Both the position numbers and the translations under genes were made by a program. This document shows, in pieces, positions 1 through 64,000 of a DNA stretch of 64,000 nucleotides. The notes beneath the pieces are model-generated. The model had not been told where the DNA came from. It did not search any database and saw only the letters and a program-made list of their open reading frames with translations. The stretch is from a virus (Duplodnaviria; Caudoviricetes): IMG/VR virus record IMGVR_UViG_3300034062_005355, one strand, 5' to 3'. How positions within the stretch are numbered: the stretch's first letter is position 1; every line of letters starts with the position of its first letter.

Positions 1-2
1 TA

Positions 3-347
3 TTATTTCAAAATGAACCATCTGAGGATAAATTCAAAAGAGGTAAGGCATTTTACAATAGAAATTTACATTACACATTATATTACAACCCAATTGATTT
101 AACCTTAAACATTTTTTATAATTCAATAAATGACAATGAAGAAAATATAGTTGTTATTGTTAATAAAGAAAAAGTAATTAATATTTCGGTTAAACCAAAT
201 CATTGGCATATAAGAAGTTTGGGAGTTTTTGACAATATAAATCATGTAAGAATAGACAATTTAAAAAAAGTTATATATGAAAAAACATTTGATGATAAGT
301 TTAGAGAGGTTTTTAAAATAAAGGCATACATAATGGATATTGAATGA
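3..347 (+). CDS. 5'-truncated ORF, last gene before sugar-modification cluster
   Basis: Open frame 3 from window edge to TGA at 345-347; ATGA overlap with next gene. Confidence 0.7.
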   Translation, partial: LFQNEPSEDKFKRGKAFYNRNLHYTLYYNPIDLTLNIFYNSINDNEENIVVIVNKEKVINISVKPNHWHIRSLGVFDNINHVRIDNLKKVIYEKTFDDKFREVFKIKAYIMDIE

Positions 348-1171
348 AAAAAATAATAAATTTCACACCAACAGGAACTCAAACCACAAGGAGTAATTCA
401 TTTGCACCATTAACACCAAATGAAATAATTGATTCAGTTTATGAGGCAAACGAGATTGGAATATCTATTGTTCATTTACATGCAAGAGATGAGGTTACAT
501 TAGAGAATACCTACAAGAAAGAAGTATATCAAAGGATAATAGAGGGGATAAAAATATATTGTCCTGAACTATTAATTTGTGTATCATTAACGGGAAGAAA
601 CTTTCCTGAGTTAGAAAAAAGGTCGGAGGTATTACAATTATATCCTGACATGGGTTCACTAACAATGTCATCATTAAACTTTCCATCAGGGACATCAATC
701 AATCAACCTGAGATGATATTATCTTTAATCAATGAGATGGATAAGTATGGGGTTCAACCTGAGATAGAATGTTTTGATACAGGGATGTTAAACTATACAA
801 ATTACATTATTTCAAAGAACATATTACAGCCACCATATCACATCAATATCATATTAGGAAACATGTACAATGGTCAATGTGATTTGGGTACCTTATCAAC
901 AATCAAAAACAATCTACCATCAAACTCATTTACCTGTTTGGGTGGAATAGGTTCACAACAACTAAAGAGTACAACATACGGGTTATTAGATTTTGATGGA
1001 ATTAGAATCGGGTTGGAAGATAATCTATATTACAAAGATAAGGTAAAGACAACAAATATGGAGTTATTAAAACGTGCCCATAGGATAATGAATGAGTTGG
1101 ACATGAAACACTATACATCAAAAGAATTAAGAGAAAAAGGATATGGCAACAAAATTATTAATATTAGGTAA
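344..1171 (+). CDS. Beta-keto acid cleavage enzyme family (BKACE/Kce-like, DUF849)
   Basis: TPTG start, VHLHARD metal motif, PDMGSL, EIECFD, RIGLEDN. Confidence 0.85.
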   Translation: MKKIINFTPTGTQTTRSNSFAPLTPNEIIDSVYEANEIGISIVHLHARDEVTLENTYKKEVYQRIIEGIKIYCPELLICVSLTGRNFPELEKRSEVLQLYPDMGSLTMSSLNFPSGTSINQPEMILSLINEMDKYGVQPEIECFDTGMLNYTNYIISKNILQPPYHINIILGNMYNGQCDLGTLSTIKNNLPSNSFTCLGGIGSQQLKSTTYGLLDFDGIRIGLEDNLYYKDKVKTTNMELLKRAHRIMNELDMKHYTSKELREKGYGNKIINIR

Positions 1172-1796
1172 GGGGGATAATAACATTACGATGATATTGG
1201 ATAACTTGTATTCACATAATACAAGACAACCTGATATTCACGTATACAATAATTTGAATCTACCAATCCTAAACACATTTGAACATGATAGATTTAATAT
1301 TGAAATGTTTAACACGGTCAATATGGATGACTACGACTTGATGGCTCTTGGTGTATATCAACCATCACATAAGATAAAAATCGTGGAGACATTAAATCCT
1401 GATAAGAACAAATTCATGAATATAATTCATGATGGTTTGGATATCTCTTACACGAGTAAACTTGGTCGTGGACTTCTAATCAATTCAAAGGTATCAATTG
1501 CCGCACACACGACCATAGGAGACTTTGTATCAATCAACAGACATGTTTCCATAGGTCATCATACAAACGTCGGTGACTATTGTTCTATCAACCCAGGAGT
1601 TAACATTGCGGGAAACGTAACCATAGGAGAAGGAACAACAATAGGAATAGGTGCAAATATAATTGACGGGATAAAGATAGGAAAGAATTCCATAATAGGT
1701 GCAGGTTCAGTTGTAACAAAAGACATTCCCGATAATGTAATTGCTTACGGTAATCCATGTAAAATAATTAGAGACAATGAAACACAATCCATATAA
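1143..1796 (+). CDS. NeuD/PglD-family sugar acyltransferase (left-handed beta-helix)
   Basis: Hexapeptide repeats, GAGSVVTKDIPDN...GNP C-terminus. Confidence 0.9.
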   Translation: MATKLLILGKGDNNITMILDNLYSHNTRQPDIHVYNNLNLPILNTFEHDRFNIEMFNTVNMDDYDLMALGVYQPSHKIKIVETLNPDKNKFMNIIHDGLDISYTSKLGRGLLINSKVSIAAHTTIGDFVSINRHVSIGHHTNVGDYCSINPGVNIAGNVTIGEGTTIGIGANIIDGIKIGKNSIIGAGSVVTKDIPDNVIAYGNPCKIIRDNETQSI

Positions 1797-2370
1797 GATA
1801 GTACAAATGTTTGAGGAGGAGATTGCCGAATATACGGGAGCTCCATACGCAGTGGCATTAGATAATTGCACTGATGCATTATTTTTATGTTGTACATACT
1901 TGAATGTGGAACATGTTACAATACCTAAGAAGACTTACTTATCGGTTCCACAGGCTGTAATGGCATCAGGGGGAAAACTATCTTTTGATGATGTGGAGTG
2001 GAAAGGGTTGTATCAATTAAAACCATACCCAATTTATGATTCAGCAAGAAGATTCACTTCAAATATGTATATACCAAATACATTCATGTGTTTATCGTTT
2101 CATCCCAAGAAGACACTAAAAATGAGAAAGGGTGGAATGATTCTAACTGATAATGAAGAGGCATACAAATGGTTTAAGAAAGCAAGACACGAAGGTAGAG
2201 ATGAAATACCATATACCCAAGATAATATAAAGTTTATGGGATGGAATATGTATATGACACCACCTGATGCCGCAGAAGGATTGTGGTTAATGTCGTCAAT
2301 GCCAAAGGATAATGAAGATACAATAGAGGATTATCCTGACCTAACAAGAAATGATTTATTCAAATTGTAG
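1777..2370 (+). CDS. Short DegT/DnrJ/EryC1/StrS PLP aminotransferase
   Basis: FEEEIAEYTGAPYAVA, DSA, SFHPKK PLP lysine, GGMILT; only 197 aa. Confidence 0.85.
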   Translation: MKHNPYKIVQMFEEEIAEYTGAPYAVALDNCTDALFLCCTYLNVEHVTIPKKTYLSVPQAVMASGGKLSFDDVEWKGLYQLKPYPIYDSARRFTSNMYIPNTFMCLSFHPKKTLKMRKGGMILTDNEEAYKWFKKARHEGRDEIPYTQDNIKFMGWNMYMTPPDAAEGLWLMSSMPKDNEDTIEDYPDLTRNDLFKL

Positions 2371-2445
2371 TCTATTATAAAAAAGTTTGGGGTTATTAAT
2401 AATTGTGGTATCTTTGTATCTCACAAATAAAGACAACTTAAAACT

Positions 2446-2667
2446 ATGACAGCTTTAGAACTAATCGAAAACGTGGAGATTTTAACTCAAGAACAGTATG
2501 AAATTGTAGATGCATACGACAAAGAGAATTCTACTAATTTAGTTTGGACTTATTTGAATAACATTGGTCCTGACTTTTATACAGGGATTACTCGTTGGTT
2601 AAACACTAACATATATTCAGAAGCGGATAAAGAAGAGTTTGATTTACAAAAGGAGATGGGTTATTAA
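2446..2667 (+). CDS. Hypothetical protein
   Basis: ORF downstream of TTTG-N19-TATCTTTG promoter (2386-2416). Confidence 0.75.
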   Translation: MTALELIENVEILTQEQYEIVDAYDKENSTNLVWTYLNNIGPDFYTGITRWLNTNIYSEADKEEFDLQKEMGY

Positions 2668-3108
2668 TTATCTAAAACTATGTGTATAAGACAATGCGTT
2701 CGTATTGAATACTCCATTTATAATAGTCAATAAAGGTACACTCCAAACATCCACACTTCCAAACAAACTCTCAAGCCTTTCATACATCTCATCAGATAAT
2801 ATAATGGTATCAAACTCTTTGTTATTTATATTAGGGGGATTATAACAAGGTTCAGGTAAATCACCTTTAAGTTCGGAAGGGTAATCACCATCATCATCGT
2901 AGTACTTACTATTAACCAATTTAAATAGATAATCGTTATATTCACTATCAGGTAGAACAAACCCTACAGCATAAGGGTCACAACAAACACCCATACCACA
3001 GTTAAATTCAGCCCAATCATAATAAGAATCATCAAATCCTTCAAATGACATATTAATGTAGTTGTGAATGACTTTAGTAAGTTTAGATTCTGTGATGGTT
3101 ACTTTCAT
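2668..3108 (-). CDS. MKxIITE-family protein
   Basis: MKVTITESKL start; TATTTAT motif at 3114-3120 (minus). Confidence 0.85.
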   Translation of the reverse strand: MKVTITESKLTKVIHNYINMSFEGFDDSYYDWAEFNCGMGVCCDPYAVGFVLPDSEYNDYLFKLVNSKYYDDDGDYPSELKGDLPEPCYNPPNINNKEFDTIILSDEMYERLESLFGSVDVWSVPLLTIINGVFNTNALSYTHSFR

Positions 3109-3923
3109 ATGAAATAAATATAAGAGTATGTGGTTAATGTGAAACTAATTCACTCACTCCATGGGTGTCTACTTCGTGACACCATTCCCTTCGTTCATTC
3201 CTTTCACATTCCCCCACCTTATAACTTGTCCCCACCAAACGACAAGACATATGACATGTGATGTAGTGGTTAGATAATATATAGTATAAAAAGACAATAT
3301 CCTACGGATAATAGATAACATACTATCTACGACCTAACCATATAGTGTGGGGAATGAGATGGACTCGTAAGATAAGACCTACGGTCTATGTTTATGTGAG
3401 TCCATTAGTCTCCCACTTATCACCACATGACTTGTCTCCACTATGAAGGGACATATAATATCCACCACGTATGGGGTTAAATAACCTATCGGTTCACTCC
3501 TATAGTCGGTCTTCGACACTCGTTGAAGGGGGATAAAATCCCTCTGTAACACTCACTACGTTCGTTTCACCGCCCATTACACTAGACACTCCTTTTTTAT
3601 CTGGAAAACGTATATAGTAAAAATATGGTCCTCACACTATCGTCAGGGGGAAAAAAGTGGTCATTATACTATCCACATAACCATATCGGTGGTAAAAAGT
3701 GGGGGATAGTGTAGTGACAGGAATACCACAAAAGGGGGTCAGGGGATTATCCCCATGCTAACGCGTCCCCTGACATTTTGACAAATCCAAATTTTTACCC
3801 CTAAAGTTACCCACATCCCCAAACTTTTTATCCCCCTGTCATAGTGTCATGTGGAAAAGTATATTTGTGGATAAGTTTATTTTATGTGTTCCGTAACCCT
3901 AATCTGTTCACTTTGTTCACAAT

Positions 3924-4214
3924 GTGAATATATTTATCCACATGGAAATAACTGTGGACACATTGTCATATGCAATGGACGTAATAGAGGTGGGGAGAAT
4001 AAGAATGGTAATCTCTCTCAACGAGGAAGTGGAACTCGGAACATTATATTTTGAGAAGGCGAAGAGAACCTTCCAACGAAAACCAATAGGGATGGATGCG
4101 TGGGCATGTGTGGATGCAAAGATAGAGGGGTTATATGTCCATGGTGGTGAACACATAACCCCCAAGGATATGGTAAGGAAATGTCAGGACCTCATCAAAG
4201 AGAACGGTTACTAA
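3924..4214 (+). CDS. Hypothetical protein (uncertain)
   Basis: ORF overlaps DnaA-like boxes; true start may be further downstream. Confidence 0.4.
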   Translation: MNIFIHMEITVDTLSYAMDVIEVGRIRMVISLNEEVELGTLYFEKAKRTFQRKPIGMDAWACVDAKIEGLYVHGGEHITPKDMVRKCQDLIKENGY

Positions 4215-4238
4215 CCCCTTCTCCGACGTGGCGGGGTA

Positions 4239-4316
4239 TTAATCTTTCTTGGTTAACATACGGTATATCCACATGATGATATACCCCAAGAATAAAGCTT
4301 GTAAAAATTTTCTCAT
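4239..4316 (-). CDS. 25-aa hydrophobic peptide MRKFLQALFLGYIIMWIYRMLTKKD
   Basis: ATG 5 nt after TATCTTTG promoter (4321-4328); hand-translated. Confidence 0.55.
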   Translation of the reverse strand: MRKFLQALFLGYIIMWIYRMLTKKD

Positions 4317-4569
4317 GGTACAAAGATATAAAAAGTATTTAGATTTACAACATATTAATTATATTTATTAGTATAATGTTAATATTCCCCCTCAGTAGGG
4401 GATTCACCACTCAGTATCTTAATGAACGTAAAGTTTGGGGTTAATGTTTAATGAATAATCTTATTAAAAATATTACCCTGTGGGTAAGAGAAAGTTAATA
4501 ACCTACACGGAATTTTTTTATTCCATATGTGTGGGGTTTTTAGTTTATGGTCCCCATATTTTTTTTATA

Positions 4570-4613
4570 GGGCGAGCCGCCTCTGATTCAGCTCCAAGGG
4601 TTTCCCCCAGCCC
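4570..4613 (-). ncRNA. Candidate small structured RNA/DNA element
   Basis: GC-rich island; GGGC/GCCC closing stem, GGG-GAAA-CCC hairpin, GAGC/GCTC stem. Confidence 0.25.
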
Positions 4614-4698
4614 GTCTTAACAATCTCCCGATATGTGACAATACAAAGGTATGGATAATAATTCAAACCCCCAAATATATTTTCATATATTTATTATT

Positions 4699-5127
4699 AT
4701 GACAAGAGAAGAATTAGAAAACAACTATGAGTATAAGGTAACCAAGAAAGCTCTCATGAGAGAGTTCCCCTTCATTAAGGATGTCTTTGTTAAAGAGGAT
4801 GAAGATATAACAAGATGGTCACACACCATATATCTCGACGTTATAATTGACCCCTTCGCCTTTGGACACCAATATGGTTTCCGTGTTTGGGGACCAATCA
4901 TTAATTACCTTAAACGTGGGGAACCTTATATGTCCCCATACCTATCCCTATTCATCGGGGACCCTGATAGGGTTGAACTTGCATCACCTATTAACAAAGC
5001 CATGGAGGAACTGATGGATGGTATTCATAAGTCCCCCGCCATTCCACAGGAACTTAAGCTTAATAAGAAGTTAATGTTGGGGTCCTTCACCGCAACCCCA
5101 TCATCCTTACCGTCAAACCTGTCATAG
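4699..5127 (+). CDS. Hypothetical protein
   Basis: Track ORF 4651; start re-called at ATG 4699 after TATTTAT 4688-4694. Confidence 0.75.
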   Translation: MTREELENNYEYKVTKKALMREFPFIKDVFVKEDEDITRWSHTIYLDVIIDPFAFGHQYGFRVWGPIINYLKRGEPYMSPYLSLFIGDPDRVELASPINKAMEELMDGIHKSPAIPQELKLNKKLMLGSFTATPSSLPSNLS

Positions 5128-5496
5128 TGACATAACCAAACTAACTTGTCCACATCCCACTGTTGATAACTATAGGAGGGGTGTTTTTTATCCACACCGA
5201 CATAGGAGGGGTGGGGATAACTAACTTATCCACATACCCCTGTCATCCCCCCCTTTGGCATGGGGGTACACCCCCCTCCCCTCCCGTATCCCCCCTTACA
5301 TACTGTCAGAATGTCAGGTTAGGGGGGATAATCCCCTATATAACGACTTTAAAAATTTTGGGAAAAAATGTTCCCTTTTTTGACTATTTATCTTATAGTA
5401 AAACTTATGTATATGAAAAAGAATTTTTGTTTATTTGTTAAGAAAATTACTTTCGGGAAAGTTTGTCTCGGATGGTGTACAATTTAATTAACTTAA

Positions 5497-6014
5497 CCCC
5501 TCCCAACAGAGGGGTTTTTTATTTAAGTGAACCACCTAAGGATTTAAGTACACCACCTATGGGGAATAAGAGCACCAACCCTTTTTTTAAACCCCATAGT
5601 ATTTATTGAATATGAATCTACAAGATACCATAAGAAAAGTTCTTAAAGAAGAAATTAAATCATCTCTCAAACTTAGACGAGTGTTAAGTATGTTGGATTA
5701 TGAGGTTGAATATAGATTAAGTTCAATTTATAGACCAGATAACATATGTAGATATGAGAGTGGTGAAGAATTATTGGATGTGGTAGGTGAGGCCGCAATT
5801 GACTCAATGTATTATAAATATTTTGGTAATATGGATGATACTTCAAAAGAATGGGAAAGAACATATTATGATATGGTCCATTATATTGATATGAAATATG
5901 GTGAAAGAATAAAAGATTATTATAATAACAATTGCGAAAATAAAGTTTAATATCCCCCCTCCCAACAGAGGGGTTTTTTATTTAAGATCACCACCTATGG
6001 GGAATAAGAGCACC
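5497..6014 (+). repeat. Direct repeats flanking gene 5612-5950
   Basis: 31-bp terminator block at 5497-5527 and 5956-5986; 26-bp block at 5551-5576 and 5989-6014. Confidence 0.9.
5612..5950 (+). CDS. Hypothetical protein, MNLQxxIRKVLKEE N-terminus
   Basis: TATTTAT 5600-5606, ATG 5612. Confidence 0.8.
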   Translation: MNLQDTIRKVLKEEIKSSLKLRRVLSMLDYEVEYRLSSIYRPDNICRYESGEELLDVVGEAAIDSMYYKYFGNMDDTSKEWERTYYDMVHYIDMKYGERIKDYYNNNCENKV

Positions 6015-6112
6015 ACCCCTTGATTTAAGAACACGACCCCCTATTTCAATTTGGTCCTAAATCCTGAAAAAAAATTTTTGGAAAATTTTGGGGAAATGTC
6101 TATCTTTGTGGA

Positions 6113-6370
6113 ATGGAAAATTTATGGTCAAAGGCTCATCATTTTATTTTGGATTCCAAGGTGGGTGATTTTTATATGTCGGGGGATAAGAAGGTTTCGG
6201 TTGTTAGGAGAAGTCCAAAGAGGATATATTTTTCCAATGGGAACATCATCTCTATAAAAACCGTTAAGGATGATGTTCATGATTTTTTTTATTTGTCGGG
6301 AAAGAATATTGATAATATGTTAAGGGATATTGAAGGTTATTTTATCTATAAGATTCATAGTAAATTATAG
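6113..6370 (+). CDS. Hypothetical protein
   Basis: TATCTTTG promoter at 6101-6108. Confidence 0.75.
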   Translation: MENLWSKAHHFILDSKVGDFYMSGDKKVSVVRRSPKRIYFSNGNIISIKTVKDDVHDFFYLSGKNIDNMLRDIEGYFIYKIHSKL

Positions 6371-6415
6371 GTTGGGGTTTTTTATTGTATTTGGTTTGGG
6401 GATATTCGTAAACCT

Positions 6416-6466
6416 CCGACCACCCGAACTCCCTTCGGTCGGTTCAATCCCCCCGCCCCCTTTTTT
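6416..6466 (+). repeat. CCGAC hairpin element, copy 1
   Basis: 32 bp identical to 7626-7657; followed by C-run and T-run. Confidence 0.9.
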
Positions 6467-6517
6467 CTGGGTTATTTGTCTTTATGTTATAACCAATTAA
6501 ACAACCTTCCCCATCTT

Positions 6518-6584
6518 ATTATGTTTATGCCACACCCATTGGTTGCATATACGATATGAATATCGGGTATGCGATAGTTAGGTT
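6518..6584 (-). mobile_element. attC-like site, family 2, copy A
   Basis: 63 bp identical to 50684-50746; on minus, ACCTAAC directly follows the stop of 6584-6856; internal hairpin. Confidence 0.65.
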
Positions 6585-6856
6585 CAATCATTAATTTGTT
6601 TTGAGTTTTCAATATATTTTAAAACCAACAAACGAAAGATAAAAGTTTTGAACGGTATTATTTTATCTGATGGTATTTTATCACCAATCCAGCGAGTAAA
6701 CCATTTTTCATGCGGATATGTTAATAATGATTCTAAAAATCTATCATAACTCATTGCTCCCATACAAGAATCACAAGCTAAATCCATTGGCAACCACCAA
6801 TCAACGTATTCTTGATGTGCTATTTTTAAAATCTCTTCTTTTTCTATTTTATTCAT
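6584..6856 (-). CDS. Cassette-borne hypothetical protein
   Basis: Start re-called at ATG 6856 after TACCTTTG (6864-6871). Confidence 0.8.
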   Translation of the reverse strand: MNKIEKEEILKIAHQEYVDWWLPMDLACDSCMGAMSYDRFLESLLTYPHEKWFTRWIGDKIPSDKIIPFKTFIFRLLVLKYIENSKQIND

Positions 6857-6888
6857 ATTTTTACAAAGGTAAAACAAATTAATGACAA

Positions 6889-6943
6889 AACCTAACAAAT
6901 GATAAACAACATTAAAACGATTGTTTATTATCGGACGTTATAA
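6889..6943 (-). mobile_element. attC-like site, family 1, copy A
   Basis: TAAC...GTTA ends, ATAAACAA/TTGTTTAT stem; 48/49 identical to 51148-51196. Confidence 0.7.
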
Positions 6944-6949
6944 GTAATA

Positions 6950-7243
6950 TTATTTTTTGATACGTTCTGCGCAAAATTTACAATTCCCTTTGTGTGTTAA
7001 AACATCGCTATGAAATGCGTTTATGTATCCGATATATTCGCAACTATCAATAACGTATAATCTCATATTTCTTATGCCGTTTCCATCAGCAGCATCAATT
7101 TTATCAATAATTGGATAAATTTTGTCAATAGGTGTTAGATCCTGTTTTGGTGTTTCGCTTCCACAACCGAAAAAAATAACAGATACTAACAGCACATAAG
7201 TAAAGACAAAGTGTCTGTGGTAAATTGATGTTATCGTTTTCAT
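6950..7243 (-). CDS. Putative lipoprotein
   Basis: Hydrophobic leader ending FFGC; CEYI and HKGNCKFC motifs; promoter 7279-7286. Confidence 0.75.
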   Translation of the reverse strand: MKTITSIYHRHFVFTYVLLVSVIFFGCGSETPKQDLTPIDKIYPIIDKIDAADGNGIRNMRLYVIDSCEYIGYINAFHSDVLTHKGNCKFCAERIKK

Positions 7244-7339
7244 ATTATATTTGTTTTTAAATTAAATTTTTATCACAACAAATATAAGAAATAAATTTTG
7301 ATTTATCTATTTTTATAAAAAAATAACTACCTTTGTGTT

Positions 7340-7606
7340 ATGGAACATGAGGAAAATAAAATACAGGAATTGGAAGGAGAAATTTTTGAGATGGGATCTA
7401 TTCTTAAGGACCATAGAGATAAGGAGAGAATTTATCAGGAGATATTATCTGACATTAATGGTTCCATAATTAATTTATTTAAAAGAGAAGAAGAGAATAT
7501 CCGATTTAATTTTGGTGAAGAAATTGATTATCGTCAATGTATGATTGGAATGAAAGAATACTTGGATAACATTAAATCTGTGTATAAGGGAAAGATTAAT
7601 TTTTAA
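7340..7606 (+). CDS. Hypothetical protein
   Basis: TACCTTTG promoter 7328-7335. Confidence 0.8.
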   Translation: MEHEENKIQELEGEIFEMGSILKDHRDKERIYQEILSDINGSIINLFKREEENIRFNFGEEIDYRQCMIGMKEYLDNIKSVYKGKINF

Positions 7607-7625
7607 TGGTGATATTCATATACCG

Positions 7626-7678
7626 CCGACCACCCGAACTCCCTTCGGTCGGTTCAAACCCCCCGCCCCCCTTTTTTT
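7626..7678 (+). repeat. CCGAC hairpin element, copy 2
   Basis: Identical 32-bp core to 6416-6447. Confidence 0.9.
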
Positions 7679-7679
7679 G

Positions 7680-7835
7680 TCATGCGGACAACTCGTTTCC
7701 ATCAGGTTTAAGTCTATAATCATCAATATTCCTTGTTGCTGACAAAAGCAAATCCATTGCTTGGGCATAGTAGTTTGCTTTAATTCTTATCTCAATATTT
7801 GAGTTTAAGATGTTTTCAAAAATATATTCTTTCAT
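7680..7835 (-). CDS. Small hypothetical protein
   Basis: Track ORF 7680-7865; likely start MKEYIF. Confidence 0.6.
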   Translation of the reverse strand: MKEYIFENILNSNIEIRIKANYYAQAMDLLLSATRNIDDYRLKPDGNELSA

Positions 7836-7885
7836 TTTGTATTTTCCGAAGTTTTGTTTAACCAATCATTTATTTCTTTGATGTT

Positions 7886-8080
7886 CTATTTTTGTTTCAA
7901 TTCAAGTAAATCTTTTTCAAGTTGTTTTATGATTCTCTCCACCAAATAACTAATTTGTTCCATTCTGCTTCCTTCACCTTCATAGTAAGTAAATCCATGG
8001 TTTGTTAATGGATGGTATAACTTCCTAATCTCATTTAGTGCGGTTGCCTTTTTTTGTAATATAACTTGCTCTCGTGTCAT
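7886..8080 (-). CDS. Hypothetical protein
   Basis: Promoter caaaggta at 8103-8110. Confidence 0.75.
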   Translation of the reverse strand: MTREQVILQKKATALNEIRKLYHPLTNHGFTYYEGEGSRMEQISYLVERIIKQLEKDLLELKQK

Positions 8081-8200
8081 AATCAGTAAATTTTATTTTT
8101 AACAAAGGTATATATAAATTCGACATATCCAAATAAAAACCAACCTTTTTTTATTTAAAATAATTCATTATCTTTGTTGGGTTATCCTAAAAATAATGTT

Positions 8201-8659
8201 ATGGAAAAAATTTTAATTGATATTGAAGAAGAAATTTTAACAATTCCTTATGCCCATTTTGAAGACTGGGATATGTTGCAAGTATTCTTGAAAAGAAGAA
8301 AAAATCCTCCTTATAGAATAAGTGATAATTTGGATTTGGCAGGATCTTCGGTTGAATCTCTTGGAAACCTTGAATCGGTTGGTGGGTGGTTGAGTTTGGA
8401 GAAAACTAATATTAAATCTCTTGGAAATCTTGAATCGGTTGGAGGTAGTTTGTTTTTGTGTGATTCTTCAATTAAATCTCTTGGAAACCTTGAATCGGTT
8501 GGAGGTAACTTGGATTTGAGAGGAACTTCAATTAAATCTCTTGGAAACCTTGAATCTGTTGGAGGTAGTTTGTATTTGTATAGAACTCCAATCTCCAAAA
8601 AATATACCAGAGAAGAAATTAGATCGATGGTTAATCTTGGAGGTGATGTATATTTGTAG
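8201..8659 (+). CDS. Leucine-rich-repeat-like protein (SLGNLESVGG repeats)
   Basis: Four 22-aa/66-bp tandem repeats; promoter 8169-8176. Confidence 0.85.
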   Translation: MEKILIDIEEEILTIPYAHFEDWDMLQVFLKRRKNPPYRISDNLDLAGSSVESLGNLESVGGWLSLEKTNIKSLGNLESVGGSLFLCDSSIKSLGNLESVGGNLDLRGTSIKSLGNLESVGGSLYLYRTPISKKYTREEIRSMVNLGGDVYL

Positions 8660-8775
8660 TTATGAAATACATTGAAACATATATTGATGGAGTTTTTGTG
8701 TGGCACGTATTTGAAATAATAAAATAATTTTTGTGGATGTTGTAATATATTTGGGGAATTGATTATCTTTGTATC

Positions 8776-8934
8776 ATGAATAAAGAATTATTTACAGCAG
8801 AACAAATGATCGAATTCGCTAATTGGTTTAGTGAGGTCTCAGAAAAAGAATTAAACTCATATAGAGATATGTTGAAGCAGAAAGAAGAACAACAATATCA
8901 ATTATACTTAACCTTAAAAGCCAAATACGAATAA
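8776..8934 (+). CDS. 52-aa hypothetical protein (not in ORF track)
   Basis: ATG 5 nt after TATCTTTG 8764-8771; abuts next gene. Confidence 0.7.
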   Translation: MNKELFTAEQMIEFANWFSEVSEKELNSYRDMLKQKEEQQYQLYLTLKAKYE

Positions 8935-8935
8935 T

Positions 8936-9598
8936 ATGAAAAACATACATTTATTACCAACAGATAAATCAAGATTGTATATACATCAAGGAAAGTTGTA
9001 TGACAATAAAAAAACAATGCATATACCAGATGGTGTACAAATACCTCACCACATCTACATCACTGAAGATTCAGAGATTAAAGAAGGAGATTGGATTATT
9101 TGGAATAAGAAAATTGTAAAAGCTATTGATACTGCTTACTACTCTGCTAAAAAAATAATCCTAACAACAGACCGAGACCTAATTGCAGACGGTGTACAAT
9201 CTATTGATGATACTTTTTTAGAATGGTTTGTAAAGAATCCAAGTTGTGAGAAGGTTGAGACTGAAAGGTTAGAAAATGGAAAATATGTTGATTGGCTTGC
9301 AGATGGTAGCGTAATTGAGGGGATTTACGAAAATTACAAAATCATTATCCCACAAGAAACAATTGAAGAGGCTGCTGATTTATGGGCAACAGACACCAAA
9401 AATGTACATCCTGCCGATAGTTATATTGCCAAACAAAGTTTTATTCAAGGCGCTAAATCGCAACAAGAACAAGACAAGAATAAGTATAGTGAAGAAGAAG
9501 TAATTGAATTATTACATAGTAGAATGAGATATACATTGGGTGAGGATTACAAAGAAATGACCACAATAGATTGGTTTGAACAATATAAAAAGAAATAA
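8936..9598 (+). CDS. Phage hypothetical protein
   Basis: ILTTDxDLIxDGVQxIDDxFLEWFVKNPSCE motif, which I recall from Bacteroidota phage proteins. Confidence 0.8.
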   Translation: MKNIHLLPTDKSRLYIHQGKLYDNKKTMHIPDGVQIPHHIYITEDSEIKEGDWIIWNKKIVKAIDTAYYSAKKIILTTDRDLIADGVQSIDDTFLEWFVKNPSCEKVETERLENGKYVDWLADGSVIEGIYENYKIIIPQETIEEAADLWATDTKNVHPADSYIAKQSFIQGAKSQQEQDKNKYSEEEVIELLHSRMRYTLGEDYKEMTTIDWFEQYKKK

Positions 9599-9599
9599 T

Positions 9600-9947
9600 A
9601 TGGAAAAATTGTTTTTCAATATGGTTGATTCAATGTGTGAGGGTTGTACTCTTTATAGAGACAAGAAGGGAGACTTATGGTTAATTGATACCAAAACAAA
9701 ACAATGGATTATACATTATTATCTTCCCACCAATTATGCCTGGTGGAACTATAGGTTCTTTGAAACAGTATATAAATTTCTATCTATGCATATTGATGAT
9801 AGGGGGCCAATTAAAAATTGGATTCAAACCAAAATGAATGTTGAGGTTGGATTATGTGAACCCAATATGTTACCAGGAAATTATGATTGGTCTGATGACT
9901 TTAAATTTGAAAAGGTTATTTCTGATGGGGAGGTTTTAAATTTTTAA
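9600..9947 (+). CDS. Hypothetical protein
   Basis: Operonic ORF, start re-called at 9600. Confidence 0.75.
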   Translation: MEKLFFNMVDSMCEGCTLYRDKKGDLWLIDTKTKQWIIHYYLPTNYAWWNYRFFETVYKFLSMHIDDRGPIKNWIQTKMNVEVGLCEPNMLPGNYDWSDDFKFEKVISDGEVLNF

Positions 9948-9950
9948 GTT

Positions 9951-10151
9951 ATGGATGCAGAATCACAATTAATAGAAATGTTGGATAACGAGTTTCAACT
10001 TGAAATTGCAAAACATATATATGAGGATTTTGGATATCATCCAAACATTGTTCAGGACTTGGTTACAGGTCTTAAACATAAGCTTGATACTGAATTTCAT
10101 CGTAAGGTAAGTGGACTTACTCATATGGATATTCATAACCCAAAAATATAA
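9951..10151 (+). CDS. Hypothetical protein
   Basis: Operonic ORF. Confidence 0.7.
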   Translation: MDAESQLIEMLDNEFQLEIAKHIYEDFGYHPNIVQDLVTGLKHKLDTEFHRKVSGLTHMDIHNPKI

Positions 10152-10154
10152 CTT

Positions 10155-10364
10155 ATGTGGACAGCTGACGCAATATTAAAACGTAGATTACATTTATCTA
10201 AAGATTATGAACACCCCGACCATATTCTTACTCTTGAAAAGGGGACCACGGTGACCATTACAAAAGGACGTGAACAGAAGTATTGTGTGTGGGGTCATTT
10301 TGGTCTATGGGACATTGATGAGACGTATATTGACGAAACAACAATTAAGATAATATCTAAGTAG
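10155..10364 (+). CDS. Hypothetical protein
   Basis: Operonic ORF. Confidence 0.7.
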   Translation: MWTADAILKRRLHLSKDYEHPDHILTLEKGTTVTITKGREQKYCVWGHFGLWDIDETYIDETTIKIISK

Positions 10365-10397
10365 GGGGAATAAATTCTTCTTTTTAACCAGTATGTT

Positions 10398-10431
10398 CCG
10401 CCGTTTCCGACCTTCGGTCGGTCCGAACTCC
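10398..10431 (+). repeat. Rearranged CCGAC hairpin element
   Basis: ccgacc-ttc-ggtcgg hairpin followed by ccgaactcc. Confidence 0.7.
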
Positions 10432-10493
10432 TTTGTTATATTGTCTCTTCATTTAGTGTCATCTTAAACAATGGTCGGGATATTTATTTGTAT

Positions 10494-10733
10494 ATGAAAT
10501 ATATCATCACAGAACAACAACAAGAAAATTTAATTTATGACTACTTGAATAAGTACATTGAGTCAGGTTGTGTCAAAATTAAAAAAGCTGGTAGATATAT
10601 GTCCGTTGATGTTGAAAGTCCAAGTTATTTTGAATGGAATGGATTTGATAGGTCTGATGCCTCTAAGATAAAAATATTTCTAAAAAAGAACTCATTCCAA
10701 TATGCGTTCGGAGATTACATCAAAGAATTTTAA
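10494..10733 (+). CDS. MKYIITE-family protein
   Basis: MKYIITEQQQ; TATTTAT 10481-10487. Confidence 0.85.
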   Translation: MKYIITEQQQENLIYDYLNKYIESGCVKIKKAGRYMSVDVESPSYFEWNGFDRSDASKIKIFLKKNSFQYAFGDYIKEF

Positions 10734-10737
10734 TAAC

Positions 10738-11154
10738 ATGAAAATCATCATAACCGAATCCAAAATGAATTCCACCATCTATAATTTTATAGATGAACTA
10801 TTTGCGTCAAAAGATGGGAATCCCGAAATTTTTAAACTTGACTCTTTTGATTCAGATGGAGCACCATTGATTGATGCATTTGATTTTGTGAATTCCGATT
10901 ATTATGGTGATGAGGGTTCAGATTACCTTTTTAGTTGGACAGGAAAAGAATATTATAAAACAATTTATGCTCAAGGTAATATAACCAAATTTGAATATGA
11001 AAGGATGATATTGGTATCACCTTTTGTTGAAATTATAGATAAAGATGCTATTGATTCTCTCAATGGTTATTTTGGTGATTTGTGGAAACCTGTATTCAAA
11101 CAATGGTTCAAAGATAAAACAGGATTGGATTATAAAACTTTAACTTTATATTGA
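10738..11154 (+). CDS. MKYIITE-family protein
   Basis: MKIIITESKM; C-terminal WFKDKTGL motif shared with paralogs. Confidence 0.85.
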   Translation: MKIIITESKMNSTIYNFIDELFASKDGNPEIFKLDSFDSDGAPLIDAFDFVNSDYYGDEGSDYLFSWTGKEYYKTIYAQGNITKFEYERMILVSPFVEIIDKDAIDSLNGYFGDLWKPVFKQWFKDKTGLDYKTLTLY

Positions 11155-11155
11155 T

Positions 11156-11482
11156 ATGAAATACATTATAACTGAGAGTAAAATGGAAAACATGATTAAG
11201 GAATATATTCTTAATGATGATAATGATGTTGTTGATGTTGAGTTTGGGACTCAGCGTATAATGTTAGGTTCAGGTCCAAATGAAAAGGGTGAAAGAATTG
11301 TGACACAAAAAATAATCATGGTAACCTTTGATAATGTTAAAAATAAAAAGACCTCAGGTGAATTAAGAGAAAGTACAAGAAAAATTGCAAAAACTCTTGA
11401 AGGTTTATTCGGGATTGATTTTAGAAGTTATGGTAGTGAGTGGGCTTTGAAATTCTATCAAATAAAAAAAGAAGAACTATAA
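11156..11482 (+). CDS. MKYIITE-family protein
   Basis: MKYIITESKM. Confidence 0.85.
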   Translation: MKYIITESKMENMIKEYILNDDNDVVDVEFGTQRIMLGSGPNEKGERIVTQKIIMVTFDNVKNKKTSGELRESTRKIAKTLEGLFGIDFRSYGSEWALKFYQIKKEEL

Positions 11483-11490
11483 CATGAAAT

Positions 11491-11826
11491 ATGCCGCCAA
11501 GAAGACGAAGATTATTAAAATATATTATGGATAAAGAAGAAGTAGAAAACGCAATTAATAAATTAATGTCATTAATTAAACCTGATGAGGTTACGGAAGT
11601 TGCGTTTGAATTACCACACTCATCACCAGATTCATTTACAATGAATGTGGTTTTTGTTGTACCTGATGAGTGGATTAAATCTATGGATGAATATGAACGT
11701 CCTTTGGCTCTTATCCATTTTGTTCAACATATAAGAAAACAAATTAAAAATTATTTGGGAATTAATATTGTTATTCCAAAAGGTGACAGTAGAATTGTTA
11801 AAGAAAGTGATTGGTATAAAATATGA
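11491..11826 (+). CDS. Hypothetical protein in MKYIITE array
   Basis: ORF; likely start MDKEEV; ATGA overlap downstream. Confidence 0.75.
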   Translation: MPPRRRRLLKYIMDKEEVENAINKLMSLIKPDEVTEVAFELPHSSPDSFTMNVVFVVPDEWIKSMDEYERPLALIHFVQHIRKQIKNYLGINIVIPKGDSRIVKESDWYKI

Positions 11827-12143
11827 AATACATTATAACAGAAAATAGATTAAACAATATTGTATTCAAATATTTGGATATGAAATATGGCGCTCTTGAA
11901 CAAAAAAAAGGAAAGTATAGTGATATTATTTTTGATTTTCCTGATGAAGAATATGGTATATTAGGATGGGAAAAATCAGGAAATTTATATGTTTTTCACA
12001 AATTAAGGGACGAAATTTCCAAATATTTTGGACTGGATAACAACGATTCCCTAAGGGTTATAGGTAAGTGGGTTGAAGATAGATACAATTTGAAGGTCAT
12101 AAACACCAATGGGCAAAGTATGTATTACCTCGCCCGTGGTTGA
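11823..12143 (+). CDS. MKYIITE-family protein
   Basis: MKYIITENRL; 3' end overlaps repeat array. Confidence 0.85.
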   Translation: MKYIITENRLNNIVFKYLDMKYGALEQKKGKYSDIIFDFPDEEYGILGWEKSGNLYVFHKLRDEISKYFGLDNNDSLRVIGKWVEDRYNLKVINTNGQSMYYLARG

Positions 12144-12240
12144 AGATAGATACAATTTGAAGGTCATAAACACCGTCCGGCTAGGGTTCCATCTTTGGTA
12201 ATATGTTGAAGATAGACACAATTTAAAGTTAATAATAACA
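12072..12240 (+). repeat. CRISPR-like mini-array: three 36-nt repeats, two unique spacers
   Basis: GTTGAAGATAGATACAATTTGAAGGTCATAAACACC identical at 12072 and 12139, degenerate at 12205; spacers 31 and 30 nt. Repeat is certain, CRISPR identity is not. Confidence 0.85.
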
Positions 12241-12596
12241 TGAAATACATAATAACAGAAAGTAAAATTAACAAATTTGTATCCAATTATTTGGATGGAC
12301 AAAAATGGTATACATGGGATATTGGAGATGGTGAATTTAATGTTGCCGATGAAGAATATGGAAAAGACATTATTCATTATAGAATCCAAGAATCAATTAC
12401 GGTTCCTGACCGTATGTTTGATTTAATTTATGTTGATGGTATGTTTGTTACAAGGTTATCCAAATTATTTGGTTTGGAGGCTGTTAGGGATGTTAATCCG
12501 TTAGTTGTTAATTGGTTTAATAAAAAATATAATAAAAACTTAAACAAAGACGATTGGGAGTGGATGGATGAAGAAGATGAAGAAGAAGATTTTTAA
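12240..12596 (+). CDS. MKYIITE-family protein
   Basis: MKYIITESKI. Confidence 0.85.
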   Translation: MKYIITESKINKFVSNYLDGQKWYTWDIGDGEFNVADEEYGKDIIHYRIQESITVPDRMFDLIYVDGMFVTRLSKLFGLEAVRDVNPLVVNWFNKKYNKNLNKDDWEWMDEEDEEEDF

Positions 12597-12599
12597 ACA

Positions 12600-12674
12600 A
12601 TGAAATACATTATAACAGAATCACAATATAAATTAAAAGGATGGGGGTTTTTTATTTATGGGGTATTTATGTAA
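12600..12674 (+). pseudogene. Truncated MKYIITE-family stub (24 aa)
   Basis: MKYIITESQYKLKG then runs into half-terminator ggatgggggtttttt. Confidence 0.6.
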
Positions 12675-12675
12675 T

Positions 12676-13920
12676 ATGAAAGTAACGATTAGCGAAAGCC
12701 AATTTATTAGAATGGTTAATAACTCAAAAGGGTGGGGGTTAATCGGTATTAACGAGGGCGGTAAACCAAAAAATACTTTAGAATATATTAAAGACCATAG
12801 TAATGAATTAGAATTAAAATATTTAGGAACGCAAGACGAAAAACTTAGTTATGGGATGACAGACTATAATTGGTTAGATAGAAATAATAAAGAATTGCGC
12901 GACAAAATTATGTTACACCAAAAAAATAAAAAGAAGAAAAAAGAACGGGACATAATAGAAAAAAAATATTTAGGAACTATAGATGGAAACCCTATTCCAG
13001 GATATAATGTTGTTGATACACTTAAGCAGGGTTCCGAGGATTATTATTGGCTTAAATATAATGACATACCTTTACGTGATAAAATTAAAAGTACAGAATA
13101 TTCTTTACTTGGAAAAGTACCTACATCAACAAGATACGTTTCAAGTGATATTAAAGACCATAGTAATGAATTAGAATTAAAATATTTAGGAACGCAAGAC
13201 GAAAAACTTGTTCCAAACTATAAAGTTGTTGATAAACTCACATATAACACTACAGATTATAGTTGGTTATCTAATTATAACATACCATTACGTGACAAAA
13301 TTATGTTATACCAAAAAAATAAAGATATTGAAATACGTAGTAATGATTTCCTCCAAAACTATAAAAAAAATAAGGAGTTTAATTATCTTATGACGGATTA
13401 TAAGTGGTTATGGTATAATAATCCAAACTTGTTTAAAAAAATTAGATTAGATTTTATAAAAAACCACCCTGAAAAACGTAAAGAAAGTATAGGGGAAAAA
13501 AATCTTAAAGACGTATTAAATAGTATGGGATTTACAGGTTTAATTCCTCAGTATAAATATGATGATTGTAGAGGGTCAAAATCTTGTCGTCAGTATATGT
13601 TTGATATATATTTACCATATACAGGTAAAAATATAGAAATTAATGGTAATATACCAAAAAATGGAGTTTTATTTGAATTTGACGGAGAAGGACATTTTAA
13701 ATCTATTAAAAGTTGGGGGGGTGATGATGGTTTATCAGAACGTATTTATAATGATGTATCAAAAAATGAATATACCAAAACTAAAGAAATTAAATTAATT
13801 AGAATTCCATATACCTCTAATAATAAAGAGTTTATTAAGAGCCAAATTATTGATGCACTTAATAACCCTAATCAATTAGTTTTAACTGGAAATTATCCCA
13901 AACTTGGGTGGAATAAATAA
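12676..13920 (+). CDS. Putative homing-type endonuclease (Vsr/DUF559-like PD-(D/E)xK C-terminus) with internal repeats
   Basis: FDIYLP, FEFDGEGHF, NDxxKNEY, IKLIRIPY; duplicated IKDHSNELELKYLGTQDEKL; MKVTISESQ start. Confidence 0.75.
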   Translation: MKVTISESQFIRMVNNSKGWGLIGINEGGKPKNTLEYIKDHSNELELKYLGTQDEKLSYGMTDYNWLDRNNKELRDKIMLHQKNKKKKKERDIIEKKYLGTIDGNPIPGYNVVDTLKQGSEDYYWLKYNDIPLRDKIKSTEYSLLGKVPTSTRYVSSDIKDHSNELELKYLGTQDEKLVPNYKVVDKLTYNTTDYSWLSNYNIPLRDKIMLYQKNKDIEIRSNDFLQNYKKNKEFNYLMTDYKWLWYNNPNLFKKIRLDFIKNHPEKRKESIGEKNLKDVLNSMGFTGLIPQYKYDDCRGSKSCRQYMFDIYLPYTGKNIEINGNIPKNGVLFEFDGEGHFKSIKSWGGDDGLSERIYNDVSKNEYTKTKEIKLIRIPYTSNNKEFIKSQIIDALNNPNQLVLTGNYPKLGWNK

Positions 13921-13942
13921 ACGACACCTTCAGTATAATATT

Positions 13943-13971
13943 AACCCCACCTCAAAAGGATGGGGTTTTTT
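13943..13971 (+). terminator. Rho-independent terminator (cccca...tgggg family)
   Basis: Hairpin plus T-tract; relatives at 15872, 17957, 18199, 29121. Confidence 0.8.
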
Positions 13972-14015
13972 GTTTTAAAATAATTTGTGTATCTTTGTGA
14001 CCTAAGAATACTAAT

Positions 14016-14321
14016 ATGAACATAGAAGAAAAAATGAAAATGGTTAGAGACTTGGTTTCTGACTTTATGGTTGAAAATGACAACCTAATTCCAATCCAAC
14101 ATAGACTTAACCCTGAAGACATTTCTCACATTAAAAATATTGCCACAAGTATTCTATGTACCAAATGGAATGTTGGATATCCTGGTGGTTCCTTTGTTCA
14201 AGCCGTTGTTGATAATAAATTAACTGAAGCATTTGGTAGGGCAGACTCGGTTAATCGTGATTGTATGTTATTCTATACCTCTTTAATGTCCAATGTCGGA
14301 AAACCATTATGTCTTTCATAG
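14016..14321 (+). CDS. Hypothetical protein
   Basis: TATCTTTG 13990-13997; GGSFVQAVVDNKLTEAFGRAD motif. Confidence 0.8.
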   Translation: MNIEEKMKMVRDLVSDFMVENDNLIPIQHRLNPEDISHIKNIATSILCTKWNVGYPGGSFVQAVVDNKLTEAFGRADSVNRDCMLFYTSLMSNVGKPLCLS

Positions 14322-14358
14322 ATGTATGGTTTTTTATTTAGTTAGGTATTTATAACTA

Positions 14359-15315
14359 ATGGATAAAACAATTAAACTTCTTGAAGAATTTCTTAAAGAT
14401 TACACAATGGAAGGAGCCTGTGGTTTTTGGGTGCAACCTGATGAAGAAGGTGGAGTGCCGTCAGTTTATATTGTATTGGATTTAGATTGGTTGAAGGAAA
14501 CCCAAACAAAACCTGGATTTATTGAACGAAGAATGAGACAAGGACTTAAAGAAGATATTAAAAATTGGACAGGTATTGAAGTTCCTTATGTTGGTTCCAC
14601 CGCAAAAAAATGTGGTAGTCTAAATGAAAATGTGTCAACGTATCTTCGTAGAAGATTGTCTTTAGAGGGTATGAAACAAGATATTGATAATCTTGTTGAT
14701 TATGAATTAAATCCATGTGAATTTTCGGATATTGGTGATTTTGTTGCTGAAGCCTGTGATATGTTGGCGCATAACTATCTTGAAGACCTACAAGTATCAT
14801 CTAAAGATAAAGATAAGTTCTATTTTGCACTTGTTGATTTATTTGGGAAACATCTTGTGAATGTATACAAACAAAGATGTGTAGAAGGACTAATGGAATC
14901 CAAAAAGAGAATTATTGTTACAGAATCTCAATATAAGAGGATATTTGAACAGAAAAAATCAAAAGTTGAGATGTTTCAAGACTTAATAAATGATAAGTTA
15001 GAAGATATTAGAAAAGAGTGTGATGATTTGGGATTTAATTTTGAGACTTGTAATGATGTTGATATGATTGAATCTATTAAAGTTGAAGGGGTGAATATGT
15101 TAACAGGTGACAGAACGGACATGAGTGGTAATAAGTATGTTTCAGAACCATCAATATACGTTAAACTCACAATTAATTATTCAAGTATTATCCCATCAAA
15201 GGATTTTGACGAAATTATTTATGATTTAAAATGGATGTTAAAAAAATCAACAGGTGGATTACCAATTGTATTGGATTATCAAATAAATAATTTGAACACA
15301 AATAAAGAGTGGTAG
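14359..15315 (+). CDS. Multi-module protein with internal IVTESQ motif
   Basis: TATTTAT 14347-14353; modules joined at LNE and IVTESQ. Confidence 0.85.
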   Translation: MDKTIKLLEEFLKDYTMEGACGFWVQPDEEGGVPSVYIVLDLDWLKETQTKPGFIERRMRQGLKEDIKNWTGIEVPYVGSTAKKCGSLNENVSTYLRRRLSLEGMKQDIDNLVDYELNPCEFSDIGDFVAEACDMLAHNYLEDLQVSSKDKDKFYFALVDLFGKHLVNVYKQRCVEGLMESKKRIIVTESQYKRIFEQKKSKVEMFQDLINDKLEDIRKECDDLGFNFETCNDVDMIESIKVEGVNMLTGDRTDMSGNKYVSEPSIYVKLTINYSSIIPSKDFDEIIYDLKWMLKKSTGGLPIVLDYQINNLNTNKEW

Positions 15316-15367
15316 TTAATTTGAATTATTAAAATTTATTTCTTATTATTTTAGAAATAAACAACAC

Positions 15368-15634
15368 ATGGAAGACCAATTATCATTAACTGTAACAATC
15401 AAACCAAATGACGGTAATGTTTCCGTTTTTATTACATACCCCCAAGAACAACAAAAAATATCTTTGTTGGAAATGTCTCAGATTCTAACAGGTGGAATTT
15501 CATTAATAATTAAGTTAGCCAGCAATGATAAAGAGGACGTTAAAGATTATGAAATTATGAATAGAGTAATTAAACAACTTAACGAAGATTTTATATCAAC
15601 TCAATCATTCGAAGATGCGAAAAGAATAGATTAG
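15368..15634 (+). CDS. Hypothetical protein
   Basis: ORF track. Confidence 0.75.
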   Translation: MEDQLSLTVTIKPNDGNVSVFITYPQEQQKISLLEMSQILTGGISLIIKLASNDKEDVKDYEIMNRVIKQLNEDFISTQSFEDAKRID

Positions 15635-15686
15635 TTAATATAAACTAACTATTTATATTCCATAATCCTAAATTACATTAAGACAC

Positions 15687-15887
15687 ATGGAAAAAATAAT
15701 AACTAGAACGATTCGTTTCTTGGATAGAAAAATCGTAATGAAGCCAATTGAAGGTAAAGGGTTAGTAGAAACATGGACAACATCACCTCCAATTGATGGA
15801 TTAATAACACAATTTATAAAATACAAAGGTGTTTTTTACTATCTTGTTTTGAGTGTAGATAAATCACTGCCAAGCCCATCTTTATAA
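15687..15887 (+). CDS. Hypothetical protein
   Basis: ORF track; terminator at 3' end. Confidence 0.65.
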   Translation: MEKIITRTIRFLDRKIVMKPIEGKGLVETWTTSPPIDGLITQFIKYKGVFYYLVLSVDKSLPSPSL

Positions 15888-15929
15888 GGTGGGTTTTTTA
15901 TTTTAACGTATTTTTATTATACTTGTTTG

Positions 15930-16184
15930 ATGAAGAAAGAGATTATAAAATTTATTGAAAACAAATTTAGTTTTCCTTATCTGTATTACGATAAAGCTGA
16001 ACAGACTTGGTATAACGAATTTTTTTTGTATGATATTAAAAGTGAAACTATATTTGTTTCAGATATTGTTAAATCAGAATTATGGAAACGATTTGGTAAA
16101 GATTTTATTGGAAACATTTTTTTTGAGGTAGTATCGGAGTGGTTTAAAATTTCACACAAATATCCTGTAAAAGAAGTTATATAG
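15930..16184 (+). CDS. Hypothetical protein
   Basis: ORF; EWFK...YPVKEV C-terminus like MKYIITE paralogs. Confidence 0.7.
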   Translation: MKKEIIKFIENKFSFPYLYYDKAEQTWYNEFFLYDIKSETIFVSDIVKSELWKRFGKDFIGNIFFEVVSEWFKISHKYPVKEVI

Positions 16185-16229
16185 TTTTTTTATCAGTAAT
16201 TTTTCCTATACTTTATAAAAAGTATTGTT

Positions 16230-16673
16230 ATGGAAAATATAGTTACATGGGACTTCATGGGTTGGAAAGAAAATAACGAACCTGAAGTTGGTTTACAATT
16301 AAAATGGAATAAAACATTATTAGAAAAATTCACTCAGGTTTCAGCACAAATAAATAGAAATTCTTTAAGAGGTGGTGCAGATACTATTACAATGTATCCA
16401 TCACTTGAAGGATTACTTCACCCTGATTATTATGATAATCATAAAAAAATTTTGATGGGTGGTTATAATGTGGTTCTTGATGAAACAATGGACAAATATG
16501 CTATTGAACTTAAGAACCTTAGACTCCTTGAGGATTTAAAAGTTATTCCTGATTTATTAACACCAGGTGAGGTTAACCTAAAACGAATTGAAGACTGTAC
16601 TGAAGAACAAGTGGTTAACTATATTGAAGGGTTAATGGGATTTGTATTAATTGAAAACCTAATTGTAAACTAA
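16230..16673 (+). CDS. Hypothetical protein
   Basis: ORF track. Confidence 0.75.
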   Translation: MENIVTWDFMGWKENNEPEVGLQLKWNKTLLEKFTQVSAQINRNSLRGGADTITMYPSLEGLLHPDYYDNHKKILMGGYNVVLDETMDKYAIELKNLRLLEDLKVIPDLLTPGEVNLKRIEDCTEEQVVNYIEGLMGFVLIENLIVN

Positions 16674-16674
16674 C

Positions 16675-16860
16675 ATGATAACAACTATTAATATTGAAGG
16701 AAAAGATTATAAGGTTACTGATGAGCAACCAATTGAATCTACAGAAGAATTGGTTTTTGAGTTAAGAAACTATAGTGATAAAGAAAATACATTTGTTATT
16801 GGATGTTTTGATGACTTACTAGGGTCTCCAATTAAAAAAGTGTGGAAGATTATAGAATAG
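16675..16860 (+). CDS. Hypothetical protein
   Basis: ORF track. Confidence 0.7.
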   Translation: MITTINIEGKDYKVTDEQPIESTEELVFELRNYSDKENTFVIGCFDDLLGSPIKKVWKIIE

Positions 16861-16895
16861 ACTTATATTTATAATTGATAGAAAATATTAAAAAA

Positions 16896-17147
16896 ATGTC
16901 AAAAATAATAAGATTAACTGAGTCCGAAATGGTTACTTTAATTGAGAAAGTAATTAAAGAACAATATGATTCAAAAAAACTTTACAATAGAGAACACATA
17001 GTTAATCGAGTTAAAAATGGCCCAAAAGAGTTAAAGAAATATATTAGGGAATTACCGTATATAGATTGTTCTGATGGTCAAGGTAATTCACATGTTTGTA
17101 CTACAATACCTGAAGTAATTCATGTCTTTTTATCAGGTAGATATTGA
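16896..17147 (+). CDS. IRLTE-type N-terminal motif protein
   Basis: MSKIIRLTESEM; TATTTAT 16866-16872. Confidence 0.8.
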   Translation: MSKIIRLTESEMVTLIEKVIKEQYDSKKLYNREHIVNRVKNGPKELKKYIRELPYIDCSDGQGNSHVCTTIPEVIHVFLSGRY

Positions 17148-17150
17148 AAT

Positions 17151-17471
17151 ATGGGCGAAGAAAAATTAATTAAGGCTTATTCAAAACTAATTAATTCGGA
17201 TATACTAAAAAGTGTATACCCAATGTTAGACCATATTGATATTGCTAAAGTTAAAGACAACCCTAACTTTATAGGATATGATATGTCTGTCAATATTTTT
17301 CTAAATGACCCTAATATTGATAAAAATAATATGTATGCCAAAAAATTTGACCCACATTATCTTGTGGAAAAACATTTAAAAGACCTTTCAAAATATCTTG
17401 GAATTGATTTTCACAAAATCACATTCAAACTTTATTCTCCTGATGGAGAATTAATCTTAAATTGGGATTAA
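17151..17471 (+). CDS. Hypothetical protein
   Basis: ORF track. Confidence 0.75.
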   Translation: MGEEKLIKAYSKLINSDILKSVYPMLDHIDIAKVKDNPNFIGYDMSVNIFLNDPNIDKNNMYAKKFDPHYLVEKHLKDLSKYLGIDFHKITFKLYSPDGELILNWD

Positions 17472-17520
17472 CTATTTTTCTTTTTCAAAAAATTTTATTA
17501 TACTTGTAAAAAATACATTT

Positions 17521-17952
17521 ATGAGTAAAGTTAAAATTTCTACAAGCAAAGGTGATATGATTTGTGAGTTGTACGACAACGAAACACCAATCACCACCAA
17601 CAATTTCAAAAGTTTAATTGAAAAAAAATTCTATGACGGTTTGAACTTCCATAGAGTTATTCCAAACTTTGTGATTCAAGGAGGATGTCCAAATGGTATG
17701 GGTAACGGTGGTCCTGGATATCAAATTGAATGTGAAGTAACGGCACCAAACCAGTTCCACGATAAAGGTGTGTTATCAATGGCTCACGCTGGACGTAACA
17801 CAGGTGGTTCTCAGTTCTTCATCTGTCACAACAGACAAGGAACCCAACACTTGGATGGTAACCATACTTGTTTCGGAAAAGTTGTTGAAGGTCTTGATGT
17901 TATAGACCAAATCCAACAAGGAGACAAAATCAATTCTATTGAAATGATGTAA
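17521..17952 (+). CDS. Cyclophilin-type peptidyl-prolyl cis-trans isomerase
   Basis: YDGLNFHRVIPNFVIQGGCP, SMAHAGRNTGGSQFFI, HTCFGKVVEG. Confidence 0.97.
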   Translation: MSKVKISTSKGDMICELYDNETPITTNNFKSLIEKKFYDGLNFHRVIPNFVIQGGCPNGMGNGGPGYQIECEVTAPNQFHDKGVLSMAHAGRNTGGSQFFICHNRQGTQHLDGNHTCFGKVVEGLDVIDQIQQGDKINSIEMM

Positions 17953-18017
17953 TTCTAAACCCCATCTCACAAGGTGGGGTTTTTTGTTTCTCATGATATT
18001 TATGTTAAAGAAAAAAT

Positions 18018-18194
18018 ATGAAACACATTTTAAATAATTTGTCAGAACAGGAGAAGAATAGTATCCGTGAACAACATACAGGTGGAATGAAGGTTATGAC
18101 CGAGAACTTTAGTAAGTTGTTAAACTCAAAACTTGGTGATTCAAAACCATTGGTTGAACAAAAAGAAGATACATTAGATACTGAAGAAAATTAA
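18018..18194 (+). CDS. 58-aa protein, LSEQEKxxIREQH motif (not in ORF track)
   Basis: Hand-translated; TATTTAT 17997-18003; terminator follows. Confidence 0.75.
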   Translation: MKHILNNLSEQEKNSIREQHTGGMKVMTENFSKLLNSKLGDSKPLVEQKEDTLDTEEN

Positions 18195-18248
18195 AACTAA
18201 CCCCACTCACAAGGTGGGGTTTTTTCATTTCTAAAGTATTTATATATT

Positions 18249-18905
18249 ATGGCAAAAAAAGTTATACGACTTACTGAACAAGAATTATCTAAAGTATTAA
18301 GCGATATTTTAAACATGACTGGAGCGTTTGGTGGAAAAGGAAAAAAAGATAATAAAAGTTCTGAACCAAAAAAATCTATAGGTAAAGTATCCGCAAAAGG
18401 TCAAGAACTTTTGAATAACCCAACCTTTAAAGAAAAATTAAAACAAATCTCAAGTGAGATTGGAATTAGTGAAAATTCAATTATTAAGTTAATGAAACAC
18501 GAATCAGGATTAGATTCTTCTGTCAAGAACAGTATTGGTTGTGTTGGTTTAATCCAATTTTGTCCTGACAACAAAGGGGGGTCGTCAAAAACCATCAACG
18601 GAAAAACATATAATTTAAGTGAGTTACAAGATGATTTAGAATTACAATTAGATGCAATTAAAGAGTTTTGGTCTAAAGGTAAACGTGATGGTAAAATTAA
18701 AAATGCCAAAGATTTATATGTTTATAATTTCTTCCCAATCGCAGCGGGAAAATCTGATGAGTATGTTCTACAAACTAAAGGATTATCTGCGGAAAAAATT
18801 GCAAGAGCAAATCCTATTTTTAATAAAACATTAGGTAGACCAATTAATACGCCTTTAACGGTTGGTGATTTAGGAGACTATTATCAAATGACGGGAATGG
18901 TTTAA
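18249..18905 (+). CDS. Lytic transglycosylase/lysozyme-like protein with IRLTE N-terminus
   Basis: LMKHESG catalytic Glu, GCVGLIQF motif. Confidence 0.75.
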   Translation: MAKKVIRLTEQELSKVLSDILNMTGAFGGKGKKDNKSSEPKKSIGKVSAKGQELLNNPTFKEKLKQISSEIGISENSIIKLMKHESGLDSSVKNSIGCVGLIQFCPDNKGGSSKTINGKTYNLSELQDDLELQLDAIKEFWSKGKRDGKIKNAKDLYVYNFFPIAAGKSDEYVLQTKGLSAEKIARANPIFNKTLGRPINTPLTVGDLGDYYQMTGMV

Positions 18906-18970
18906 TTCCTATTTAAAATAAAAAATAAAACCCTTAACATTGTTGAGGGTTTTTTTATTATATTTGCTTA

Positions 18971-19405
18971 ATGAAAAATCAAGTTAACATAGTAAATAAA
19001 AAGGCCAAGTTTGAATATGAGTTTATCCGAACTGAGGTTGCTGGTGTTGTATTGATGGGTTCTGAGGTAAAATCAATCAAAGAAGGTAAAATATCATTGG
19101 TTGAGTCGTATTGTTCATTTAATAATGGTGAATTATACCTAAAAAACGCTAACATAACCGAGTTTTTATCTGATTATACTCATAAATCATCCCAAGATAG
19201 GAAACTTCTATTAAAAAAGGTAGAATTGAACCGTTTAAAGAAGGAATTGATAAAGGGGTTAACCATTGTCCCATATAGAGTATTTGTTAACGAGAAGGGG
19301 TTAATTAAGGTTGAAATCGTATTGGCACGAGGTAAAAACCATCAAGATAAGAGAGATACAATCAAAAAACGAGATTTTGATAGGGAAATTAAGAGAAACT
19401 CTTAA
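18971..19405 (+). CDS. smpB: SsrA-binding protein
   Basis: NKKAKFEY, AGVVLMGSEVKSIK, RKLLL, LARGK...DKR. Confidence 0.95.
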   Translation: MKNQVNIVNKKAKFEYEFIRTEVAGVVLMGSEVKSIKEGKISLVESYCSFNNGELYLKNANITEFLSDYTHKSSQDRKLLLKKVELNRLKKELIKGLTIVPYRVFVNEKGLIKVEIVLARGKNHQDKRDTIKKRDFDREIKRNS

Positions 19406-19416
19406 TATTTAACAAT

Positions 19417-19806
19417 ATGAAATATATTATTACAGAATCAAAATTAGAACGGGTAATTACTGGTTATATTAATGAATTATTCCCAATTGATGAGATTAAT
19501 TATACACATCCTGATGCTTATGATGATGAGTACGGAGAAGTATATGAGGACAAAAATATGGTTCAGTTTTATCTTGGCAATTATGATGAAGGTGAAAACA
19601 ATATTTTTTTGTGGTTAGGTTCAGAATATTTTGAAAAAAATAGTTCAGCAAGAGATCGTAGCCCAACTATAGTCGTTGAACACCCTTACGATGACACACT
19701 AATCGCATATTTTAATGACCAATGGGAGGAACCATTTAAAAAATGGTTTACAGAAAATTTTGACTTACCTGTTAAAACCGTTGAGTGGAAAAGAATGATT
19801 GATTAA
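19417..19806 (+). CDS. MKYIITE-family protein
   Basis: MKYIITESKL; KKWFTENFDLPVKTV C-terminus. Confidence 0.85.
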   Translation: MKYIITESKLERVITGYINELFPIDEINYTHPDAYDDEYGEVYEDKNMVQFYLGNYDEGENNIFLWLGSEYFEKNSSARDRSPTIVVEHPYDDTLIAYFNDQWEEPFKKWFTENFDLPVKTVEWKRMID

Positions 19807-20085
19807 ATGAAAAAATCACCAAAACAAGTTAAAAAAATTGTTGAGACGTATTTGAATACCGAATATGTTCATAAATTCCCAATAGTTGAGATAACTCAAG
19901 AAGTTGTATCAACATATGATGGGGACTACCCATCATTTGTTATTGATTATAATGGCTCAAATCCTGCCGATGACGATGAACTTTGGAATGATTTGGTTGA
20001 AGGAATAAAAAAATATACCAATTTAAAACAAGGTGAAGATTATTGGTTAGGATTAAGATGGTCATGGAATTCTTACGGTACGTAA
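19807..20085 (+). CDS. Hypothetical protein
   Basis: ORF track. Confidence 0.7.
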   Translation: MKKSPKQVKKIVETYLNTEYVHKFPIVEITQEVVSTYDGDYPSFVIDYNGSNPADDDELWNDLVEGIKKYTNLKQGEDYWLGLRWSWNSYGT

Positions 20086-20252
20086 TAAAATGGATTGCAT
20101 CTAATTTGGCAATACCATTTTGGGTTGTTGGTCACGTGCACCTAACCATGAATATTTATAAAGACATTTATGAGATATTATCATCATTTGGAATGAATTT
20201 AATTGTTATTTATGGGTTTTGGTTGGAATGGAAAGACCGAAAGAAAATCTAA
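20043..20252 (+). CDS. Small membrane protein
   Basis: Two hydrophobic segments; start uncertain. Confidence 0.65.
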   Translation: MVRIKMVMEFLRYVIKWIASNLAIPFWVVGHVHLTMNIYKDIYEILSSFGMNLIVIYGFWLEWKDRKKI

Positions 20253-20301
20253 AATCTATTTATAATCATAAAACATATATTATTTTTAAAAAAAACATAA
20301 G

Positions 20302-20499
20302 ATGGGAGCACAACATTTAACACAACAAGAAAAGGCAAAATTGTATGACGATATGCTTTTGAGATATCAAAGACTTCAAGAACAAGTTAGATTGATTAAG
20401 GCAAAAAGTTTTGAGGTTTCAGATGAAGACCAAAGACAAATCAATATAATTGAGTCGAGTATGAAAAGATTATATAACGACACTCAAAAGTTATTTTAA
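20302..20499 (+). CDS. Hypothetical coiled-coil protein
   Basis: ORF track. Confidence 0.75.
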   Translation: MGAQHLTQQEKAKLYDDMLLRYQRLQEQVRLIKAKSFEVSDEDQRQINIIESSMKRLYNDTQKLF

Positions 20500-20532
20500 A
20501 AAATAAAACCCACTTATTAGTGGGTTTTTTAT

Positions 20533-21207
20533 TTATTTAAATTTTAATCCTGTTAGTCTCTCGATAACTGACACATCAACTTGGTTATTCAAATAACCAT
20601 CAGGTTTTGATGTATCATTAACAAATAAGAATGCGTTCCATTCATTTGTTTTTTTAACATAAAAAACTTTCCAACACTTTTCAGGAACGGCAACTCTACC
20701 GATTCTTTTAACCTCACCGATATTACCACACCAAACATGTATACTATCTTTTTCACTTGCTAATTTTCTTGTTAACACTTCAACTGATTTCCAATCACCA
20801 GCATTTAAACTTCTATATTGTGGTGACATATTTGAGAAATAAAAACATTCATCTTGAATTTGTTGTGTTTGACATAAATTATCTGCAGCTGGCATCATGT
20901 GACCTCTATCAGTTCCACTTCCAACGTAATCTTTAGCGATATCGGTTTCTTTTGGTAAAAGTGGGTCAGGTTTAAAATTGTCTTTTCTCTTTAGTGGTGT
21001 AGTACAAGTAACCATTGATTTTGTTACCCACCATTCAACCATTACGGGATACATTTTTGATTTACTAAAAACAGAAATGTAATTAATATGGTTTAATCTT
21101 ACAGTATCACTGTAATCTTGAGAGACTTTTTGAATGTTCGTATTCAATTGTCCGTTTGCAATTATACTAAATAGTATAATACTTGTGAGTATAAAAATTT
21201 TCTTCAT
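20533..21207 (-). CDS. Exported DNA/RNA non-specific endonuclease (NucA/EndG family)
   Basis: Signal peptide, DRGH motif, NMSPQ...LNAGDW, VAVPEKCWKV. Confidence 0.92.
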   Translation of the reverse strand: MKKIFILTSIILFSIIANGQLNTNIQKVSQDYSDTVRLNHINYISVFSKSKMYPVMVEWWVTKSMVTCTTPLKRKDNFKPDPLLPKETDIAKDYVGSGTDRGHMMPAADNLCQTQQIQDECFYFSNMSPQYRSLNAGDWKSVEVLTRKLASEKDSIHVWCGNIGEVKRIGRVAVPEKCWKVFYVKKTNEWNAFLFVNDTSKPDGYLNNQVDVSVIERLTGLKFK

Positions 21208-21254
21208 ACTATTAAATATTTATACATATAATATTTATTATTATATTTATTAGT

Positions 21255-21761
21255 ATGGGAACAAAATTTACGCTTACAGAACAAGAAAGAGAAGATATTA
21301 AAAAACAATATCAATATCTAATCAAAGAATCTGATGATAAAAAAGATGATAGAAAATTCTGTCATGGAGGAAATGTAAAGACATTAGAAGAGATCGTTGG
21401 TGATGACACCATGGAAGATTATATTGAGGGAGTTCAAATTAGACCTAACGGAGTTAATGGTTTGGTTGATAAAATTGAACTATTAAAGACACTTAGAATT
21501 CATCCAAAAGTATCCGATGGTGGAGAACACTTGGCTAGTGAGATTATGAACCATTTGAAAACATATAAGCCATATAATTATTTCGATGAGACTAAAAATG
21601 AGTGTAACTCGGCAATGGATAAAATTATTGAATTGTATAAAGAACATGAAAGTGGTGAAGAATTGGTTAAAGATATTGAAAAGGTTTATGCAATGCAACA
21701 CATCTCACCAAGGGCAAAAGAATTCTTAAAACACGGTCTTGGAATGCTTAGAGGTAAATAA
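21255..21761 (+). CDS. LTEQERxxI N-terminal motif protein
   Basis: TATTTAT 21244-21250. Confidence 0.8.
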   Translation: MGTKFTLTEQEREDIKKQYQYLIKESDDKKDDRKFCHGGNVKTLEEIVGDDTMEDYIEGVQIRPNGVNGLVDKIELLKTLRIHPKVSDGGEHLASEIMNHLKTYKPYNYFDETKNECNSAMDKIIELYKEHESGEELVKDIEKVYAMQHISPRAKEFLKHGLGMLRGK

Positions 21762-21823
21762 CTTTGATTTTTATTTTTAAATTATTATAATTAATGTCTC
21801 ACACTTGTGGGACATTTTTTTTT

Positions 21824-22204
21824 ATGACAAATGAAAAACCAGACAATATAGCAGATAATCCAAGTTTACTTCCTTATGCGAGTAATGTTGGCGCACCACC
21901 AATAATTGCGACAGATTTAACCACGTTTAAACAAAACGGTCTCTCGAAAGTGGAGAAAGTTTTTGACCGAAGATATAAAGAACTTGTAGAACAAGCAGAA
22001 ACCCTCCAAAAATCGTTTATGATAACTCAAGAGGTGTATGACTCAAAATATAAATTTGAACCTCTTATAGGTGAGATATACCACCTATATGAAGATTCAG
22101 ATGGTGGTCGTACATTGTCTTTGATTGAGCCAACCCATTGGAATAGGAAACATATTTATTCGGTTATTCTTAATTCAGACATGACATGGACCAAGATAGA
22201 TTAA
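21824..22204 (+). CDS. DUF2452-like protein
   Basis: LLPYASNVGAP, FEPLIGEIYHLY, LSLIEP. Confidence 0.7.
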   Translation: MTNEKPDNIADNPSLLPYASNVGAPPIIATDLTTFKQNGLSKVEKVFDRRYKELVEQAETLQKSFMITQEVYDSKYKFEPLIGEIYHLYEDSDGGRTLSLIEPTHWNRKHIYSVILNSDMTWTKID

Positions 22205-22434
22205 AGAAACTTATACAATCTGCGTTGGACACTTCATACGATGAATCATTACTGATAACCGAATTTAGAGCATTACCAACACACTCATATGATAATGAAA
22301 AAGGTGAATGGGTTCCTGATTCACATTCATTATTTTTAGTCGTTAAAAAAACAAAAGATTGTGAGAATTGTAAAAACGTATCAAGACTTATAGAGTCAGT
22401 ATTTGGATTTGAATGTGTGGTCGATTTTTCCTAG
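22186..22434 (+). CDS. Hypothetical protein
   Basis: ORF track. Confidence 0.65.
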   Translation: MDQDRLKKLIQSALDTSYDESLLITEFRALPTHSYDNEKGEWVPDSHSLFLVVKKTKDCENCKNVSRLIESVFGFECVVDFS

Positions 22435-22494
22435 AACTAGTAATAGACTAGTTTTTTTATTTGGTTGGTATATTTATCATAAAAACATATTTTA

Positions 22495-22803
22495 ATGGAA
22501 AATCAATCATTTTGGGCTGTATTGGCAACACTTATTACAGTATTAGGGAGTTCAGCGGCTTGGAGGTATTACGAAAAAAGGTCAATGCAAAGAGATAGAG
22601 ACGAAGATTTTATTCGCCATGACTGTAGAGATAGAATATCAAAATTAGAAGCGTTATTGGTTGCAAGTAGTCAAGAAAAAGACAACATGAGACAAACCAT
22701 TTTAGAATTAACCGAAAAAGTTGCTCAACTTACAGTCAAAGTTGAGTTCATGCAGAAAGAAAACGCCGAGTTGATGAGTACAATGGCTAAAAGAAATCAT
22801 TAA
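22495..22803 (+). CDS. Membrane-anchored coiled-coil protein
   Basis: N-terminal TM segment then heptads; TATTTAT 22471-22477. Confidence 0.8.
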   Translation: MENQSFWAVLATLITVLGSSAAWRYYEKRSMQRDRDEDFIRHDCRDRISKLEALLVASSQEKDNMRQTILELTEKVAQLTVKVEFMQKENAELMSTMAKRNH

Positions 22804-23084
22804 ACATCCCATCTAACCATCAATTTTAATTTTTGATCTGGAAAAAAATAAACCAAACAATCAGAAACTAAAACTTCAGCCATAGAGGTATCCAAAATAT
22901 CCTCATTAATTACACCACCCAACAACACAATAACCTCAATCATTACGCTGTTGTCGGATATTCCAAAATTAATATTATGAATTTTAATGTAAGACCCCTC
23001 ACCATAAAATAATTTTACGGAATCACCTTTTAAATCATTAATATAGTTCTCAATTAAGCTATACAATCTCCTTTTATTATCCAT
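22800..23084 (-). CDS. Hypothetical protein
   Basis: ORF track. Confidence 0.7.
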   Translation of the reverse strand: MDNKRRLYSLIENYINDLKGDSVKLFYGEGSYIKIHNINFGISDNSVMIEVIVLLGGVINEDILDTSMAEVLVSDCLVYFFPDQKLKLMVRWDV

Positions 23085-23125
23085 TACAATAATAATAAGA
23101 AAAACATAAATAAAATATAGACAAA

Positions 23126-23269
23126 TTACCCCTGACCTCTATTTGGTTTTACATAATTCTTGGAGTTTTTATTATTAGATGTCTTCGTCTTGGCATGAAC
23201 ACCAGGTCTTGTAATTTTATTTTTTACTCTTTTTATTGAGGTTGTTGTTGAATTTTTTGCTTTTGCCAT
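23126..23269 (-). CDS. 47-aa basic peptide ending RGQG (not in ORF track)
   Basis: Hand-translated; TATTTAT (minus) at 23292-23298. Confidence 0.7.
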   Translation of the reverse strand: MAKAKNSTTTSIKRVKNKITRPGVHAKTKTSNNKNSKNYVKPNRGQG

Positions 23270-23315
23270 TATATTTGTTGTTATTTTTTACATAAATACA
23301 CTTATATTTATTAAT

Positions 23316-23609
23316 ATGAACCTTACAGAATCAGAAAAAAAAGAAATATTATCAAAATATGATGGAACCACTTCTGATGAGTTATTAAACCATCTTAAAA
23401 GAAACTTTCCTGTAAATGAAATTAAATTTGATTGGATGAAAAAACCAATTAAGCAAATCTCTATTGATTACAAAACTTATAACATTGAATACAATAAAAA
23501 ATATTTGGTTGGTAAACTAGCGAACTATCTTGAAAATGAATGGACACATTTAGATAACGCGGTCTTAAGAAGAACAATCAAAAAATTTCTTGACGGGCAC
23601 TTGTTGTGA
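23316..23609 (+). CDS. LTESEKxxIL N-terminal motif protein
   Basis: TATTTAT 23305-23311. Confidence 0.8.
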   Translation: MNLTESEKKEILSKYDGTTSDELLNHLKRNFPVNEIKFDWMKKPIKQISIDYKTYNIEYNKKYLVGKLANYLENEWTHLDNAVLRRTIKKFLDGHLL

Positions 23610-23748
23610 TAAAAAAATATTCGTATCTTTGTGGTATGAAAAAAGGGGATAGTAGCGAACTTCCCCTTTTAAGTGTTATCATAACGATAACGGTCCTAAT
23701 AGTCCCCATCGTTGTGGGGAGGCTGATTTACAATAAATATCAAATAGA

Positions 23749-23991
23749 ATGTTAATACATATAGGTGTTGAAGAATTAGAAGAAAATTTTAGGTCTCATT
23801 GGAGAAATAACTTGATTTCTCATCCACACATTGATTATGCGACAAACGCAATTCACGGTTGGTTTGAAAATAAAGACTGTGTCATTTTTAGATTTAAAGA
23901 TTATGGGTATATTCATGACAATAGGTCAAACACTTATAACGTATCATCAGGGTCGGCAGGAATTATAATTCAAATAATTAAAAATAAGTAA
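23749..23991 (+). CDS. Hypothetical protein
   Basis: ORF track. Confidence 0.65.
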   Translation: MLIHIGVEELEENFRSHWRNNLISHPHIDYATNAIHGWFENKDCVIFRFKDYGYIHDNRSNTYNVSSGSAGIIIQIIKNK

Positions 23992-24053
23992 AAAAATATT
24001 TGGTAGTTTAAAAAAAATGTCTTACATTTGTAACACAATAAACAACTACAAAT

Positions 24054-24308
24054 ATGTCAACAGAAAAATTAATCAGAGACAAAGACGGACGATACAATTA
24101 TTTGTTTAATTGGATTGGTGGTGGATTTAATGATGTTTGGGCATTTAATATAAAAGATGCTCGTGATATTGTTAAGAAACAACGTAAAGAATCTGAGGAA
24201 AAATATCCAACACATGTAAAGTTGGTTGCTGACCCAAAATCGTTCAGAAAGGCAACAAGAAAAATGTCTGAAGAACAGAATAGAATGGGTTGGATGATGA
24301 CAATGTAG
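24054..24308 (+). CDS. Hypothetical protein
   Basis: TACATTTG promoter 24023-24030. Confidence 0.75.
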   Translation: MSTEKLIRDKDGRYNYLFNWIGGGFNDVWAFNIKDARDIVKKQRKESEEKYPTHVKLVADPKSFRKATRKMSEEQNRMGWMMTM

Positions 24309-24418
24309 TTGTTAAATTTGGAGATTTATACTCATGACGACAGAATAATTAAATAAAGATAGGGGATATTTAATCCCCTTTTTTATTTCCGTATATTTAT
24401 AGGGGAATAAGAAACTTT

Positions 24419-27400
24419 ATGTCATTCTCAAGACCATTTACATATAATCCATCACCTAATCCACTAATTAATGGTACTGAACAAGTTGGTAGTTTAGCAG
24501 TTGGAACACCAACATCAGGATTTACAAATAATCCACAATTTTGGAACGGACCTGACGAAGCGTTGGGGTATGTTATTGCTTATCCTGTTTCAGGAGGAAC
24601 TCATCCAACACCAATTTCGGGTGTAACAGCATATCTTGGTTTTAAAGGAACCAAAAACATGACTAATCCATTAAGTGAATCAACATTTGTGGAATTGGTT
24701 AACAGTTCATTTAATCAAAGTTTCACAAATGGGGACGAGGCTTCATATTATTTATTGAGTGAAGGATATTGGACATCTTACCCCTACACACCACTTTTCT
24801 CAGTTCAATTTTTTGAGTCAGGTTCTGATGTAATATTATCTTATGAGGGTCGACTTAACTTAGATGGTTTAGATTTTGTTGAAAGTGGTTCTTTAGGATT
24901 CGGTGGTGGAGTAGTACCAAATGTTGGTGTATTTCTAAATCAAGACGTAAATGGTTTTTCAGCATACGGTGGAGCCACGTTTAATGTCCCAACCTCTTTT
25001 GGTTCAGGAGAGGGGGGTGTTTCAGATTTGGGTAGTGGTAATAGTTTTGGTGTGTTTAACCCGTACGGCAGTTATTTTCTTTTAGTTCCTACGGGATATA
25101 CATCGTTTGAAGATTATATCCAAGGGTCATTATTATTTACAGGACAAACACTTACAAGTTTGGGAATGAATACTGGCACATACAACTATAGTTGGGGGGG
25201 ATACTTGGGACAATCATTTGTTCTTACAATTGGAGGACCAGCTCCAACACCAACACCAACAGGGACAATTGCGGTTACACCAACTAATACACCAACACCA
25301 ACTAATACACCTACAGGAACTGCGGCTGAAACGCCAACTCCTACACCTACAGGTACACCTGCTGAAACACCAACAGGAACTGCGGCGGCAACTCAAACAC
25401 CATCAGTTACACCAACATTAACACAAACACCAACTCCAACTGATTTAAGTGCGATTACCACTTACACCATCTCAGGATGTAGTAGTTCAAATGTTATTGT
25501 CGCTGATTTAGGACCAGGAGCATTTTTCCCTGGTGATACATTCTATTTGGACTTTACAGGAGCGACTGCAACTGAATGTTACACAATTATCAATAAAATC
25601 AACGCAACACCTACAGATGGTGGTAACCCAATATCTTCCTATCCTAATTGTGCCGATTGTATTGACGGAACAACCACAACTTACACAATTTCAGGATGTA
25701 CTACTTTGAATGTATTAGTCGCTGATTTAGGACCAGGAGCATTCGGTGCTGGTGATATATTCAACATGACATTTACAGGAGCAACTCCAAGTGGATGTTA
25801 CAGAATTGTCAATAAGATTGTTGCTACCCCAACAGATACAGGAGCACCACTAACTTTCTATTTTAATTGTGATGATTGTGAGGCTTCATTGGTAACACCA
25901 ACACCTACGGCAACACCAACAAATACTGAAACTCCAACTGAGACTCCTACACCTACGGTAACAGAAACTCCAACAGGAACACCATCTGTAACAGAAACAC
26001 CAACTGAGACTCCTACACCGACAGTGACGGAAACTCCGACAGGAACACCAGCGGTAACACCAACAAATACGGAAACACCAACTGAGACTCCTACACCGAC
26101 AGTAACTGAAACACCAACTAATACTCCAACAGAGACGGAAACACCAACACCAACTCCGACAGGAACAATTGGAGCGACACCTACTGAAACGGAAACTCCT
26201 ACTCCAACACCAACTGAGACTCCAACAGGAACTCCATCGGTGACAGAAACACCAACTGAGACTCCAACAGGAACTCCTGAGGTAACACAAACAAATACTC
26301 CAACAAATACGGAAACACCAACTGAAACTCCTACACCAACTCCGACTGAAACTCCAACAGGAACACCATCGGTAACACCAACAAATACAACTACACCTAC
26401 TACAACACCTTCAGTATGTACTCCTACCGCAACGCAAAACGTGGCGGGTGTTGATGGATTAACAGGATTTTTCTTTGGTGGATTCCCAACACCACTTGGA
26501 ATAGTTCAAGTTGGATGGTATGCTAATGGACCTGGTGTTTTAGACGCATTGGTCACTAATATTGATAGTGTGAATCAAAATATTACTATAGCTCCAGGAA
26601 ACGGAGTATTTGTTTCTGGTAGTTTCTATACTTTCTGTAACGCACCTCAATTCCCTAATGTTACACCAACATCGACTCCAACTGAGACGGAAACTCCTAC
26701 TCCTACACCAACAAATACTGAGACTCCGACTAATACTCCAACTGAAACACCTACAAATACACCAACCAATACGCCTACTGAAACTCCAACACCTACTCCA
26801 ACTGAAACACCTACCGAGACTCCTACTGAAACTCCTACTGAAACTCCTACTGAAACTCCAACAAATACTCCAACTGAAACACCAACTGTAACCGAAACTC
26901 CAACAGGAACACCAACAGGAACACCAGAAGCAGAAACTCCTACTCCTACACCAACAAATACTGAGACTCCGACTAATACTCCAACTGAAACACCTACAAA
27001 TACACCAACCAATACGCCTACAGAAACTGAAACACCTACTCCAACTCCTACGAATACAGAAACTCCAACCAATACTCCAACTGAAACAGAAACTCCAACT
27101 GAAACACCAACTAATACTCCAACAGGAACACCAGAAGCAGAAACTCCTACTCCTACACCGACAGTAACTGAAACTCCAACTAATACTCCTACACCAACTG
27201 TAACAGAAACTCCAACAAATACGCCTACTAATACTACAACCACCACACCTTCAGTTACACCAACAAACAGTATTAATGGTAGTGCGTTGTTCAATGATAC
27301 TAATTTCCTTACTATAAGTGGAAACACAGGTACTGCTATGGGAATAGGTGATTTTACTTGGGAGTGTTGGGTTTATCCGACTAGTAGTTTAGGATTTCAA

Positions 27401-28828
27401 ACATTTATAGACACTAGAACAAATCCACTTAGTGGTGGTGATACTACAGGTTATTATTTTGGTACAAATAATAACACATTAACTCCTATGGTTTATACAA
27501 ATGGCATTCTTTTACAATCAACAAACAACATAACATTAAATGGATGGAATCACGTTGCGTTGACTAAAGTAAGCGGAACCTTAAATATTTGGATAAATGG
27601 TGTTAATAGTGGTAGTGTCTCAGATGCGTTTACAAATTTGACAAACCAAAGAATACTCATCGGAGGTGCCGCTGCCAACTCGGCAGCATTAACTTTAACA
27701 GGAAACCTTAGTAATATTCGTATTACAAAAGGAGTTGCGGTCTACACGGCAAACTTTACTAAACCAACAACTAACTTTACCGTAACTCAATCAGCAAATG
27801 TTAATGGTAATCCATCGGCAGCAATTACGTCAGGACAAACCCAAGTATTATTAAACACTAATTTTGGTGGTGGATTCTTAACAGATACTTCTACCAATAA
27901 CTTTACTGTAGTAAATAATAACGGAGTGACGAGTTCGACTTTTGAGCCATTTACTCCTATTCCATTCCCAACACCAACTCCAACTAATACTCCTACTAAC
28001 ACCGCAACTCCAACACCAACAACAACCGAGACTCCTACAGAAACTCCAACAAATACTCCTACACCGACAGTAACAGAAACTCCAACAAATACTCCTACAC
28101 CTACTAATACTGAAACACCAACTAATACTCCTACACCAACAAATACTGAAACTCCTACACCAACTATAACTGAAACACCAACTAATACTCCTACACCAAC
28201 TATAACTGAAACACCAACTAATACTCCTACACCAACTATAACTGAAACACCAACTAATACTCCTACACCAACTATAACTGAAACTCCAACAAATACTCCT
28301 ACACCAACTATAACTGAAACTCCTACTGAAACACCAACAAATACTCCAACACCAACAGTAACTCCTACATCGGGAGTAACAGGTGATTTTAATATAACCA
28401 TTTCACAAGTAACAGGCCCTAACGTTGTATGGTCAGGTTCGGGTTCATTTAATTTAAGTGGTTTAACATCTGGTGGAAGTCCAAGTGGTCTTGCAGTGTC
28501 TGAAGTATCAAACGGACTTTGGATAGTAGGACCAACAGGATCTATTAATTTTAATGCATACAATGGTGTGACAACATTCCCATCTAACTTTGGAACAGGA
28601 GGTACATTTTTCCCTGACTCAGGTTCAGGAAGTTTTGGTATAGTATCAAATGAAACAAACAGAACTTTATTAGTACCTACAGGATATGTCTCAGGTGACT
28701 TTATAATTGGTACTTCAACATATGAAGGTGAAACACTTATATCTATGGGATTAAGTGCAGGAGATATATTCACTTGGAGTTGGGGTTCAGGAGAAAATAC
28801 AAGTACAATAGTGATGAGTATCATATAA
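24419..28828 (+). CDS. Large Pro/Thr-repeat fibre/adhesin-like protein with LamG-like domain
   Basis: TPTxT tracts separating globular modules; [10 protein letters not shown]...WNHVALTK...NIWING LamG; duplicated Cys-rich and beta modules. Confidence 0.85.
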
Positions 28829-28859
28829 TAGATATTTATTAATATAAAACCAAGATACT

Positions 28860-29114
28860 ATGAAAAAATTTTTTAGCAACTTATTTAACGACAATAACTC
28901 AATTAATGAAAAGGCGGTTATCGGATTTATGGCATTTACAATGATGTGCATGTTCGCAGTAGTTGACATCATAACAGGCGCAATGAATAAACCACTATTG
29001 ATTAATGAGTTTATTTTTGATTCATTTAAATTTATCACAATTGCTTGTTTTGGTATTGCATCCGTTGATAAGTTCATCAACCTGACAAAAGGTAAAAACG
29101 AAGACGAAGAGTAA
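28860..29114 (+). CDS. Two-TM membrane protein (possible holin)
   Basis: Two hydrophobic helices, charged C-terminus; TATTTAT 28833-28839. Confidence 0.6.
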   Translation: MKKFFSNLFNDNNSINEKAVIGFMAFTMMCMFAVVDIITGAMNKPLLINEFIFDSFKFITIACFGIASVDKFINLTKGKNEDEE

Positions 29115-29173
29115 CTTACTAATCCCCACTCACAAGGTGGGGATTTTTGTTATTATCAAGTATTTATTGAGAT

Positions 29174-30220
29174 ATGAGAGATTTAATTAAAAAAATTTTA
29201 AATGAACAATTGTATGAAAAGTCGGTAATTGCTGAAATGGCAAAGGCGAAAGGTTATTGTGGAAAACATTTTAGTTCAATATCTCCAGAATTACCATTCT
29301 GTAACGCGGCAGAAAATTACATTAAAACTGAAATCGAACAAATTGGTAAAAGAAAATCAAAAGTAATTTTTGACAAATTTAGAAAAGGTCTTGCCAGTTT
29401 TTATGAGAAAATTGAAGACGATGTTTTAGAAATAAAAATTGAAGAACTTACCAATATTCATAATGTTGTGATTGAAGGAAAAAAAGAACTTCAAGACGCC
29501 GAAAATATGTTAAGAGGTAATTGTACAAATATTAATTACGTTGCCAAAAGACAAGTTAACTTATTGAAAGATAAGGCTCAATTATATTTTACAGGTAAAA
29601 ATGGTGAATATAGTTTAACAAACAGATTGGACACCAACTATTCAGCGATTGCTATTTTATTTACAAAATTTTTCTCAAAAAAAGGTGCGTTTGATGGTGT
29701 TGGATATGATAGTAATAATGATTGGGTAAAAATTACAAAAAATTGGATTGAACATTCATTTAATCCATCAATTAACTTTATAGACATTAGACCTGAACAC
29801 GAAAAAAATGATAAATCTGCAGAATTAAGTAGTTTAGAATTTCAAGAATTAGCAAAAATATATTTTAGTAATAGTATTACGTTTGGTTCAAGTGAAATTA
29901 GAAGTATGGTTGATGATGTTCTAACTGATGTTAGAAAGAGAGGTTTTGAAAGTGAAAAACAATTTGAAAAATCTTATTTGGATGACGGAAAAAAAGAATT
30001 TAAACGATACGCTAAAGACTATGGATTTGTTGATAGATTTTTAGGTATTGATTTTATTTATAAAGGAAAAAACTTTTGGATTCCAGTACAAGTTAAATCT
30101 AGCCCGCAAGAAGCGACATATCTGATTAGTAGTTTAGGTTGTAAAACTTATGTAATTGCCGAAAAAACAGGTAAAACTTTTAAAATTAACACATTACATT
30201 CTGATAAATTAAGTGATTAA
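29174..30220 (+). CDS. Protein with C-terminal PD-(D/E)xK-like nuclease motif
   Basis: VDRFLGIDFI...PVQVKS; KKILNEQ N-terminus. Confidence 0.55.
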   Translation: MRDLIKKILNEQLYEKSVIAEMAKAKGYCGKHFSSISPELPFCNAAENYIKTEIEQIGKRKSKVIFDKFRKGLASFYEKIEDDVLEIKIEELTNIHNVVIEGKKELQDAENMLRGNCTNINYVAKRQVNLLKDKAQLYFTGKNGEYSLTNRLDTNYSAIAILFTKFFSKKGAFDGVGYDSNNDWVKITKNWIEHSFNPSINFIDIRPEHEKNDKSAELSSLEFQELAKIYFSNSITFGSSEIRSMVDDVLTDVRKRGFESEKQFEKSYLDDGKKEFKRYAKDYGFVDRFLGIDFIYKGKNFWIPVQVKSSPQEATYLISSLGCKTYVIAEKTGKTFKINTLHSDKLSD

Positions 30221-30249
30221 TTTAAAGAATAATTGCGTATATTTGCGTA

Positions 30250-30483
30250 ATGACAAAACAAGTAAATTCCGATAAACCTACAAGATGGGAGGTTGTATAT
30301 GAAAATGAACAATGTATTTCTATTTGGAAGTATGATTCAAAAATAACAACAAATGGTCCTATATCCGTTGAACATAAATGGAAGAAGGGATTTGATACTC
30401 CTGTATCAACTAAGAAAAAAACTTTAGGTGATTTAGCTAACGACGCTAAAAAAGTGGTAAAATCAAAGAGACCTAAGTCTTGA
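30250..30483 (+). CDS. Hypothetical protein
   Basis: TATATTTG 30238-30245. Confidence 0.7.
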   Translation: MTKQVNSDKPTRWEVVYENEQCISIWKYDSKITTNGPISVEHKWKKGFDTPVSTKKKTLGDLANDAKKVVKSKRPKS

Positions 30484-31104
30484 TTCAATAATCTGTTTTA
30501 ATTTTAATAAGGTTTGTTTGTCTAATGATGAAACAACCTCTGAAGTGTTTTCAAGAACAAGTCGGTCTAATAATGATTCTTTGATTTTGTTATCGTTAAC
30601 TTCATATACCCTATCAAAAGTATGCTCACTTTCCTCAAAATTATCGTAAGAGGTTTCACGACGATTACGACCATCGTATAAATCCCAATTACCCTCTTCT
30701 CTCTGTTGGTTTGCAGAATCAATAACCCAGTCCTCATCGTAAGAATCAAAAGATTGTGTAAGATATTCTTCATATGAACAAGTACCCCAAACACTGTAGT
30801 CTAAATTATAAGTTTTTGCAACAGGTATTATAAGGTCTTCATATGATAATATATCACTTTTTTCCATAATTTTGGCAAGAATACCGTCGTTAATGTAAAG
30901 GAATTTTGCAAAGAATTGAACGTCTTCATCAACAACATTCATATTAAAATATTTTCCAATATTTTCTAATTCACTAAAATGTTCGCCGTAATCGTTATCA
31001 TTATATGGGTTATCTGTTGGGAATCCAGCATCAATTAACTTTTCCGCAATGAAGAATAATTGTTTTTTTGATACTTTTGAAAATTGACTTTGTTCTGTTG
31101 CCAT
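30463..31104 (-). CDS. Hypothetical acidic protein
   Basis: Start re-called MATEQS after TATTTAT (minus) 31109-31115. Confidence 0.8.
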   Translation of the reverse strand: MATEQSQFSKVSKKQLFFIAEKLIDAGFPTDNPYNDNDYGEHFSELENIGKYFNMNVVDEDVQFFAKFLYINDGILAKIMEKSDILSYEDLIIPVAKTYNLDYSVWGTCSYEEYLTQSFDSYDEDWVIDSANQQREEGNWDLYDGRNRRETSYDNFEESEHTFDRVYEVNDNKIKESLLDRLVLENTSEVVSSLDKQTLLKLKQIIESRLRSL

Positions 31105-31150
31105 GTTAATAAATATAAAAAAAAGGTGATAATCTCTTATCACCTTTAAT

Positions 31151-31498
31151 TTATTTTTCTTCAGTTTCCCAACCTTCTTCATCATACCAATATTCAACGC
31201 AAGGATATTCTCTACCTTTATCGTCAATATGACACCAATGAGTTTTTTCTTCGTCTAACCATTTCCAATCTTTCCCTTCCTCACCTTCAGGTAAATCAGG
31301 ATTATCTAATGGTGGATGATATGAATTGACATCAACATATCTGTAATTACAAGAACATCCACGATGAACACAATCATCACAATAATTAGGATTACCCCCA
31401 CCTGAATAACCAGGACCATAAGTCCAAACAGCTACTTTTCCGCAATCACATAATTCTTTAAACATATTCAATCTCTTTTGTTTCAGGGTTATACTCAA
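31151..31498 (-). CDS. Cys-rich hypothetical protein
   Basis: CDCG...CDDCVHRGCSC. Confidence 0.75.
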   Translation of the reverse strand: MSITLKQKRLNMFKELCDCGKVAVWTYGPGYSGGGNPNYCDDCVHRGCSCNYRYVDVNSYHPPLDNPDLPEGEEGKDWKWLDEEKTHWCHIDDKGREYPCVEYWYDEEGWETEEK

Positions 31499-32132
31499 TT
31501 ACGATTGGTTTGTTCTCATATTGGTATCTCTCATTCAAAACACTTGCATTTAAGTATTCTGTACCATGAAACGATTTTTGACCATAAGCCCAATGGATGT
31601 GACCACAAACATGGATTTTTGGTTTAACTTGTAAGATTCTATTAAACAAATCTTGACACCCCACATTTAATCCTTGAATTGTGTGGTCAACCATTCCGTA
31701 AGCAGGACCATGAGTAACCAAGATATCAAGACCTTCAGGTATTTTTTCCCACTTCTCAGCGAGTTTCTCCCCTCTAGGTAGGTTGAATGCCCAATTATAA
31801 AATTCAGGTTGCCATGGACTTCCGTAGATTTTTACACCGTCAATTTCAACCATCTTGTCAAAAAGATAATGAACACCTTTTTCTTTATACTCAGGAGCAA
31901 TGTCGTGGTTGGTTTCAAATCCCCAATCGTGATTACCGGCAATGAATACTTTATGTTTGAATGGTGTGTTAGAGAACCAATCCAAGAATTGTTTGATTTC
32001 GTGGGTTTTACCAACATTAGTGCAATCGCCCGCATGAATTAAGACATCACCTTCACCCAAGATATTATTAAATCCCTTGCTTGTCAAAACTTCGTGTTTT
32101 CCGTGTGTGTCGCTGATAAATACAATTTTCAT
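31458..32132 (-). CDS. Calcineurin-like metallophosphoesterase
   Basis: SDTH, HAGD, IAGNHD, THGP, CGHIH. Confidence 0.95.
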   Translation of the reverse strand: MKIVFISDTHGKHEVLTSKGFNNILGEGDVLIHAGDCTNVGKTHEIKQFLDWFSNTPFKHKVFIAGNHDWGFETNHDIAPEYKEKGVHYLFDKMVEIDGVKIYGSPWQPEFYNWAFNLPRGEKLAEKWEKIPEGLDILVTHGPAYGMVDHTIQGLNVGCQDLFNRILQVKPKIHVCGHIHWAYGQKSFHGTEYLNASVLNERYQYENKPIVIEYNPETKEIEYV

Positions 32133-32155
32133 AATACAAATATACTAATAATTTA

Positions 32156-32755
32156 CTAATCCCACCATCCTCTTAACCCTGATCCGTCAAATTGTTCGTC
32201 CCAATCAATCTCTTTGTCAAATTTGGTATAATCTTGTCCTTTTAAAATTACGAATAATTCACTCCACTCTTTTTCCTGAATTTCATTAGATCTATCAAAT
32301 ATTTTACGATTGTGAATTCTTTCTTCGTCAGTATCGTTATCCACCAATTGAGAAAATCCTGGTTTATCTGGAACATCTTCAAATTCCCAATCATTAAAAA
32401 TTAAATCTCCCAATTCTTTTTCAGCCATAGCAAGATAATTATCTTCTCGACAATTTTTAAGTATTTCAATTGCTCGACGCATTGCCTGAACCTTTTTAAG
32501 ACGGGTCTTATCAATCTCATTACCATGTTTTTCAATATTACCCACCATATTAGTGTATGATGTTTCCATAAACTCTAATGACCCATTGTAGTCAAACCAA
32601 TAGTGATTCCATAAAGGTTTTCTAAACCTCCAAATGTTTTTAAAAAATCGTGGTAAGTCATAACGAAATAAGTCGTATGTCTTATACCACCAAGTGTTGT
32701 GTCTAATCATAGTTTTGAGACTATCTCCAAAACTATCCGCAAATTTTATTTCCAT
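32156..32755 (-). CDS. Hypothetical protein
   Basis: ORF track; GLRGWWD end. Confidence 0.8.
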   Translation of the reverse strand: MEIKFADSFGDSLKTMIRHNTWWYKTYDLFRYDLPRFFKNIWRFRKPLWNHYWFDYNGSLEFMETSYTNMVGNIEKHGNEIDKTRLKKVQAMRRAIEILKNCREDNYLAMAEKELGDLIFNDWEFEDVPDKPGFSQLVDNDTDEERIHNRKIFDRSNEIQEKEWSELFVILKGQDYTKFDKEIDWDEQFDGSGLRGWWD

Positions 32756-32756
32756 A

Positions 32757-33008
32757 TTATTCGGGTTTTTGTGTTAATTCTTCAGAGTTGAATTTTTTGT
32801 CTAATCTTGTATAAAATTTTTGATCAAGAGTATCTCTCAACCTTCTGCTGAGTTGAAAATTAAGTTTTATATCAATTTCACGATATTGTAGTTCAAATTG
32901 ATAAATCAATTTTCTAGCAGTTCCTTCTTGTAATGGTGTCTCACATGAATTGATAACTTTTTCAATCCAATTTACAACGTCTCCATAATGTTTACTTGTT
33001 GATGCCAT
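32757..33008 (-). CDS. Hypothetical protein
   Basis: Promoter caaatata 33028-33035. Confidence 0.75.
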   Translation of the reverse strand: MASTSKHYGDVVNWIEKVINSCETPLQEGTARKLIYQFELQYREIDIKLNFQLSRRLRDTLDQKFYTRLDKKFNSEELTQKPE

Positions 33009-33096
33009 TTTATTTTAATTTAGAATACAAATATAGTAAAAAAATAAGACCCGTCAAAATAAATTTACGGGTCTTTTAAAATAAAAATTAAATTAT

Positions 33097-33516
33097 TTAA
33101 GAGAAATGATGTTTTACTCTATCTAATAATTTTTCGTTGAACTTTATTCCGTGTCTATTTTTAAATTGTTTTAATAATGTTTTAATTGATTCGATTTTAC
33201 CTGATTTAGATAATAAAATATAAGCACCTAAGTCAGCGTCTATTTCATCATCCTCACTTCTTGGACCATCATGACCCATTATAATATGAGATATTTCATG
33301 TGCCTCAATAAATTTTAACACTTCGGCACCTAATCCATTTACTAACTGTTCTCCATCAATAAGAACCAAATTTTGACCTGGAATCATAAAACCATACCCA
33401 TACTCTTCAAAATAGTCTTTTAACTCCTCATATTGAGGATTTTCCTCAAATATTACAGCAATTTGTACACTTGGTAGGAATTCGCTATTGTATATTATTG
33501 GGTTTGATTCTTCCAT
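33097..33516 (-). CDS. HExxH zinc metallopeptidase-like protein
   Basis: AHEISHIIMGH...EIDAD. Confidence 0.7.
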   Translation of the reverse strand: MEESNPIIYNSEFLPSVQIAVIFEENPQYEELKDYFEEYGYGFMIPGQNLVLIDGEQLVNGLGAEVLKFIEAHEISHIIMGHDGPRSEDDEIDADLGAYILLSKSGKIESIKTLLKQFKNRHGIKFNEKLLDRVKHHFS

Positions 33517-34373
33517 TATGATAATAATTTATAATATTCGTTAAAATGTTTAATTCTGTCAGCCAAACCTATTGTGCCGCCATTAACTCTTTTAGTTACA
33601 GCAGTTACTGTTGCGTTATCAGATCCTCTATCACAAATTGCCCACAATTTATTGGAATCAAAGAAAAATGCGGCAGATGCTAAAGGATATTTGGTTGCGA
33701 CTAAATCAGGGTTGGAAACAGTATCTTCACCGATGAACCTCGCAAATCTACTGTAATTATCTTTACCAGTCAACTGTATAAAACCCCTACCTCTAAATTT
33801 AAAACCATCCCCTGTTGATTCGGGACCATTACCCATTCTACCACCATAAACTTTACTTGCGATTTTTTGTGGTTGACGTGCGTATGATTCTGCCAAATTA
33901 CCTGGAAAATATTTTCCAAAAATACTCTTAAGACCTGATGCGGAATAATTAACATTTTCGGTAACAGCTTTAAATCCACCTGATTCGTGACCACACTGTG
34001 CTAAAAAATGAGCCAATCTTAAATTATTTGTTATATTAAATTTTGATGCGGTTTCAGGTATTTGTAAAATAACTGAATCGGGTATATGACCTTTTAATTT
34101 ATCAATTTTTAACCCATTAACAGGTAAAATATTAGAGGTTGTTGGAGTTATGATTTTATCTTCTTTAATAATTTCATTACCAAACATTTTGTTCCAAGTT
34201 TCATCACCAACAATACCATCGGCACCTAATCCATTTTTGGATTGCCATTTTTTAACCGCAGCTGAAGTTCCAGGACCGAAGATACCATCAGGTTCTAAAC
34301 CTGCTTTTGTTAAACCCAACTTTGTTTGGAGTTTTTTTACGTCTTCTCCTTTAGACCCAATTTTTAGTAACAT
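33516..34373 (-). CDS. Modular endolysin: peptidoglycan-binding domain + GH19 catalytic domain
   Basis: DGIFGPGT/DGIVGDETW; HFLAQCGHESGGF, FRGRGFIQLTG, VTKRVNGGTIGL. Confidence 0.93.
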   Translation of the reverse strand: MLLKIGSKGEDVKKLQTKLGLTKAGLEPDGIFGPGTSAAVKKWQSKNGLGADGIVGDETWNKMFGNEIIKEDKIITPTTSNILPVNGLKIDKLKGHIPDSVILQIPETASKFNITNNLRLAHFLAQCGHESGGFKAVTENVNYSASGLKSIFGKYFPGNLAESYARQPQKIASKVYGGRMGNGPESTGDGFKFRGRGFIQLTGKDNYSRFARFIGEDTVSNPDLVATKYPLASAAFFFDSNKLWAICDRGSDNATVTAVTKRVNGGTIGLADRIKHFNEYYKLLS

Positions 34374-34447
34374 ATTTATTATTTTTTAAATAAATATATT
34401 TCAAGTATTGATTTTAAAGTATTTATCTATACCAAGATACTATTAAA

Positions 34448-34945
34448 ATGAAAAATTTATTCGTTTTGATGCTAATTATGCTATTATCATCATTTAATCA
34501 CCAAGACCCACCCAAAAAAGTTTTTATTCAATCAGTTAATAATAAGATTGAAGTTGGAACTTTGGCAAATAACAGAAATTTGTCCTTTGGGTTTAAAAAC
34601 ATTCTTTTAGAAAACTTACAAGAATTAAATTACGATGTTGTTTCGTCTGCAGAAGATGCTGATTACACCATCAAAGTTGAATTATTGTATTTTGACGTGT
34701 TGGAAACAAATTCCGGATTCTCAGTTTTTCACAAAAGTGAAAATGAAACTGTATTAAGAATTAGAGGTTATTTGTATAACAAAGACGGCAAAAAACTAAA
34801 AGAATTTGTTTCCGTTGGAAAATCATCTGAGATTTCCATGTCAACACTTATAATATCTGAAGGCGGAGGTATCAACCAGACCTCAGTTTCTAATGTTATA
34901 AAAAAGTCCTCTGAGACATTAATCCTTAATCTATTTAAAAAATGA
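34448..34945 (+). CDS. Exported CsgG/LptE-like alpha/beta protein
   Basis: Signal peptide; C-terminal pattern resembling 37732-38496; TATTTAT 34420-34426. Confidence 0.55.
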   Translation: MKNLFVLMLIMLLSSFNHQDPPKKVFIQSVNNKIEVGTLANNRNLSFGFKNILLENLQELNYDVVSSAEDADYTIKVELLYFDVLETNSGFSVFHKSENETVLRIRGYLYNKDGKKLKEFVSVGKSSEISMSTLIISEGGGINQTSVSNVIKKSSETLILNLFKK

Positions 34946-36843
34946 AAAAAATCATTTCGGTTATATCCATCTTACTATTAGGTATGGTTGGATATGCACA
35001 AACACCCGAAATAGGACATTTTGAACAACTAAAAACGGTAAGAAGAGGGGACACAATTGATGTTGCATGGTATTACAAACCAGCTTCAGGGGTTGATGTC
35101 AGAACTTTTCAAGTTGATTTTCAGTTTAAGAAAACCCTATTTACTCACATTTCTTCTAATGTTGATGCTGTTTACTCAAACAACTCACCAACATTAAATT
35201 ATCAGGAATGGAAAAATTACAAGTATGGTTCTTACTCGTCAGCAGCAGGAACATACAATTACACATCGGATACAAACTGGACGGTGGGTCGTAACTACTT
35301 AATCTTTGCGTTAGGTAGTTCATCTACATTCTCATCAAACGGTTATATTATCCATAACAAATTCATCATCAATGATGTTCAACCAAATTACGTATCAGAT
35401 TCAATTATTGTGAATTGGTCAAGAATGTTTAGAGTGAATGGAACCACGATAGGAGATAATGTTGCAACTCTATCACACCAAAAACAAGCAATTAAATTGT
35501 TGGGTAATTTAACAATTTCAGGTAAAGTTTGGTTTCCATCAACAATAACTGCGGGTCTACTTCCCACAATTTATTGTTATGAAAACAACACAGGTGTTTT
35601 AGTTTCACAAACAAAACCAACTATTAATGGTAATTACACTTTAATTAATATTGATGAAAAAACTAAATATAAAATTGAAGTTAGGTTTCCTCAAGATAGT
35701 TTAGAAAAAATGAGGGATTATGCTGTAACCATTTCAGATGCTATCAAGGCATATAATGAATATGTTAATACAGATGTTAATCAAAACTATGGTCGGGCTT
35801 ACTTAAAACATGGTTTAGGTTTATTGATTAGTGATATCAATTTAAACTCTAAATTTGATGGTGGAGATCCTTATGGGATTTACGCATCAGTTTCTGGTTT
35901 AAGACCAATTGACCCTTCAAAATTAATAAATGTATTTAGCAAAGGTGAATATGATTCTCTTGTATTAGGAGGTAACCAATGGGTTGATTGGACTGCTTAC
36001 TCTGACAGAGGAAAATTCATTTATGATAGTGTTGGAACAAATAATCTAACATTAGATGTTAAATATTTTATATTGGGTGACGTTGATAGAACACACTCAT
36101 CACCGGTATTTAACGGAACGAGTGAAGTATTTGCTGCGATTTACAAAGGACAATATAATGTTGAAATTCCAAACGCATATTCTGTTGGACAACCGATGTA
36201 TTTACCATTTAACATAAACACAAATGGTGATTATAACAATGGATTACAATTTGAAGTTAAGTATGATGTGAGTAAAGTTAATTTTGAAGAAATAATATCT
36301 AATTTACAAGGTCCGTGGTTACAATATGTTACACATGATAATGTGAATGGTATTGTTAGATTCGGAGCGATGAACAATCAAAAAAAAGGGTCACTACAAG
36401 GTGTAGTGACCCCTTTCAATCTTAAATTTTCAGCCAAAGTCTCAACAAACGACATAACAACTGATGTTGTCGTGAGAGAATTAATGGATGCTTCAGATAA
36501 AGAAGGAGACCATTTTAATATCGTGTTAAAATCACAAAGAGTTGTGATGATGTATAAAACACGAACAATAAATAACATAACAGAGCCAATCGTAAATCTT
36601 TACCCTAATCCAAATAATGGTGAATTTAAACTTGATTTTGAATTACCACCTAATACAAATGTGAATACATCTATTTATGATTATCAAGGTAAACTAATAA
36701 TAAATTTGGGAAATATTGAATCAGGTTTTAATACAGCAAAAACAACAAAATCAGTTGAAGAACCTCAATTACCTCAAGGAAACTATTTATTAGTGGTATC
36801 AGGAGACGATAAACAAATAAATAAACCTTTTATTAAATTCTAA
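34942..36843 (+). CDS. T9SS-sorted protein with cohesin-like and dockerin-like domains
   Basis: Signal peptide; SDINLNSKFDGGD Ca loop; GLQFEVKYD...GIVRFG cohesin-like; LYPNP...IYDYQGKLI...LPQGNYLL...KPFIKF T9SS CTD. Confidence 0.8.
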   Translation: MKKIISVISILLLGMVGYAQTPEIGHFEQLKTVRRGDTIDVAWYYKPASGVDVRTFQVDFQFKKTLFTHISSNVDAVYSNNSPTLNYQEWKNYKYGSYSSAAGTYNYTSDTNWTVGRNYLIFALGSSSTFSSNGYIIHNKFIINDVQPNYVSDSIIVNWSRMFRVNGTTIGDNVATLSHQKQAIKLLGNLTISGKVWFPSTITAGLLPTIYCYENNTGVLVSQTKPTINGNYTLINIDEKTKYKIEVRFPQDSLEKMRDYAVTISDAIKAYNEYVNTDVNQNYGRAYLKHGLGLLISDINLNSKFDGGDPYGIYASVSGLRPIDPSKLINVFSKGEYDSLVLGGNQWVDWTAYSDRGKFIYDSVGTNNLTLDVKYFILGDVDRTHSSPVFNGTSEVFAAIYKGQYNVEIPNAYSVGQPMYLPFNINTNGDYNNGLQFEVKYDVSKVNFEEIISNLQGPWLQYVTHDNVNGIVRFGAMNNQKKGSLQGVVTPFNLKFSAKVSTNDITTDVVVRELMDASDKEGDHFNIVLKSQRVVMMYKTRTINNITEPIVNLYPNPNNGEFKLDFELPPNTNVNTSIYDYQGKLIINLGNIESGFNTAKTTKSVEEPQLPQGNYLLVVSGDDKQINKPFIKF

Positions 36844-36849
36844 AAAAAA

Positions 36850-37176
36850 ATGTCAGAAGAACAAAACGTAGAGACAAATGACGGAACATGGTCAGGTCTT
36901 AAAAAAACAATTATTGCAACATTAACAACTGTTATTACCGGAGGTGGAGTATGGTTAAGTACTACTTTATTTAGTGGTCAAGAAGAACCACAAGTACAAC
37001 AACCAGTTCAACAAGTGGCACCCGTGATTAACATTAACAACACCCAGCAGCAACAATCTGGTGGTGAAAAAACAATCATCATAAAAGAAAAAGCGCCAGC
37101 GGCTGCACCTGCTAAAAAATCAGAAGAACCAGTTAAACCTAAAAAAGAATTCACAGAAGAAGAACCAAAATGGTAA
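36850..37176 (+). CDS. Single-TM protein with Gln/Pro-rich tail
   Basis: Composition; operonic. Confidence 0.75.
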   Translation: MSEEQNVETNDGTWSGLKKTIIATLTTVITGGGVWLSTTLFSGQEEPQVQQPVQQVAPVININNTQQQQSGGEKTIIIKEKAPAAAPAKKSEEPVKPKKEFTEEEPKW

Positions 37177-37742
37177 CTAATCAACAACCAACAGGATTTA
37201 AAGAACTTTTAAGTGCGATGATGAAACGAAGATGGTTTATCACCGCAATCGTACTTGGTGGTTTTATGATTATCATATTTGGCATTTTTTTGGCAATTAT
37301 GGGTAAAACCCCAATGTCCTCTGAATGGAAAGAGTTACTTCTTTTATTGTTAGGTGCATTTATTGGTTCTTATGGTAAAATCATTGACTATTGGTTCAGT
37401 GATACCGACAAAGATAAAATGCTAGTCCAGAAAATGGATGAGGAGGACGGTGTATCGTTATCAAATACTACAGACATACCAAACAACCCAATCGTTCCTA
37501 TGAGTATGGTACCATTAGTTTTACCAACAAGTGAGAAAGTTGAACAACCTGTCCAAGCTAAAGTAGGTGTTGAAATCGATGAAGATGGTGATGGTGTAAT
37601 GGATGGTTTAGATTTCGATGGTGATGGTAAAATTGATGAATATTTTTCACATAGAAATTGTCAGCATGTTTGGGGTGATTCAGATGGTGACGGTGATGAA
37701 GAATGTCTTATTTGTGGATTAATTAAACCAATTGAAGAATAA
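37170..37742 (+). CDS. Two-TM protein with DxDGDG Ca-binding repeats
   Basis: DEDGDG, DFDGDG, DSDGDG. Confidence 0.75.
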   Translation: MVTNQQPTGFKELLSAMMKRRWFITAIVLGGFMIIIFGIFLAIMGKTPMSSEWKELLLLLLGAFIGSYGKIIDYWFSDTDKDKMLVQKMDEEDGVSLSNTTDIPNNPIVPMSMVPLVLPTSEKVEQPVQAKVGVEIDEDGDGVMDGLDFDGDGKIDEYFSHRNCQHVWGDSDGDGDEECLICGLIKPIEE

Positions 37743-38496
37743 TATGAAAAAGTTTAAATTAAACAAAATGAAACAAAAAATATCGGTGTTTATAATATTT
37801 TTATTATGTATTTTAACACAAAATGCTGTTGCTCAAACCATAGGTAAAACAAAGACAGAATCTTATGTTGCGGAATTTGAAAAGAAAAGGGACATAAGTG
37901 ATTATATGAAATACGATGGTCCTCAAATACCAATCCAAATCCTTAAATGTGGTATATCTGAAGAAATGTATGAGATGTATCCAGAATTAAAAGAAAAAAG
38001 AGTTGGTTTGGGCGTTGCTAATATTTCAATGGAATATTTGGAAAACTTAAACAGATTTAAATTTACTGAAAGTCAAACAGAAATTAAGAATCGTATGGTT
38101 TTACAATATAAGGCATCTGCTGCAGGTATTTCCGAAAATAAATTAGATGGTCGAGGTAAAATCAATTTGGCAAAATATTTTGTAACGATTGAATGTTATG
38201 ATTATTCAATATCTGAAGACGAGACAATTAGTTTAAAAGACGGAATTAAAGATAATATGGTAACTCGTATTGGTTTACAAGTAAGATTTACCGATGCGGA
38301 GACTGGTTTAGTATTTGGCGGATCAGGATTAGGTGAGGCTAAGACAACAAGAGAACTTACTTTAATATCCGATGCAACCATCGATCCAATTAAATTCAAC
38401 CAATCAACAATATCAATCGCAACTAAAAAAGCATTAGATGTCGCAGTTGTTAACATTCTTGATAGAATGATTAAAAAACAAATATTCACCAACTAA
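37732..38496 (+). CDS. CsgG-like (curli-type secretion channel fold) protein
   Basis: Leader; LENLNRFKF; IGLQVRFTDAETG...GxGEA CsgG-type strand pattern. Confidence 0.65.
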   Translation: MKNNMKKFKLNKMKQKISVFIIFLLCILTQNAVAQTIGKTKTESYVAEFEKKRDISDYMKYDGPQIPIQILKCGISEEMYEMYPELKEKRVGLGVANISMEYLENLNRFKFTESQTEIKNRMVLQYKASAAGISENKLDGRGKINLAKYFVTIECYDYSISEDETISLKDGIKDNMVTRIGLQVRFTDAETGLVFGGSGLGEAKTTRELTLISDATIDPIKFNQSTISIATKKALDVAVVNILDRMIKKQIFTN

Positions 38497-38500
38497 TTAA

Positions 38501-39841
38501 ATGAAAAAGTTAAAACCAGTTTTTCTTTTATTATTTGTGTTATTCACAAGTTTAAAAACTATTGGTCAGTCATTAACTTACACATTTATTGACCCATGTA
38601 CCAAAGAAGTAACATATTTTAGTGTTCCAATTCAAAGTGGTGGAACAACAATATTCTTTTTGGGACAACAAAGATATTTCACCGCTGGAGATGTATCCAG
38701 CGGTGTCTTTGCCTCTTGGATAAGTCAAACATATACCGATTACCGAAAAATTTCACCATGCGGAGTACAACAAGTAAGGGTTACACAAAATCAAATTACA
38801 TCACAAATTATAGGTAATACTATTCAAAGCGTAGTCGGTAGTATTATGAGCCAAACAAAAATCGAATCAAATATATCAAAAGATGATAAAAATAATACTA
38901 ATGATGGTTCTACTACCCCTAACATTACTAGCAATAGTGATAGAACTAGCAATAATAATCAAGGAAATACGACTTCAAATACAGGATCGTCAAGTTCTAA
39001 AAATGAATCCAATGGTGGTAGTAATAATGGAACTAATAATAAAAATAACGGATCGGGTACATCAACAAATCAAGGAGATAAAAATACTGAAACTAAAAAA
39101 GAAGATAATGAAGTAGTTGGTGCGACAACAATGACCGTAGATGCCAATAACGATAAGGGTGGTAATGGAGGATCAAGTAAAAGTAATACAAGAAATAATC
39201 CCGTTATCGTTTCATCAGATCTAACAAGCGCACAAAATTTAGACAGAAGTTATACAGGTATCATAAATGTCGGAATGTCACAATCATCTATGACTGGAAC
39301 CTCAAGTTGGGGTGTTAATTCCATGATTTGGTTTAATCTTAATCAGTTTGCAATAACTGGTAGATACACAAAAATACAATATAATAAAACTCGTAAAATA
39401 AAATTGATTCACAATTTGAACTTAACAGGATTATATTCTTATGGAAATATATTAGGATTTGCGGGTTATAGTACAATATTAAATGCGGGTAAATTTGGTA
39501 TAACGGGAGTTAATGTTAGTGGTGCGATAACAAAAACACCTGAAGATGAAAATTTATTTATTAGTCCTTCGGCAACCGCGTTTTACACTAAACCATTTAG
39601 AGTTGGAAAAAAATTAGTCCTATCACCTGAATTGTATGTTATCTCAACTCCATTGATTTATTCATCTGTGGATAAAGTTACAGTATCAGATAGAACATTT
39701 AGTTCATTTATTGGAACAGGTGTTGATTACCAAATCTCAAGAAAATTTAAAGTAAATATTAATTACAAATTAAACATGAGTACCAATCCTGATTTTCCAG
39801 TTCTTTCGTTTTTCTTAATTGGATCAAAGATTAATTTATGA
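38501..39841 (+). CDS. Outer-membrane beta-barrel protein with N/S/G/T-rich stalk
   Basis: Signal peptide, low-complexity linker, alternating beta strands ending FLIGSKINL. Confidence 0.65.
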   Translation: MKKLKPVFLLLFVLFTSLKTIGQSLTYTFIDPCTKEVTYFSVPIQSGGTTIFFLGQQRYFTAGDVSSGVFASWISQTYTDYRKISPCGVQQVRVTQNQITSQIIGNTIQSVVGSIMSQTKIESNISKDDKNNTNDGSTTPNITSNSDRTSNNNQGNTTSNTGSSSSKNESNGGSNNGTNNKNNGSGTSTNQGDKNTETKKEDNEVVGATTMTVDANNDKGGNGGSSKSNTRNNPVIVSSDLTSAQNLDRSYTGIINVGMSQSSMTGTSSWGVNSMIWFNLNQFAITGRYTKIQYNKTRKIKLIHNLNLTGLYSYGNILGFAGYSTILNAGKFGITGVNVSGAITKTPEDENLFISPSATAFYTKPFRVGKKLVLSPELYVISTPLIYSSVDKVTVSDRTFSSFIGTGVDYQISRKFKVNINYKLNMSTNPDFPVLSFFLIGSKINL

Positions 39842-40947
39842 TGAGACATATAATTTTTATAATACTATTTTTAATTACGTTTTCATTAAGTGCTCAATCA
39901 CCCTTATGTACCAGTAGACCTACAACATTTTGTTGTGAGTATGTTTCAAGTGTTACTATAAACGGTAGAACATATAGTGGTAGTAATGGATTTGCGGCAT
40001 CCTCAGGTGGAAATCCTGCGGGTTATTATGATTATACAACAGGAACTGGTATTCCAACGATAACCGCAGGTCAAAATATTTCAATTTCATATACAGCGGT
40101 TACGAATGGTAATTATATGGAATATTTTAAATTATGGATAGATTTTAATGGTAATGGTAGTTTAACAGATCCGGGTGAGTTAGTTCATAGTAATAATGTT
40201 TCTTGGGTCGGAACAAGAACAATTAACGCAACATTTGTAGTTCCAACAACAGTATTTAACGGACAAGTGTATATGAGATTTATTATGCAATATTCAGGTT
40301 CACCTATTATATGTGGAACCTACCCTTATGGTAATACTTTTGACTTTAAGACTACAATTGCAGGTGCCCAACCAAATCCTAATCAACCAATACCAACAGA
40401 AACTATAAGTGGTAAAATCAGTATTCCAATAGGATTATCTGTAAGACCAAAAGTTATGTTGTATAAAGTAATTGGAACCTCGTTAAGTTTAATTGATAGT
40501 GTAATTGTTGATGTTAATGGTAATTACATTTTGAAACCTAATGAATATAATGTAACATATAGAGTAGTTCCATCTTATTCTGCTGTGTTGACCTCATCGG
40601 ATTTGGTTAATCTTTTAGATGAAGCAAAAAATGTTAGTGTCCCACCAAAATTATCACCAGGATTAATATTAAATACGGGTCCAAAAATGATGGCAGGAGA
40701 CATAAATAACGACGGCAAAGTGTATATTGATGACGGATATTTGTTGGCGAGAAATCTATCGGGAATGAACCCTATAAACACAGTATATTGGTTTACCGAC
40801 TCACAATACTCAACAATCACATTAAGTAATTTTAACATAATAACACCATCGTCACACTTTATTGTTAATTTTACAACATTTTCAGTTATATTAAACATAA
40901 AATATGTTGTTTTAGGTGATACTAACTTATCATCTTCTTCACAATAA
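39838..40947 (+). CDS. Exported GEVED-domain protein with dockerin-like domain
   Basis: EYVSSVTING, KLWIDFNGNG...GE, MRF, CGTYPYGNTFD; AGDINNDGKVYIDDG. Confidence 0.75.
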   Translation: MMRHIIFIILFLITFSLSAQSPLCTSRPTTFCCEYVSSVTINGRTYSGSNGFAASSGGNPAGYYDYTTGTGIPTITAGQNISISYTAVTNGNYMEYFKLWIDFNGNGSLTDPGELVHSNNVSWVGTRTINATFVVPTTVFNGQVYMRFIMQYSGSPIICGTYPYGNTFDFKTTIAGAQPNPNQPIPTETISGKISIPIGLSVRPKVMLYKVIGTSLSLIDSVIVDVNGNYILKPNEYNVTYRVVPSYSAVLTSSDLVNLLDEAKNVSVPPKLSPGLILNTGPKMMAGDINNDGKVYIDDGYLLARNLSGMNPINTVYWFTDSQYSTITLSNFNIITPSSHFIVNFTTFSVILNIKYVVLGDTNLSSSSQ

Positions 40948-40948
40948 G

Positions 40949-41140
40949 TTAATTCTCAACCTCAATACCAGTATTTGATATTGAAATCCAAATATCAAAT
41001 AGTAAAAATACCAAGTAAAACTCTATATCTGAAATTGAGTGTATTTCAGGGTAATTATATTCCTCGTATAACCAATATATTACCTTAAATGCGACTATTA
41101 TCCGTATTATAAGTAAAAAAAACCCTAGTAGTATTTTCAT
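40949..41140 (-). CDS. Small membrane protein
   Basis: Two hydrophobic segments; promoter 41145-41152. Confidence 0.7.
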   Translation of the reverse strand: MKILLGFFLLIIRIIVAFKVIYWLYEEYNYPEIHSISDIEFYLVFLLFDIWISISNTGIEVEN

Positions 41141-41182
41141 AATACAAATATAAACTATTTATTAAAATAAAACAAAAATATT

Positions 41183-41806
41183 ATGAATTTACGTGAATTT
41201 ATTAAAGAACAATTAGAGAAACATTTAGATAAAACTTTAATATTAAAGGAGGAAACTAAAGTTTCTGAATCGTTAAAGTATCATATTGATAATAATATAT
41301 CTTTAACTGACAATATTTTTAGAGTTTATTCCGAAAGTTATTTTGATTTAGTAAATGAAGTAAGAGAACTTTACAATAAAGGTAAAATTGAACTTAATGA
41401 AGAAGATAAATTAATGGTTGAATCTGATTTAGGTAAAAAAGTTAAGATAGGTAAAGAATATATTTATTTAGACGCTCCTTACATTTATGAAACTGAAACT
41501 GAGGAGGATATTTTGTCCGAAGCAAAACATCGTGGTAAAAATGTTAAACTTGGTAAGCCATTTAGAACTTCAGGTGGTCCTAAAAAGTTTGCGGTATATG
41601 TAAAAAGTAAAAGTGGTGGAGTTAAAAAGGTAACTTTTGGAGATCCAGGATTAAAAGTAAAAAATTCAAACAAAAAAGCGGCAAAATCTTTCAGAGCAAG
41701 ACACAATTGTAAAGATAAAAAAGATAGAACAACTGCTGGATACTGGAGCTGCAATGTGGGACGTTATGCTAAACAATTAGGTTTATCTTCATCAAATTCT
41801 TGGTAA
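41183..41806 (+). CDS. Conserved phage protein (SFRARHNC...YWSC domain)
   Basis: KKVTFGD...KSFRARHNCKDKKDRTTAGYWSC; TATTTAT 41156-41162. Confidence 0.8.
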   Translation: MNLREFIKEQLEKHLDKTLILKEETKVSESLKYHIDNNISLTDNIFRVYSESYFDLVNEVRELYNKGKIELNEEDKLMVESDLGKKVKIGKEYIYLDAPYIYETETEEDILSEAKHRGKNVKLGKPFRTSGGPKKFAVYVKSKSGGVKKVTFGDPGLKVKNSNKKAAKSFRARHNCKDKKDRTTAGYWSCNVGRYAKQLGLSSSNSW

Positions 41807-42099
41807 TGGAAATAGAAAAAATTAAAAAATATCTACAGGTTTATTTAGATGAGGTAATTATTCCCGAACTTAATAATGAATTAGTTGGTGAAAATGACGA
41901 ACCAATAAATGTCACCATATATAAAATAAATTATGGTGAGGCAAATCCGAACAGAATAAACTTTTTTTTAGATATGGACCCAGATTGGTCTAAAGGAAGT
42001 TTTACTAATAAAATTAATTCTGATATATCAAGTTTTTTTAGAATGTTAGGTGTTGACAAGAATCTACACATTTATTGGAATAAAAGACCCTTATTTTAA
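41800..42099 (+). CDS. Hypothetical protein
   Basis: ORF track. Confidence 0.7.
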   Translation: MVMEIEKIKKYLQVYLDEVIIPELNNELVGENDEPINVTIYKINYGEANPNRINFFLDMDPDWSKGSFTNKINSDISSFFRMLGVDKNLHIYWNKRPLF

Positions 42100-42100
42100 T

Positions 42101-42370
42101 ATGGATTTCCCATTTGAACAGATAGAAAAAGAAGGTAAAATAGTTAGGACATTTAGTCCTGATGTTGAGGAAGATGAATTAAAATGGCATCAAGATTTAA
42201 AAGACCGAAAAGTTACTATTATTGAGTGCGGAGGATGGTCTTTTCAAATGGAAGATGAATTACCAATCAAATTACAAAATGCCAAACAAATATTCATTCC
42301 GAAATTTGCTTGGCATCGAGTTTTAAAGGGTAATGGTGAGTTAATTGTTGAAATAGAAGAACTCACTTAG
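42101..42370 (+). CDS. Cupin-like protein
   Basis: LKWHQD...FIPKFAWHRV. Confidence 0.65.
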   Translation: MDFPFEQIEKEGKIVRTFSPDVEEDELKWHQDLKDRKVTIIECGGWSFQMEDELPIKLQNAKQIFIPKFAWHRVLKGNGELIVEIEELT

Positions 42371-42385
42371 TTTTTATCACTAATA

Positions 42386-43297
42386 TTAATTACCAATAAC
42401 CCAATCGGATCTAAATGCTTCATTAGTATATTGTTCCATAACAGGTTGTGGAGAAGGTTCATCATAACCAATTTTTTCCTGATAATATTCGTTATTTAAC
42501 CATAAAGTTTGGTTATTTTTTTCATCATCAGACAATAAATCCCAATTAGTTTGTTTTGTTTTAGTAAAATCTTCTTTTATTATCGACATAACATCAATTG
42601 GTAAACCACTATCTAAAGAATCAATTCTTCGATCAATTAAATCCCAAAAAGAAGTTTCTCTATCGTATGCTCCATCAAGATTTTTAAATGCAGCAACACT
42701 ATTTCCTGTAAGTTTATTAATACAATAAATTAAAATCCCTCTTTGTGAATATCTTAAATAATATTCAGGATTTTTTTCACTTGTAGTACACCACTTAGTT
42801 CCCGCACCATATTTTTTGGATGCTAAAAATGAAAGAGGTTTAATAATTAACCATTCATCAGTTTCATATAATTTTTGAATTTGTTTTTCTAAACTTTTAT
42901 CAATTAGTTTTAAAGACGATAAAGCTATTTGAAGTTCTAACTCGTTAAATGTTTTATATGTGGTCAAATCATTATTAGTTATTAATTTTCTCTCATTCAA
43001 TTCTATAAATTTTTTAACATTTTTAAAATTACTATACCCGATATAGTCAGTTAAAATTCTATGAATGTTTAAAATCTGAAAGTTAGATTGTTGTTTTATG
43101 AATTCAATATCAAAATCAAATTCACTAACTAATTCGGTTGTTAAATCTCCAAAGTATTTTAAATCATTATTTTTATTCTTCATCAAATTAATAACCATCT
43201 CAGTATATTTTGGTTTTTTGAAAACATCGTGAATCACACCTATAACATCAATTGTTAGATTAGGGTTTTGTTTTTTTATCTCATCAATTTTAGACAT
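42386..43297 (-). CDS. Conserved phage protein with YGAGTKWCT motif (PcfJ-like)
   Basis: WLIIKPLSFLASKKYGAGTKWCTT. Confidence 0.65.
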   Translation of the reverse strand: MSKIDEIKKQNPNLTIDVIGVIHDVFKKPKYTEMVINLMKNKNNDLKYFGDLTTELVSEFDFDIEFIKQQSNFQILNIHRILTDYIGYSNFKNVKKFIELNERKLITNNDLTTYKTFNELELQIALSSLKLIDKSLEKQIQKLYETDEWLIIKPLSFLASKKYGAGTKWCTTSEKNPEYYLRYSQRGILIYCINKLTGNSVAAFKNLDGAYDRETSFWDLIDRRIDSLDSGLPIDVMSIIKEDFTKTKQTNWDLLSDDEKNNQTLWLNNEYYQEKIGYDEPSPQPVMEQYTNEAFRSDWVIGN

Positions 43298-43367
43298 AAT
43301 TTTAAATTTTTTGTTAAATGTAGAATATATTTTTTAATAAATCAAATAATTAACCTATCTTTGTTAA

Positions 43368-43790
43368 ATGAAAAAAATAACAACTATACTATTACTATTT
43401 TTAACTTTAACCTCAAGATCCCAACAGAAAGACATACTTTATATTCCACAACAAAATTCCTTGGTTGCGTCTCACAATTATAAACAAATTGGTTTATATT
43501 TTGGAGGATATTTTTTAACAACACTACCTCAACCTTATGTGTATACTACACCATTATCAATAATTAATCGTGTTGGATTGACATATGTTAATAAAGATAA
43601 CACATATAGTATAATGTGTGGCGCATTTTTACAATCATATTTTGATCATGTTGACATGACTCCCGATGTTTGGGTTAAAATTTATCCAATAAGAATGATA
43701 ACTAAAAATAAAAAAAGTTTAGATTTTTCACTTGGTGTGAATTATTCTGACGGTTTTAGGTACGGAGTTGGGTTATCAATTCCATATTGA
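43368..43790 (+). CDS. Exported, probable small outer-membrane beta-barrel
   Basis: Signal peptide; GVGLSIPY end; TATCTTTG 43356-43363. Confidence 0.65.
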   Translation: MKKITTILLLFLTLTSRSQQKDILYIPQQNSLVASHNYKQIGLYFGGYFLTTLPQPYVYTTPLSIINRVGLTYVNKDNTYSIMCGAFLQSYFDHVDMTPDVWVKIYPIRMITKNKKSLDFSLGVNYSDGFRYGVGLSIPY

Positions 43791-43804
43791 AGTATTTATA
43801 ACTA

Positions 43805-44800
43805 ATGACACTAATAGATTTCCCAATAGAAAGATTAAATGAGTTTTTTAGAGACCATTCGTTTGTAATCCAAAACCCTTTTGGTGATGGATTAAATGAA
43901 AAAATGAATCTTACCGTTAAAGTACAATTAACAGGTGTTAAACCTATGATTTCAGTTGGTGAGTGGAAAGACTTTATTGAATATACTTTGTTTTTAGAAG
44001 AAATTGATAGTAGTTTTGGTAGAAAAATATTCGGTAATCAATTTGCAGTGTTAAAAACACACGACTATAAAATATCAAATACTGATACAACATTTTACTC
44101 AACAACCATTAAAGTTAATGATATATTACGTAACTTCTTGAAATATTGGGGGATGGATAACTATGTAACATGTAGAAGAATAGTTAATAATCTTGCTGAT
44201 GTAGACCCAAAGTATATGACAGAAAGTTTGATTACAGAAGGTAAATACGATGGTGTGGTTAGACAATTGGTTAAAGATGTTTTAAATATTATAAAATATC
44301 AAAAAGAAGGTGAATTTGAATTACCTGAAGACATTAATAATGAAATGGTGTATAGTTTTCCGCAAATAGAATCTGAATTTACTATTGAGTTATCTTTACA
44401 AGTTAGCGATGATGTTGAAACCGTTGATGTTGACGGAGCATATTATCCTGAAGACGATGTTATTGAAATTTTAATTATAACTAATCCAAATCTTAATAGA
44501 GAAATATTAGAAGAGCTTCATTTTGAACTTAATGAATTAATTAGGCATGAAATAGAACATATAATTCAATTTGAAAGAGGTGATAATATACCAAAGAAAG
44601 AGCCAAAAGCACCTTTAAAATATTATACTCAAAAACATGAGTTACAAGCTCAAATTGCTGGTTTTAAACGGAGAGCCCAAAAAGAAAGAAAACCATTAGA
44701 AGTTGTTATTAGAAGTTGGTTTAACAAAAACAAATTAAGACACAGATTGTCTCCTAAAAATGTTGAGATTGTAATAAACCAAATTCTTGAATTATCATAA
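43805..44800 (+). CDS. Two-module protein with C-terminal HExxH domain
   Basis: RHEIEH...HELQA; LITE linker; TATTTAT 43793-43799. Confidence 0.75.
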   Translation: MTLIDFPIERLNEFFRDHSFVIQNPFGDGLNEKMNLTVKVQLTGVKPMISVGEWKDFIEYTLFLEEIDSSFGRKIFGNQFAVLKTHDYKISNTDTTFYSTTIKVNDILRNFLKYWGMDNYVTCRRIVNNLADVDPKYMTESLITEGKYDGVVRQLVKDVLNIIKYQKEGEFELPEDINNEMVYSFPQIESEFTIELSLQVSDDVETVDVDGAYYPEDDVIEILIITNPNLNREILEELHFELNELIRHEIEHIIQFERGDNIPKKEPKAPLKYYTQKHELQAQIAGFKRRAQKERKPLEVVIRSWFNKNKLRHRLSPKNVEIVINQILELS

Positions 44801-45555
44801 TGAATAAAATTGCGTCATTTGCTAAAAAATTTTTAATGTCACAACCATTTTTTGAAGATGGTTTTGAATATCAATTTATATCAGTAGAACCTGATAGTGA
44901 TTGGGCAATCAAATTTACCGTAAATGTATTATTACCAAAAAAAGGTCAATCTTTTGTTGTAGAAAAATTCAGTTATGACATTGGTGTTATTATAGAAAAC
45001 GCCTCAAGATATATTGGTGAAGGTATTTCTTATACAGAAAACATTTTAGTTGAAGGCAGACCTATTCCTGAAAATGGTGTGTATATAAATGATGAAGATT
45101 GTGATGAAATCATTCGTTCGTTAAATGAGAATGTAAAACAAATAACATTGTCTAACGATAAAGATGTTTCATATGTTAGTGTAAAAATTTTATTTTTTCG
45201 TAATACTGAAAGAAATAAATTTTATTTAATGGATTCTCATCAGTACATTGATTTTTATCTAAAATATGATATTGGTAGAATTGAATATAATAATGCTCCT
45301 GTACGTATAAATCAAAAGATGTTTGATAGTTTTGGTGAGGTTTTTAATGAAAAACTTCAGGATTCAAGTAGATTTAGAGATGGATTACAAGACATAATTT
45401 ATCGTGTTTTGGAACCAAGTATAAAAATACAAGACATTGAAGTTTATATTAACGCCCAATATTGGATAGATAAAATAGATGGTATGGAAGTTCTTGTAGA
45501 TGGTAATAGTACCATATATGAATTTATACCTGAAATGTTTATTGAAATTTCTTAA
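44800..45555 (+). CDS. Hypothetical protein
   Basis: ORF track. Confidence 0.8.
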   Translation: MNKIASFAKKFLMSQPFFEDGFEYQFISVEPDSDWAIKFTVNVLLPKKGQSFVVEKFSYDIGVIIENASRYIGEGISYTENILVEGRPIPENGVYINDEDCDEIIRSLNENVKQITLSNDKDVSYVSVKILFFRNTERNKFYLMDSHQYIDFYLKYDIGRIEYNNAPVRINQKMFDSFGEVFNEKLQDSSRFRDGLQDIIYRVLEPSIKIQDIEVYINAQYWIDKIDGMEVLVDGNSTIYEFIPEMFIEIS

Positions 45556-46159
45556 TAATTTTTTTGATTGTTTCGGTTAGAGCAATTTGGCCAGTAAGTA
45601 CAACTCCTGAGGCAACTAATCTTTTTGCAATTGTCATTGCGGTTGTTTGTATATCACTACCTTCCGTGATTGCGGATTGAATATCTGTGATAATTGGAAT
45701 TAAAAACGAATACGTCACTAATTCTAATGTTGACCCTAAAGTAACATTGGCAGATTTCATAAAATTAAAAAATGAATCTCTTAAATTTCTTGATTTAATT
45801 AAAACTTCTTTAAATGTATCTTCTAAACCTTCTTCTTTAATTTTGGTTAAAATTGTTTTAAGAGTTTTTACGTTATCGTAGAAATATGTACATGCAACGC
45901 CAATTAAGATTAAAGTCGCTTGGTCATCTGTTAATTCAAATCTTCCTGTTCTTATAAAGTTATTTAGTGGCATAACTAAACCACCAACAGACGATCCCCA
46001 AGTTAAAAGTAACTTTAGGTTCAAACCATAAGTCTTTTTCGCCTTGTTAACAAGATTACTTGTAAATGAATACAATTCTTTCATGTAATCACTCATCTTT
46101 GATTGGTCTTGTTCTTGTAAAATAATTCTCAGTTGAGATTCGTTAATTAAAAAATCCAT
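45539..46159 (-). CDS. LINESQ N-terminal motif protein, possibly membrane-associated
   Basis: MDFLINESQL; TATTTAT (minus) 46166-46172. Confidence 0.8.
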   Translation of the reverse strand: MDFLINESQLRIILQEQDQSKMSDYMKELYSFTSNLVNKAKKTYGLNLKLLLTWGSSVGGLVMPLNNFIRTGRFELTDDQATLILIGVACTYFYDNVKTLKTILTKIKEEGLEDTFKEVLIKSRNLRDSFFNFMKSANVTLGSTLELVTYSFLIPIITDIQSAITEGSDIQTTAMTIAKRLVASGVVLTGQIALTETIKKIIKKFQ

Positions 46160-46192
46160 ATAATTATAAATATACTAAAGATATTTATTGTT

Positions 46193-46804
46193 ATGAGTAA
46201 ATCAAAGAAAGAGTTAAATCCAAAATTAGTTAAAGGTGATAGAATCATGTGTCTTCATATGGATGGTGAGACTTCAGTACCTCCTATGACAACAGGAACC
46301 GTTAGAAGTGTCGTTAGAGACCCTTTTGAAGATAATAGTGAGATTATTAATGTTAATTGGGATAATGATAGTACATTAGGTTTAATATCAATTACGGACA
46401 GTTGGGTTAAAATTGCCCAAGAAACTCTTGAAGAACAAGCAGGTAGCACCTCCGAATACGATTTTTTCAATAAGAATCCTGAAATATTTAATAACTTTGA
46501 TTGGAGATTTTTAAGAAAGTTTTTAAATAAATTAAGAGAGGCCGGACCTGTTAATATGTTTCAATCCCAACCATTTTTATATTCAGGTAGAGAATGGATT
46601 GATAGATATTATGGTGAAAATCAAGAAGATAATGAAGATTTTCAAGAAGTTTTAGAAATGGCGGATGAAGCCAAAAATAAAATGATTCAAGGAGTCTTAA
46701 AATATATGAAATCTGAAGGGTTTGAAATTGAAATAGATAAAGTTAATCATTTGATTAAGAAGTTTTCGAGTAGTATTTTAAAGTTTTATATCTCTTTCTT
46801 TTAA
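46193..46804 (+). CDS. DUF4314-like N-terminal domain protein
   Basis: GDRI...VPPMTTGTV...VNWDNDSTL; TATTTAT 46182-46188. Confidence 0.65.
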   Translation: MSKSKKELNPKLVKGDRIMCLHMDGETSVPPMTTGTVRSVVRDPFEDNSEIINVNWDNDSTLGLISITDSWVKIAQETLEEQAGSTSEYDFFNKNPEIFNNFDWRFLRKFLNKLREAGPVNMFQSQPFLYSGREWIDRYYGENQEDNEDFQEVLEMADEAKNKMIQGVLKYMKSEGFEIEIDKVNHLIKKFSSSILKFYISFF

Positions 46805-46955
46805 ATAACTTAAATTTTCTTTTTTTTGGAGGGACTTTTCCCTCCTTTTTTATTTCAATAACTTTAGGTGTTGTGATGGTATTACTAGGGATGAACTCGT
46901 CTTTTTTACACGAGCCCATCATAAGTAATATTAATAAAGTTAAAATTCTAATCAT
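46755..46955 (-). CDS. Small lipoprotein-like protein
   Basis: Hydrophobic leader + GSC. Confidence 0.55.
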   Translation of the reverse strand: MIRILTLLILLMMGSCKKDEFIPSNTITTPKVIEIKKEGKVPPKKRKFKLFKRKRYKTLKYYSKTS

Positions 46956-47572
46956 TATTTTTCTTTGATATCGTAGTAAAATGAATTACTATCTTCAGTC
47001 ACCCATCTATCAGATTGGTTTTCAACCGATATTGACTCTGTATCAACTTTAAATTGTTTTAAATCTTCAGGAAGTGATTTGGTAACCCAATTACTATCCC
47101 TCCAAAAAAGTCTATTGTTTGGTTGACATAATAAATACCCCTCATCTGACTCAAATATATGTCCACATTTATAATCAGATGGTTCATCGCTATATGGGTT
47201 ATTATACCAATCGACAGTAAACATATATGTCCCCCAAACTTTTGTCCCGTCTCTTAATACTATCTGAGCCCTGTGAAATGCTAAAAAATCATATTCAATT
47301 ACAGAAACGTTCTCACTAAAACAATCCCACAATTGTTTAAAATTGAAGGGGATATCATTGGTTGGAATTTTTGTGTAGATTTCGGATAATGGTACCCTAC
47401 TTCTTAACATACCAGTATCAGTCATAACGTGAAAAGTAAGTATTTGACCACCACAAGATTGAATACCGAAAATGTAAACACCATAATAATCGTTTGCGTC
47501 TTCTTCATTTTTAGTAAAATAAGATTTTTTAACAAATCCTTTAAAGGATGGAATATTTGAATTTAATTTCAT
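46955..47572 (-). CDS. Conserved phage hypothetical protein
   Basis: LQLWDCF-like and YMFTVDW...QPNNR motifs. Confidence 0.8.
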   Translation of the reverse strand: MKLNSNIPSFKGFVKKSYFTKNEEDANDYYGVYIFGIQSCGGQILTFHVMTDTGMLRSRVPLSEIYTKIPTNDIPFNFKQLWDCFSENVSVIEYDFLAFHRAQIVLRDGTKVWGTYMFTVDWYNNPYSDEPSDYKCGHIFESDEGYLLCQPNNRLFWRDSNWVTKSLPEDLKQFKVDTESISVENQSDRWVTEDSNSFYYDIKEK

Positions 47573-47742
47573 TTTTTATAGTAGGGTATTTTATATATTT
47601 CATAATATTCGCTTAAACCTCCTTCAAGAGGTGCCAAATCTTTTATTGCCATTTCATATCCATTTTTACCCATTGCAATTTTTAACAACTCTAACCTTTC
47701 TTCTGGTGAGTATTTGATATTATTTTCTTTTATTTTATCCAT
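47569..47742 (-). CDS. 57-aa hypothetical protein (not in ORF track)
   Basis: Hand-translated; ATGA overlap with next gene. Confidence 0.7.
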   Translation of the reverse strand: MDKIKENNIKYSPEERLELLKIAMGKNGYEMAIKDLAPLEGGLSEYYEIYKIPYYKK

Positions 47743-47750
47743 AATATATT

Positions 47751-48845
47751 TTAATTTGATAATGGTGCTTTAATTGATGGGTGCGATTGATAATCATTTA
47801 AATAAAAATCTTCAAATACTAATTTATCCCAGTTACCACTATTAGGTTGTAATGATGATGGTAATGTTATGGTTGGTAATGAATATGATTCTCTTGTTAT
47901 TTGTTCTTTAGCTTGCTCAACATGATTTGAATATAAATGAGTATCACCTAAGTTACCAATCAATTCATCAGGTACCATATTAACTTCTTTAGCAATGATT
48001 TCAAGTAATAATCCATAAGAAGCAATGTTGAATGGTAAACCTAAAAATGTATCTACTGAACGCTGATTCCACATTAAAGAGATTGCTCTGGTTGGAGTAT
48101 TAGTATAGTCTAGGTATTTCTTTATAATGTCTCTATCATCTCTTTTAATAGCTTCATCAATATCCATATCAATATCTATATTACATAACTTAAGCCTCTC
48201 TTCCATACTCAACTCTCTTGTAAAAAATTGAAAATCAGTATGACAAGGAGGAAGAACCATTTGGTCTAATTCACCAACGTTCCAAGCATTAACTCTATTA
48301 CGTCTTGAATCTGGGTCTGTTTTAAGTAGATTGATTGAGTTTGCGATTTGGTCTATTTCATTCCAATCATTATAAGAATTATAATCAGCCCCGTCTGTAG
48401 TGTAATTACACTCCCACTTTCTCCATTGCTTACCATAAATTGGACCTAAATCACCCCACTTTTTAGCAAACTCATTATCGATTTCGATTCGTTCTATAAA
48501 ACTTTCTTTATTGAGATATTCAAATCCCTCTAATCCGTTTTCCTTATGAGATTGAATTATAGATTTTTCATAATTCTTATAAGCATCACCATTCCAAATA
48601 TTACAACCATTATCAACTAAGTACTTAATATTTGTATCACCTCTCAAAAACCATAACAATTCCGTTACTATTGATTTAAAATGTAATTTTTTAGTTGTAA
48701 GTAAAGGAAATCCTGTTTTCATATCGTGACGGATTTGTCTACCGAATACTGAAATGGTTCCAGTTCCTGTACGATCCATTTTACGGGTACCATTATCTAA
48801 AATGTCCTGTAATAAATCTGTGTATCGTTTATCTAAATTATTCAT
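47751..48845 (-). CDS. thyA: Thymidylate synthase
   Basis: DRTGTGT, ELLWFL, LGPIYGKQWR, LPPCH, QRSVD...FN, DTHLY. Confidence 0.97.
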   Translation of the reverse strand: MNNLDKRYTDLLQDILDNGTRKMDRTGTGTISVFGRQIRHDMKTGFPLLTTKKLHFKSIVTELLWFLRGDTNIKYLVDNGCNIWNGDAYKNYEKSIIQSHKENGLEGFEYLNKESFIERIEIDNEFAKKWGDLGPIYGKQWRKWECNYTTDGADYNSYNDWNEIDQIANSINLLKTDPDSRRNRVNAWNVGELDQMVLPPCHTDFQFFTRELSMEERLKLCNIDIDMDIDEAIKRDDRDIIKKYLDYTNTPTRAISLMWNQRSVDTFLGLPFNIASYGLLLEIIAKEVNMVPDELIGNLGDTHLYSNHVEQAKEQITRESYSLPTITLPSSLQPNSGNWDKLVFEDFYLNDYQSHPSIKAPLSN

Positions 48846-49044
48846 ATCTTAATTTTATTTTATCGTAATCGGTATCATACCACTCACCATTCTCTTGTTT
48901 ATGTTCTCTGATAAGTTGTGCTAATAGGATTTCGCACAACCCTACTTCTGAACAGTCTCCTTTATCCCAACCCATCCAATTTTGTTTTGTTATTGGGTCT
49001 TCCATATTTAATAGTGATTCTATTTGGTCTCTTCTTTTATTCAT
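48838..49044 (-). CDS. Hypothetical protein
   Basis: 8-nt ATGAATAA overlaps at both ends. Confidence 0.7.
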   Translation of the reverse strand: MNKRRDQIESLLNMEDPITKQNWMGWDKGDCSEVGLCEILLAQLIREHKQENGEWYDTDYDKIKLRYE

Positions 49045-49381
49045 AACTTTCTAATTTAGTATCGTTGTATGTTATTGTGATTAGTTTTCGTGGATATAGT
49101 GTTGTACTTCCTTTGAGTACTGGGTTGGTTTGATCTACTTGTTCCAATGTTGTTCGTTCTTCAATCTTTAATCCCCACCTTTCAGAAAACTCTGTATCGG
49201 TTTTACATTTGTTGATGAATTCTTCTTGTGTATGATGAATATAATTTGGATAACCTGAGTTAAATTCTAGTCCATTTGATTTGAAATGTTTTTCTCTTTC
49301 CGAGAAAGTAATAGAACCTATTAATGCTTTTGTGTAATTCACATAAACCTCATCCAATAATTCTTGTTGTTCTTTATTCAT
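49037..49381 (-). CDS. MNKEQQELLD paralog 1
   Basis: Shared FSERWGLKIEER and KLITITYND. Confidence 0.85.
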   Translation of the reverse strand: MNKEQQELLDEVYVNYTKALIGSITFSEREKHFKSNGLEFNSGYPNYIHHTQEEFINKCKTDTEFSERWGLKIEERTTLEQVDQTNPVLKGSTTLYPRKLITITYNDTKLESYE

Positions 49382-49584
49382 AACTTTCTATTGTTAGTTG
49401 TTTCTGGTATTTTATTAATAAATGACTTCATTATATTTGGTATAGTATTTGTTTCATCGTATATCACATCATACTCACCATTATTAGACATTATCTTTAC
49501 AAATTCGTCAGATTCTTCTTTTGTTTTTTTTGCGGGAGTTCCATCCATATTAGTAACCCCACAAAATATAATCGGTTTATTCAT
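49378..49584 (-). CDS. Hypothetical protein
   Basis: Between paralogs, coupled overlaps. Confidence 0.7.
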   Translation of the reverse strand: MNKPIIFCGVTNMDGTPAKKTKEESDEFVKIMSNNGEYDVIYDETNTIPNIMKSFINKIPETTNNRKL

Positions 49585-49930
49585 AACTTTCTATTGTTTT
49601 ATCGTTGTATGTTATTGTGATTAGTTTGGTTGGGATATTCCATTTATCATAATCTTCGTGTGTACATAGATTATCACCAATCCATTTATAGTTTAATATA
49701 CCATCATTTGTTTCTTTAGGGTGTCTTTTAATATATTCATCACATCTTTCATCTCTGCTCAACTCTCGTTCCTCAATCTTTAATCCCCACCTTTCAGAGA
49801 ACTCTGTATCGGTTTTACACTTGTTGATGAATTCTTCTTTTTTAAGAGATTCTACTTGAGTAGACATTCCGGCAACGATTGAATAATTTTTATATGCCTC
49901 ATCCAATAATTCTTGTTGTTCTTTATTCAT
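49577..49930 (-). CDS. MNKEQQELLD paralog 2
   Basis: As paralog 1. Confidence 0.85.
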   Translation of the reverse strand: MNKEQQELLDEAYKNYSIVAGMSTQVESLKKEEFINKCKTDTEFSERWGLKIEERELSRDERCDEYIKRHPKETNDGILNYKWIGDNLCTHEDYDKWNIPTKLITITYNDKTIESYE

Positions 49931-50285
49931 AACTTTCTATTGTTTTATCGTTGTATGTTATTGTGATTAGTTTGGTTGGTACATTGTGTTTGTCGCACAT
50001 ATAATTAGCAAAATCAAATTCTTCCATATTAGGTGTTAGGTCGGCTATCTTCCATCTTTCCATCATATCTAACTCTCGTTCCTCAATCTTTAACCCCCAC
50101 TTTTCAGAGAATGTTTTATCGTAAGTACATAAATCAACAAACATTTCTTTGTTGGGTTTTCGGTAGGTTGATTTACCATCCAGTCGTTTAACTAAAAGAC
50201 ACATCCCAATAGAATTATCTTTTTCATATTCCTTTGAATAATTCTCATAAGCAACATCCAATAATTCTTCTTGTTCTTTATTCAT
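49923..50285 (-). CDS. MNKEQEELLD paralog 3
   Basis: Start re-called at 50285. Confidence 0.85.
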   Translation of the reverse strand: MNKEQEELLDVAYENYSKEYEKDNSIGMCLLVKRLDGKSTYRKPNKEMFVDLCTYDKTFSEKWGLKIEERELDMMERWKIADLTPNMEEFDFANYMCDKHNVPTKLITITYNDKTIESYE

Positions 50286-50287
50286 AA

Positions 50288-50662
50288 TTAATCTTTTGTA
50301 TCTGTTATTTCGTAATGTAATAACGCAAACCATAAGTTCTGCAACTGGTGGACGTACTTTATATCAAATGAAATTGGATATTTTATCCCATCATCTTTTG
50401 GGTTAGCACTATCTGTATATTCTTGATAGAAAGACCAGTTTTTAGCCCAATCCCTATATCTGAAACAGAACTTATAATCGTATATTCCTCTACACCAATA
50501 TTCACCATCTATATAAAATCTAAATTTGGTAAACCATTCATCAGTTAGTGGTATACCTTTAATATGGGATAAATCTGATTCCATACTTACACCTTTAATT
50601 TCAAGTATACCACCTAAATTATCAAATACATAATTCCCAATTCTTAATTCTGTTGATTTCAT
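50288..50662 (-). CDS. Phage protein of MKxxELRIGN type
   Basis: ELRIGNYV, IPLTDEW, IKYVHQLQNL. Confidence 0.8.
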   Translation of the reverse strand: MKSTELRIGNYVFDNLGGILEIKGVSMESDLSHIKGIPLTDEWFTKFRFYIDGEYWCRGIYDYKFCFRYRDWAKNWSFYQEYTDSANPKDDGIKYPISFDIKYVHQLQNLWFALLHYEITDTKD

Positions 50663-50683
50663 GTTATTCTTTATTCATTTTTA

Positions 50684-50750
50684 ATTATGTTTATGCCACA
50701 CCCATTGGTTGCATATACGATATGAATATCGGGTATGCGATAGTTATATT
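50684..50750 (-). mobile_element. attC-like site, family 2, copy B
   Basis: 63 bp identical to 6518-6580; ends GTTATATT. Confidence 0.65.
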
Positions 50751-50764
50751 CAATATCAAAAATT

Positions 50765-51121
50765 TTATGGTTTTATAGAAATTGAATTAAACCACTTGAG
50801 TTCAGATGTTAATTCATTCAACTTACCTTCGTATTTAACTATTTTATTTTCGTTCAATGGTTCGGATATTTTATAACCACCATCAATCTTTATATGTTTA
50901 GTTTCTTTTTGATTTAGTTTGGAATGAATATTACCAATCCTCTCATTTATTGATTTAACATTCATATCAATAACCCATCTAACATCATCTATATTATGTT
51001 TAGATAATTCTTCAACAACTCCATTCCATTTAGTAATGAGTTTTGTTTCTAAATCAAAAACTAAACCACGTTGTCCGCCAAGACAACCATCTTCTTCAAA
51101 CCATTCAATTTCTTTTTTCAT
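50765..51121 (-). CDS. Cassette-borne hypothetical protein
   Basis: Flanked by GTTATATT (50743) / AATATAAC (51144). Confidence 0.8.
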   Translation of the reverse strand: MKKEIEWFEEDGCLGGQRGLVFDLETKLITKWNGVVEELSKHNIDDVRWVIDMNVKSINERIGNIHSKLNQKETKHIKIDGGYKISEPLNENKIVKYEGKLNELTSELKWFNSISIKP

Positions 51122-51143
51122 ATGTATAAATTTTTTGATACTA

Positions 51144-51201
51144 AATATAACAAATGATAAACAACATTAAAACGATTGTTTATCATCGGACGTTATGTGT
51201 A
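51144..51201 (-). mobile_element. attC-like site, family 1, copy B
   Basis: TAAC-aaa-TGATAAACAA...TTGTTTATCA-tcggac-GTTA. Confidence 0.7.
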
Positions 51202-51218
51202 ATAAATTAATTTTTATG

Positions 51219-51512
51219 TTATTTTTGATTTAAAACCATTCTCGAAAGTGATTTACCAATTACACCCCAATTATTCTTAAAAAAATCTTCACCTTCTGGA
51301 GAGTTGTTCCAAAACATAAACCCATCACTCTTTTCAATCTCTTTCATTATATTAAGTGATTTTTCAACAGTTATTTCATCTGTTCGTAGTTCCAAAGGAA
51401 CATTTCTACCAATTTGTACCACACCATTTTTATCTTTATAAGTGTATCCAACCAAACCCATTGGTAAATCACAAAAAACTAAGTTCTTAAAATAAATTTC
51501 TCTTGTTGTCAT
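51219..51512 (-). CDS. Cassette-borne hypothetical protein
   Basis: Flanked by GTTATGTGTA (51192) / TACACATAAC (51550); own promoter 51526-51533. Confidence 0.8.
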   Translation of the reverse strand: MTTREIYFKNLVFCDLPMGLVGYTYKDKNGVVQIGRNVPLELRTDEITVEKSLNIMKEIEKSDGFMFWNNSPEGEDFFKNNWGVIGKSLSRMVLNQK

Positions 51513-51549
51513 AATATTTTTTTTTCAAAGGTATAAAAATTAATTTACA

Positions 51550-51589
51550 TACACATAACAAATGATAAACAACATTAAAACGATTGTTT
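51550..51589 (-). mobile_element. attC-like site, family 1, truncated copy C
   Basis: 34 bp (51556-51589) identical to copy B, then breaks off at the next gene's stop. Confidence 0.65.
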
Positions 51590-51591
51590 CT

Positions 51592-51897
51592 TTATTCATT
51601 TTCTAATCCATCGTTAAGTGTGGCGTCCCAATCTGAAAATTCTTTCATCTCATCTTCAGTATATTCATAAGCACCATCAGGACCAATTTGAAAGTCATCA
51701 GATACATATGGTGTAAAAACCTCGTCATATTCACCTTTAATATGTTCGTTAACTGTTGCATCTGCATACCCTGCCGCTTTTAATAAGCCTTTTAAAGCAT
51801 CACAAAGTTCTCCTAAACTCACATCGCATGATAATTCTGCTGTGAACTTTCTACCATAATGTGATATTGTTACTATTGTTTGTTCTGGTTTAATCAT
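51592..51897 (-). CDS. Hypothetical protein
   Basis: DDFQIGPDGAYE motif. Confidence 0.75.
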   Translation of the reverse strand: MIKPEQTIVTISHYGRKFTAELSCDVSLGELCDALKGLLKAAGYADATVNEHIKGEYDEVFTPYVSDDFQIGPDGAYEYTEDEMKEFSDWDATLNDGLENE

Positions 51898-51919
51898 TTG
51901 TTACCTCCGTATTCTCGTT

Positions 51920-52186
51920 TTATACATAATAAGTGTATGGTGTATATTCATATTCATTCCCTATATGTTCACACATTCCATGTCCCATATACTCTGACAT
52001 CAAATATGATTCAGCATCTGAGTATGTTTTATGTGATATTCTTTTAGATTCTACCTCTTTCTGAACAATCTCAATCCATTCACCCCAAAAATTCTTTTTT
52101 TGGATAATATATTCAACTTCAGATCTCCCGTTATCATTTTTTAATTCATTAACACAATGAATTATTTCCACTATTCTAAATTTCAT
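51920..52186 (-). CDS. Hypothetical protein
   Basis: MKFRIVE...YIIQKK..WGEW type. Confidence 0.75.
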   Translation of the reverse strand: MKFRIVEIIHCVNELKNDNGRSEVEYIIQKKNFWGEWIEIVQKEVESKRISHKTYSDAESYLMSEYMGHGMCEHIGNEYEYTPYTYYV

Positions 52187-52551
52187 ATTTTTTTTATTGT
52201 TTTTCCATGAGGAACTGGTTGACCATTTTCATCAATACTAACAAATACCATTTTATCTATTTTTAATATTTCATTTTTGGTATCTTTTATTCTGGCGACA
52301 ACCTCTAAAATAACCGAAGTTCTACCAAATGAAACCACATCAACACCAATTTCAATAATATCGTTAAGATATGCTGGTTTCATAAAGTTAATTTCCGATA
52401 CCAATTTGGTAACAATTTTATTTGTTTCTAACTGACACATGGTATAGATTGATGCTTCTTCGTCAATCCATTTTAATAATTGTCCGCCAAACAAAGACCC
52501 ACCTGAATTGAGGTCTTCATATTTTATTAATTTCCTTGTTTTAAAGTTCAT
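52183..52551 (-). CDS. Acyl-CoA thioesterase (hotdog fold)
   Basis: DLNSGGSLFGGQLLKWIDE, FGRTS, FVSIDENGQP. Confidence 0.92.
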   Translation of the reverse strand: MNFKTRKLIKYEDLNSGGSLFGGQLLKWIDEEASIYTMCQLETNKIVTKLVSEINFMKPAYLNDIIEIGVDVVSFGRTSVILEVVARIKDTKNEILKIDKMVFVSIDENGQPVPHGKTIKKI

Positions 52552-52561
52552 AATTCCATAA

Positions 52562-52762
52562 TTAATATTCTTTTTGTATCATAAATCCGTAGGTCCATCT
52601 CAACCAAGCAAATTGTAAACCAAATGCTGGTGTTGTTACACCTGTCTCTAAGAAAGTGTGTTTATCATACCAAATACTAATACAAGGTATAAACCAAATT
52701 CTACCTTTAAAAGATATGAAACTATTCTGTGCTATAAACCAATTTTTCATTATTTTTTGCAA
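52562..52762 (-). CDS. Hypothetical protein
   Basis: ORF track. Confidence 0.65.
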   Translation of the reverse strand: MQKIMKNWFIAQNSFISFKGRIWFIPCISIWYDKHTFLETGVTTPAFGLQFAWLRWTYGFMIQKEY

Positions 52763-52904
52763 TTTTTAATGCTATATCATATATGTCAGCTCGACTACCA
52801 TTATGTTCTTTGGATAAAGAGTTAACTATTTCAAATACTTTAATTGTTAATCCCAATTTATGAGCTTCAATTAATGTTTCTTCTACTAATTCTTCGTTTG
52901 TCAT
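52722..52904 (-). CDS. Hypothetical protein
   Basis: ORF track. Confidence 0.65.
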   Translation of the reverse strand: MTNEELVEETLIEAHKLGLTIKVFEIVNSLSKEHNGSRADIYDIALKIAKNNEKLVYSTE

Positions 52905-53104
52905 GATTTTTTCTTTATATTATTCCATTCCTCAATAATGTAAGTTATGTTATCGGATAAATAGTCCATCTTTGATAACCAATCTAATACTTCTTTACAC
53001 CCCAATTCATACGACTCTTCCATAGATTTTATCACACCATCTTTATCTAACATAAAGTTGTTACTTATGTTCTTTTCATAGATTTCTTGTAGTTTCTTTT
53101 CCAT
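52901..53104 (-). CDS. Hypothetical protein
   Basis: ORF track. Confidence 0.7.
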   Translation of the reverse strand: MEKKLQEIYEKNISNNFMLDKDGVIKSMEESYELGCKEVLDWLSKMDYLSDNITYIIEEWNNIKKKS

Positions 53105-53106
53105 GG

Positions 53107-54177
53107 TTAAAGTTTTTTAAATTCAGGTTTAAGTATATTCCATATTATTTTGTCGTATGGTTTTCCATCCCACATTGCAAACATAACACTACGAAGGTTT
53201 GGATGTGAGTGTTTCATTACATGCTCCGCATACTCTTTCTTTGTTGGTTCCACTTCTCTATCAGTATATTTTCCATAACGGAAATAATAGTGAGATTTAC
53301 CACATTGTTCCGAGATTTGATAGTGAGCATACTTTAATTCATTCGCATAATTCTTTATTTTTTGATAAAATTCATCAGGAACATCTTTTAATAATTCATT
53401 TACATTATCACCATTTAACAACATTTCCCATATACCAGTTGTGGATATGTTTGTCATTATTCTATGGAGACGTATGTATTCTTCACCTTTGATTTTCATT
53501 CGGTCTCCATTTGAGAAACGAACAACAAATCCTTCGGCATTATTATCGACTAAAGATTTCAATGATGTATAATCTTTAATTCCATCATATCTTTTAACGA
53601 TATTTATACCAATGTTATTCAATAGATTTTTGAACCTAATATCATCACTATTATCTGAATGTATATTAACCTCATAACCACTTTTGGTGTGTATCATTCC
53701 AAGTAAAATCAAATCCTCAAAATCGTATCTACACACTATTCTGTTCTCAGAATAAATTATCTCAAAGAGATAAGTGTAGCCAGGATGTAATTTATTATAG
53801 TCATATTTTTCAAGTAATTTACGACCTTTTATAGATTGTTCTGATGTAAATGAACCGCGAGTTGAAAGTATCCATTCACCTTCGTAGTTGAATAGTACCC
53901 CCAAAGAACCATCCATTTTCTCATGAACCTCAAACTCTGTAGTTGGAGTGTGTTTATCCTCCTCGATATTAAAGAATTTTTTAAATGGTCTTGCAACCAC
54001 ATTACCATCATTATCTGTTACCAATCCACGACATTGGGTGGTTATATCATCCCAAAGGTTAGAATATTGCGTATTAGGAGTATAATTCCATATGGTTAAT
54101 GGTAATGTCGGATGTGTTTGTTTATATAACAAACCATCCTCATAATACTGATTCAATGTTAGTAAAAATTCATTCAT
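53107..54177 (-). CDS. T4 Rnl1-like RNA ligase
   Basis: CRGLV, RPFKKFFN, EKMDGS, LFEII, EGFVV, KIK; promoter 54182-54189. Confidence 0.9.
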   Translation of the reverse strand: MNEFLLTLNQYYEDGLLYKQTHPTLPLTIWNYTPNTQYSNLWDDITTQCRGLVTDNDGNVVARPFKKFFNIEEDKHTPTTEFEVHEKMDGSLGVLFNYEGEWILSTRGSFTSEQSIKGRKLLEKYDYNKLHPGYTYLFEIIYSENRIVCRYDFEDLILLGMIHTKSGYEVNIHSDNSDDIRFKNLLNNIGINIVKRYDGIKDYTSLKSLVDNNAEGFVVRFSNGDRMKIKGEEYIRLHRIMTNISTTGIWEMLLNGDNVNELLKDVPDEFYQKIKNYANELKYAHYQISEQCGKSHYYFRYGKYTDREVEPTKKEYAEHVMKHSHPNLRSVMFAMWDGKPYDKIIWNILKPEFKKL

Positions 54178-54248
54178 AACACAAAGATAGTAATTTTTTT
54201 GAAATAAAAAAATCCCCACCGATTAAGATGAGGATTTTTTTACATTTT

Positions 54249-54467
54249 TTACTTAATGATTAACATGTTTGTGTTTGAAATAGGAACCCTCATGACAGGA
54301 ATTGCTGAAATAGCATTTTCATCCATTTTTTGCATGATTTCATAATGGGCTACATTAACTTTGACTGTTGATACGTTATCAAAAGTTTCTAATACGGTTG
54401 AAGATCCTCTTGGTCCATCTAATAGTTGAACTTGTTTTGTTGTTGTGTTGAATGTAAGTGTTTGCAT
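54249..54467 (-). CDS. Hypothetical protein
   Basis: ORF track. Confidence 0.75.
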   Translation of the reverse strand: MQTLTFNTTTKQVQLLDGPRGSSTVLETFDNVSTVKVNVAHYEIMQKMDENAISAIPVMRVPISNTNMLIIK

Positions 54468-54474
54468 ATGTTTT

Positions 54475-54873
54475 TTATTTTATTTTTATTTCGAATCTAT
54501 CATTCATTTGTTGGAGTTTTTCATCTGGTACTCCGTGTTGATTCACTCCACCATGTCGGTTTTCCACAATAATACTGAAAACCTGATATTCCCACTCTTT
54601 CGCCATATCCATATATGGTTTCATTTCCCATTCTTGGGTGAATGTGTTTGATACAATAATTGTTTCAAAGTCGTTAAAATTCATCCAATGTTCAACAACA
54701 TCCTGACACCAGTTATGGGCATCTTTTATTTTTGAACCATCAAATTTATATTCACCATCTTTTACGAAAAACATATCCGATTCAATATGTCCTGTTGATT
54801 CATTTGATATTGATTTGGCAAATGTTGATTTTCCTGATCCTGGTAATCCTCTCAATAAGATTAATTTTTTCAT
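54475..54873 (-). CDS. P-loop kinase (AAA_33, polynucleotide-kinase-like)
   Basis: LRGLPGSGKST, IVSNTFT, HGVP. Confidence 0.85.
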   Translation of the reverse strand: MKKLILLRGLPGSGKSTFAKSISNESTGHIESDMFFVKDGEYKFDGSKIKDAHNWCQDVVEHWMNFNDFETIIVSNTFTQEWEMKPYMDMAKEWEYQVFSIIVENRHGGVNQHGVPDEKLQQMNDRFEIKIK

Positions 54874-54916
54874 ATTATTCGTTTAATTCCTGAAAAATAT
54901 AGGTCTTTTATTTTAA

Positions 54917-55111
54917 TTAGACAAATAATTTTTCATATTCTTTTCTACCCTGACACTTTGTTTTTTCTTTAACATCCCAAAGATTTGTCCCACCACCTTC
55001 AGTCATATGACAATTGTGAGATTTGTTTGTTTTTTTTGAGAAATTAATAATCGTATTATTATGGTTATTTTTAATAACCCAAGGACACTCTTTACAAGGT
55101 TTCTTATTCAT
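54917..55111 (-). CDS. Small Cys/His-rich protein
   Basis: PCKECPW, HNCH. Confidence 0.7.
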   Translation of the reverse strand: MNKKPCKECPWVIKNNHNNTIINFSKKTNKSHNCHMTEGGGTNLWDVKEKTKCQGRKEYEKLFV

Positions 55112-55625
55112 AACACAAATCTAACACTTTTTCCTCAAACCACAAAGGTTTTTCTCTACCTTTCCAAACAGCAAATCCTGATTTTGCTCCCATATAATAA
55201 TTCCTATATGATTGAACAATTGATTTTACTTTAAATTCGTCAGGCATTGCCTTTGCCGGTTCAGTAAAACCAATATCAGGTATGTTTGGTTTATTAACCA
55301 AACACCATTCAATAACATCTTGAGATTTATGTCGTTTACCGTATCGGTAGGTATATTCATTACACAACTCCAAACCTAATTCACATAAATAAAGATAGTT
55401 GGATAAACTCTCACGAGCCCAAATAGAACATGGATGGTTTTTGTGTGATAACTTGTACGGTACATGTGCGGTATCATGTGCGGTATCATGTGCGGTATCA
55501 TGTGCGGTTACATGATGAACACCGCATAAAAGTTGTGCAGTTTCCAATATCATTTTAACAACATGTTTATCAACATGATATTGAGCACACTTTTTTACAT
55601 CATAATCGAGGAAAAATATATTCAT
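55104..55625 (-). CDS. Pyrimidine-dimer DNA glycosylase family (DenV-like)
   Basis: MNIFFLD...DKHVVKMILETAQLL, HKNHP, YTYRYGKRH. Confidence 0.8.
   Translation of the reverse strand: MNIFFLDYDVKKCAQYHVDKHVVKMILETAQLLCGVHHVTAHDTAHDTAHDTAHVPYKLSHKNHPCSIWARESLSNYLYLCELGLELCNEYTYRYGKRHKSQDVIEWCLVNKPNIPDIGFTEPAKAMPDEFKVKSIVQSYRNYYMGAKSGFAVWKGREKPLWFEEKVLDLCYE
55463..55510 (-). repeat. In-frame 12-bp tandem repeat (HDTA units)
   Basis: catgtgcggtat x3 plus a variant unit. Confidence 0.9.
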
Positions 55626-55641
55626 ACGCCAAAGGTACGAA

Positions 55642-55896
55642 TTATTCTGTAATTAAAAAAATTGGATTTTGTTCACCAGCATAAAGACCCAAAATATTGT
55701 AGTCATAAAACTCTTCGGATTCAGACCATGTCATTCCGTCTCGTTCACATAAAATAGTTAAAATTTTATGTTTTGAATATAAAATTCTTGGTCCATTACC
55801 AAATTCTTCAACAACTCCAAGTATTGCTTCATCTAATCCATCAAGTTTGATGGCTCCTTCAGCTATTTCATCAATGTCGTAATCTTCAATATTCAT
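55642..55896 (-). CDS. Conserved phage hypothetical protein
   Basis: DGLDEAILGV...EFYDYNILGLYAGEQNPIF. Confidence 0.8.
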   Translation of the reverse strand: MNIEDYDIDEIAEGAIKLDGLDEAILGVVEEFGNGPRILYSKHKILTILCERDGMTWSESEEFYDYNILGLYAGEQNPIFLITE

Positions 55897-56072
55897 TTTA
55901 TATTTTTAAAGTGATAAGAAAAAACAGAAGAGTCCAAAGTTCGGCGAAAGTAAAGTACCAAGATACTATCAAAAAAATGAGAACTCTCCATGTTTGATAT
56001 AATTATAAATCTAAGTTTTATGATAGTCAAACAAAAATTGAGTTTTTGTAGGTATTTATAAATAAAAAAATT

Positions 56073-57506
56073 ATGAGAGGATATTTTGGATTAGGTCAAT
56101 TATCTGCAGCTGAAAAGTCAGATATTTTAGACCAACACAAGAGTGTATACAATGGTTACCAAACAATGCAACCACAGGTGTCTAACACACAGCCATTAAC
56201 AGTATATGACTTTGCTGGTGATAAAGAAGGTTTAGTTGTTAATAATAAAGGTGAAGTTAAAAAATACACCAATATGGGAATCAACGAACAAGTTGAGACC
56301 AAAGAAGTTTGTGATGATTGCGGAGCAATGATTATGGATGGTATGTGTACCGAATGTAATTACGGTCATATGGAAGAATCATACCTTGAAGAAGGTAATA
56401 TGTGCGAACAATGTGGTGGTACCATGAAAGAAGATGTTTGCGAGCAATGTGGTTCAGGAAAAATGGAAGAAGAAACTGGTCATTTAGATGACATTTATAA
56501 AGTAAGAGATTTAAACCTTAAAAAAGGTGATTACGATTACGTTGAAGGTGGCGGGAATGATTACGGAACATTTGAGGGAATGCACAAAAATCTTTATAAA
56601 GAACAAGATAGTTACGATTATAAAGACCGAAGTATGTATGACCCATATTATGGTGATGATGATGATGATTTTATGGATTATGAATCTTCTTACACAGAAG
56701 ACGGTATGGATGACCCAGATAATGAAGATGACGGATATGAAGATATGAACGCATCTGAAGTTACTGATGGTGAAATGGATGAGATTGATATCAAAGATTT
56801 AGTAAAAGGAAAAAAATACAGATATAAATCACCTTCACATCAAGATGATGTTGAATTCGGTGATGAGCGTGAATATCACGATGGTAAAAATATGTACGGA
56901 TTTAAAGGTGGTGACACAGGATACTCATTAGGTAAAAGAGGTGTTGAAGATTTCATTAATAATTTAGATGATGAAGATGAGGAACTTTACGAACAAGGAT
57001 TTACTGGTGGTGGAAACGCTCCTGACATGGATTTAAGTAATATTGACCCAGGTTATGATTTTGAATCTGATGGTCCAGACCAATTTCAAAAATCATCTGA
57101 CAACCTTGATGTTGAGGATGAAGATGAAGAATCAGAAACACCGGCATTTGATTTTGAATCAGGAGGTCCAAATAGTGGTTATCCTGTTTTTGAAGATGAT
57201 ATGTATGGATATGACCCAGAAAAAGATTACGAAACAATGGAGTCTGCATGGGATGACGATGAGGGAGAATTAGACGAACAACCAGATATCTCAGGAGCAC
57301 AAGGAATCTATGGTGCCATGAAAAAAGCATATGATTTTGATAGCGATGGGCCTGGTAAAGGTGGACCTTATCAAGAATTTTCATACGAAAGTGAGTTAGA
57401 TGAAGAGGATGAGTTTGAAGAAGTTGATGAAGACCTTAAAGAATCATTAATCAATCAAAAAAACAAGATTATTGAAATGTTTAATAGAATAAAAAAATAT
57501 AATTAA
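56073..57506 (+). CDS. Very acidic protein with CxxC pairs and DF(E/D)SxGP repeats
   Basis: TATTTAT 56053-56059; LSAAEKSDILDQH N-terminus. Confidence 0.85.
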   Translation: MRGYFGLGQLSAAEKSDILDQHKSVYNGYQTMQPQVSNTQPLTVYDFAGDKEGLVVNNKGEVKKYTNMGINEQVETKEVCDDCGAMIMDGMCTECNYGHMEESYLEEGNMCEQCGGTMKEDVCEQCGSGKMEEETGHLDDIYKVRDLNLKKGDYDYVEGGGNDYGTFEGMHKNLYKEQDSYDYKDRSMYDPYYGDDDDDFMDYESSYTEDGMDDPDNEDDGYEDMNASEVTDGEMDEIDIKDLVKGKKYRYKSPSHQDDVEFGDEREYHDGKNMYGFKGGDTGYSLGKRGVEDFINNLDDEDEELYEQGFTGGGNAPDMDLSNIDPGYDFESDGPDQFQKSSDNLDVEDEDEESETPAFDFESGGPNSGYPVFEDDMYGYDPEKDYETMESAWDDDEGELDEQPDISGAQGIYGAMKKAYDFDSDGPGKGGPYQEFSYESELDEEDEFEEVDEDLKESLINQKNKIIEMFNRIKKYN

Positions 57507-57594
57507 AAATAAAACCCTAACAAAATTAGGGTTTTTTTTTGTGTCATTTTTGTTTTTACTCATTTTCCTGATATTTGTTAGTAAATTAAACATT

Positions 57595-57903
57595 ATGGAA
57601 ATTAAAGAAATTGTTTCATATTTTTTAAATGTGGAATCAAACATTTTGGAAGTATCATTTAGAACTATTAATGATGAAGATGATGTTCTTAGAACAGATA
57701 ATATTGATTATTCAATAGCTGAAGAGTACGGATTTATTCTTGAAACCGAAGATTTCGGATTTTATGACGATGAATTTGACGAAGAAGAAGATTTGTTTGA
57801 AGAATCTTCAAAAATTGAATTGGATGAAGATGAACTTATTTCGTTTTTAAATGAATATTACGAGATAAATCCAAAATCATTACCAAAACCTGAATTATAT
57901 TAA
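57595..57903 (+). CDS. Acidic hypothetical protein
   Basis: Start re-called MEIKEI. Confidence 0.75.
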   Translation: MEIKEIVSYFLNVESNILEVSFRTINDEDDVLRTDNIDYSIAEEYGFILETEDFGFYDDEFDEEEDLFEESSKIELDEDELISFLNEYYEINPKSLPKPELY

Positions 57904-58433
57904 GGACCAACTCTGGTTAAATACAAAGTCATAACTTGTTTTTCACCAAAAACACCTTTAAACCAAGATCCTGCACTTCTTAATTGGAGGGATTCAAAAC
58001 CATCATCCTCAATTAAAAAAGTTAATGTTCTTGCGGAACCATCTAAAGTAACATAATCAAATTGTAAAAATCCGCTATTATAAGAATTGTTAGATAATAT
58101 TCTGTAGAATATTTCATTTGGTGATGAACCGTATTGCCAAAGGTCTCTACCTGTAGGATTAACACCTAACTGATTCATTCTAACAGTTGAATAATCAAAA
58201 TGAAGGTAGAAACGATTAATAAATATTGAATCTATTGGGTCAGGTAATATAGGATTAACATATACATCACCAATTGTGTATAATGAGTCCCTTGTTTGAT
58301 TTTGGTCAACGTTGGTAATGTTCAATTTTGACACGACATATTTACCACTTAAAGTTACATCACTTGTTTCTAATACAAACTTTTCACAAGATGTAAGTAA
58401 AAATAAAACTAATATAAGATATAATTTTCCCAT
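57900..58433 (-). CDS. Lipoprotein
   Basis: LFLLTSC lipobox; promoter 58438-58445. Confidence 0.8.
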   Translation of the reverse strand: MGKLYLILVLFLLTSCEKFVLETSDVTLSGKYVVSKLNITNVDQNQTRDSLYTIGDVYVNPILPDPIDSIFINRFYLHFDYSTVRMNQLGVNPTGRDLWQYGSSPNEIFYRILSNNSYNSGFLQFDYVTLDGSARTLTFLIEDDGFESLQLRSAGSWFKGVFGEKQVMTLYLTRVGP

Positions 58434-58480
58434 GGAACAAATATACTAAATCTTTTCTAATAATAAAAATATTTATTACT

Positions 58481-58729
58481 ATGAATTTAGACGTAGATTT
58501 TTTAATAGATTTTTTCAACAAGTATTCAAGTAAGGATTCTAAAAAAGAAATGGGAGAACAAGAAGCGGCCGCAGCAGCACCATCATCACCATCATCAGGA
58601 GGTGGAGGAAGTGTACCTAAATGGTCAGATTCGTATCAAACAAAAAGAGGTAAAGCTAATATGTTAGGTAAAGGTGGAGAAAAATGGAATACAGGATTAA
58701 CCAGAGGTTCCGCAAACCAAATTTGGTAA
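58481..58729 (+). CDS. Hypothetical protein (xGEQ linker, RGxAN repeats)
   Basis: TATTTAT 58470-58476. Confidence 0.8.
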   Translation: MNLDVDFLIDFFNKYSSKDSKKEMGEQEAAAAAPSSPSSGGGGSVPKWSDSYQTKRGKANMLGKGGEKWNTGLTRGSANQIW

Positions 58730-58758
58730 TAACGATATATTTATAATAAAAAAAGATT

Positions 58759-59550
58759 ATGGTACAACCCAATTATAGCCCGCAAGAATCATTAGAGAGG
58801 GTAAAATTAATGATGAAGTATGATACTTCAAAAACATTAAATGAAAATAAAGGAATAATTAAAGAACAAGATAATACTGATGCCGATGTTGGAGAAATTC
58901 AGAGAGAATTAGACGAATTTAATTCAAATGAGCAAAAAATTGTAGATATTATCAAAAAATATAATAATAAGTCGTCATTCCAAAACTTTTTAAACAAATA
59001 TAAAACAATTACAGGAAAAGATTTTGGTGAAGATGTATATAGGGCAATAAGACCTAATACGGATCCGACTGAGTGGAACGATTTAAAAACTCACTTATCA
59101 TCTTTTGGAATTACTTTAGGAAAATCAGTGAATTCACAAAGTCGTGGAATAGCAACCTTCCAAGGGTTAAGTGATCAAAAAGACACAGACAACTCAAAAA
59201 TAAGTGGAGGAACAGATAATTCAGGTGGTAGTAAATACACTTCATGCCCTGATACATTACCAATTAAACAATTTTGTAAAAATGAAACCATTAAAAAAGT
59301 TCAAGCTTGTTTAAGAATGCCAATAAAATATCAAACAGGTAATTTTGGTCCTATAACACAAAAGGCTTTAGAAGGTAAAGGTCAAGATGGGACAACAATT
59401 ACAACTGAAACAATTGTTGCAGTATGTGGTAATTCAGCAGCAGGAACACCAGCAGCAGGAACACCAGCAGCAGGAACACCAGCAACAGGAACAACTCCTG
59501 AAGTTGATGGTGAAATAATCACTATAGATGGGACTAAACAGGATTTTTAA
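58759..59550 (+). CDS. Protein with annexin-like repeat and peptidoglycan-binding-like domain
   Basis: NEQKIVDII...YKTITGKDF; VQACL...TGNFGPITQKAL; TATTTAT 58738-58744. Confidence 0.55.
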   Translation: MVQPNYSPQESLERVKLMMKYDTSKTLNENKGIIKEQDNTDADVGEIQRELDEFNSNEQKIVDIIKKYNNKSSFQNFLNKYKTITGKDFGEDVYRAIRPNTDPTEWNDLKTHLSSFGITLGKSVNSQSRGIATFQGLSDQKDTDNSKISGGTDNSGGSKYTSCPDTLPIKQFCKNETIKKVQACLRMPIKYQTGNFGPITQKALEGKGQDGTTITTETIVAVCGNSAAGTPAAGTPAAGTPATGTTPEVDGEIITIDGTKQDF

Positions 59551-59561
59551 AAATTAAAAAA

Positions 59562-60653
59562 ATGAATAAATTTAACTTACAAGAAGGTGAAAAAAGTCGA
59601 ATACTTTCAATGCATAAAGCATTGATTAAAGAACAATTAGCAGGTAGTGGTGACCCCAAACCACCTGCAACACCTGAAACCCCTGCAGCACCTAAAGCAC
59701 CAACTCCAGACGTACCAAAATCAATAGAAGACCAATTACAGGGATTTATTGATAATGGTTGTGTTAAGAATGGTAATGTTGTTAAGATGAGATCAGGTAA
59801 ATCTGCAATTAAACAAGAAAGTACAAAAACACCTGGTAAATTTAGATACTTTTTTATTGACAATACTGTTGGTATGGCTGATGAAACAGGTAAATTTCAA
59901 ATATTACCAAATAAATGGGCATGTAATACAGCTGCGATTGCGGCAACTAATACAACTCAAAAATTAAGTGATGATGTTTTACAAGAGAAGAAAAATAAAG
60001 AAGGTTGGATGGAATATAGTGAATTACCTGGTAAAGGTTATAGTCAATTAGAAGCAGACCAAGGAAAATATACAACAGAAAAATTTAAAACTAAGACAGG
60101 TCAAGTAATTACACTTTACAAACCAAAAACTGGTGCGGTGATGGGTGGACAACAACAAGGAATGTCCGCAGAACAAAAGGCATTTATTACTAAATGGGAA
60201 GGAAAGAAAGGTAAACTTAAATTAACACCTGAAGAACAAGCGTCACGACTTTATAGACAAATTGAAATACCTGGAAGTAGAGAAGTTACAGGATGGGAAA
60301 CAACAGGTTTAAAAATGTTTTTTTCAGTTGATGATATAAAAGACATTTCAGGTGAGAGTAAAGACTTAAAGACAACAATTGAAAATCAAAGAATATCATT
60401 AGATGAGTGTAAGGCATTTGTTGACCAATTCTTTGCAGGATACCAAGATGATACAGATATTCCTGATTTTGATATTGTAAAACGTAAAGTTCAAAGATGT
60501 AAGTCATTATATTCACCAAATCCTACCAAAAATAGAAAAAATAAATGGGGAATATTCTCAGGTCAAAAAAATAAAATTGATATTTTAAGTGGCTTAGTTG
60601 TAGGTCAAGGACCGTCAAGAAGAGGTGAAGACGCTAAATGGAGATTAAACTAA
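59562..60653 (+). CDS. LQEGEKSRILSMH N-terminal motif protein
   Basis: ORF track. Confidence 0.85.
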   Translation: MNKFNLQEGEKSRILSMHKALIKEQLAGSGDPKPPATPETPAAPKAPTPDVPKSIEDQLQGFIDNGCVKNGNVVKMRSGKSAIKQESTKTPGKFRYFFIDNTVGMADETGKFQILPNKWACNTAAIAATNTTQKLSDDVLQEKKNKEGWMEYSELPGKGYSQLEADQGKYTTEKFKTKTGQVITLYKPKTGAVMGGQQQGMSAEQKAFITKWEGKKGKLKLTPEEQASRLYRQIEIPGSREVTGWETTGLKMFFSVDDIKDISGESKDLKTTIENQRISLDECKAFVDQFFAGYQDDTDIPDFDIVKRKVQRCKSLYSPNPTKNRKNKWGIFSGQKNKIDILSGLVVGQGPSRRGEDAKWRLN

Positions 60654-60660
60654 TATACTT

Positions 60661-61338
60661 ATGTTAGAAAAAAAGGTAAGAAAGTCTTTAATTGAGACTA
60701 AAGAAAGAAAGGAAAAACTTTTAATTGAGGAAACTTTAATTAAAAATAGACTTTCGATAATACTTGAAGGTGTTAATAGTGATAAAGAGTTTAAATCTTT
60801 ATCAGAAAAAAAACAACTTAGAATAAGTTCAAAATTTATTCAAGAACTTTCTTATTTACAAGAAACAAAATTAATTAATGAACAAAATTTAGGTTCATTA
60901 ATGCAATCATTATTTGGTGGATGGTTTGGTAATTTAACTCAAACAATTTTTGAACCAATGTTTAGTAAAATACTAACACCATTATTTGGTGAAGGATTTT
61001 TTACTGATTTTTTAACATCGTATTTAACATCAAGACCATCAGATGTTATAAAATCTTTTAATGATTGTAAATTAATGACAAAATTAATTGCACAAGGAGT
61101 TGCTGAAGCAATTGCAATGCAAGTAATGAGAAGTAAAGGTTTGACTGGTTCAGGTTATGTATTTATTAGAAATACCATGGGCGACGTTTTAACAGGGACT
61201 GAATTTATTTCAGGTATTGAAAAAGGTCTTGAGAATACTGTTTGTAGTATACTTGGTAAATTTAGTGATAATGCCGAAAAAGTTGTTGAAAAAGTAAAAG
61301 GGAATTCTGTAGATAATACAAAACCCGCAGTTAGTTAA
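60661..61338 (+). CDS. Hypothetical protein
   Basis: ORF track; LINEQ linker. Confidence 0.85.
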   Translation: MLEKKVRKSLIETKERKEKLLIEETLIKNRLSIILEGVNSDKEFKSLSEKKQLRISSKFIQELSYLQETKLINEQNLGSLMQSLFGGWFGNLTQTIFEPMFSKILTPLFGEGFFTDFLTSYLTSRPSDVIKSFNDCKLMTKLIAQGVAEAIAMQVMRSKGLTGSGYVFIRNTMGDVLTGTEFISGIEKGLENTVCSILGKFSDNAEKVVEKVKGNSVDNTKPAVS

Positions 61339-61433
61339 CCACGGGTAAAAGGAAATTCAAAGAGTGAAGACTCTTGAATATAAATGAGAACTAAAACAAA
61401 GGGGGGTGTTCTAAAATCTCAAAATAAGAGGGG

Positions 61434-62111
61434 CTAATTACCCTTCTTTTTTGTTACAATCTCATCAATTAATCCGTAATCAAGAGTTTCTTGTGACGAG
61501 AACCATAAATCTCTGTCAGCGTCAATTTTTATTTGATCTGATGACTTTCCACAATATTCTCCAAGTAAATTAAAGATGGTATCGTTAATTTTAGTCCATT
61601 CTTCAAAATTTACTTTTGCATCTGCGTAAGTACCTTGAAACCCTGACGATGATTGGTGTATCATAGTTCTTGAAAAGTTAAGTGAGCTTCTCTTACCTTT
61701 TGTTCCTGCGCCTAACAATACAGCTCCCATAGATGCACACATACCAACATTAACTGTTCTAACATCGCATGTAATGTAATTCATTACATCAATCATACTT
61801 AATCCCGATTTTATACTCCCACCACCACTATCCAAATGAAGTGTAATGTCTAACTTATCTGTATTATCCAAAAACATAAGCTGTGCTTGAACAACAGTGG
61901 ACATTTTATCATTTACAGGTCCTGCGGCCCACAATATACGGTCACGAAGCAACCTCGAAAAAATATCCATTTGAGTTACTCTCATCTCTCTTTCTTCCAA
62001 AATATATGGAGTCATTGAAGATTCGATTTGTTGTGTAAAGTAATCCAAGTGTGATGATGGTTTACCTAAATGTTTTGTGTAATACGATTGAAATTCTTGT
62101 CCGTAATTCAT
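61434..62111 (-). CDS. clpP: ClpP protease subunit
   Basis: MDIFSRLLRDRI, AQLMFL, CASMGAVLL, MIHQ, DRDLW. Confidence 0.95.
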   Translation of the reverse strand: MNYGQEFQSYYTKHLGKPSSHLDYFTQQIESSMTPYILEEREMRVTQMDIFSRLLRDRILWAAGPVNDKMSTVVQAQLMFLDNTDKLDITLHLDSGGGSIKSGLSMIDVMNYITCDVRTVNVGMCASMGAVLLGAGTKGKRSSLNFSRTMIHQSSSGFQGTYADAKVNFEEWTKINDTIFNLLGEYCGKSSDQIKIDADRDLWFSSQETLDYGLIDEIVTKKKGN

Positions 62112-62166
62112 GTTATTTTTATTTTTTTATACAAATATAAGGGAAATATTGAGTAATACAAATATT

Positions 62167-62457
62167 TTATTCGATTTCAGGTTCTTGAGTTTCTTCAGGG
62201 TTTGGGCCTAAATTAACCGCCATACCTTCTTCAACATCTTCATCACATTTAAAAATGTGGATTTGGTTATTTTGTCTGAATACGATTACTTTTTTAACAT
62301 CGTCTCCCAACTTAACATCTCCATTAACATCAACAACAATACCTTCGTCTTCTTTGAAGATAAGACCTAATGCTCTTGCGAACAACATTGATGCGTTTAG
62401 TAAATCTTGAGGGTTTTGTTCTTGCCCTGCTTGTTCTGGGTTTGTGTAATTTTCCAT
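62167..62457 (-). CDS. Hypothetical protein
   Basis: ORF track. Confidence 0.8.
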   Translation of the reverse strand: MENYTNPEQAGQEQNPQDLLNASMLFARALGLIFKEDEGIVVDVNGDVKLGDDVKKVIVFRQNNQIHIFKCDEDVEEGMAVNLGPNPEETQEPEIE

Positions 62458-62495
62458 TTTTTAATTTTTCTTTTTTATAATTTTAGTAATTTTTT

Positions 62496-62984
62496 TTAAT
62501 AAACAAAGGATTGTTGGTAATCATTCCACACTTTATTTAATAATCCATTTTCATTTAATAATGATGGGACGTATGGTTTTACCTTCATTATCATTTTTGC
62601 TTCTTCAGGAGTTTTATCCCCCTTTTTAAGATTACATTTAAAACAACATGTAACTAAATTGGTCCATTCATTGCGTCCGCCTCTTGATTTAGGTATAACA
62701 TGGTCCAAAGTTAATTGTTTTTTTGAACCGCAATATACGCATTCGTGATTGTCTCTTTTATAAATTCTTGTTCTATTAACTCTAATATTCCTTGTGTTAT
62801 ACTTAATGTAACTTAATAGTCTTATAATTAAAGGTCTAACATAGGTGTTATAACCTGCTGTAATAGGGCATTCATCAGATTTTATAATCTCAGCCTTACC
62901 TTTATCTACAAGTACAAACCCCCTCCTTGTTGAAGTTATATTCAATGGGGTAAAATCATAATTCAGTACTAATACTCCGTTCAT
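62496..62984 (-). CDS. HNH endonuclease
   Basis: CVYCG, TLDHVIPKSRGG, NLVTCCFKCN. Confidence 0.95.
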   Translation of the reverse strand: MNGVLVLNYDFTPLNITSTRRGFVLVDKGKAEIIKSDECPITAGYNTYVRPLIIRLLSYIKYNTRNIRVNRTRIYKRDNHECVYCGSKKQLTLDHVIPKSRGGRNEWTNLVTCCFKCNLKKGDKTPEEAKMIMKVKPYVPSLLNENGLLNKVWNDYQQSFVY

Positions 62985-63028
62985 TTTTATTATTTTTTTT
63001 TTAATGATAGGTTATTTTTTTTGCAAAA

Positions 63029-63868
63029 TCAAAAATTTGAAATAATTACTTCATTTGTATTCTTTTCAACTTTTACTGTTGATACTGATGCCGCCCATGA
63101 ATTATACGACATACTTATATTTTTCACATTGTATTTTACGGACCAATCAATTAGGTTTTGATTTATTTGATTTCTGTGCGAAAAAGTGTTTGATAGAATA
63201 AATTGGTATCCATCATTATTTAGTTCGTCAATATATTCTAAAAGTAATTCCTCGTCTTTTTTTTCCCAACCACCATATTTAAATTTAGATGCGATATATG
63301 GTGGATCTAAATAAATAACATCTTTCTTTTTATCTATTTTAGATAAATCCAAATCACTATACTTGCCACATATAATTTGAATGTCTTTCGTTTTAACGAT
63401 TTTTTGGTGATCCTCAATTCGTTTAAAATCAACTTCTTTCATTCCAAATGGGACATTATAACCATTTTTACTGAATCTCAATAAAGAATTAAAGGATAGT
63501 TGTAATAATAGATGTAACATATGAACATTTTCATTGGAGGTTCCAACCTTTACGTATGATTTATTAAAATCATTCCTTAGAGACATGTAAGATTCCTTAT
63601 TTCTACCATTTTGGAAGTATTTCTTATATGTTTCCTCCATTTTTTCCAAAAGATTATCATCTAAAAGTGAGTTATGTAAAGAAACTACATTTGTATCAAT
63701 ATCAATACCTTGACCTCCCTTGTTTGAATTGTAAAGACAAACTCCCGACCCTATAAATGGTTCATGAACCATCTCAAACTTTGATAATACGTCTGATAGG
63801 TAATTGTTATATATTCTAAATTTATTACCACTATATGAAAATGGTCCTTTAATTAATTCTTTATTCAT
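63029..63868 (-). CDS. dam: Dam-like N6-adenine DNA methyltransferase
   Basis: YSGNK, EPFIGSG, YLDPPY, FILSN. Confidence 0.9.
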   Translation of the reverse strand: MNKELIKGPFSYSGNKFRIYNNYLSDVLSKFEMVHEPFIGSGVCLYNSNKGGQGIDIDTNVVSLHNSLLDDNLLEKMEETYKKYFQNGRNKESYMSLRNDFNKSYVKVGTSNENVHMLHLLLQLSFNSLLRFSKNGYNVPFGMKEVDFKRIEDHQKIVKTKDIQIICGKYSDLDLSKIDKKKDVIYLDPPYIASKFKYGGWEKKDEELLLEYIDELNNDGYQFILSNTFSHRNQINQNLIDWSVKYNVKNISMSYNSWAASVSTVKVEKNTNEVIISNF

Positions 63869-64000
63869 GTGTGTTATATTTTTATAATATAATATATAAT
63901 AGGTTATTTTTTTTAAAAAATCAAAGAGGTGAGTGATCTTTATTTGGAATTATAATTTTTATTTGTATCTTTGTGGTGTTAAAAAGATATAATAATGAAA

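Follow-up and report, generated by a model that had tools for sequence, protein, structure and literature searches.

The stretch of DNA analysed (64 kb from a lake-water phage, hereafter the window) has a G+C content of about 30% and is dense with small ORFs; scans of the entire 64 kb with Rfam and for tRNA genes gave no matches. Two regions of the window, lying at positions 6518–7314 (locus A) and 50684–51589 (locus B), each contain two small genes set between repeated elements of two types, named family-1 and family-2. At locus A the order is family-2 element, cassette 1, family-1 site, cassette 2 and a truncated site. The features of locus A are:

6518–6580, plus strand: family-2 element at the start of the array; imperfect hairpin GCATATACGATAT / ATATCGGGTATGC, followed by GATA and a GTTA half-core
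6577–6896, minus strand: cassette 1, from GTTA to TAAC; arms at 6577–6602 and 6871–6896
6584–6856, minus strand: orphan gene of cassette 1, 90 aa; its ATG is closely preceded by a -7-box-like TACCTTTG
6893–6940, plus strand: family-1 hairpin site, made up of TAAC, AA, stem ATGATAAACAA, loop CATTAAAACGA, stem TTGTTTATTAT, CGGAC and GTTA
6937–7276, minus strand: cassette 2, starting with GTTATAAG; its right core is degenerate (TCAC in place of TAAC)
6950–7243, minus strand: gene of cassette 2, a small lipoprotein of 97 aa with a signal peptide and the lipobox FFGC
7273–7314, plus strand: truncated long-loop site at the right border of the array; left half only

Those of locus B are:

50684–50746, plus strand: second family-2 copy, 63/63 identical to 6518–6580
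50743–51151, minus strand: cassette with ATTC-type arms of about 26 nt; gene at 50765–51121
51148–51195, plus strand: complete family-1 site, a 48/49 match to the locus A copy
51192–51559, minus strand: cassette with GTGT-type arms of about 26 nt; gene at 51219–51512
51556–51589, plus strand: family-1 copy ending at TTGTTT; the 3′ stem and GTTA are missing

Locus B thus follows the plan of locus A, and its array also ends in a half-site. A preliminary description of this DNA had pointed out that the same two site families enclose unrelated genes at the two loci, which proved to be so, all the genes being on the minus strand. The perfect identity it gave for the family-2 copies (63 of 63 positions) was reproduced, the match ending exactly at both ends of the element. 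The 48/49 identity claimed for the family-1 copies holds for 6893–6941 against 51148–51196, but the frame 6889–6943 chosen for it was off by a few bases. The locus A copy carries one C>T change in its 3′ stem relative to the consensus. A 32-mer core of family-1 occurs exactly three times in the window (at 6895, 51150 and 51558), while none is expected from shuffled sequences. Three cassettes had also been credited with self-matching ends of 8–10 bp. GTTAGGTT (6577–6584) and AACCTAAC (6889–6896) are indeed exact complements, and both sister cassettes at locus B have arms of their own sequence; these 8-mers, however, are the tips of arms of about 26 nt rather than complete 8–10 bp repeats. In cassette 1, 23 of the 26 positions match between the inverted repeats at 6577–6602 and 6871–6896. 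Its stop codon (TGA, 6584–6586, minus strand) directly adjoins ACCTAAC on the coding strand, as first described, and the cassette ends fit RYYYAAC/GTTRRRY. The right border of the array (7273–7314) matches the left half of complete sites present in the phage locus L006 and at positions 5333–5410 of L203, a 7.7-kb metagenome contig, and its sequence also closes the L203 array (at about 6745–6790).

The 90-aa protein of cassette 1 had no relative in Pfam, PHROGs, the Atlas or viral contigs, and the two cargo proteins of locus B (50765–51121 and 51219–51512) gave no family match. The 97-aa lipoprotein of cassette 2 belongs to a viral family, and viral contigs encode 78 relatives of it; the leads obtained from the Atlas were clusters of viral lipoproteins with DUF6440/LPAM_1. 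That this lipoprotein acts in exclusion at the envelope is only a guess.

Sites and cassettes in other phages

A 30-mer core of the family-1 site was found without mismatches in at least 117 IMG/VR stretches, on contigs of 6 to 464 kb. In a set of 185,579 species genomes, exact matches were limited to two small contigs from MAGs, so that, judged from these searches, the element appears to be essentially phage-restricted. The closest cultured relatives at the DNA level were phages of Polaribacter and Olleya. A detector for such sites recovered 468 of them in 1.38 Mb of fetched loci, as against 0–1 per shuffled 64 kb. Applied to the window, it identified two complete sites and one probable terminator at 29112–29152 (shuffled versions, 0–1); locus A was resolved as one complete site plus two half-sites. 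Sites are co-oriented within loci (421 of 426), and the ORFs of the cassettes lie on the opposite strand (181 cases vs 9). In 77 loci chosen solely for encoding relatives of the cassette 2 lipoprotein, all 70 sites were on the strand opposite that gene. In lake metagenomes, family-1 was sequenced to a depth about 20 times that of its neighbours.

Read on the plus strand, a site between cassettes consists of TAAC, 1–2 nt (A or AA), a stem of 11–20 bp, a loop, the complementary stem, 4–5 nt (commonly CAACC, AAAAC or CGGAC) and GTTA. A cassette runs from GTTA-N4 through (C/T)AAT, an arm of about 15 nt, the reversed gene, the complementary arm and ACWA to N4′-TAAC; YAAT and ACWA face each other in the arms as a fixed mismatch bubble. 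Covariation of the stems is observed directly, at least 15 different and perfectly complementary 11-bp stems being found around one and the same loop, CATTAAAACGA. The predicted fold of family-1 as single-stranded DNA is weak (-4 to -8 kcal/mol, with z-scores between -0.4 and -2.1); the argument for a structure therefore rests on covariation, not on energy. Complementarity of the cassette arms reached at least 18 of 26 positions in 55 of 121 cassettes, compared with 38 of 536 mismatched control pairings. Mismatches in the stems were mostly A.C on the plus strand, which corresponds to G.T/G.U on the mRNA-sense strand (110 vs 27), with the qualification that these counts come from a few large families and are concentrated at two positions. 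The pairing registers of the stems differ between site families, and a count of pairs in a fixed register was thus unusable.

The loops of some sites contain more than a hairpin requires. Long-loop sites hold full Bacteroidota-type promoters (TTTG-N19/20-TAnnTTTG), and some loops carry, along with promoters, the start codon and N-terminal codons of the next gene. In L119 and L124, codons for the signal peptide of the cassette 2-like lipoprotein form the 3′ stem of the site, and in L201 a whole ORF of 69 aa lies within a single site. Empty cassettes were found as well, with the form GTTAT-N4-CATTAAAACGA-N4′-ATAAC. About seven sites are hybrids, with a 5′ stem from one family and a 3′ stem from another (e.g. 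L203, 5177–5224). In other phages, the GGTT-type arms of cassette 1 surround unrelated ORFs, at least six in number, and every one of these ORFs reads into the arm and ends in the arm-encoded SKQIND*; the presence of unrelated genes within identical arms suggests that further exchange takes place inside cassettes. The 462-kb phage LR756500 is among the SKQIND* carriers. A function in expression, besides one in recombination, is quite possible for the hairpins.

Exchange of cassettes at the cores

The 322 cassettes collected from fetched viral and metagenome DNA fell into 249 clusters. Comparing the same cassette in two contexts showed identity to be lost 0–6 nt beyond GTTA in 10 of 15 cases. 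On the TAAC side, the break came 1–2 nt after this core in 5 of 14 comparisons, or else at the distal end of the neighbouring site. Three clusters (0, 6 and 51) each comprised one cassette with different sites on both of its sides. Exchange points are thus observed at both ends of the hairpin sites. The search for clean insertion/deletion pairs among the fetched loci yielded mostly ordinary gene indels unrelated to the sites.

The content of locus A itself was found to differ in a relative. Contig L203 is 85–89% identical to the window over 5385–6580 and 8114–8592, so that both sides of the locus are syntenic, and it shares with locus A both the left border, formed by a GC-rich element and family-2, and the right border, TTATCACAACAAATATAAGAAATAAATTTTGAT. 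The 4 kb enclosed by them in L203 comprise about ten cassettes, neither of the window's two being among them. The preliminary description had inferred gene swapping between fixed sites and had proposed looking for alternative genes by aligning the locus with relatives or metagenomes. That alignment, one of three independent tests that support the inference, produced the expected result in L203, with the same borders around about ten other cassettes; the other two are the breaks of identity at the cores and the finding, in lake DNA, of cassette 2 beside a different neighbour. In the latter case, contigs from the lake runs of 2016 and 2023 bridged the arrangement seen in the window, and in the runs of 2020 and 2024 cassette 2 (6936–7304, with no differences) was located behind 16–17 letters of another site (...CATATACACCCAAC), the switch occurring at 6936, the C before GTTA. 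This alternative context may reflect an inserted block of cassettes, or a second phage with the same cassette; in both cases one unit is seen beside a new neighbour, with the break located at the core.

Across 20 lake runs from 2016 to 2024, locus A itself looks unchanged, which means that no activity was seen there. A metagenome joint between 7314 and 6577 that includes 33 extra letters was considered as a possible circle junction. It was not counted as an excision product, since the extra letters are foreign to the window and L006-like phages show the arrangement too. Two classes of mobile element were also rejected. A transposon with terminal inverted repeats does not account for arms that vary by cassette and are common to unrelated genes, and no transposase is linked to them; for an element of the IS200/IS605 or REP/RAYT type, no HUH enzyme was seen, the linked enzyme being a tyrosine recombinase.

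The recombinase of related arrays and the start of the array

Three of five array-bearing records encode one tyrosine recombinase of 267–272 aa directly adjoining the array; in L201, a 267-aa form is encoded at 10282–11085. The sites of all 25 fetched loci that contain the recombinase are confined to the DNA 5′ of its start codon and are carried on the strand opposite the gene; the distance to the nearest complete site ranges from 20 to 1092 nt. The reverse test gave the same picture: in 80 loci picked by homology to the recombinase alone, the upstream DNA contained 260 sites on the opposite strand and 4 on the strand of the gene, as against 5 sites downstream, and 54 of the 59 recombinase loci with at least 1.2 kb of upstream DNA have a site. 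The linkage of the enzyme to the arrays is therefore observed from either starting point. Its best match in the PDB was an XerC-like protein (3e-30), followed by VchIntIA (2a3v; 1e-27, in two blocks). The NCBIfam models for XerA and for integron integrases matched below their cut-offs (for TIGR02249, 153.8 bits against a cut-off of 265). The enzyme belongs to the Xer/IntI clade but is not a classical integron integrase. It has 41 aa where IntI4 has 89, which indicates that the IntI-specific insert is absent. No homologue of a tyrosine recombinase was detected in the window, tblastn at E≤10 returning only noise; this concerns the 64 kb alone and not the whole genome.

Between the ATG of the recombinase and the first GTTA, the relatives have an AT-rich, non-hairpin junction of about 55 nt that ends in ...TATATAATATA|GTTA. 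The family-2 element occupies the position of this recombinase-proximal junction and is of approximately the same length; it starts (ATTATGT...) where the relatives have the recombinase start codon. It opens the array in four of four independent copies (window loci A and B, and twice in L203), which fits the earlier suggestion that family-2 is a terminal site, and it lacks a distal TAAC/GTT core on its left side, as that suggestion had it. Because its sequence resembles the junction only weakly, family-2 can be regarded as a putative array-initial, attI-like element by position only. Its hairpin had no exact match in IMG/VR, and among the fetched loci it had no relative beyond the cassette arms. 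Family-2 was present in four metagenome contigs: two were 100% and one 95.6% identical to the window, the fourth being L203. To judge by this identity, the three window-like contigs would come from the same or a near-identical phage.

The absence of a recombinase from the 64 kb, the half-sites in which both arrays end and the unchanged state of the locus in the lakes together point to an orphan array. Positions 6518–7314 look like an orphan, recombinase-less array of two cassettes belonging to a phage-borne integron-like system.

Interpretation and comparison with known systems

The explanation that we consider probable is that locus A is a two-cassette array, without a recombinase, of a phage integron-like system in whose other members an enzyme of the Xer/IntI clade exchanges cassettes at the cores. 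It builds on the observed anatomy, the covariation of the stems, the exchange points at the cores, the different content found at the same locus and the linkage to a recombinase. Each cassette consists of one small gene with its own promoter-like box, bounded by GTTA-N4 and N4′-TAAC, and the 267-aa recombinase of relatives is encoded at a fixed end of the array. This enzyme would most probably cut and rejoin at the TAAC/GTTA cores, at the foot of folded hairpins, resulting in insertion, excision and swapping. The arrays of the window would then be frozen leftovers, or might be served in trans from outside the window. Catalysis of the exchange by the recombinase is inferred, as is a substrate of folded single-stranded DNA, and no experiment links the enzyme to the sites. 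Several observations run counter to this explanation. The 64 kb contain no homologue of the recombinase, and the locus shows no change over the lake runs. The exchange at both site ends and the hybrid sites are not predicted by a single G|TT crossover, the identical arms around unrelated genes suggest additional exchange within cassettes, and the G.U-compatible mismatches would also fit a role at the RNA level. An integron-type single crossover was rejected as the whole story on account of the breaks at both ends of the sites.

A more general reading is conceivable, although we advance it only tentatively. Sites and cassettes might be one kind of object, i.e. hairpin modules of alternating polarity joined at GTTA/TAAC, with cargo in either loop. 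Promoter, 5′ leader, the five final codons and the stop codon would all come from the arms, making the module a natural plug-in expression vector, and the enzyme would exchange modules at both hairpin feet, perhaps using both strands. The empty cassettes, the genes in site loops, the six SKQIND* ORFs, the hybrid sites and the exchange at both site ends all fit this reading. If true, any ORF placed between arms would become an expressed, mobile gene, and the recombination logic would be distinct from that of integrons, with a possible view of the origin of integrons from Xer systems.

The promoter-early stem-loops (PeSLs) of T4-type phages reportedly act by homologous recombination between motifs, with no dedicated recombinase. 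Shuffling of this type, in which the intergenic blocks would be regulatory cassettes moved by short-homology recombination between co-infecting phages without an enzyme of their own, would make sense of the full Bacteroidota-type promoters in long-loop sites, of the sites that supply the next gene with its start codon and N-terminal residues, and of the identical 26-nt arms around unrelated ORFs. Hybrid sites would result from exchange in the shared loop; exchange points on both sides of sites, and the many arrays without a nearby recombinase, locus A included, would also be in keeping with it. We nevertheless regard it as unlikely. At many exchange points only the core of 4–5 nt is shared, with unrelated sequence right beside it, which is too little for homologous recombination, and the fixed end and orientation of one small recombinase, seen in both directions of testing, are not predicted.

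Still harder to sustain is a role at the RNA level only, in which the hairpins and arms would terminate transcripts, stabilise them or, as RNase III-type processing stalks, loop out each ORF, their spread being due to selection rather than to mobility. The predominance of G.U-compatible stem mismatches on the mRNA-sense strand, the arms, through which the 5′ flank of each ORF would pair with its 3′ flank, and the conservation of the loop on one strand are what such a role would lead one to expect. It does not explain, however, why the same cassette turns up in different contexts, with identity lost at the cores, why a recombinase is linked to the arrays or why 30 nt are identical across unrelated phages of 6–464 kb; in addition, the family-1 fold is weak and no T run follows the stem on the coding strand. 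The features that depart from those of integrons keep both PeSL-like shuffling and an RNA-level role alive as partial truths. Plain segmental duplication within the genome, or chance similarity of AT-rich intergenic DNA, might be suspected from the mere two or three copies in a window of 30% G+C, but can practically be dismissed given that shuffled sequences give no matches, that identity stops exactly at the element ends while the enclosed genes differ, and that hundreds of copies exist in other phages.

If the mechanism proposed for the integron-like system holds, Bacteroidota phages would have their own platform for gene capture and shuffling, based on a minimal Xer-like recombinase and spanning hundreds of uncultured phages, from 6-kb fragments to contigs of more than 400 kb. 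It would explain how small orphan genes, with likely functions in host takeover, exclusion or counter-defence, move between unrelated phages. It would also mean that the IntI-specific domain is dispensable for recombining cassettes through folded hairpins, a point relevant to how integrons arose. To this, locus A adds a comparison at the same locus, population data from lakes and a set of non-integron features. For annotation purposes, 6518–7314 and 50684–51589 can be designated orphan cassette arrays, and their four small genes accessory cargo absent from a close relative.

A survey of 10,705 phage genomes with IntegronFinder and HattCI reported three classical integrons and 17 small CALINs (Qi et al. 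2023, PMC9892861). The same work found two divergent attC sites in the Polaribacter phage P12002L, and describes neither a small Xer-like enzyme nor a hairpin site of TAAC/GTTA design. Our literature search found no paper on hairpin arrays with a small Xer-like recombinase in phages, and the gene-shuffling system is apparently undescribed.

PeSLs were presented as ‘mobile regulatory cassettes’ (Arbiol et al. 2010, PMC2839356; Comeau et al. 2014, PMC4122927). They are the nearest analogue among regulatory cassettes; the resemblance lies in the small orphan genes found in variable regions of large phages, and in the promoter plus stem-loop motifs that flank genes and mark the borders of insertions, deletions and replacements. 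The arrays described here differ in their invariant, inverted 4-nt cores, in the complementary arms specific to each cassette and in the tyrosine recombinase at the array end; the hosts and the type of promoter (Bacteroidota -33/-7 boxes) are also different. The definition of a PeSL, a T4-type sigma-70 early promoter with a terminator in a T4-like myovirus, is not met by elements with TTTG ... TAnnTTTG boxes, a conserved 11-nt loop and TAAC/GTTA cores.

Sites of the pdif type are double-stranded, span 28 bp and serve the XerC/XerD enzymes of the host. Like the pdif modules of Acinetobacter plasmids (PMC9771954), the phage arrays contain gene modules with short cores in alternating inverted orientation and involve Xer-type recombinases. 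Unlike in pdif, their cores are located at the feet of hairpins with unequal spacers (1–2 vs 4–5 nt), and the enzyme is encoded by the phage.

The system also has parallels with integrons. Arrays of mostly single-gene cassettes with very high diversity are typical of integrons and CALINs, in which orphan arrays lacking the enzyme also exist. Shared with integrons, too, are imperfect, asymmetric hairpin sites with inverse-core/core ends (xxTAAC ... GTTAxx), the complementarity between the start of a cassette and the inverse core at its other end and, in the phage relatives, an Xer/IntI-clade tyrosine recombinase that occupies one array end, beside a non-hairpin junction ending in GTTA. For a CALIN, the model of IntegronFinder has to call two or more attC sites with no intI close by; by our own detector, locus A has one complete site and two half-sites, with no recombinase in the 64 kb. 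As for attC, the phage sites have a hairpin, unequal spacers (1–2 vs 4–5 nt) and an invariant TAAC/GTTA, but common phage cores such as ATATAAC/GTTATAT do not fit RYYYAAC/GTTRRRY. Other differences concern the enzyme. With 267 aa, it lacks the IntI-specific insert between patches II and III and does not meet that requirement, and its gene is co-oriented with those of the cassettes and located downstream of them. Integron cassettes are mostly promoterless and expressed from a common Pc, a criterion that is not met here: just before their start codons, both the phage cassettes and the long-loop sites have -7 boxes (TAnnTTTG), in some instances together with TTTG at -33 (as motifs only, in the absence of transcript data). 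The complementary cassette ends extend over about 26 nt and include a fixed 4x4 bubble, the sequence of the loop is conserved, and the sites can hold promoters, start codons or whole genes. The exchange points at both site ends and the hybrid sites depart from the rule that a cassette travels with its own attC through a single G|TT crossover, and the system is essentially phage-restricted. Strict membership in the integrons is thus not supported; the system is integron-like only.

Different genes within the same cassette ends

The self-complementary ends (arms) of the first cassette of locus A, the two-cassette array at 6518-7314, belong to a type named GGTT. The same 26 nt enclose at least six ORFs that have no relationship to one another, in the following cassettes:

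Window, 6577-6896: cassette 1 of locus A
Viral or metagenome locus L001, about 3000-3250: cassette with GGTT-type arms
L014, L016 and L059: cassettes with GGTT-type arms
L045/L056/L093/L071: cassettes with GGTT-type arms

All ORFs inside these arms share a C-terminal pentapeptide and stop codon (SKQIND*), because each of them reads in frame into the arm.

Composite hairpin sites, and abundance of the family-1 site

Hairpin sites were also found in which the 5′ stem of one family and the conserved loop are followed by the non-complementary 3′ stem of another family:

L203 (a 7.7-kb metagenome contig syntenic with locus A), 5177-5224: hybrid hairpin site
L104, L080, L034, L053 and L070: hybrid hairpin sites

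Judged from sequence alone, these hybrids imply that exchange is also possible in or beside the loop. Contig depths were added up across window 6852-6955 in the lake metagenome runs X16, X18, X20 and X4. The family-1 site, the hairpin site between cassettes, reached about 20-fold the depth of the cassettes beside it; the element is therefore carried by many co-occurring genomes of the same lakes.

Other repeated sequences, at the array borders and elsewhere

A GC-rich element of 73 nt flanks locus A:

Window, 6397-6469 and 7607-7679: two copies, 90% identical, one on either side of locus A
L203, 2541-2614: one copy, at the left border of the array, the same place as in the window

It consists of a CCGACC...GGTCGG hairpin, the sequence GGTTCAAxCCCCCCGCCCCC and then a run of T. 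Neither ARAGORN nor Rfam gave a call for this element, which may be a terminator or may be akin to tRNA-shaped RNAs.

Immediately adjoining the family-2 (array-initial) copy of the sister array, locus B, lies a series of small paralogous minus-strand genes (49036-50662) that have 5′ ends and internal blocks in common (repeat families D9, D11, D12 and D15). Near-identical ATGAAATACATTATAACAGAA leaders (MKYIITE) open several genes at 10731-12620 and 19410-19448 (families D14 and D17), and a 1469-aa ORF (24419-28828) is rich in periodic repeats of 12 to 36 nt (families D1-D4) encoding Thr/Pro-rich stretches.

Promoters and coding sequence in site loops

Some site loops are 90-150 nt long and contain a promoter as well as the 5′ end of the gene downstream, namely its start codon and initial 11-18 codons:

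L119, 300-430: site with coding sequence in its loop
L124, 2432-2557: the same
L203, 6385-6535 and 6673-6760: the same, two sites

The GTTA core of these sites falls inside the downstream gene, since the 3′ stem lies within coding sequence. In the window, a Bacteroidota promoter of textbook form (TTTG, 19 nt, TACCTTTG) is present at 8085-8135 (minus strand), upstream of the gene at 7886-8080, and other phages carry the same promoter module (ACAAAGGTA...GACATxTCCAAATAAAA) within the loops of their long-loop sites.

Follow-up and report, generated by a model that had tools for sequence, protein, structure and literature searches.

A row of seven envelope-directed genes around a CsgG-family protein as a putative conserved module of large phages of Flavobacterium-like Bacteroidota

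A row of seven genes on the plus strand (g1 to g7; 34448-40947) in a 64,000-nt stretch of viral DNA, hereafter the window, is best explained as an envelope module conserved among large phages with Flavobacterium-like Bacteroidota as hosts, as judged from the encoded sequences and those of their relatives. Envelope targeting is common to all seven predicted products, each of which carries an N-terminal signal or a membrane segment, a weak one in g3. Phage genes of the CsgG family were so far a puzzling oddity of marine pelagimyophages, and in the literature searched only the curli-like CsgGF clusters of these phages were found described. The module reported here is a different, larger one around a CsgG-family protein, and it is very common in freshwater phages. 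With Flavobacterium phage immuto and its host strain LMO8 in culture, the role of the module can be put to a direct test. The outcome would reveal in what way the Bacteroidota envelope is re-engineered by large phages, would test phage use of the T9SS and of cohesin-dockerin assembly, and might explain the poorly understood three-gene CsgG/HfaB clusters of bacteria.

All seven frames are intact, and neighbours either overlap by 4-11 nt or stand 4-6 nt apart. No terminator-like site was found on the plus strand within the row, and the G+C of g1-g7 (0.31-0.32) is near the value for most of the window. The window can be regarded as phage DNA because it also encodes an endolysin, a thymidylate synthase, an RNA ligase and a homing endonuclease. 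The tightly coupled phage operon described in the initial annotation is thereby upheld, and so is the claim of a signal peptide or transmembrane (TM) segment in every product. In the five predicted secreted products the N-terminal 11-mer is strongly hydrophobic (Kyte-Doolittle 2.8-3.4 in a hydropathy scan), and the two annotated inner-membrane proteins correspond to g4 and, only probably, to g3. A Bacteroidota host is suggested by the T9SS sorting domain of g2 together with a TAnnTTTG-type motif upstream of genes, and a lake phage of Flavobacterium-like bacteria would fit as the source. A Gln in the +1 position, seen for four signal peptides, agrees with this assignment, matching the 'Q-rule' of Bacteroidota.

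The product of g5 (37732-38496, plus strand) is a member of the CsgG/HfaB family by both fold and homology, as seen in its predicted model and in sequence profiles. It is a predicted secreted protein of 254 aa without lipobox or membrane hairpins; the true start is probably the ATG at 37744, giving 250 aa, since database copies measure 250 aa. When its AF2 model (pLDDT 84) was compared with the PDB by Foldseek, CsgG topped the list (E ~1e-6), and the GNA1162 structure 4hrv was also matched. VIA gave Z scores of 12.9-11.9 for CsgG, 9.6 for PelC, 8.8 for LptE and 8.3 for PelBC, and superposed g5 on CsgG (Z 12.9) with an rmsd of 3.4 Å over 174 residues. The top match in AFDB Swiss-Prot was NMB1126/NMB1164 (E 4e-13), and the top viral structural match was a phage protein annotated as CsgG. 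By profile, g5 aligned with E. coli CsgG at 96% probability (hhalign, E 2e-9), and 14 of 33 g5 relatives matched Pfam CsgG (PF03783); g5 itself gave no Pfam match at E 0.1. The CsgG fold proposed earlier for g5 is thus borne out by Foldseek, VIA and hhalign.

The CsgG-type outer-membrane channel that had been claimed along with this fold is unlikely. The constriction of the CsgG pore is formed by Tyr51, Asn55 and Phe56 (PMC6957492). The YP(E)L motif, invariant in the g5 family (Y83, P84), aligns with Tyr51-Pro of the pore-lining loop, but Asn55 and Phe56 are not kept in g5, where they are aligned to a Lys and a gap. The g5 segments aligned with the two amphipathic membrane hairpins of CsgG, from which its 36-strand barrel is made, measure ~19 residues, against ~21 and 26 in E. 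coli (hand count), and D, E and K abound in them throughout the 33 family members; being shorter and charged, they therefore could not face lipid. No lipobox Cys was found in g5, whose signal ends in ...NAVA/Q, nor in the signal of the immuto orthologue. The phage g5 clade has plain signal peptides, and remoter bacterial relatives have a Cys at this place in their consensus. Given these short, charged segments in place of the hairpins and the lack of a lipid anchor, g5 is more likely to form a periplasmic ring than an outer-membrane channel. A type VIII-like channel exporting a fibre or unfolded substrate encoded nearby would suit CsgG being the best structural and profile match of g5, the invariant Tyr-Pro of the pore loop, and the richness of the g6 linker and the g3 tail in N, Q, S and G. 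We consider it very improbable in view of the hairpin segments, the missing lipobox of the phage clade and the lost constriction residues, and no match to the CsgA, CsgB, CsgE or CsgF families of Pfam and NCBIfam was found among the seven products.

A second CsgG-type C-terminal pattern had been assigned to g1 (34448-34945, plus strand), which encodes a secreted small alpha/beta protein of 165 aa with a hydrophobic N-terminus. The likeness stands for g5 and only partly for g1, which is probably a short protein distantly related to the CsgG/LptE/YajG superfold. With the C-terminal pattern as query, BLASTP gave E 0.095, and hhalign of the two families gave 86% probability (E 5e-6) over 29 columns. 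In the Atlas, g1 has links to Lipoprotein_16/YajG, DUF4410 and LptE clusters, and a weak PRK11627 match was also seen (E 0.0027).

Downstream of g5 lies g6 (38501-39841, plus strand; 446 aa). It has a signal peptide, a conserved N-terminal domain at residues ~23-120 with two invariant Cys, a hypervariable S/N/G/T-rich linker (~120-230) and a predicted C-terminal beta-barrel (~231-446), as delimited in the A2 alignment. The C-terminus is supported at the fold-class level as an outer-membrane beta-barrel, in line with the stalked beta-barrel of the initial annotation, from an AF2 model of low confidence (pLDDT 43 overall, 50-66 in the barrel) with ~12-14 long strands at residues 235-443. In a wide VIA search all 50 of the 50 best chains were outer-membrane barrels (Z 10.6-13.7); Foldseek against the PDB returned nothing below E 1e-3, and g6 had no Pfam match.

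Known systems with comparable parts are found in bacteria. Three-gene CsgG/HfaB clusters occur in N. meningitidis (NMB1124-1126, including GNA1162) and in A. baumannii (D1G37_12595-12605), where the cluster is required for PNAG matrix and pili and polysaccharide anchoring was proposed (bioRxiv 10.1101/2021.05.19.444899). In these clusters as in the phage row, a CsgG-like protein goes together with a smaller one of the related LptE/TolB_N-type fold; however, the bacterial proteins are lipoproteins, whereas those of the phage have plain signal peptides. The module also has many extra parts relative to these clusters, and no match to DUF4810 or DUF799 was found in it (Pfam, NCBIfam). The PelC-PelB Pel exporter is similar to the proposed phage assembly in placing a ring of small proteins of the same superfold under an outer-membrane beta-barrel. 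It differs in that PelC is a lipoprotein to which g5 matches more weakly than to CsgG, that g6 has no detectable PelB similarity, and that the module has no polysaccharide synthesis genes.

The remaining core genes, g3 and g4, encode small membrane proteins. The 108-aa product of g3 (36850-37176, plus strand) has a tail rich in Q, P, K and E and, in an alignment of 22 homologues, the conserved C-terminal motif GDEFKEEAPKW; it is a probable single-pass inner-membrane protein, with a weak hydrophobic segment that lies under the 19-mer cut-off. The 190-aa inner-membrane protein g4 (37170-37742, plus strand) has one strong TM segment by script and a second read by eye only, followed by a tail of DxDGDG repeats and a Cys/His cluster; our reading of the topology would place the repeats in the cytoplasm. 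Its family, found in phages only, has an invariant core and the motif SDTDKDKMLVQKMDEEDG (A4 alignment). The C-terminal HRxCxH...CxxCG cluster is conserved, and the DxDGDG repeats are replaced in loci L015, L017 and L067, so that the Ca loops first noted in this protein are present in the window without being kept in all relatives. No g4 was found in immuto.

The 633-aa g2 (34942-36843, plus strand) has a signal peptide, an N-terminal cohesin-like region and a beta-sandwich, followed by a dockerin-like region (~254-399), a cohesin (~400-548) and a T9SS type-A domain (553-628). The last is a true domain above curated cut-offs: Por_Secre_tail matched residues 553-628 with E 6.5e-9 (36.4 bits against a cut-off of 27) and TIGR04183 with E 1.7e-8 (34.3 bits against 23), the sorting-domain matches spanning residues 553-632. 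With its hydrophobic N-terminus, g2 is thus predicted to be T9SS type-A cargo. The cohesin assignment is purely transitive: Pfam Cohesin has no direct match in g2, whose residues 421-622 are 30% identical (E 3e-12) to a 243-aa protein of immuto that matches Pfam Cohesin (PF00963, E 5.9e-9) and Por_Secre_tail. A profile of this cohesin (A5) had cohesins as its best solved matches, weakly (E 0.02-0.03). The cohesin/dockerin-like protein with a T9SS domain that had been annotated here is confirmed on these terms. The use of host secretion, also claimed, is predicted for g2 and fails as a general property of the module, since most g2 relatives (~22-35% identical) stop right after the cohesin; surface display through the T9SS would be special to this lineage. 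Compared with known T9SS type-A cargo, the sorting domain of g2 is bona fide, and its absence from most g2 relatives is the difference.

The annotated GEVED plus dockerin-like protein is likewise recovered as g7 (39838-40947, plus strand; 369 aa), with a signal peptide, a GEVED domain at 96-171 (PF20009, E 8.7e-12, 46.1 bits against a cut-off of 24.4), a beta-sandwich and a dockerin-like region at 246-369. Where a dockerin has two tandem loop-helix repeats of ~22 residues that bind calcium, the dockerin-like region has one canonical loop-helix, with the consensus ADVDGNGIFNEADTYKLLQHLTG, followed by a beta-rich insert and, terminally, a motif of GDVN type. Its profile (A6) matched solved dockerins (3ul4_B at E 7e-4, others at 0.009-0.1) through one calcium loop and helix, and no match to Pfam Dockerin (PF00404) was found in the seven products or the immuto proteins searched. 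These domains are fused or split differently among phages: immuto has separate lectin plus dockerin-like, cohesin-like plus dockerin-like, and cohesin plus CTD proteins, jumbo relatives fuse lectin, dockerin-like region and cohesin in one, and g2 of the window fuses all but GEVED. From such patterns we infer that the g2 cohesin may pair with the g7 dockerin. The split and fused architectures recall the anchoring scaffoldin and dockerin-bearing subunits of cohesin-dockerin systems, from which the module differs in having one canonical calcium loop and no enzyme cargo and in being phage-encoded.

A comparison of phage and bacterial genomes places the locus almost wholly in viruses. The core of g1, g3, g4, g5 and g6 keeps one order throughout 36-38 of 38 related viral loci, with variable heads; g1 and g3 are present in 38 of 38 (g3 always upstream of g4 and g5) and g4 in 36 of 38. 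The accessory g7 is variable, with a homologous region in only 7 of 38. g5 is the most conserved gene of the module, 73-89% identical between loci while its neighbours diverge. Its family was found in at least 554 IMG/VR contigs and ~6,300 protein clusters, and among cultured phages only in immuto (host Flavobacterium sp. LMO8). Among 185,579 species genomes, the g5 clade appeared in four MAG contigs only, one of them 254 kb long and also carrying g3, g4, g6 and an endolysin homologue; no isolate chromosome among the genomes searched had it. That the row is a host chromosomal locus for surface proteins, recently acquired by the phage and now decaying, is already contradicted because the family is almost entirely viral, and we put its probability close to nil. 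It could draw on distant g5 relatives in bacteria, for example one beside a caspase-like gene. Against it stand the intact frames, a G+C that matches most of the phage, and a gene order kept in phages from 160 kb to more than 300 kb.

Adjoining g1 is the endolysin (33516-34373, minus strand; phrog_181 E 1e-67), with PG_binding_1 and Glyco_hydro_19 (GH19) domains, so the row does diverge from it as annotated. In 17 related loci a homologue of the endolysin adjoins the module or is placed within it, and five arrangements occur: ahead of g1 and divergent, ahead of g1 and co-directional, between g2 and g3, directly behind g3, or separating g4 from g5. The absence of a classical spanin pair was also corroborated, no spanin match being found in PHROG, Pfam or NCBIfam and no lipobox protein in the module. 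The row might then be a lysis module, in which g3 and g4 are holin- or antiholin-like and g1, g5 and g6 replace the spanin, breaking the outer membrane or timing its breakdown after the endolysin has cut the wall. This is rather unlikely, although the recurring endolysin homologue fits lysis at least as well as the envelope assembly proposed below. Three ORFs downstream of the endolysin on the same strand have no hydrophobic segment by eye, and neither g1-g7 nor any nearby ORF matched a holin or spanin family (PHROG, Pfam, NCBIfam). On the other side, 29 of the 38 loci with full flanks have no homologue of the window's endolysin within 10 kb, it is not obvious what the lectin, GEVED, cohesin and sorting domains would do in lysis, a lipoprotein o-spanin is absent from the module, and immuto does without g4. 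For a holin, a separate small protein with two TM segments (28860-29111) offers a simpler candidate; its relatives are located between g4 and g5. Spanins and holins usually evolve fast, so that the conservation of g5 beside diverging neighbours would be unusual for either. Holin-endolysin-spanin cassettes are alike in encoding small membrane and outer-membrane-directed proteins beside an endolysin, but the module has no such family matches and no lipoprotein with a short periplasmic domain, and its number of genes and domains greatly exceeds that of any known lysis cassette.

A comparable lysis proposal was made for the phage CsgGF of the Methylophilales phage Melnitz (PMC9004378), which like pelagimyophages of the HTVC008M group has a curli-like CsgG/CsgF cluster (PMC7029224, PMC9004378). 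Both those clusters and the module belong to large aquatic myophages, place a CsgG-family gene in a small cluster of envelope genes, have no amyloid subunit, and have a proposed tie to a wall hydrolase and lysis. Unlike them, the module has no CsgF match (Pfam, NCBIfam), its g5 has neither lipid anchor nor membrane hairpins, and a predicted beta-barrel, two inner-membrane proteins and cohesin/dockerin proteins are added; the hosts would be Bacteroidota with a T9SS rather than SAR11 or OM43.

The reading that we tentatively prefer, at somewhat less than an even chance, is an envelope assembly built by the phage to place glycan-binding proteins on the cell it has infected. g5 would form a soluble periplasmic ring, like CsgG pre-pores or PelC, under or beside the g6 outer-membrane barrel and together with the small related g1, and g3 and g4 would tether the assembly to the inner membrane. 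The variable cohesin/dockerin proteins would be loaded on it, their heads probably binding glycans (GEVED here, C-type lectins in relatives). For the window's phage, the host T9SS would carry the cohesin protein g2 to the cell surface, and g2 would there serve as the docking site of g7. The remodelled glycan-binding surface might serve adhesion, aggregation or glycan masking, in agreement with the matrix-anchoring role reported for the bacterial CsgG/HfaB clusters. Given its genetic linkage to the endolysin, the module may be active late or in concert with lysis. Some observations count against such an assembly: g7 has no known route across the outer membrane, most g2 relatives are without the sorting domain, immuto is without g4, the dockerin-like region has one canonical calcium loop only, and the g6 model is of low confidence.

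A bolder version, which we hold to be unlikely, is a largely self-contained viral machine for outer-membrane export and anchoring, in which a lipid-free g5/g1 ring docks under g6 in a PelBC-like manner, is tied in by g3 and g4, and puts a modular cohesin-dockerin lectin coat on infected Flavobacteriia, co-regulated with the endolysin. If true, phages would possess a 'surface conversion' apparatus of a new class, and one that abounds in lakes. Distinctly unlikely is a role in superinfection exclusion or receptor masking, by which surface glycans are covered or T9SS/gliding-associated receptors jammed, so that further phages are blocked or progeny kept off cell debris. Envelope exclusion proteins are known from T4-type phages (Imm, Sp). 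The fast-evolving surface-directed parts (g2, the g6 linker, the GEVED/lectin swaps) beside a conserved core are the pattern expected when facing other phages or host surface variation, and coinfection avoidance was suggested for genes neighbouring the pelagimyophage clusters (PMC7029224). Six or more genes are nevertheless many for such a role, and searches of Pfam, PHROG and NCBIfam gave no homology of the module products to known exclusion proteins.

Upstream of the row, a recurring motif with the core AAGTATTTAT (34417-34431, plus strand) ends 17 nt before the g1 start and is possibly a phage promoter element. The late-type motif that the initial annotation placed at 34420 is confirmed in its recurrence before other genes, but nothing supports the status of a late promoter. 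The 15-mer with three mismatches allowed was not above chance in total count. Variants of it directly precede the ORFs that start at 18249, 21255, 29174, 43805 and 56073, and upstream regions hold TATTTAT 19 times (3.7 expected) and the TAnnTTTG-type motif 10 times (1.1 expected).

The window is phage DNA with genes for a thymidylate synthase, a T4-type RNA ligase, a homing endonuclease and an endolysin (PG_binding_1 + GH19, phrog_181 E 1e-67), and no tRNA genes were found in it. Seven successive ORFs, g1 to g7, occupy 34448-40947 on the + strand with overlaps of 4-11 nt or gaps of 4-6 nt, and no terminator-like site lies on the + strand inside this row; the tightly coupled envelope operon of the initial annotation is borne out. 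The G+C content of the row (0.31-0.32) is near that of most of the window. Signal peptides or transmembrane segments had been claimed for all the products. By a simple hydrophobicity script, a strong N-terminal hydrophobic core is found in g1, g2, g5, g6 and g7 and one strong transmembrane segment in g4, where a second was read by eye; the segment of g3 is weak. In four of the products, the signal peptide read from the sequence directly precedes Gln, as the 'Q-rule' has it for substrates of the Bacteroidota signal peptidase I. The TAnnTTTG-type motif TATATTTG also points to a Bacteroidota host. Since this motif is enriched upstream of genes (10 observed against 1.1 expected in upstream regions of window ORFs), the host is probably a member of this phylum. 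A second motif, AAGTATTTAT, precedes six ORF starts (18249, 21255, 29174, 34448, 43805 and 56073) by 15-40 nt; the total count of the 15-mer upstream motif in the window is not above chance. DNA nearly identical to 34448-40947 occurs in twenty lake or freshwater metagenome runs, including dates in 2016, 2020 and 2024. As every run is a possible source, these show only a freshwater origin. Among RNA runs, none was listed with the operon or with g5 on its own, a result that has no bearing on expression.

The module is widespread in viral sequences. g5 is represented by about 6,300 clusters in a large protein collection, on contigs of up to 268 kb, and is encoded by at least 554 IMG/VR contigs. 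In a genome-wide search made with a 10-sequence alignment, it was found in only four MAG contigs among 185,579 species genomes, and one of these contigs (254 kb) also encodes g3, g4, g6 and an endolysin homologue. That the row is a captured host locus is extremely improbable. Among 50,697 GenBank phage records, g5 is found only in the immuto phages (Flavobacterium sp. LMO8), and Flavobacterium phage vB_FspM_immuto (hereafter immuto) is the only cultured carrier of the module. In 38 related loci with full flanks, the order and strand of the module genes are constant: g1, g3 and g5 are present in 38/38, g6 in 37/38, g4 in 36/38, a g2-like gene in 33/38 and a g7-like gene in 7/38. Compared with the window, g5 is 73-89% identical, g4 52-80%, and g1 and g3 about 40-55%; the g6 barrel shares about 32-45% in most loci (58% at most), and g2 mostly about 21-35%. 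The analysis shows the module to be a group of envelope proteins, specific to phages and strongly conserved, that is centred on a CsgG/HfaB-family protein. Its cohesin/dockerin proteins are variable, and their heads, GEVED in the window versus C-type lectins in immuto and jumbo relatives, are probably glycan-binding. Accessory families accompany the module in relatives, and among them only FeoA and PspC were recognised. The window, where just one of the 24 families is represented (by a small two-TM protein, 5 kb away), has a compact version of the module.

The protein encoded by g5 (37732..38496) had been called CsgG-like. A direct scan gave no Pfam match for g5 itself, and its family profile gave no CsgG match at E 1 among the sequences of solved structures; the link was made by fold search, hhalign and Pfam matches of distant members. 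An exhaustive search found relatives of g5 in 199 representative clusters. Of the 33 full-length relatives that were aligned, 14 match Pfam CsgG (best E 1.9e-17) and six match LpoB. An AlphaFold model built from the alignment of the 33 relatives has a pLDDT of 84. Among solved structures, those of CsgG match it best (Foldseek E about 1e-6; VIA Z 12.9-11.9 with an rmsd of 3.1-3.7 A over 172-193 residues), with lower VIA Z for PelC (9.6) and LptE (8.8). The top match among Swiss-Prot models is the Neisseria meningitidis lipoprotein NMB1126/NMB1164 (E 4e-13); among viral models, it is a phage protein that bears the annotation CsgG. By hhalign, the g5 family matches CsgG of E. coli MG1655 with 96% probability (E 2e-9). 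Judged by these profiles and the predicted fold, g5 is a CsgG-family protein, as had been proposed.

A CsgG-type outer-membrane channel is not favoured. In the hhalign alignment, the family-invariant Tyr83-Pro84 of g5 aligns with Tyr51-Pro of CsgG, where Tyr51 lies in the pore-lining site (Tyr51, Asn55, Phe56; PMC6957492); Asn55 and Phe56 are not retained in the family. The segments matching the CsgG membrane hairpins, counted on the alignment, have about 19 residues in g5 versus about 21 and 26, and D, E and K are abundant in both segments in all family members. Moreover, the phage clade of g5 has plain signal peptides and no lipobox. Because of these short, charged segments and plain signal peptides, we read g5 as a ring or adaptor that is soluble in the periplasm, comparable to the CsgG pre-pore or PelC, and probably not as a channel; a true CsgG-type secretion channel is very unlikely. 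The family also occurs in another genomic context: at L090:2675-7051, a bacterial protein distantly related to g5 (28% identical, 245 aa) belongs to a four-gene row together with a caspase-like Peptidase_C14/CHAT protein and two unannotated proteins.

A CsgG-type pattern had been ascribed to g1 (34448..34945) as well. Here hhalign of the g1 and g5 families gives 86% probability over 29 columns, the Atlas features of g1 lead to YajG, LptE and DUF4410 clusters, and a match to PRK11627 is weak. g1 looks like a shortened relative of the g5 superfold, which is a lead rather than a demonstration. g3 (36850..37176) probably encodes a single-pass membrane protein with a conserved C-terminal motif. The membrane core of g4 (37170..37742) is invariant in the alignment of relatives, and a C-terminal Cys/His cluster together with positive charges before the first transmembrane segment suggests that its C-terminal tail is cytoplasmic. 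The DxDGDG loops noticed earlier in g4 are present and are not conserved in every relative. In g6 (38501..39841), a hypervariable linker rich in S/N/G/T separates two conserved parts, an N-terminal domain that contains two invariant cysteines and a C-terminal part of about 215 residues. The g6 model, with about 12-14 long strands, has low confidence (pLDDT 43 overall, 50-66 in the C-terminal part). In an exhaustive structural comparison of this model, all 50 of the 50 best chains are outer-membrane barrels (Z 10.6-13.7). On this low-confidence model, the beta-barrel claimed for the operon is supported as a fold class, and no barrel family is singled out. Since no Pfam family was found among 16 members scanned, the best Foldseek match in the PDB has an E of only 3e-3 (PcoB, NanC, FapF, TamA) and an Atlas shape search yielded nothing beyond the viral family of g6 itself and some generic barrels below TM 0.5, FapF-like or autotransporter-like readings of the domain-linker-barrel layout are only leads.

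The cohesin- and dockerin-like parts are encoded by g2 (34942..36843) and g7 (39838..40947). The T9SS C-terminal domain reported for the 633-aa product of g2 is confirmed by Por_Secre_tail/TIGR04183 matches above both curated cut-offs. Neither Cohesin nor Dockerin was matched when segments of g2 and the C-terminus of g7 were scanned directly against Pfam. Residues 421-622 of g2 are 30% identical (E 3e-12) to a 243-aa immuto protein that matches Pfam Cohesin (E 5.9e-9) and Por_Secre_tail, and solved cohesins are the best, weak matches of the profile of g2 relatives. A dockerin-like region (about 254-399 in g2, 246-369 in g7) contains one canonical calcium loop with a helix and a terminal GDVN-type motif, and a search with the profile of this region retrieves solved dockerins (E 7e-4 to 0.1). 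The cohesin of g2 is supported through the immuto homologue, and the region of g2 and g7 is best called dockerin-like. g7 also carries GEVED (E 8.7e-12). That the dockerin-like and cohesin parts act together is argued chiefly from the domain combinations, which are split and fused differently from phage to phage; complex prediction for g2 398-548 with g7 246-369, entered as alignments, scored 0.00, neither for nor against binding.

Most g2 relatives end right after the cohesin without a sorting domain, and the T9SS domain of g2 is, on these alignments, lineage-specific. The conserved end ...KLTGYNNF is seen in most module cohesin proteins (related loci L084, L077, L065, L080 and others; alignment A5 of g2 relatives). 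The immuto lectin protein ends in ...GYNN, and these proteins may have the ...GYNN(F) end in common as a signal at the C-terminus or as a contact motif. In 45 loci, the g2 relatives are followed by a small lipoprotein of about 115-125 aa, encoded between the cohesin gene and g3 (L058:4029-4394 and homologues), with a beta-sandwich faintly like a sorting domain. Lys and Asp/Glu soon follow its lipobox Cys, an arrangement that we take to resemble the surface-export signal of Bacteroidota lipoproteins. The window has no separate copy of this lipoprotein, and the cohesin protein there ends in the sorting domain. That this domain is the relatives' lipoprotein fused to g2 was not established (hhalign of the lipoprotein family with the sorting domain, E 0.012 but probability 3.7%).

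As to function, we tentatively propose that a periplasmic ring of g5 with g1 would associate with the g6 barrel, that g3 and g4 would tie this assembly to the inner membrane, and that the assembly would export a layer of cohesin and dockerin proteins to the surface of the infected cell or anchor it there. The cohesin protein of the phage in the window would travel by the host T9SS. This reading as a whole is the favoured one, a real possibility held with some doubt. By analogy, the bacterial CsgG/HfaB relatives fit a matrix-anchoring role: a CsgG/HfaB cluster of Acinetobacter baumannii is needed for PNAG and pili and, according to the same preprint, Caulobacter HfaB is critical for holdfast anchoring (bioRxiv 10.1101/2021.05.19.444899). 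A role of the module in superinfection exclusion or receptor masking is unlikely. Among published systems, the curli-like CsgG/CsgF cluster of pelagimyophages and Melnitz, a cluster of unknown function, comes closest (PMC7029224, PMC9004378). No description of the module was found in a full-text literature search, and lectin, cohesin and hypothetical protein are the only annotations that the immuto record gives to its parts. Phage envelope proteins may also occur beyond the operon: a 140-aa ORF at 43368-43790 (+) looks like a small barrel protein of the outer membrane, with a signal peptide and a beta-rich sequence that ends in Tyr; it matched neither Pfam nor PHROG.

The endolysin gene (33516..34373, -) is the divergent neighbour of the module in the window. 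In 17 related loci, the module has an endolysin homologue next to it or within it, and five arrangements occur: the homologue may precede g1, in either divergent or co-directional orientation, or it may stand between g2 and g3 (9-14 nt before g3), follow g3, or separate g4 from g5. None lies within 10 kb in 29 of the 38 full-flank loci. Because this linkage is real but partial, a lysis-related role keeps some probability; that the module is a lysis machine is unlikely. No PHROG match to a holin or spanin was obtained for g3, g4, nearby small membrane ORFs or the relatives' accessory families, and no hydrophobic segment was seen by eye in the three ORFs downstream of the endolysin.

Several other ORFs of the window are worth recording. 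The single accessory family copy, at 28860-29111 (+), is an 84-aa ORF that has two hydrophobic segments and whose C-terminus is charged. It is 53% identical to the copy in related locus L062, and relatives place the homologue between g4 and g5. Its shape is holin-like, though no family matched. Immediately downstream of g7, on the opposite strand, a 63-aa ORF at 40949-41140 (-) has two hydrophobic segments and no PHROG match. Just downstream of the endolysin, 33097-33516 (-) encodes an HExxH-type motif with weak Peptidase_M48 and phrog_87 metalloprotease matches, and its product may be a protease partner of the endolysin. A 1469-aa ORF at 24419-28828 matches phrog_15511, a family of unknown function. 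The G+C content rises to 0.38-0.41 in 24001-28828, against about 0.30 elsewhere, and GC skew is strongly negative at 26-28 kb.

Follow-up and report, generated by a model that had tools for sequence, protein, structure and literature searches.

The region at 50684-51589 belongs to a 64-kb window (the whole stretch of 64,000 nucleotides that was analysed) from a lake-water giant phage of Bacteroidota, and is read here as the remnant, without recombinase, of an integron-like system of gene cassettes, one that Bacteroidota phages commonly carry. The probability of this reading is put at roughly 0.7, and the mechanism, in which a Xer-like enzyme takes part, is inferred. The connection with Bacteroidota is made by a T9SS sorting domain; the phage also encodes a thymidylate synthase and a T4-type RNA ligase. 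An integron-like array of cassettes had already been suggested in the preliminary description of this DNA. The suggestion is supported, with the qualification that the enzyme is Xer-like and is absent from the window.

Single-gene units and hairpin sites in the window

Between 50288 and 51897 the window carries four small genes, all on the minus strand. Single-gene units were delimited at 50743-51151, 51192-51559 and 6577-6896, each closed by an inverted repeat of ~26 nt that runs from GTTA to TAAC. The units are separated by a hairpin site of 48 nt, which is built from TAAC, 2 nt, an 11-bp stem, the loop, the 11-bp stem again, 5 nt and GTTA. Two such mini-arrays are present in identical order: a family-1 element, a cassette, the 48-nt hairpin, a cassette and a decayed end. 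Their features are as follows.

50684..50746, minus strand: terminal element of family 1, copy B, with the hairpin GCATATACGATAT / ATATCGGGTATGC; 64-nt repeat shared with 6518-6580
50743..50768, minus strand: 3' arm of cassette 1, GTTATATTCAATATCAAAAATTTTAT; 23/26 matches
50765..51121, minus strand: cargo gene of cassette 1, an ORF of 118 aa without assigned function
51126..51151, minus strand: 5' arm of cassette 1, ending in TAAC
51148..51195, minus strand: hairpin site B, complete, 48 nt; plus strand TAAC AA ATGATAAACAA CATTAAAACGA TTGTTTATCAT CGGAC GTTA
51192..51217, minus strand: 3' arm of cassette 2, GTTATGTGTAATAAATTAATTTTTAT
51219..51512, minus strand: cargo gene of cassette 2, 97 aa, with only a weak GNAT-like lead
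51533..51559, minus strand: 5' arm of cassette 2, ending in TACACATAAC
51556..51589, minus strand: hairpin site C, truncated; what is left extends from TAAC through 2-nt spacer, first stem arm and loop to 6 nt into the second arm
6518..6580, minus strand: terminal element of family 1, copy A; 64-nt repeat shared with copy B
6577..6896, minus strand: cassette 3, with the arms GTTAGGTTCAATCATTAATTTGTTTT / GTTAGGTTTTGTCATTAATTTGTTTT around gene 6584-6856; 23/26 matches
6893..6940, minus strand: hairpin site A, complete, with one stem mismatch
6937..7338, minus strand: cassette 4, made up of gene 6950-7243, the 3' arm GTTATAAGTAAT and, upstream, a degenerate end

The hairpin core ATGATAAACAACATTAAAACGATTGTTT (28 nt) occurs in three exact copies (at 6899, 51154 and 51562 of the window), against an expectation of zero. 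In site B the 11-bp stem encloses a loop of 11 nt, and spacers of 2 and 5 nt remain unpaired next to the boxes TAAC and GTTA. Site C runs into the stop of gene 51592-51897 after its truncation; intact forms of this junction were seen in other contigs. At the upstream end of cassette 4, CAC stands in place of TAAC and is followed by a decayed AACAAATATAAGAAAT-type site.

The family-1 repeat (64 nt, copies 50684-50746 and 6518-6580) closes both arrays. It contains a distinct hairpin of its own, a 4-nt spacer and GTTA, and its far side lacks TAAC. Copy B closes its array on the side where relatives have the recombinase. The hairpin of this family has no match in IMG/VR, and in metagenomes the element was recovered only from the same phage and one strain variant. 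Altogether, the window holds two complete hairpin sites, one truncated site and two terminal elements. That an integrase is lacking had been remarked before and holds for all 64 kb, in which no recombinase homologue was detected (tblastn E > 1).

No function could be derived for the cargo genes from Pfam, PHROGs or Atlas, with the exception of a sub-threshold GNAT-like lead for gene 51219-51512. The cargo of cassette 1 is without any match in Pfam, PHROG or Atlas, and a search of Rfam gave no match either. A Bacteroidota-type -7 box (TACCTTTG) is located 13 nt upstream of the ATG of gene 51219-51512, and the same box is found 7 nt before the ATG of gene 6584-6856 in cassette 3.

Matched ends and site architecture across phages

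The genes 50765-51121 and 51219-51512, both on the minus strand, had been described as bracketed by complementary ends: GTTATATT (50743-50750) pairs with AATATAAC (51144-51151), and GTTATGTGTA (51192-51201) pairs with the decamer at 51550-51559 that ends cassette 2. All of these coordinates are exact. However, the complementarity had been limited to 8-10 nt; the octamer and the decamer are indeed perfect, but the true extent is ~26 nt. The arms 50743-50768 and 51126-51151 (26 nt) are 88% complementary, and the arms 51192-51217 and 51533-51559 match over ~26 nt with a single 1-nt indel. Cassettes 50743-51151 and 6577-6896 both reach 23 of 26 arm matches, compared to no more than 18/26 for unrelated pairs when all 3613 GTTA/TAAC pairs lying 90-1600 nt apart in the window are considered. 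Matched ends were observed in all three complete cassettes of the window, which is far above chance.

The ends had further been called cassette-specific. They are matched within a cassette, but the arms are not unique to one gene, since members of one arm family are also found around unrelated genes in other phages. For the 3' arm of cassette 1, an identical copy was found beside other genes in L049, L101, L104 and others. Arms, as well as the module of hairpin plus promoter, recur in front of unrelated genes. This speaks against the integron-like reading, as a simple unit of a gene plus its own site leaves it unexplained.

The exact 28-nt core is present in more than 117 IMG/VR phage contigs of 4-464 kb. 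Among 185,579 prokaryote genomes, the hairpin core was found in two short MAG contigs only. An exact 39-mer of the window had no match in the IMG/VR search, and INPHARED gave only tiny matches. Of ~100 distinct hairpin copies, more than 50 are accompanied by a TAAC-anchored arm 150-650 nt downstream, in which 8-10 nt are exactly complementary to the GTTA-anchored arm. A generic finder for TAAC, hairpin and GTTA proved too unspecific (846 hits vs 365 in shuffles), and arm-anchored detection was used instead. Pairs anchored on GTTA are 4-5 times more frequent than in shuffles (438 vs ~98) and also outnumber the pairs on every other anchor tested. In this way, 232 distinct (non-identical) cassettes with the same matched ends were obtained among the IMG/VR contigs listed. 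Nearly all of them are mutually unrelated, 216 contain a single ORF on the predicted strand, and the median coding fraction is 0.78.

The 6 nt adjoining the box form the tag of a cassette, and 81 different tags were observed. Homologous genes mostly share one tag (20 pairs), and in two clean cases the homologues carry different tags, each matched at both ends. The gene of cassette 4 likewise has a homologue in L032 (51% identical) with a different tag that is matched at both its ends. The preliminary description had conceded that its reading would fail if the ends did not co-vary in further copies and if gene content between the sites were fixed across relatives. Co-variation is seen in more than 50 cassettes beside this hairpin alone and in the homologous genes with different tags, and gene content is not fixed, as follows from the 232 distinct cassettes and from a replacement that is bounded exactly by GTTA and TAAC (see below).

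The two arms of a cassette are not fully equivalent. At arm position 11, every case with a 10-nt run has A in the 3' (GTTA-side) arm and G in the 5' (TAAC-side) arm. Transitions outside positions 9-11 are compatible with wobble pairing on the coding strand in 46 cases vs 13.

The architecture of the sites themselves was compared for 85 distinct inter-cassette sites (48-136 nt, median 115 nt). Spacers of 1-2 nt after TAAC and of 5 nt before GTTA are found in 68 of these, and the boxes only approximate the attC consensus (ATAAC / GTTAT). In the 48-nt class, the stem keeps its 11 bp in no fewer than 32 sequence variants. Certain positions of the longer sites are mismatched repeatedly, with A.C on the plus-type strand, equal to G.T on the coding one. 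In 79/85 sites it is the coding strand that has the more stable fold (p = 4e-13). Better folding of the coding strand is equally expected from a function at the RNA level and so weighs against the integron-like reading. A further point against it is the loop CATTAAAACGA, shared by all 48-49-nt sites whose detection did not depend on the loop; for integron attC sites, no need for a constant loop is known. The two sites around a cassette are less than 60% identical in 37 of 46 cases, so that plain homology cannot excise those cassettes.

Recombinase, cassette replacement and the state of this phage

In the fetched loci, the commonest ORF family (13/117) is a tyrosine recombinase of ~265 aa (PF00589, 6e-36; Phage_int_SAM_4). 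The enzyme is encoded on the cassette-coding strand, and in all 12 cases inspected its gene lies 55-95 nt after the 3' arm of the last cassette and TAAC. In 11 of these, a TA-rich stretch similar to TAnnATATAT comes after TAAC. The preliminary description had advised a search of relatives for an IntI-like recombinase and had named the lack of any recombinase or circular intermediate as a further point that would refute it. A tyrosine recombinase does occur at the array end in relatives, but its type is Xer-like and not IntI: it is closest to XerA, XerC and XerD (4a8e, 1.4e-37; NF040815, 184-194 bits, below cutoff), and on TIGR02249 it scores 151-159 bits where the cutoff is 265. A comparison with VchIntIA (2a3v) gives 29 residues in the phage enzyme against 77 in IntI at the position of the IntI-specific insert, a shortfall of ~48. 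Homologues in metagenomes form 5129 clusters at E <= 1e-30, and the named sources say only XerD.

The side on which exchange takes place was approached through the diversity of tags, as clustering of cassettes at the DNA level gave only 15 homologous pairs, too few to tell which flanking hairpin travels with the gene. In 93 distinct hairpin contexts, the TAAC-side arm has 25 tags (3.9 bits) and the GTTA-side arm 52 tags (5.3 bits). The smaller number on the TAAC side implies that the hairpin stays with the TAAC-side cassette and that exchange occurs beside GTTA. A homologue of cassette 51219-51512 (86-88% identical protein) was found in a different, recombinase-terminated array of IMGVR_UViG_3300044846_003029. 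From hairpin core to next hairpin core, this relative is 89% identical to the window. On one side the similarity ends exactly beside GTTA, at a spacer that reads CGGAC in the window but CAACC in the relative. Replacement was observed between further relatives: in L015 and L076 vs L082, the flanks are 95-97% identical and two cassettes are replaced with one, with the boundaries exactly at GTTA and TAAC. The indels that distinguish L098 from L113 were considered as cassette exchange and rejected; they lie inside genes and are unrelated. When composite circle junctions are joined in silico, a hairpin of ~100 nt is predicted with a folding energy of -18 to -21 kcal/mol (z -6 to -8), vs -4.5 to -9.9 kcal/mol for the same sites in array context.

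Among 10 large hairpin-bearing contigs, the recombinase is intact in 4 and present as fragments in 4, and 3 of the 4 remnant-bearing large contigs are jumbo genomes of 98-100% completeness. In the phage studied here, the 2.5-kb array recurs almost unchanged in metagenomes of lakes or fresh water; no fewer than 18 runs, dated 2016 to 2024, contain it. The material consists of Logan contigs, which break at repeats, and the joints and loose ends mostly stem from the second copy or from other phages. As the array is identical at the consensus level from 2016 to 2024, no ongoing shuffling is visible, which, like the absence of a recombinase from the window, is a point against the integron-like reading. 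This absence, the private 64-nt ends, the truncated site and the stable array are together taken as signs of an orphan, CALIN-like remnant. The local arrays are therefore probably inert; with the enzyme missing from the window and a site truncated, they are fossils unless a recombinase acts in trans.

Proposed mechanism, known systems and rival explanations

In an integron, the integrase IntI carries an IntI-specific additional domain in its catalytic fold. The attC site is an imperfect palindrome that starts with RYYYAAC, ends with GTTRRRY and has unpaired central spacers. Since crossover takes place within GTT, the two ends of a cassette complement each other. Cassettes are mostly promoterless; the ORF lies upstream of attC on the top strand and is expressed from Pc, while the folded bottom strand is recombined. 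A CALIN is a cluster of attC sites without integrase, with at least two attC sites recognized by a covariance model.

The phage arrays resemble integrons and CALINs in several respects. Single-gene cassettes alternate with imperfect palindromes whose start is marked by ...TAAC and whose end by GTTA..., the central spacers are unpaired, features are strand-specific, and pairing of the bases beyond the boxes takes place across the cassette and not within the site. In the phage relatives, the recombinase is placed at one end beside an attI-like spacer in the same geometry, and cassette diversity is very high. The differences are equally clear. The phage recombinase (265 aa) is Xer-like and lacks ~48 residues at the IntI insert. 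The phage genes lie on the equivalent of the bottom strand, and some have their own promoters. The end complementarity extends over ~26 nt compared to 7. The strands are told apart by conserved mismatch or wobble positions, and no extrahelical bases were identified in the phage sites. The short class of phage sites has an invariant loop. Of the features of a classical integron, the attC-type site and the complementary ends are met, whereas the IntI insert and the promoterless top-strand ORFs are not.

According to the preliminary description, no characterised equivalent existed. This is only partly right, since CALINs were reported by Qi et al. 2023 in 17 phages, Polaribacter phage P12002L included, and HattCI called a P12002L site of the same family, attC1 (PMC9892861). 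The site (~30009-30056) reads TAAC AA, an 11-bp stem, the same loop as in site B, the stem, TAGCC and GTTA. It belongs to the hairpin family of the window and matches the primer sequence of Qi et al. 2023 for P12002L_attC1. In an IntI1 x attI1 assay, P12002L_attC1 gave no recombinants and attC2 was recombined (PMC9892861). That a member of the same hairpin family is the one site that IntI1 failed to recombine sets the phage sites apart from those of integrons and counts against the integron-like reading. P12002L attC2 is a terminal element, duplicated at both P12002L arrays as family 1 is in the window. The cargo of P12002L includes DNA methyltransferases, and its methyltransferase and Mom-like genes lie in cassettes with matched tags. 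No paper was found that describes the link to a Xer-like recombinase, the long arms or how widely the system occurs.

The phage enzyme is closest to XerA, XerC and XerD, and the folded phage site would offer two arms of ~11 bp around an unpaired spacer, as in the attP of CTX-phi. There, Xer recombination takes place on a folded single strand, the attP being a forked hairpin. Unlike in Xer/dif systems, the phage sites have no 28-bp duplex dif-like site and are arrayed between cassettes, and the function of the enzyme is inferred only.

Architecture, covariation, the asymmetries of strand and linkage, the position of the recombinase next to the arrays and the replacement of cassettes rest on observation. 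The unit is one small minus-strand gene, in some cases with its own promoter. It starts with GTTA and a 6-nt tag and ends with the complementary tag and TAAC, with imperfect pairing out to ~26 nt. An imperfect palindrome stands between successive units and runs from TAAC over 1-2 nt, the stem, the loop, the stem again and 5 nt to GTTA. On this basis, the following mechanism may be proposed, in which catalysis, the single-stranded nature of the substrate and the chemistry of the crossover are all inferred. The equivalent of the bottom strand of integrons is the coding strand, and it is presumed to fold when single-stranded. A Xer-like tyrosine recombinase could then bind both the 11-bp stem and, on the other side of the unpaired spacers, the TAAC/GTTA box, and one strand would be exchanged at GTTA beside the 5-nt spacer. 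The excised circle would rejoin the two arms of the cassette as a hairpin of ~100 nt. Viewed as the top strand, the plus strand has the order of an integron: recombinase, attI-like spacer, G|TTA-cassette-TAAC-hairpin-G|TTA.

Other explanations of the region have to be weighed against this. The most serious of them is that the sites are composite terminator-promoter modules like the PeSLs (promoter-early stem-loops), which were described in T4-type phages by Arbiol et al. 2010 and Comeau et al. 2014 (PMC2839356, PMC4122927). The hairpin would end the upstream transcript, the next arm would contain a promoter, and the genes would be shuffled by homologous recombination without a dedicated enzyme. 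PeSLs are likewise repeats of a stem-loop plus promoter; they separate small accessory genes where the genomes of large virulent phages are plastic, single genes or blocks are exchanged at them, and they yield such modular shuffling and mini-circles (PMC2839356, PMC4122927). Hairpin, 5' arm and promoter region indeed form a module that is conserved before unrelated genes. TAnnTTTG boxes are enriched on the 5' side (43/232 cassettes vs 8-12 in controls; two window cassettes have one), the hairpins fold best on the transcribed strand, and no recombinase is present in the window. However, such modules do not predict complementary gene ends, fixed 2/5-nt spacers, a constant 11-bp stem or TAAC/GTTA boxes, nor a recombinase placed precisely at the array ends in relatives. 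Exchange at PeSLs relies on homologous recombination between similar repeats, and the abstracts of both papers mention neither a recombinase nor complementary ends (PMC2839356, PMC4122927). In contrast, the flanking sites of cassettes of the window type are mostly dissimilar, the cassette ends complement each other, and relatives have a recombinase attached; with 37/46 flanking pairs below 60% identity, the sites are too unlike for homologous exchange and the similarity that PeSLs depend on is not met. PeSL-like modules on their own are thus considered unlikely, although a regulatory terminator-promoter role, for which promoter and terminator activity is inferred, may well coexist with recombination.

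Slightly less credible still is a function at the RNA level, where the arms would pair in read-through transcripts as a ~26-bp stem around the ORF and give rise to RNase III-type processing or protection. The bias towards wobble pairs on the coding strand (46 vs 13 in the arms), the stability bias in 79/85 sites, the conserved G.U at arm position 11 with often a U.G at position 9, and the common orientation of all cassettes are in line with it. One contig from an RNA library spans a gene start, the hairpin and the next cassette end, but this is weak evidence because such libraries can contain DNA. The -7 box, where present, is located on the inner border of the arm or past it, and a transcript from the cassette's own promoter would accordingly be devoid of the 5' arm. 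The invariant TAAC/GTTA, the recombinase at the array end and the replacement exactly at the boxes would likewise remain unexplained. Chance matches in AT-rich sequence around ordinary terminators can practically be dismissed. The genome does have only ~30% G+C, and GTTA-anchored inverted repeats of 10 nt should by themselves turn up a few times in each window, but 23/26 arm matches against a background maximum of 18/26, three copies of a 28-mer against none expected and recurrence of the pattern in hundreds of cassettes elsewhere have already refuted it. Inversion as in a shufflon or a Bacteroides-type inverton, where the segment between inverted repeats occurs in either orientation, was rejected, the polarity of the arms being constant relative to that of the hairpin. 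A transposon with TIR was considered too; no target duplication flanks the units.

The integron-like reading is retained, and its most specific form is put forward only tentatively, at somewhat less than an even chance. In this form the system would be an IntI-independent analogue of the integron, in which a small Xer-like recombinase acts on coding-strand hairpins. Each cassette would bring its own address, in that its arms would pair, in the circle or across the looped-out gene, as a second binding arm of 10-11 bp beside the 11-bp stem. Giant Bacteroidota phages would trade accessory genes by this means, and many of them, this one included, would have lost the enzyme and depend on co-infecting relatives.

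If the mechanism is true, integron-style capture of cassettes is not bound to the IntI lineage, and a parallel Xer-like system exists in large virulent Bacteroidota phages of freshwater and marine origin. The system would account for the CALINs that attC-finding software flags in integrase-less phages. It would provide such phages with a defined route to swap small accessory genes, and the question of how unrelated genes acquire recombination sites, still unanswered for integrons, could be studied in a second, independent system.

A constant loop in variable hairpin sites

An 11-nt loop, CATTAAAACGA, recurs in hairpin sites that separate cassettes. It was found to be identical on 11-bp stems of at least 32 different sequences, in each of which the changes are fully compensated (IMG/VR loci L001-L177 and the Polaribacter phage P12002L). 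In P12002L (L136), sites with this loop lie at about 30009-30056 and 30910-30957. The loops of integron attC sites are variable, whereas that of the phage sites is constant, and for this reason the constancy remains unexplained. The loop might be contacted by a protein, or it might act as a signal in regulation.

A counterpart of window 51556-51600 is present in a strain variant with 95.6% identity to the window (L125:1900-1949, Ga0208599_1007159). There, the hairpin of site C is complete, whereas it is truncated in the window. The variant site reads TAAC GTCCG, stem, CATTAAAACGA, stem, TT G, so that the spacers are exchanged relative to the loop, as though the loop had been flipped. The site is located at the end of a contig, and it may be an artefact of assembly.

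Array ends and terminal elements

P12002L has a roughly 70-nt terminal element, ending in ...CCGTT GTTA, at 29166-29240 and 37200-37266, one copy at the same end of each of its two arrays. It is identical to the published P12002L_attC2, a site that is recombined by IntI1 (Qi et al. 2023, PMC9892861). The position is analogous to that of the family-1 terminal element of the window, but the two sequences are unrelated.

On its upstream side, the array at 6.5-7.3 kb of the window ends in a decayed site (7244-7338) from a different hairpin family (AACAAATATAAGAAATAAATTTTG...). In front of this site stands CAC where TAAC would be expected, and the GTTA of the site shares bases with the beginning of gene 7340-7606, which is divergent and lies on the plus strand. 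A further observation concerns a cassette arm: contig 7 of run X15 (lake metagenome) matches window 51430-51523, the start of gene 51219-51512, over 94 nt without a difference. Beyond this match it carries another 5'-arm tag (...TTAATTTAGAACTATAT, compared to ...TTAATTTACATACACAT in the window); the opposite cassette end is not visible.

Other repeats in the window

Next to the cassette array, small paralogous genes are arranged in tandem.

48838-50662, minus strand: tandem gene family, with long direct repeats (D1-D5)
49037-49381, minus strand: paralogous member
49577-49930, minus strand: paralogous member
49923-50333, minus strand: paralogous member
50288-50662, minus strand: perhaps a further member
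5140-6470 and 7610-7680: repeated G+C-rich intergenic modules between small plus-strand genes
55463-55510: 12-mer CATGTGCGGTAT, four tandem copies (repeat D9)

The putative fourth member rests solely on a common repeated start-region motif, without protein-homology data. The motif ATGAATAAAGAA occurs where the starts and stops of the tandem genes overlap. Unlike cassettes, these genes have no TAAC/GTTA sites at their boundaries. Homologues occur in two to three tandem copies in L058, L059 and L095. The intergenic modules (for example ...CCCCTCCCAACAGAGGGGTTTTTTATTTAAG...CACCACCTATGGGGAATAAGAGCACCA... and CCGACCACCCGAACTCCCTTCGGTCGG...) look like a terminator hairpin followed by a conserved box, and form a repeat system separate from the cassette sites.

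Recombinase remnants in relatives

In four relatives (L130, L131, L132 and L135, on contigs G006, G005, G004 and G011, respectively), the Xer-like recombinase gene is present as fragments only. G004-G006 are three jumbo phage genomes (98-100% complete), while G011 is a contig that is 76% complete. Across the four, the fragments comprise an N-terminal piece of 35 or 105 aa, a gene that is split, and a C-terminal part containing stops. The retention of arrays after loss of the Xer-like recombinase seems to be a common situation.
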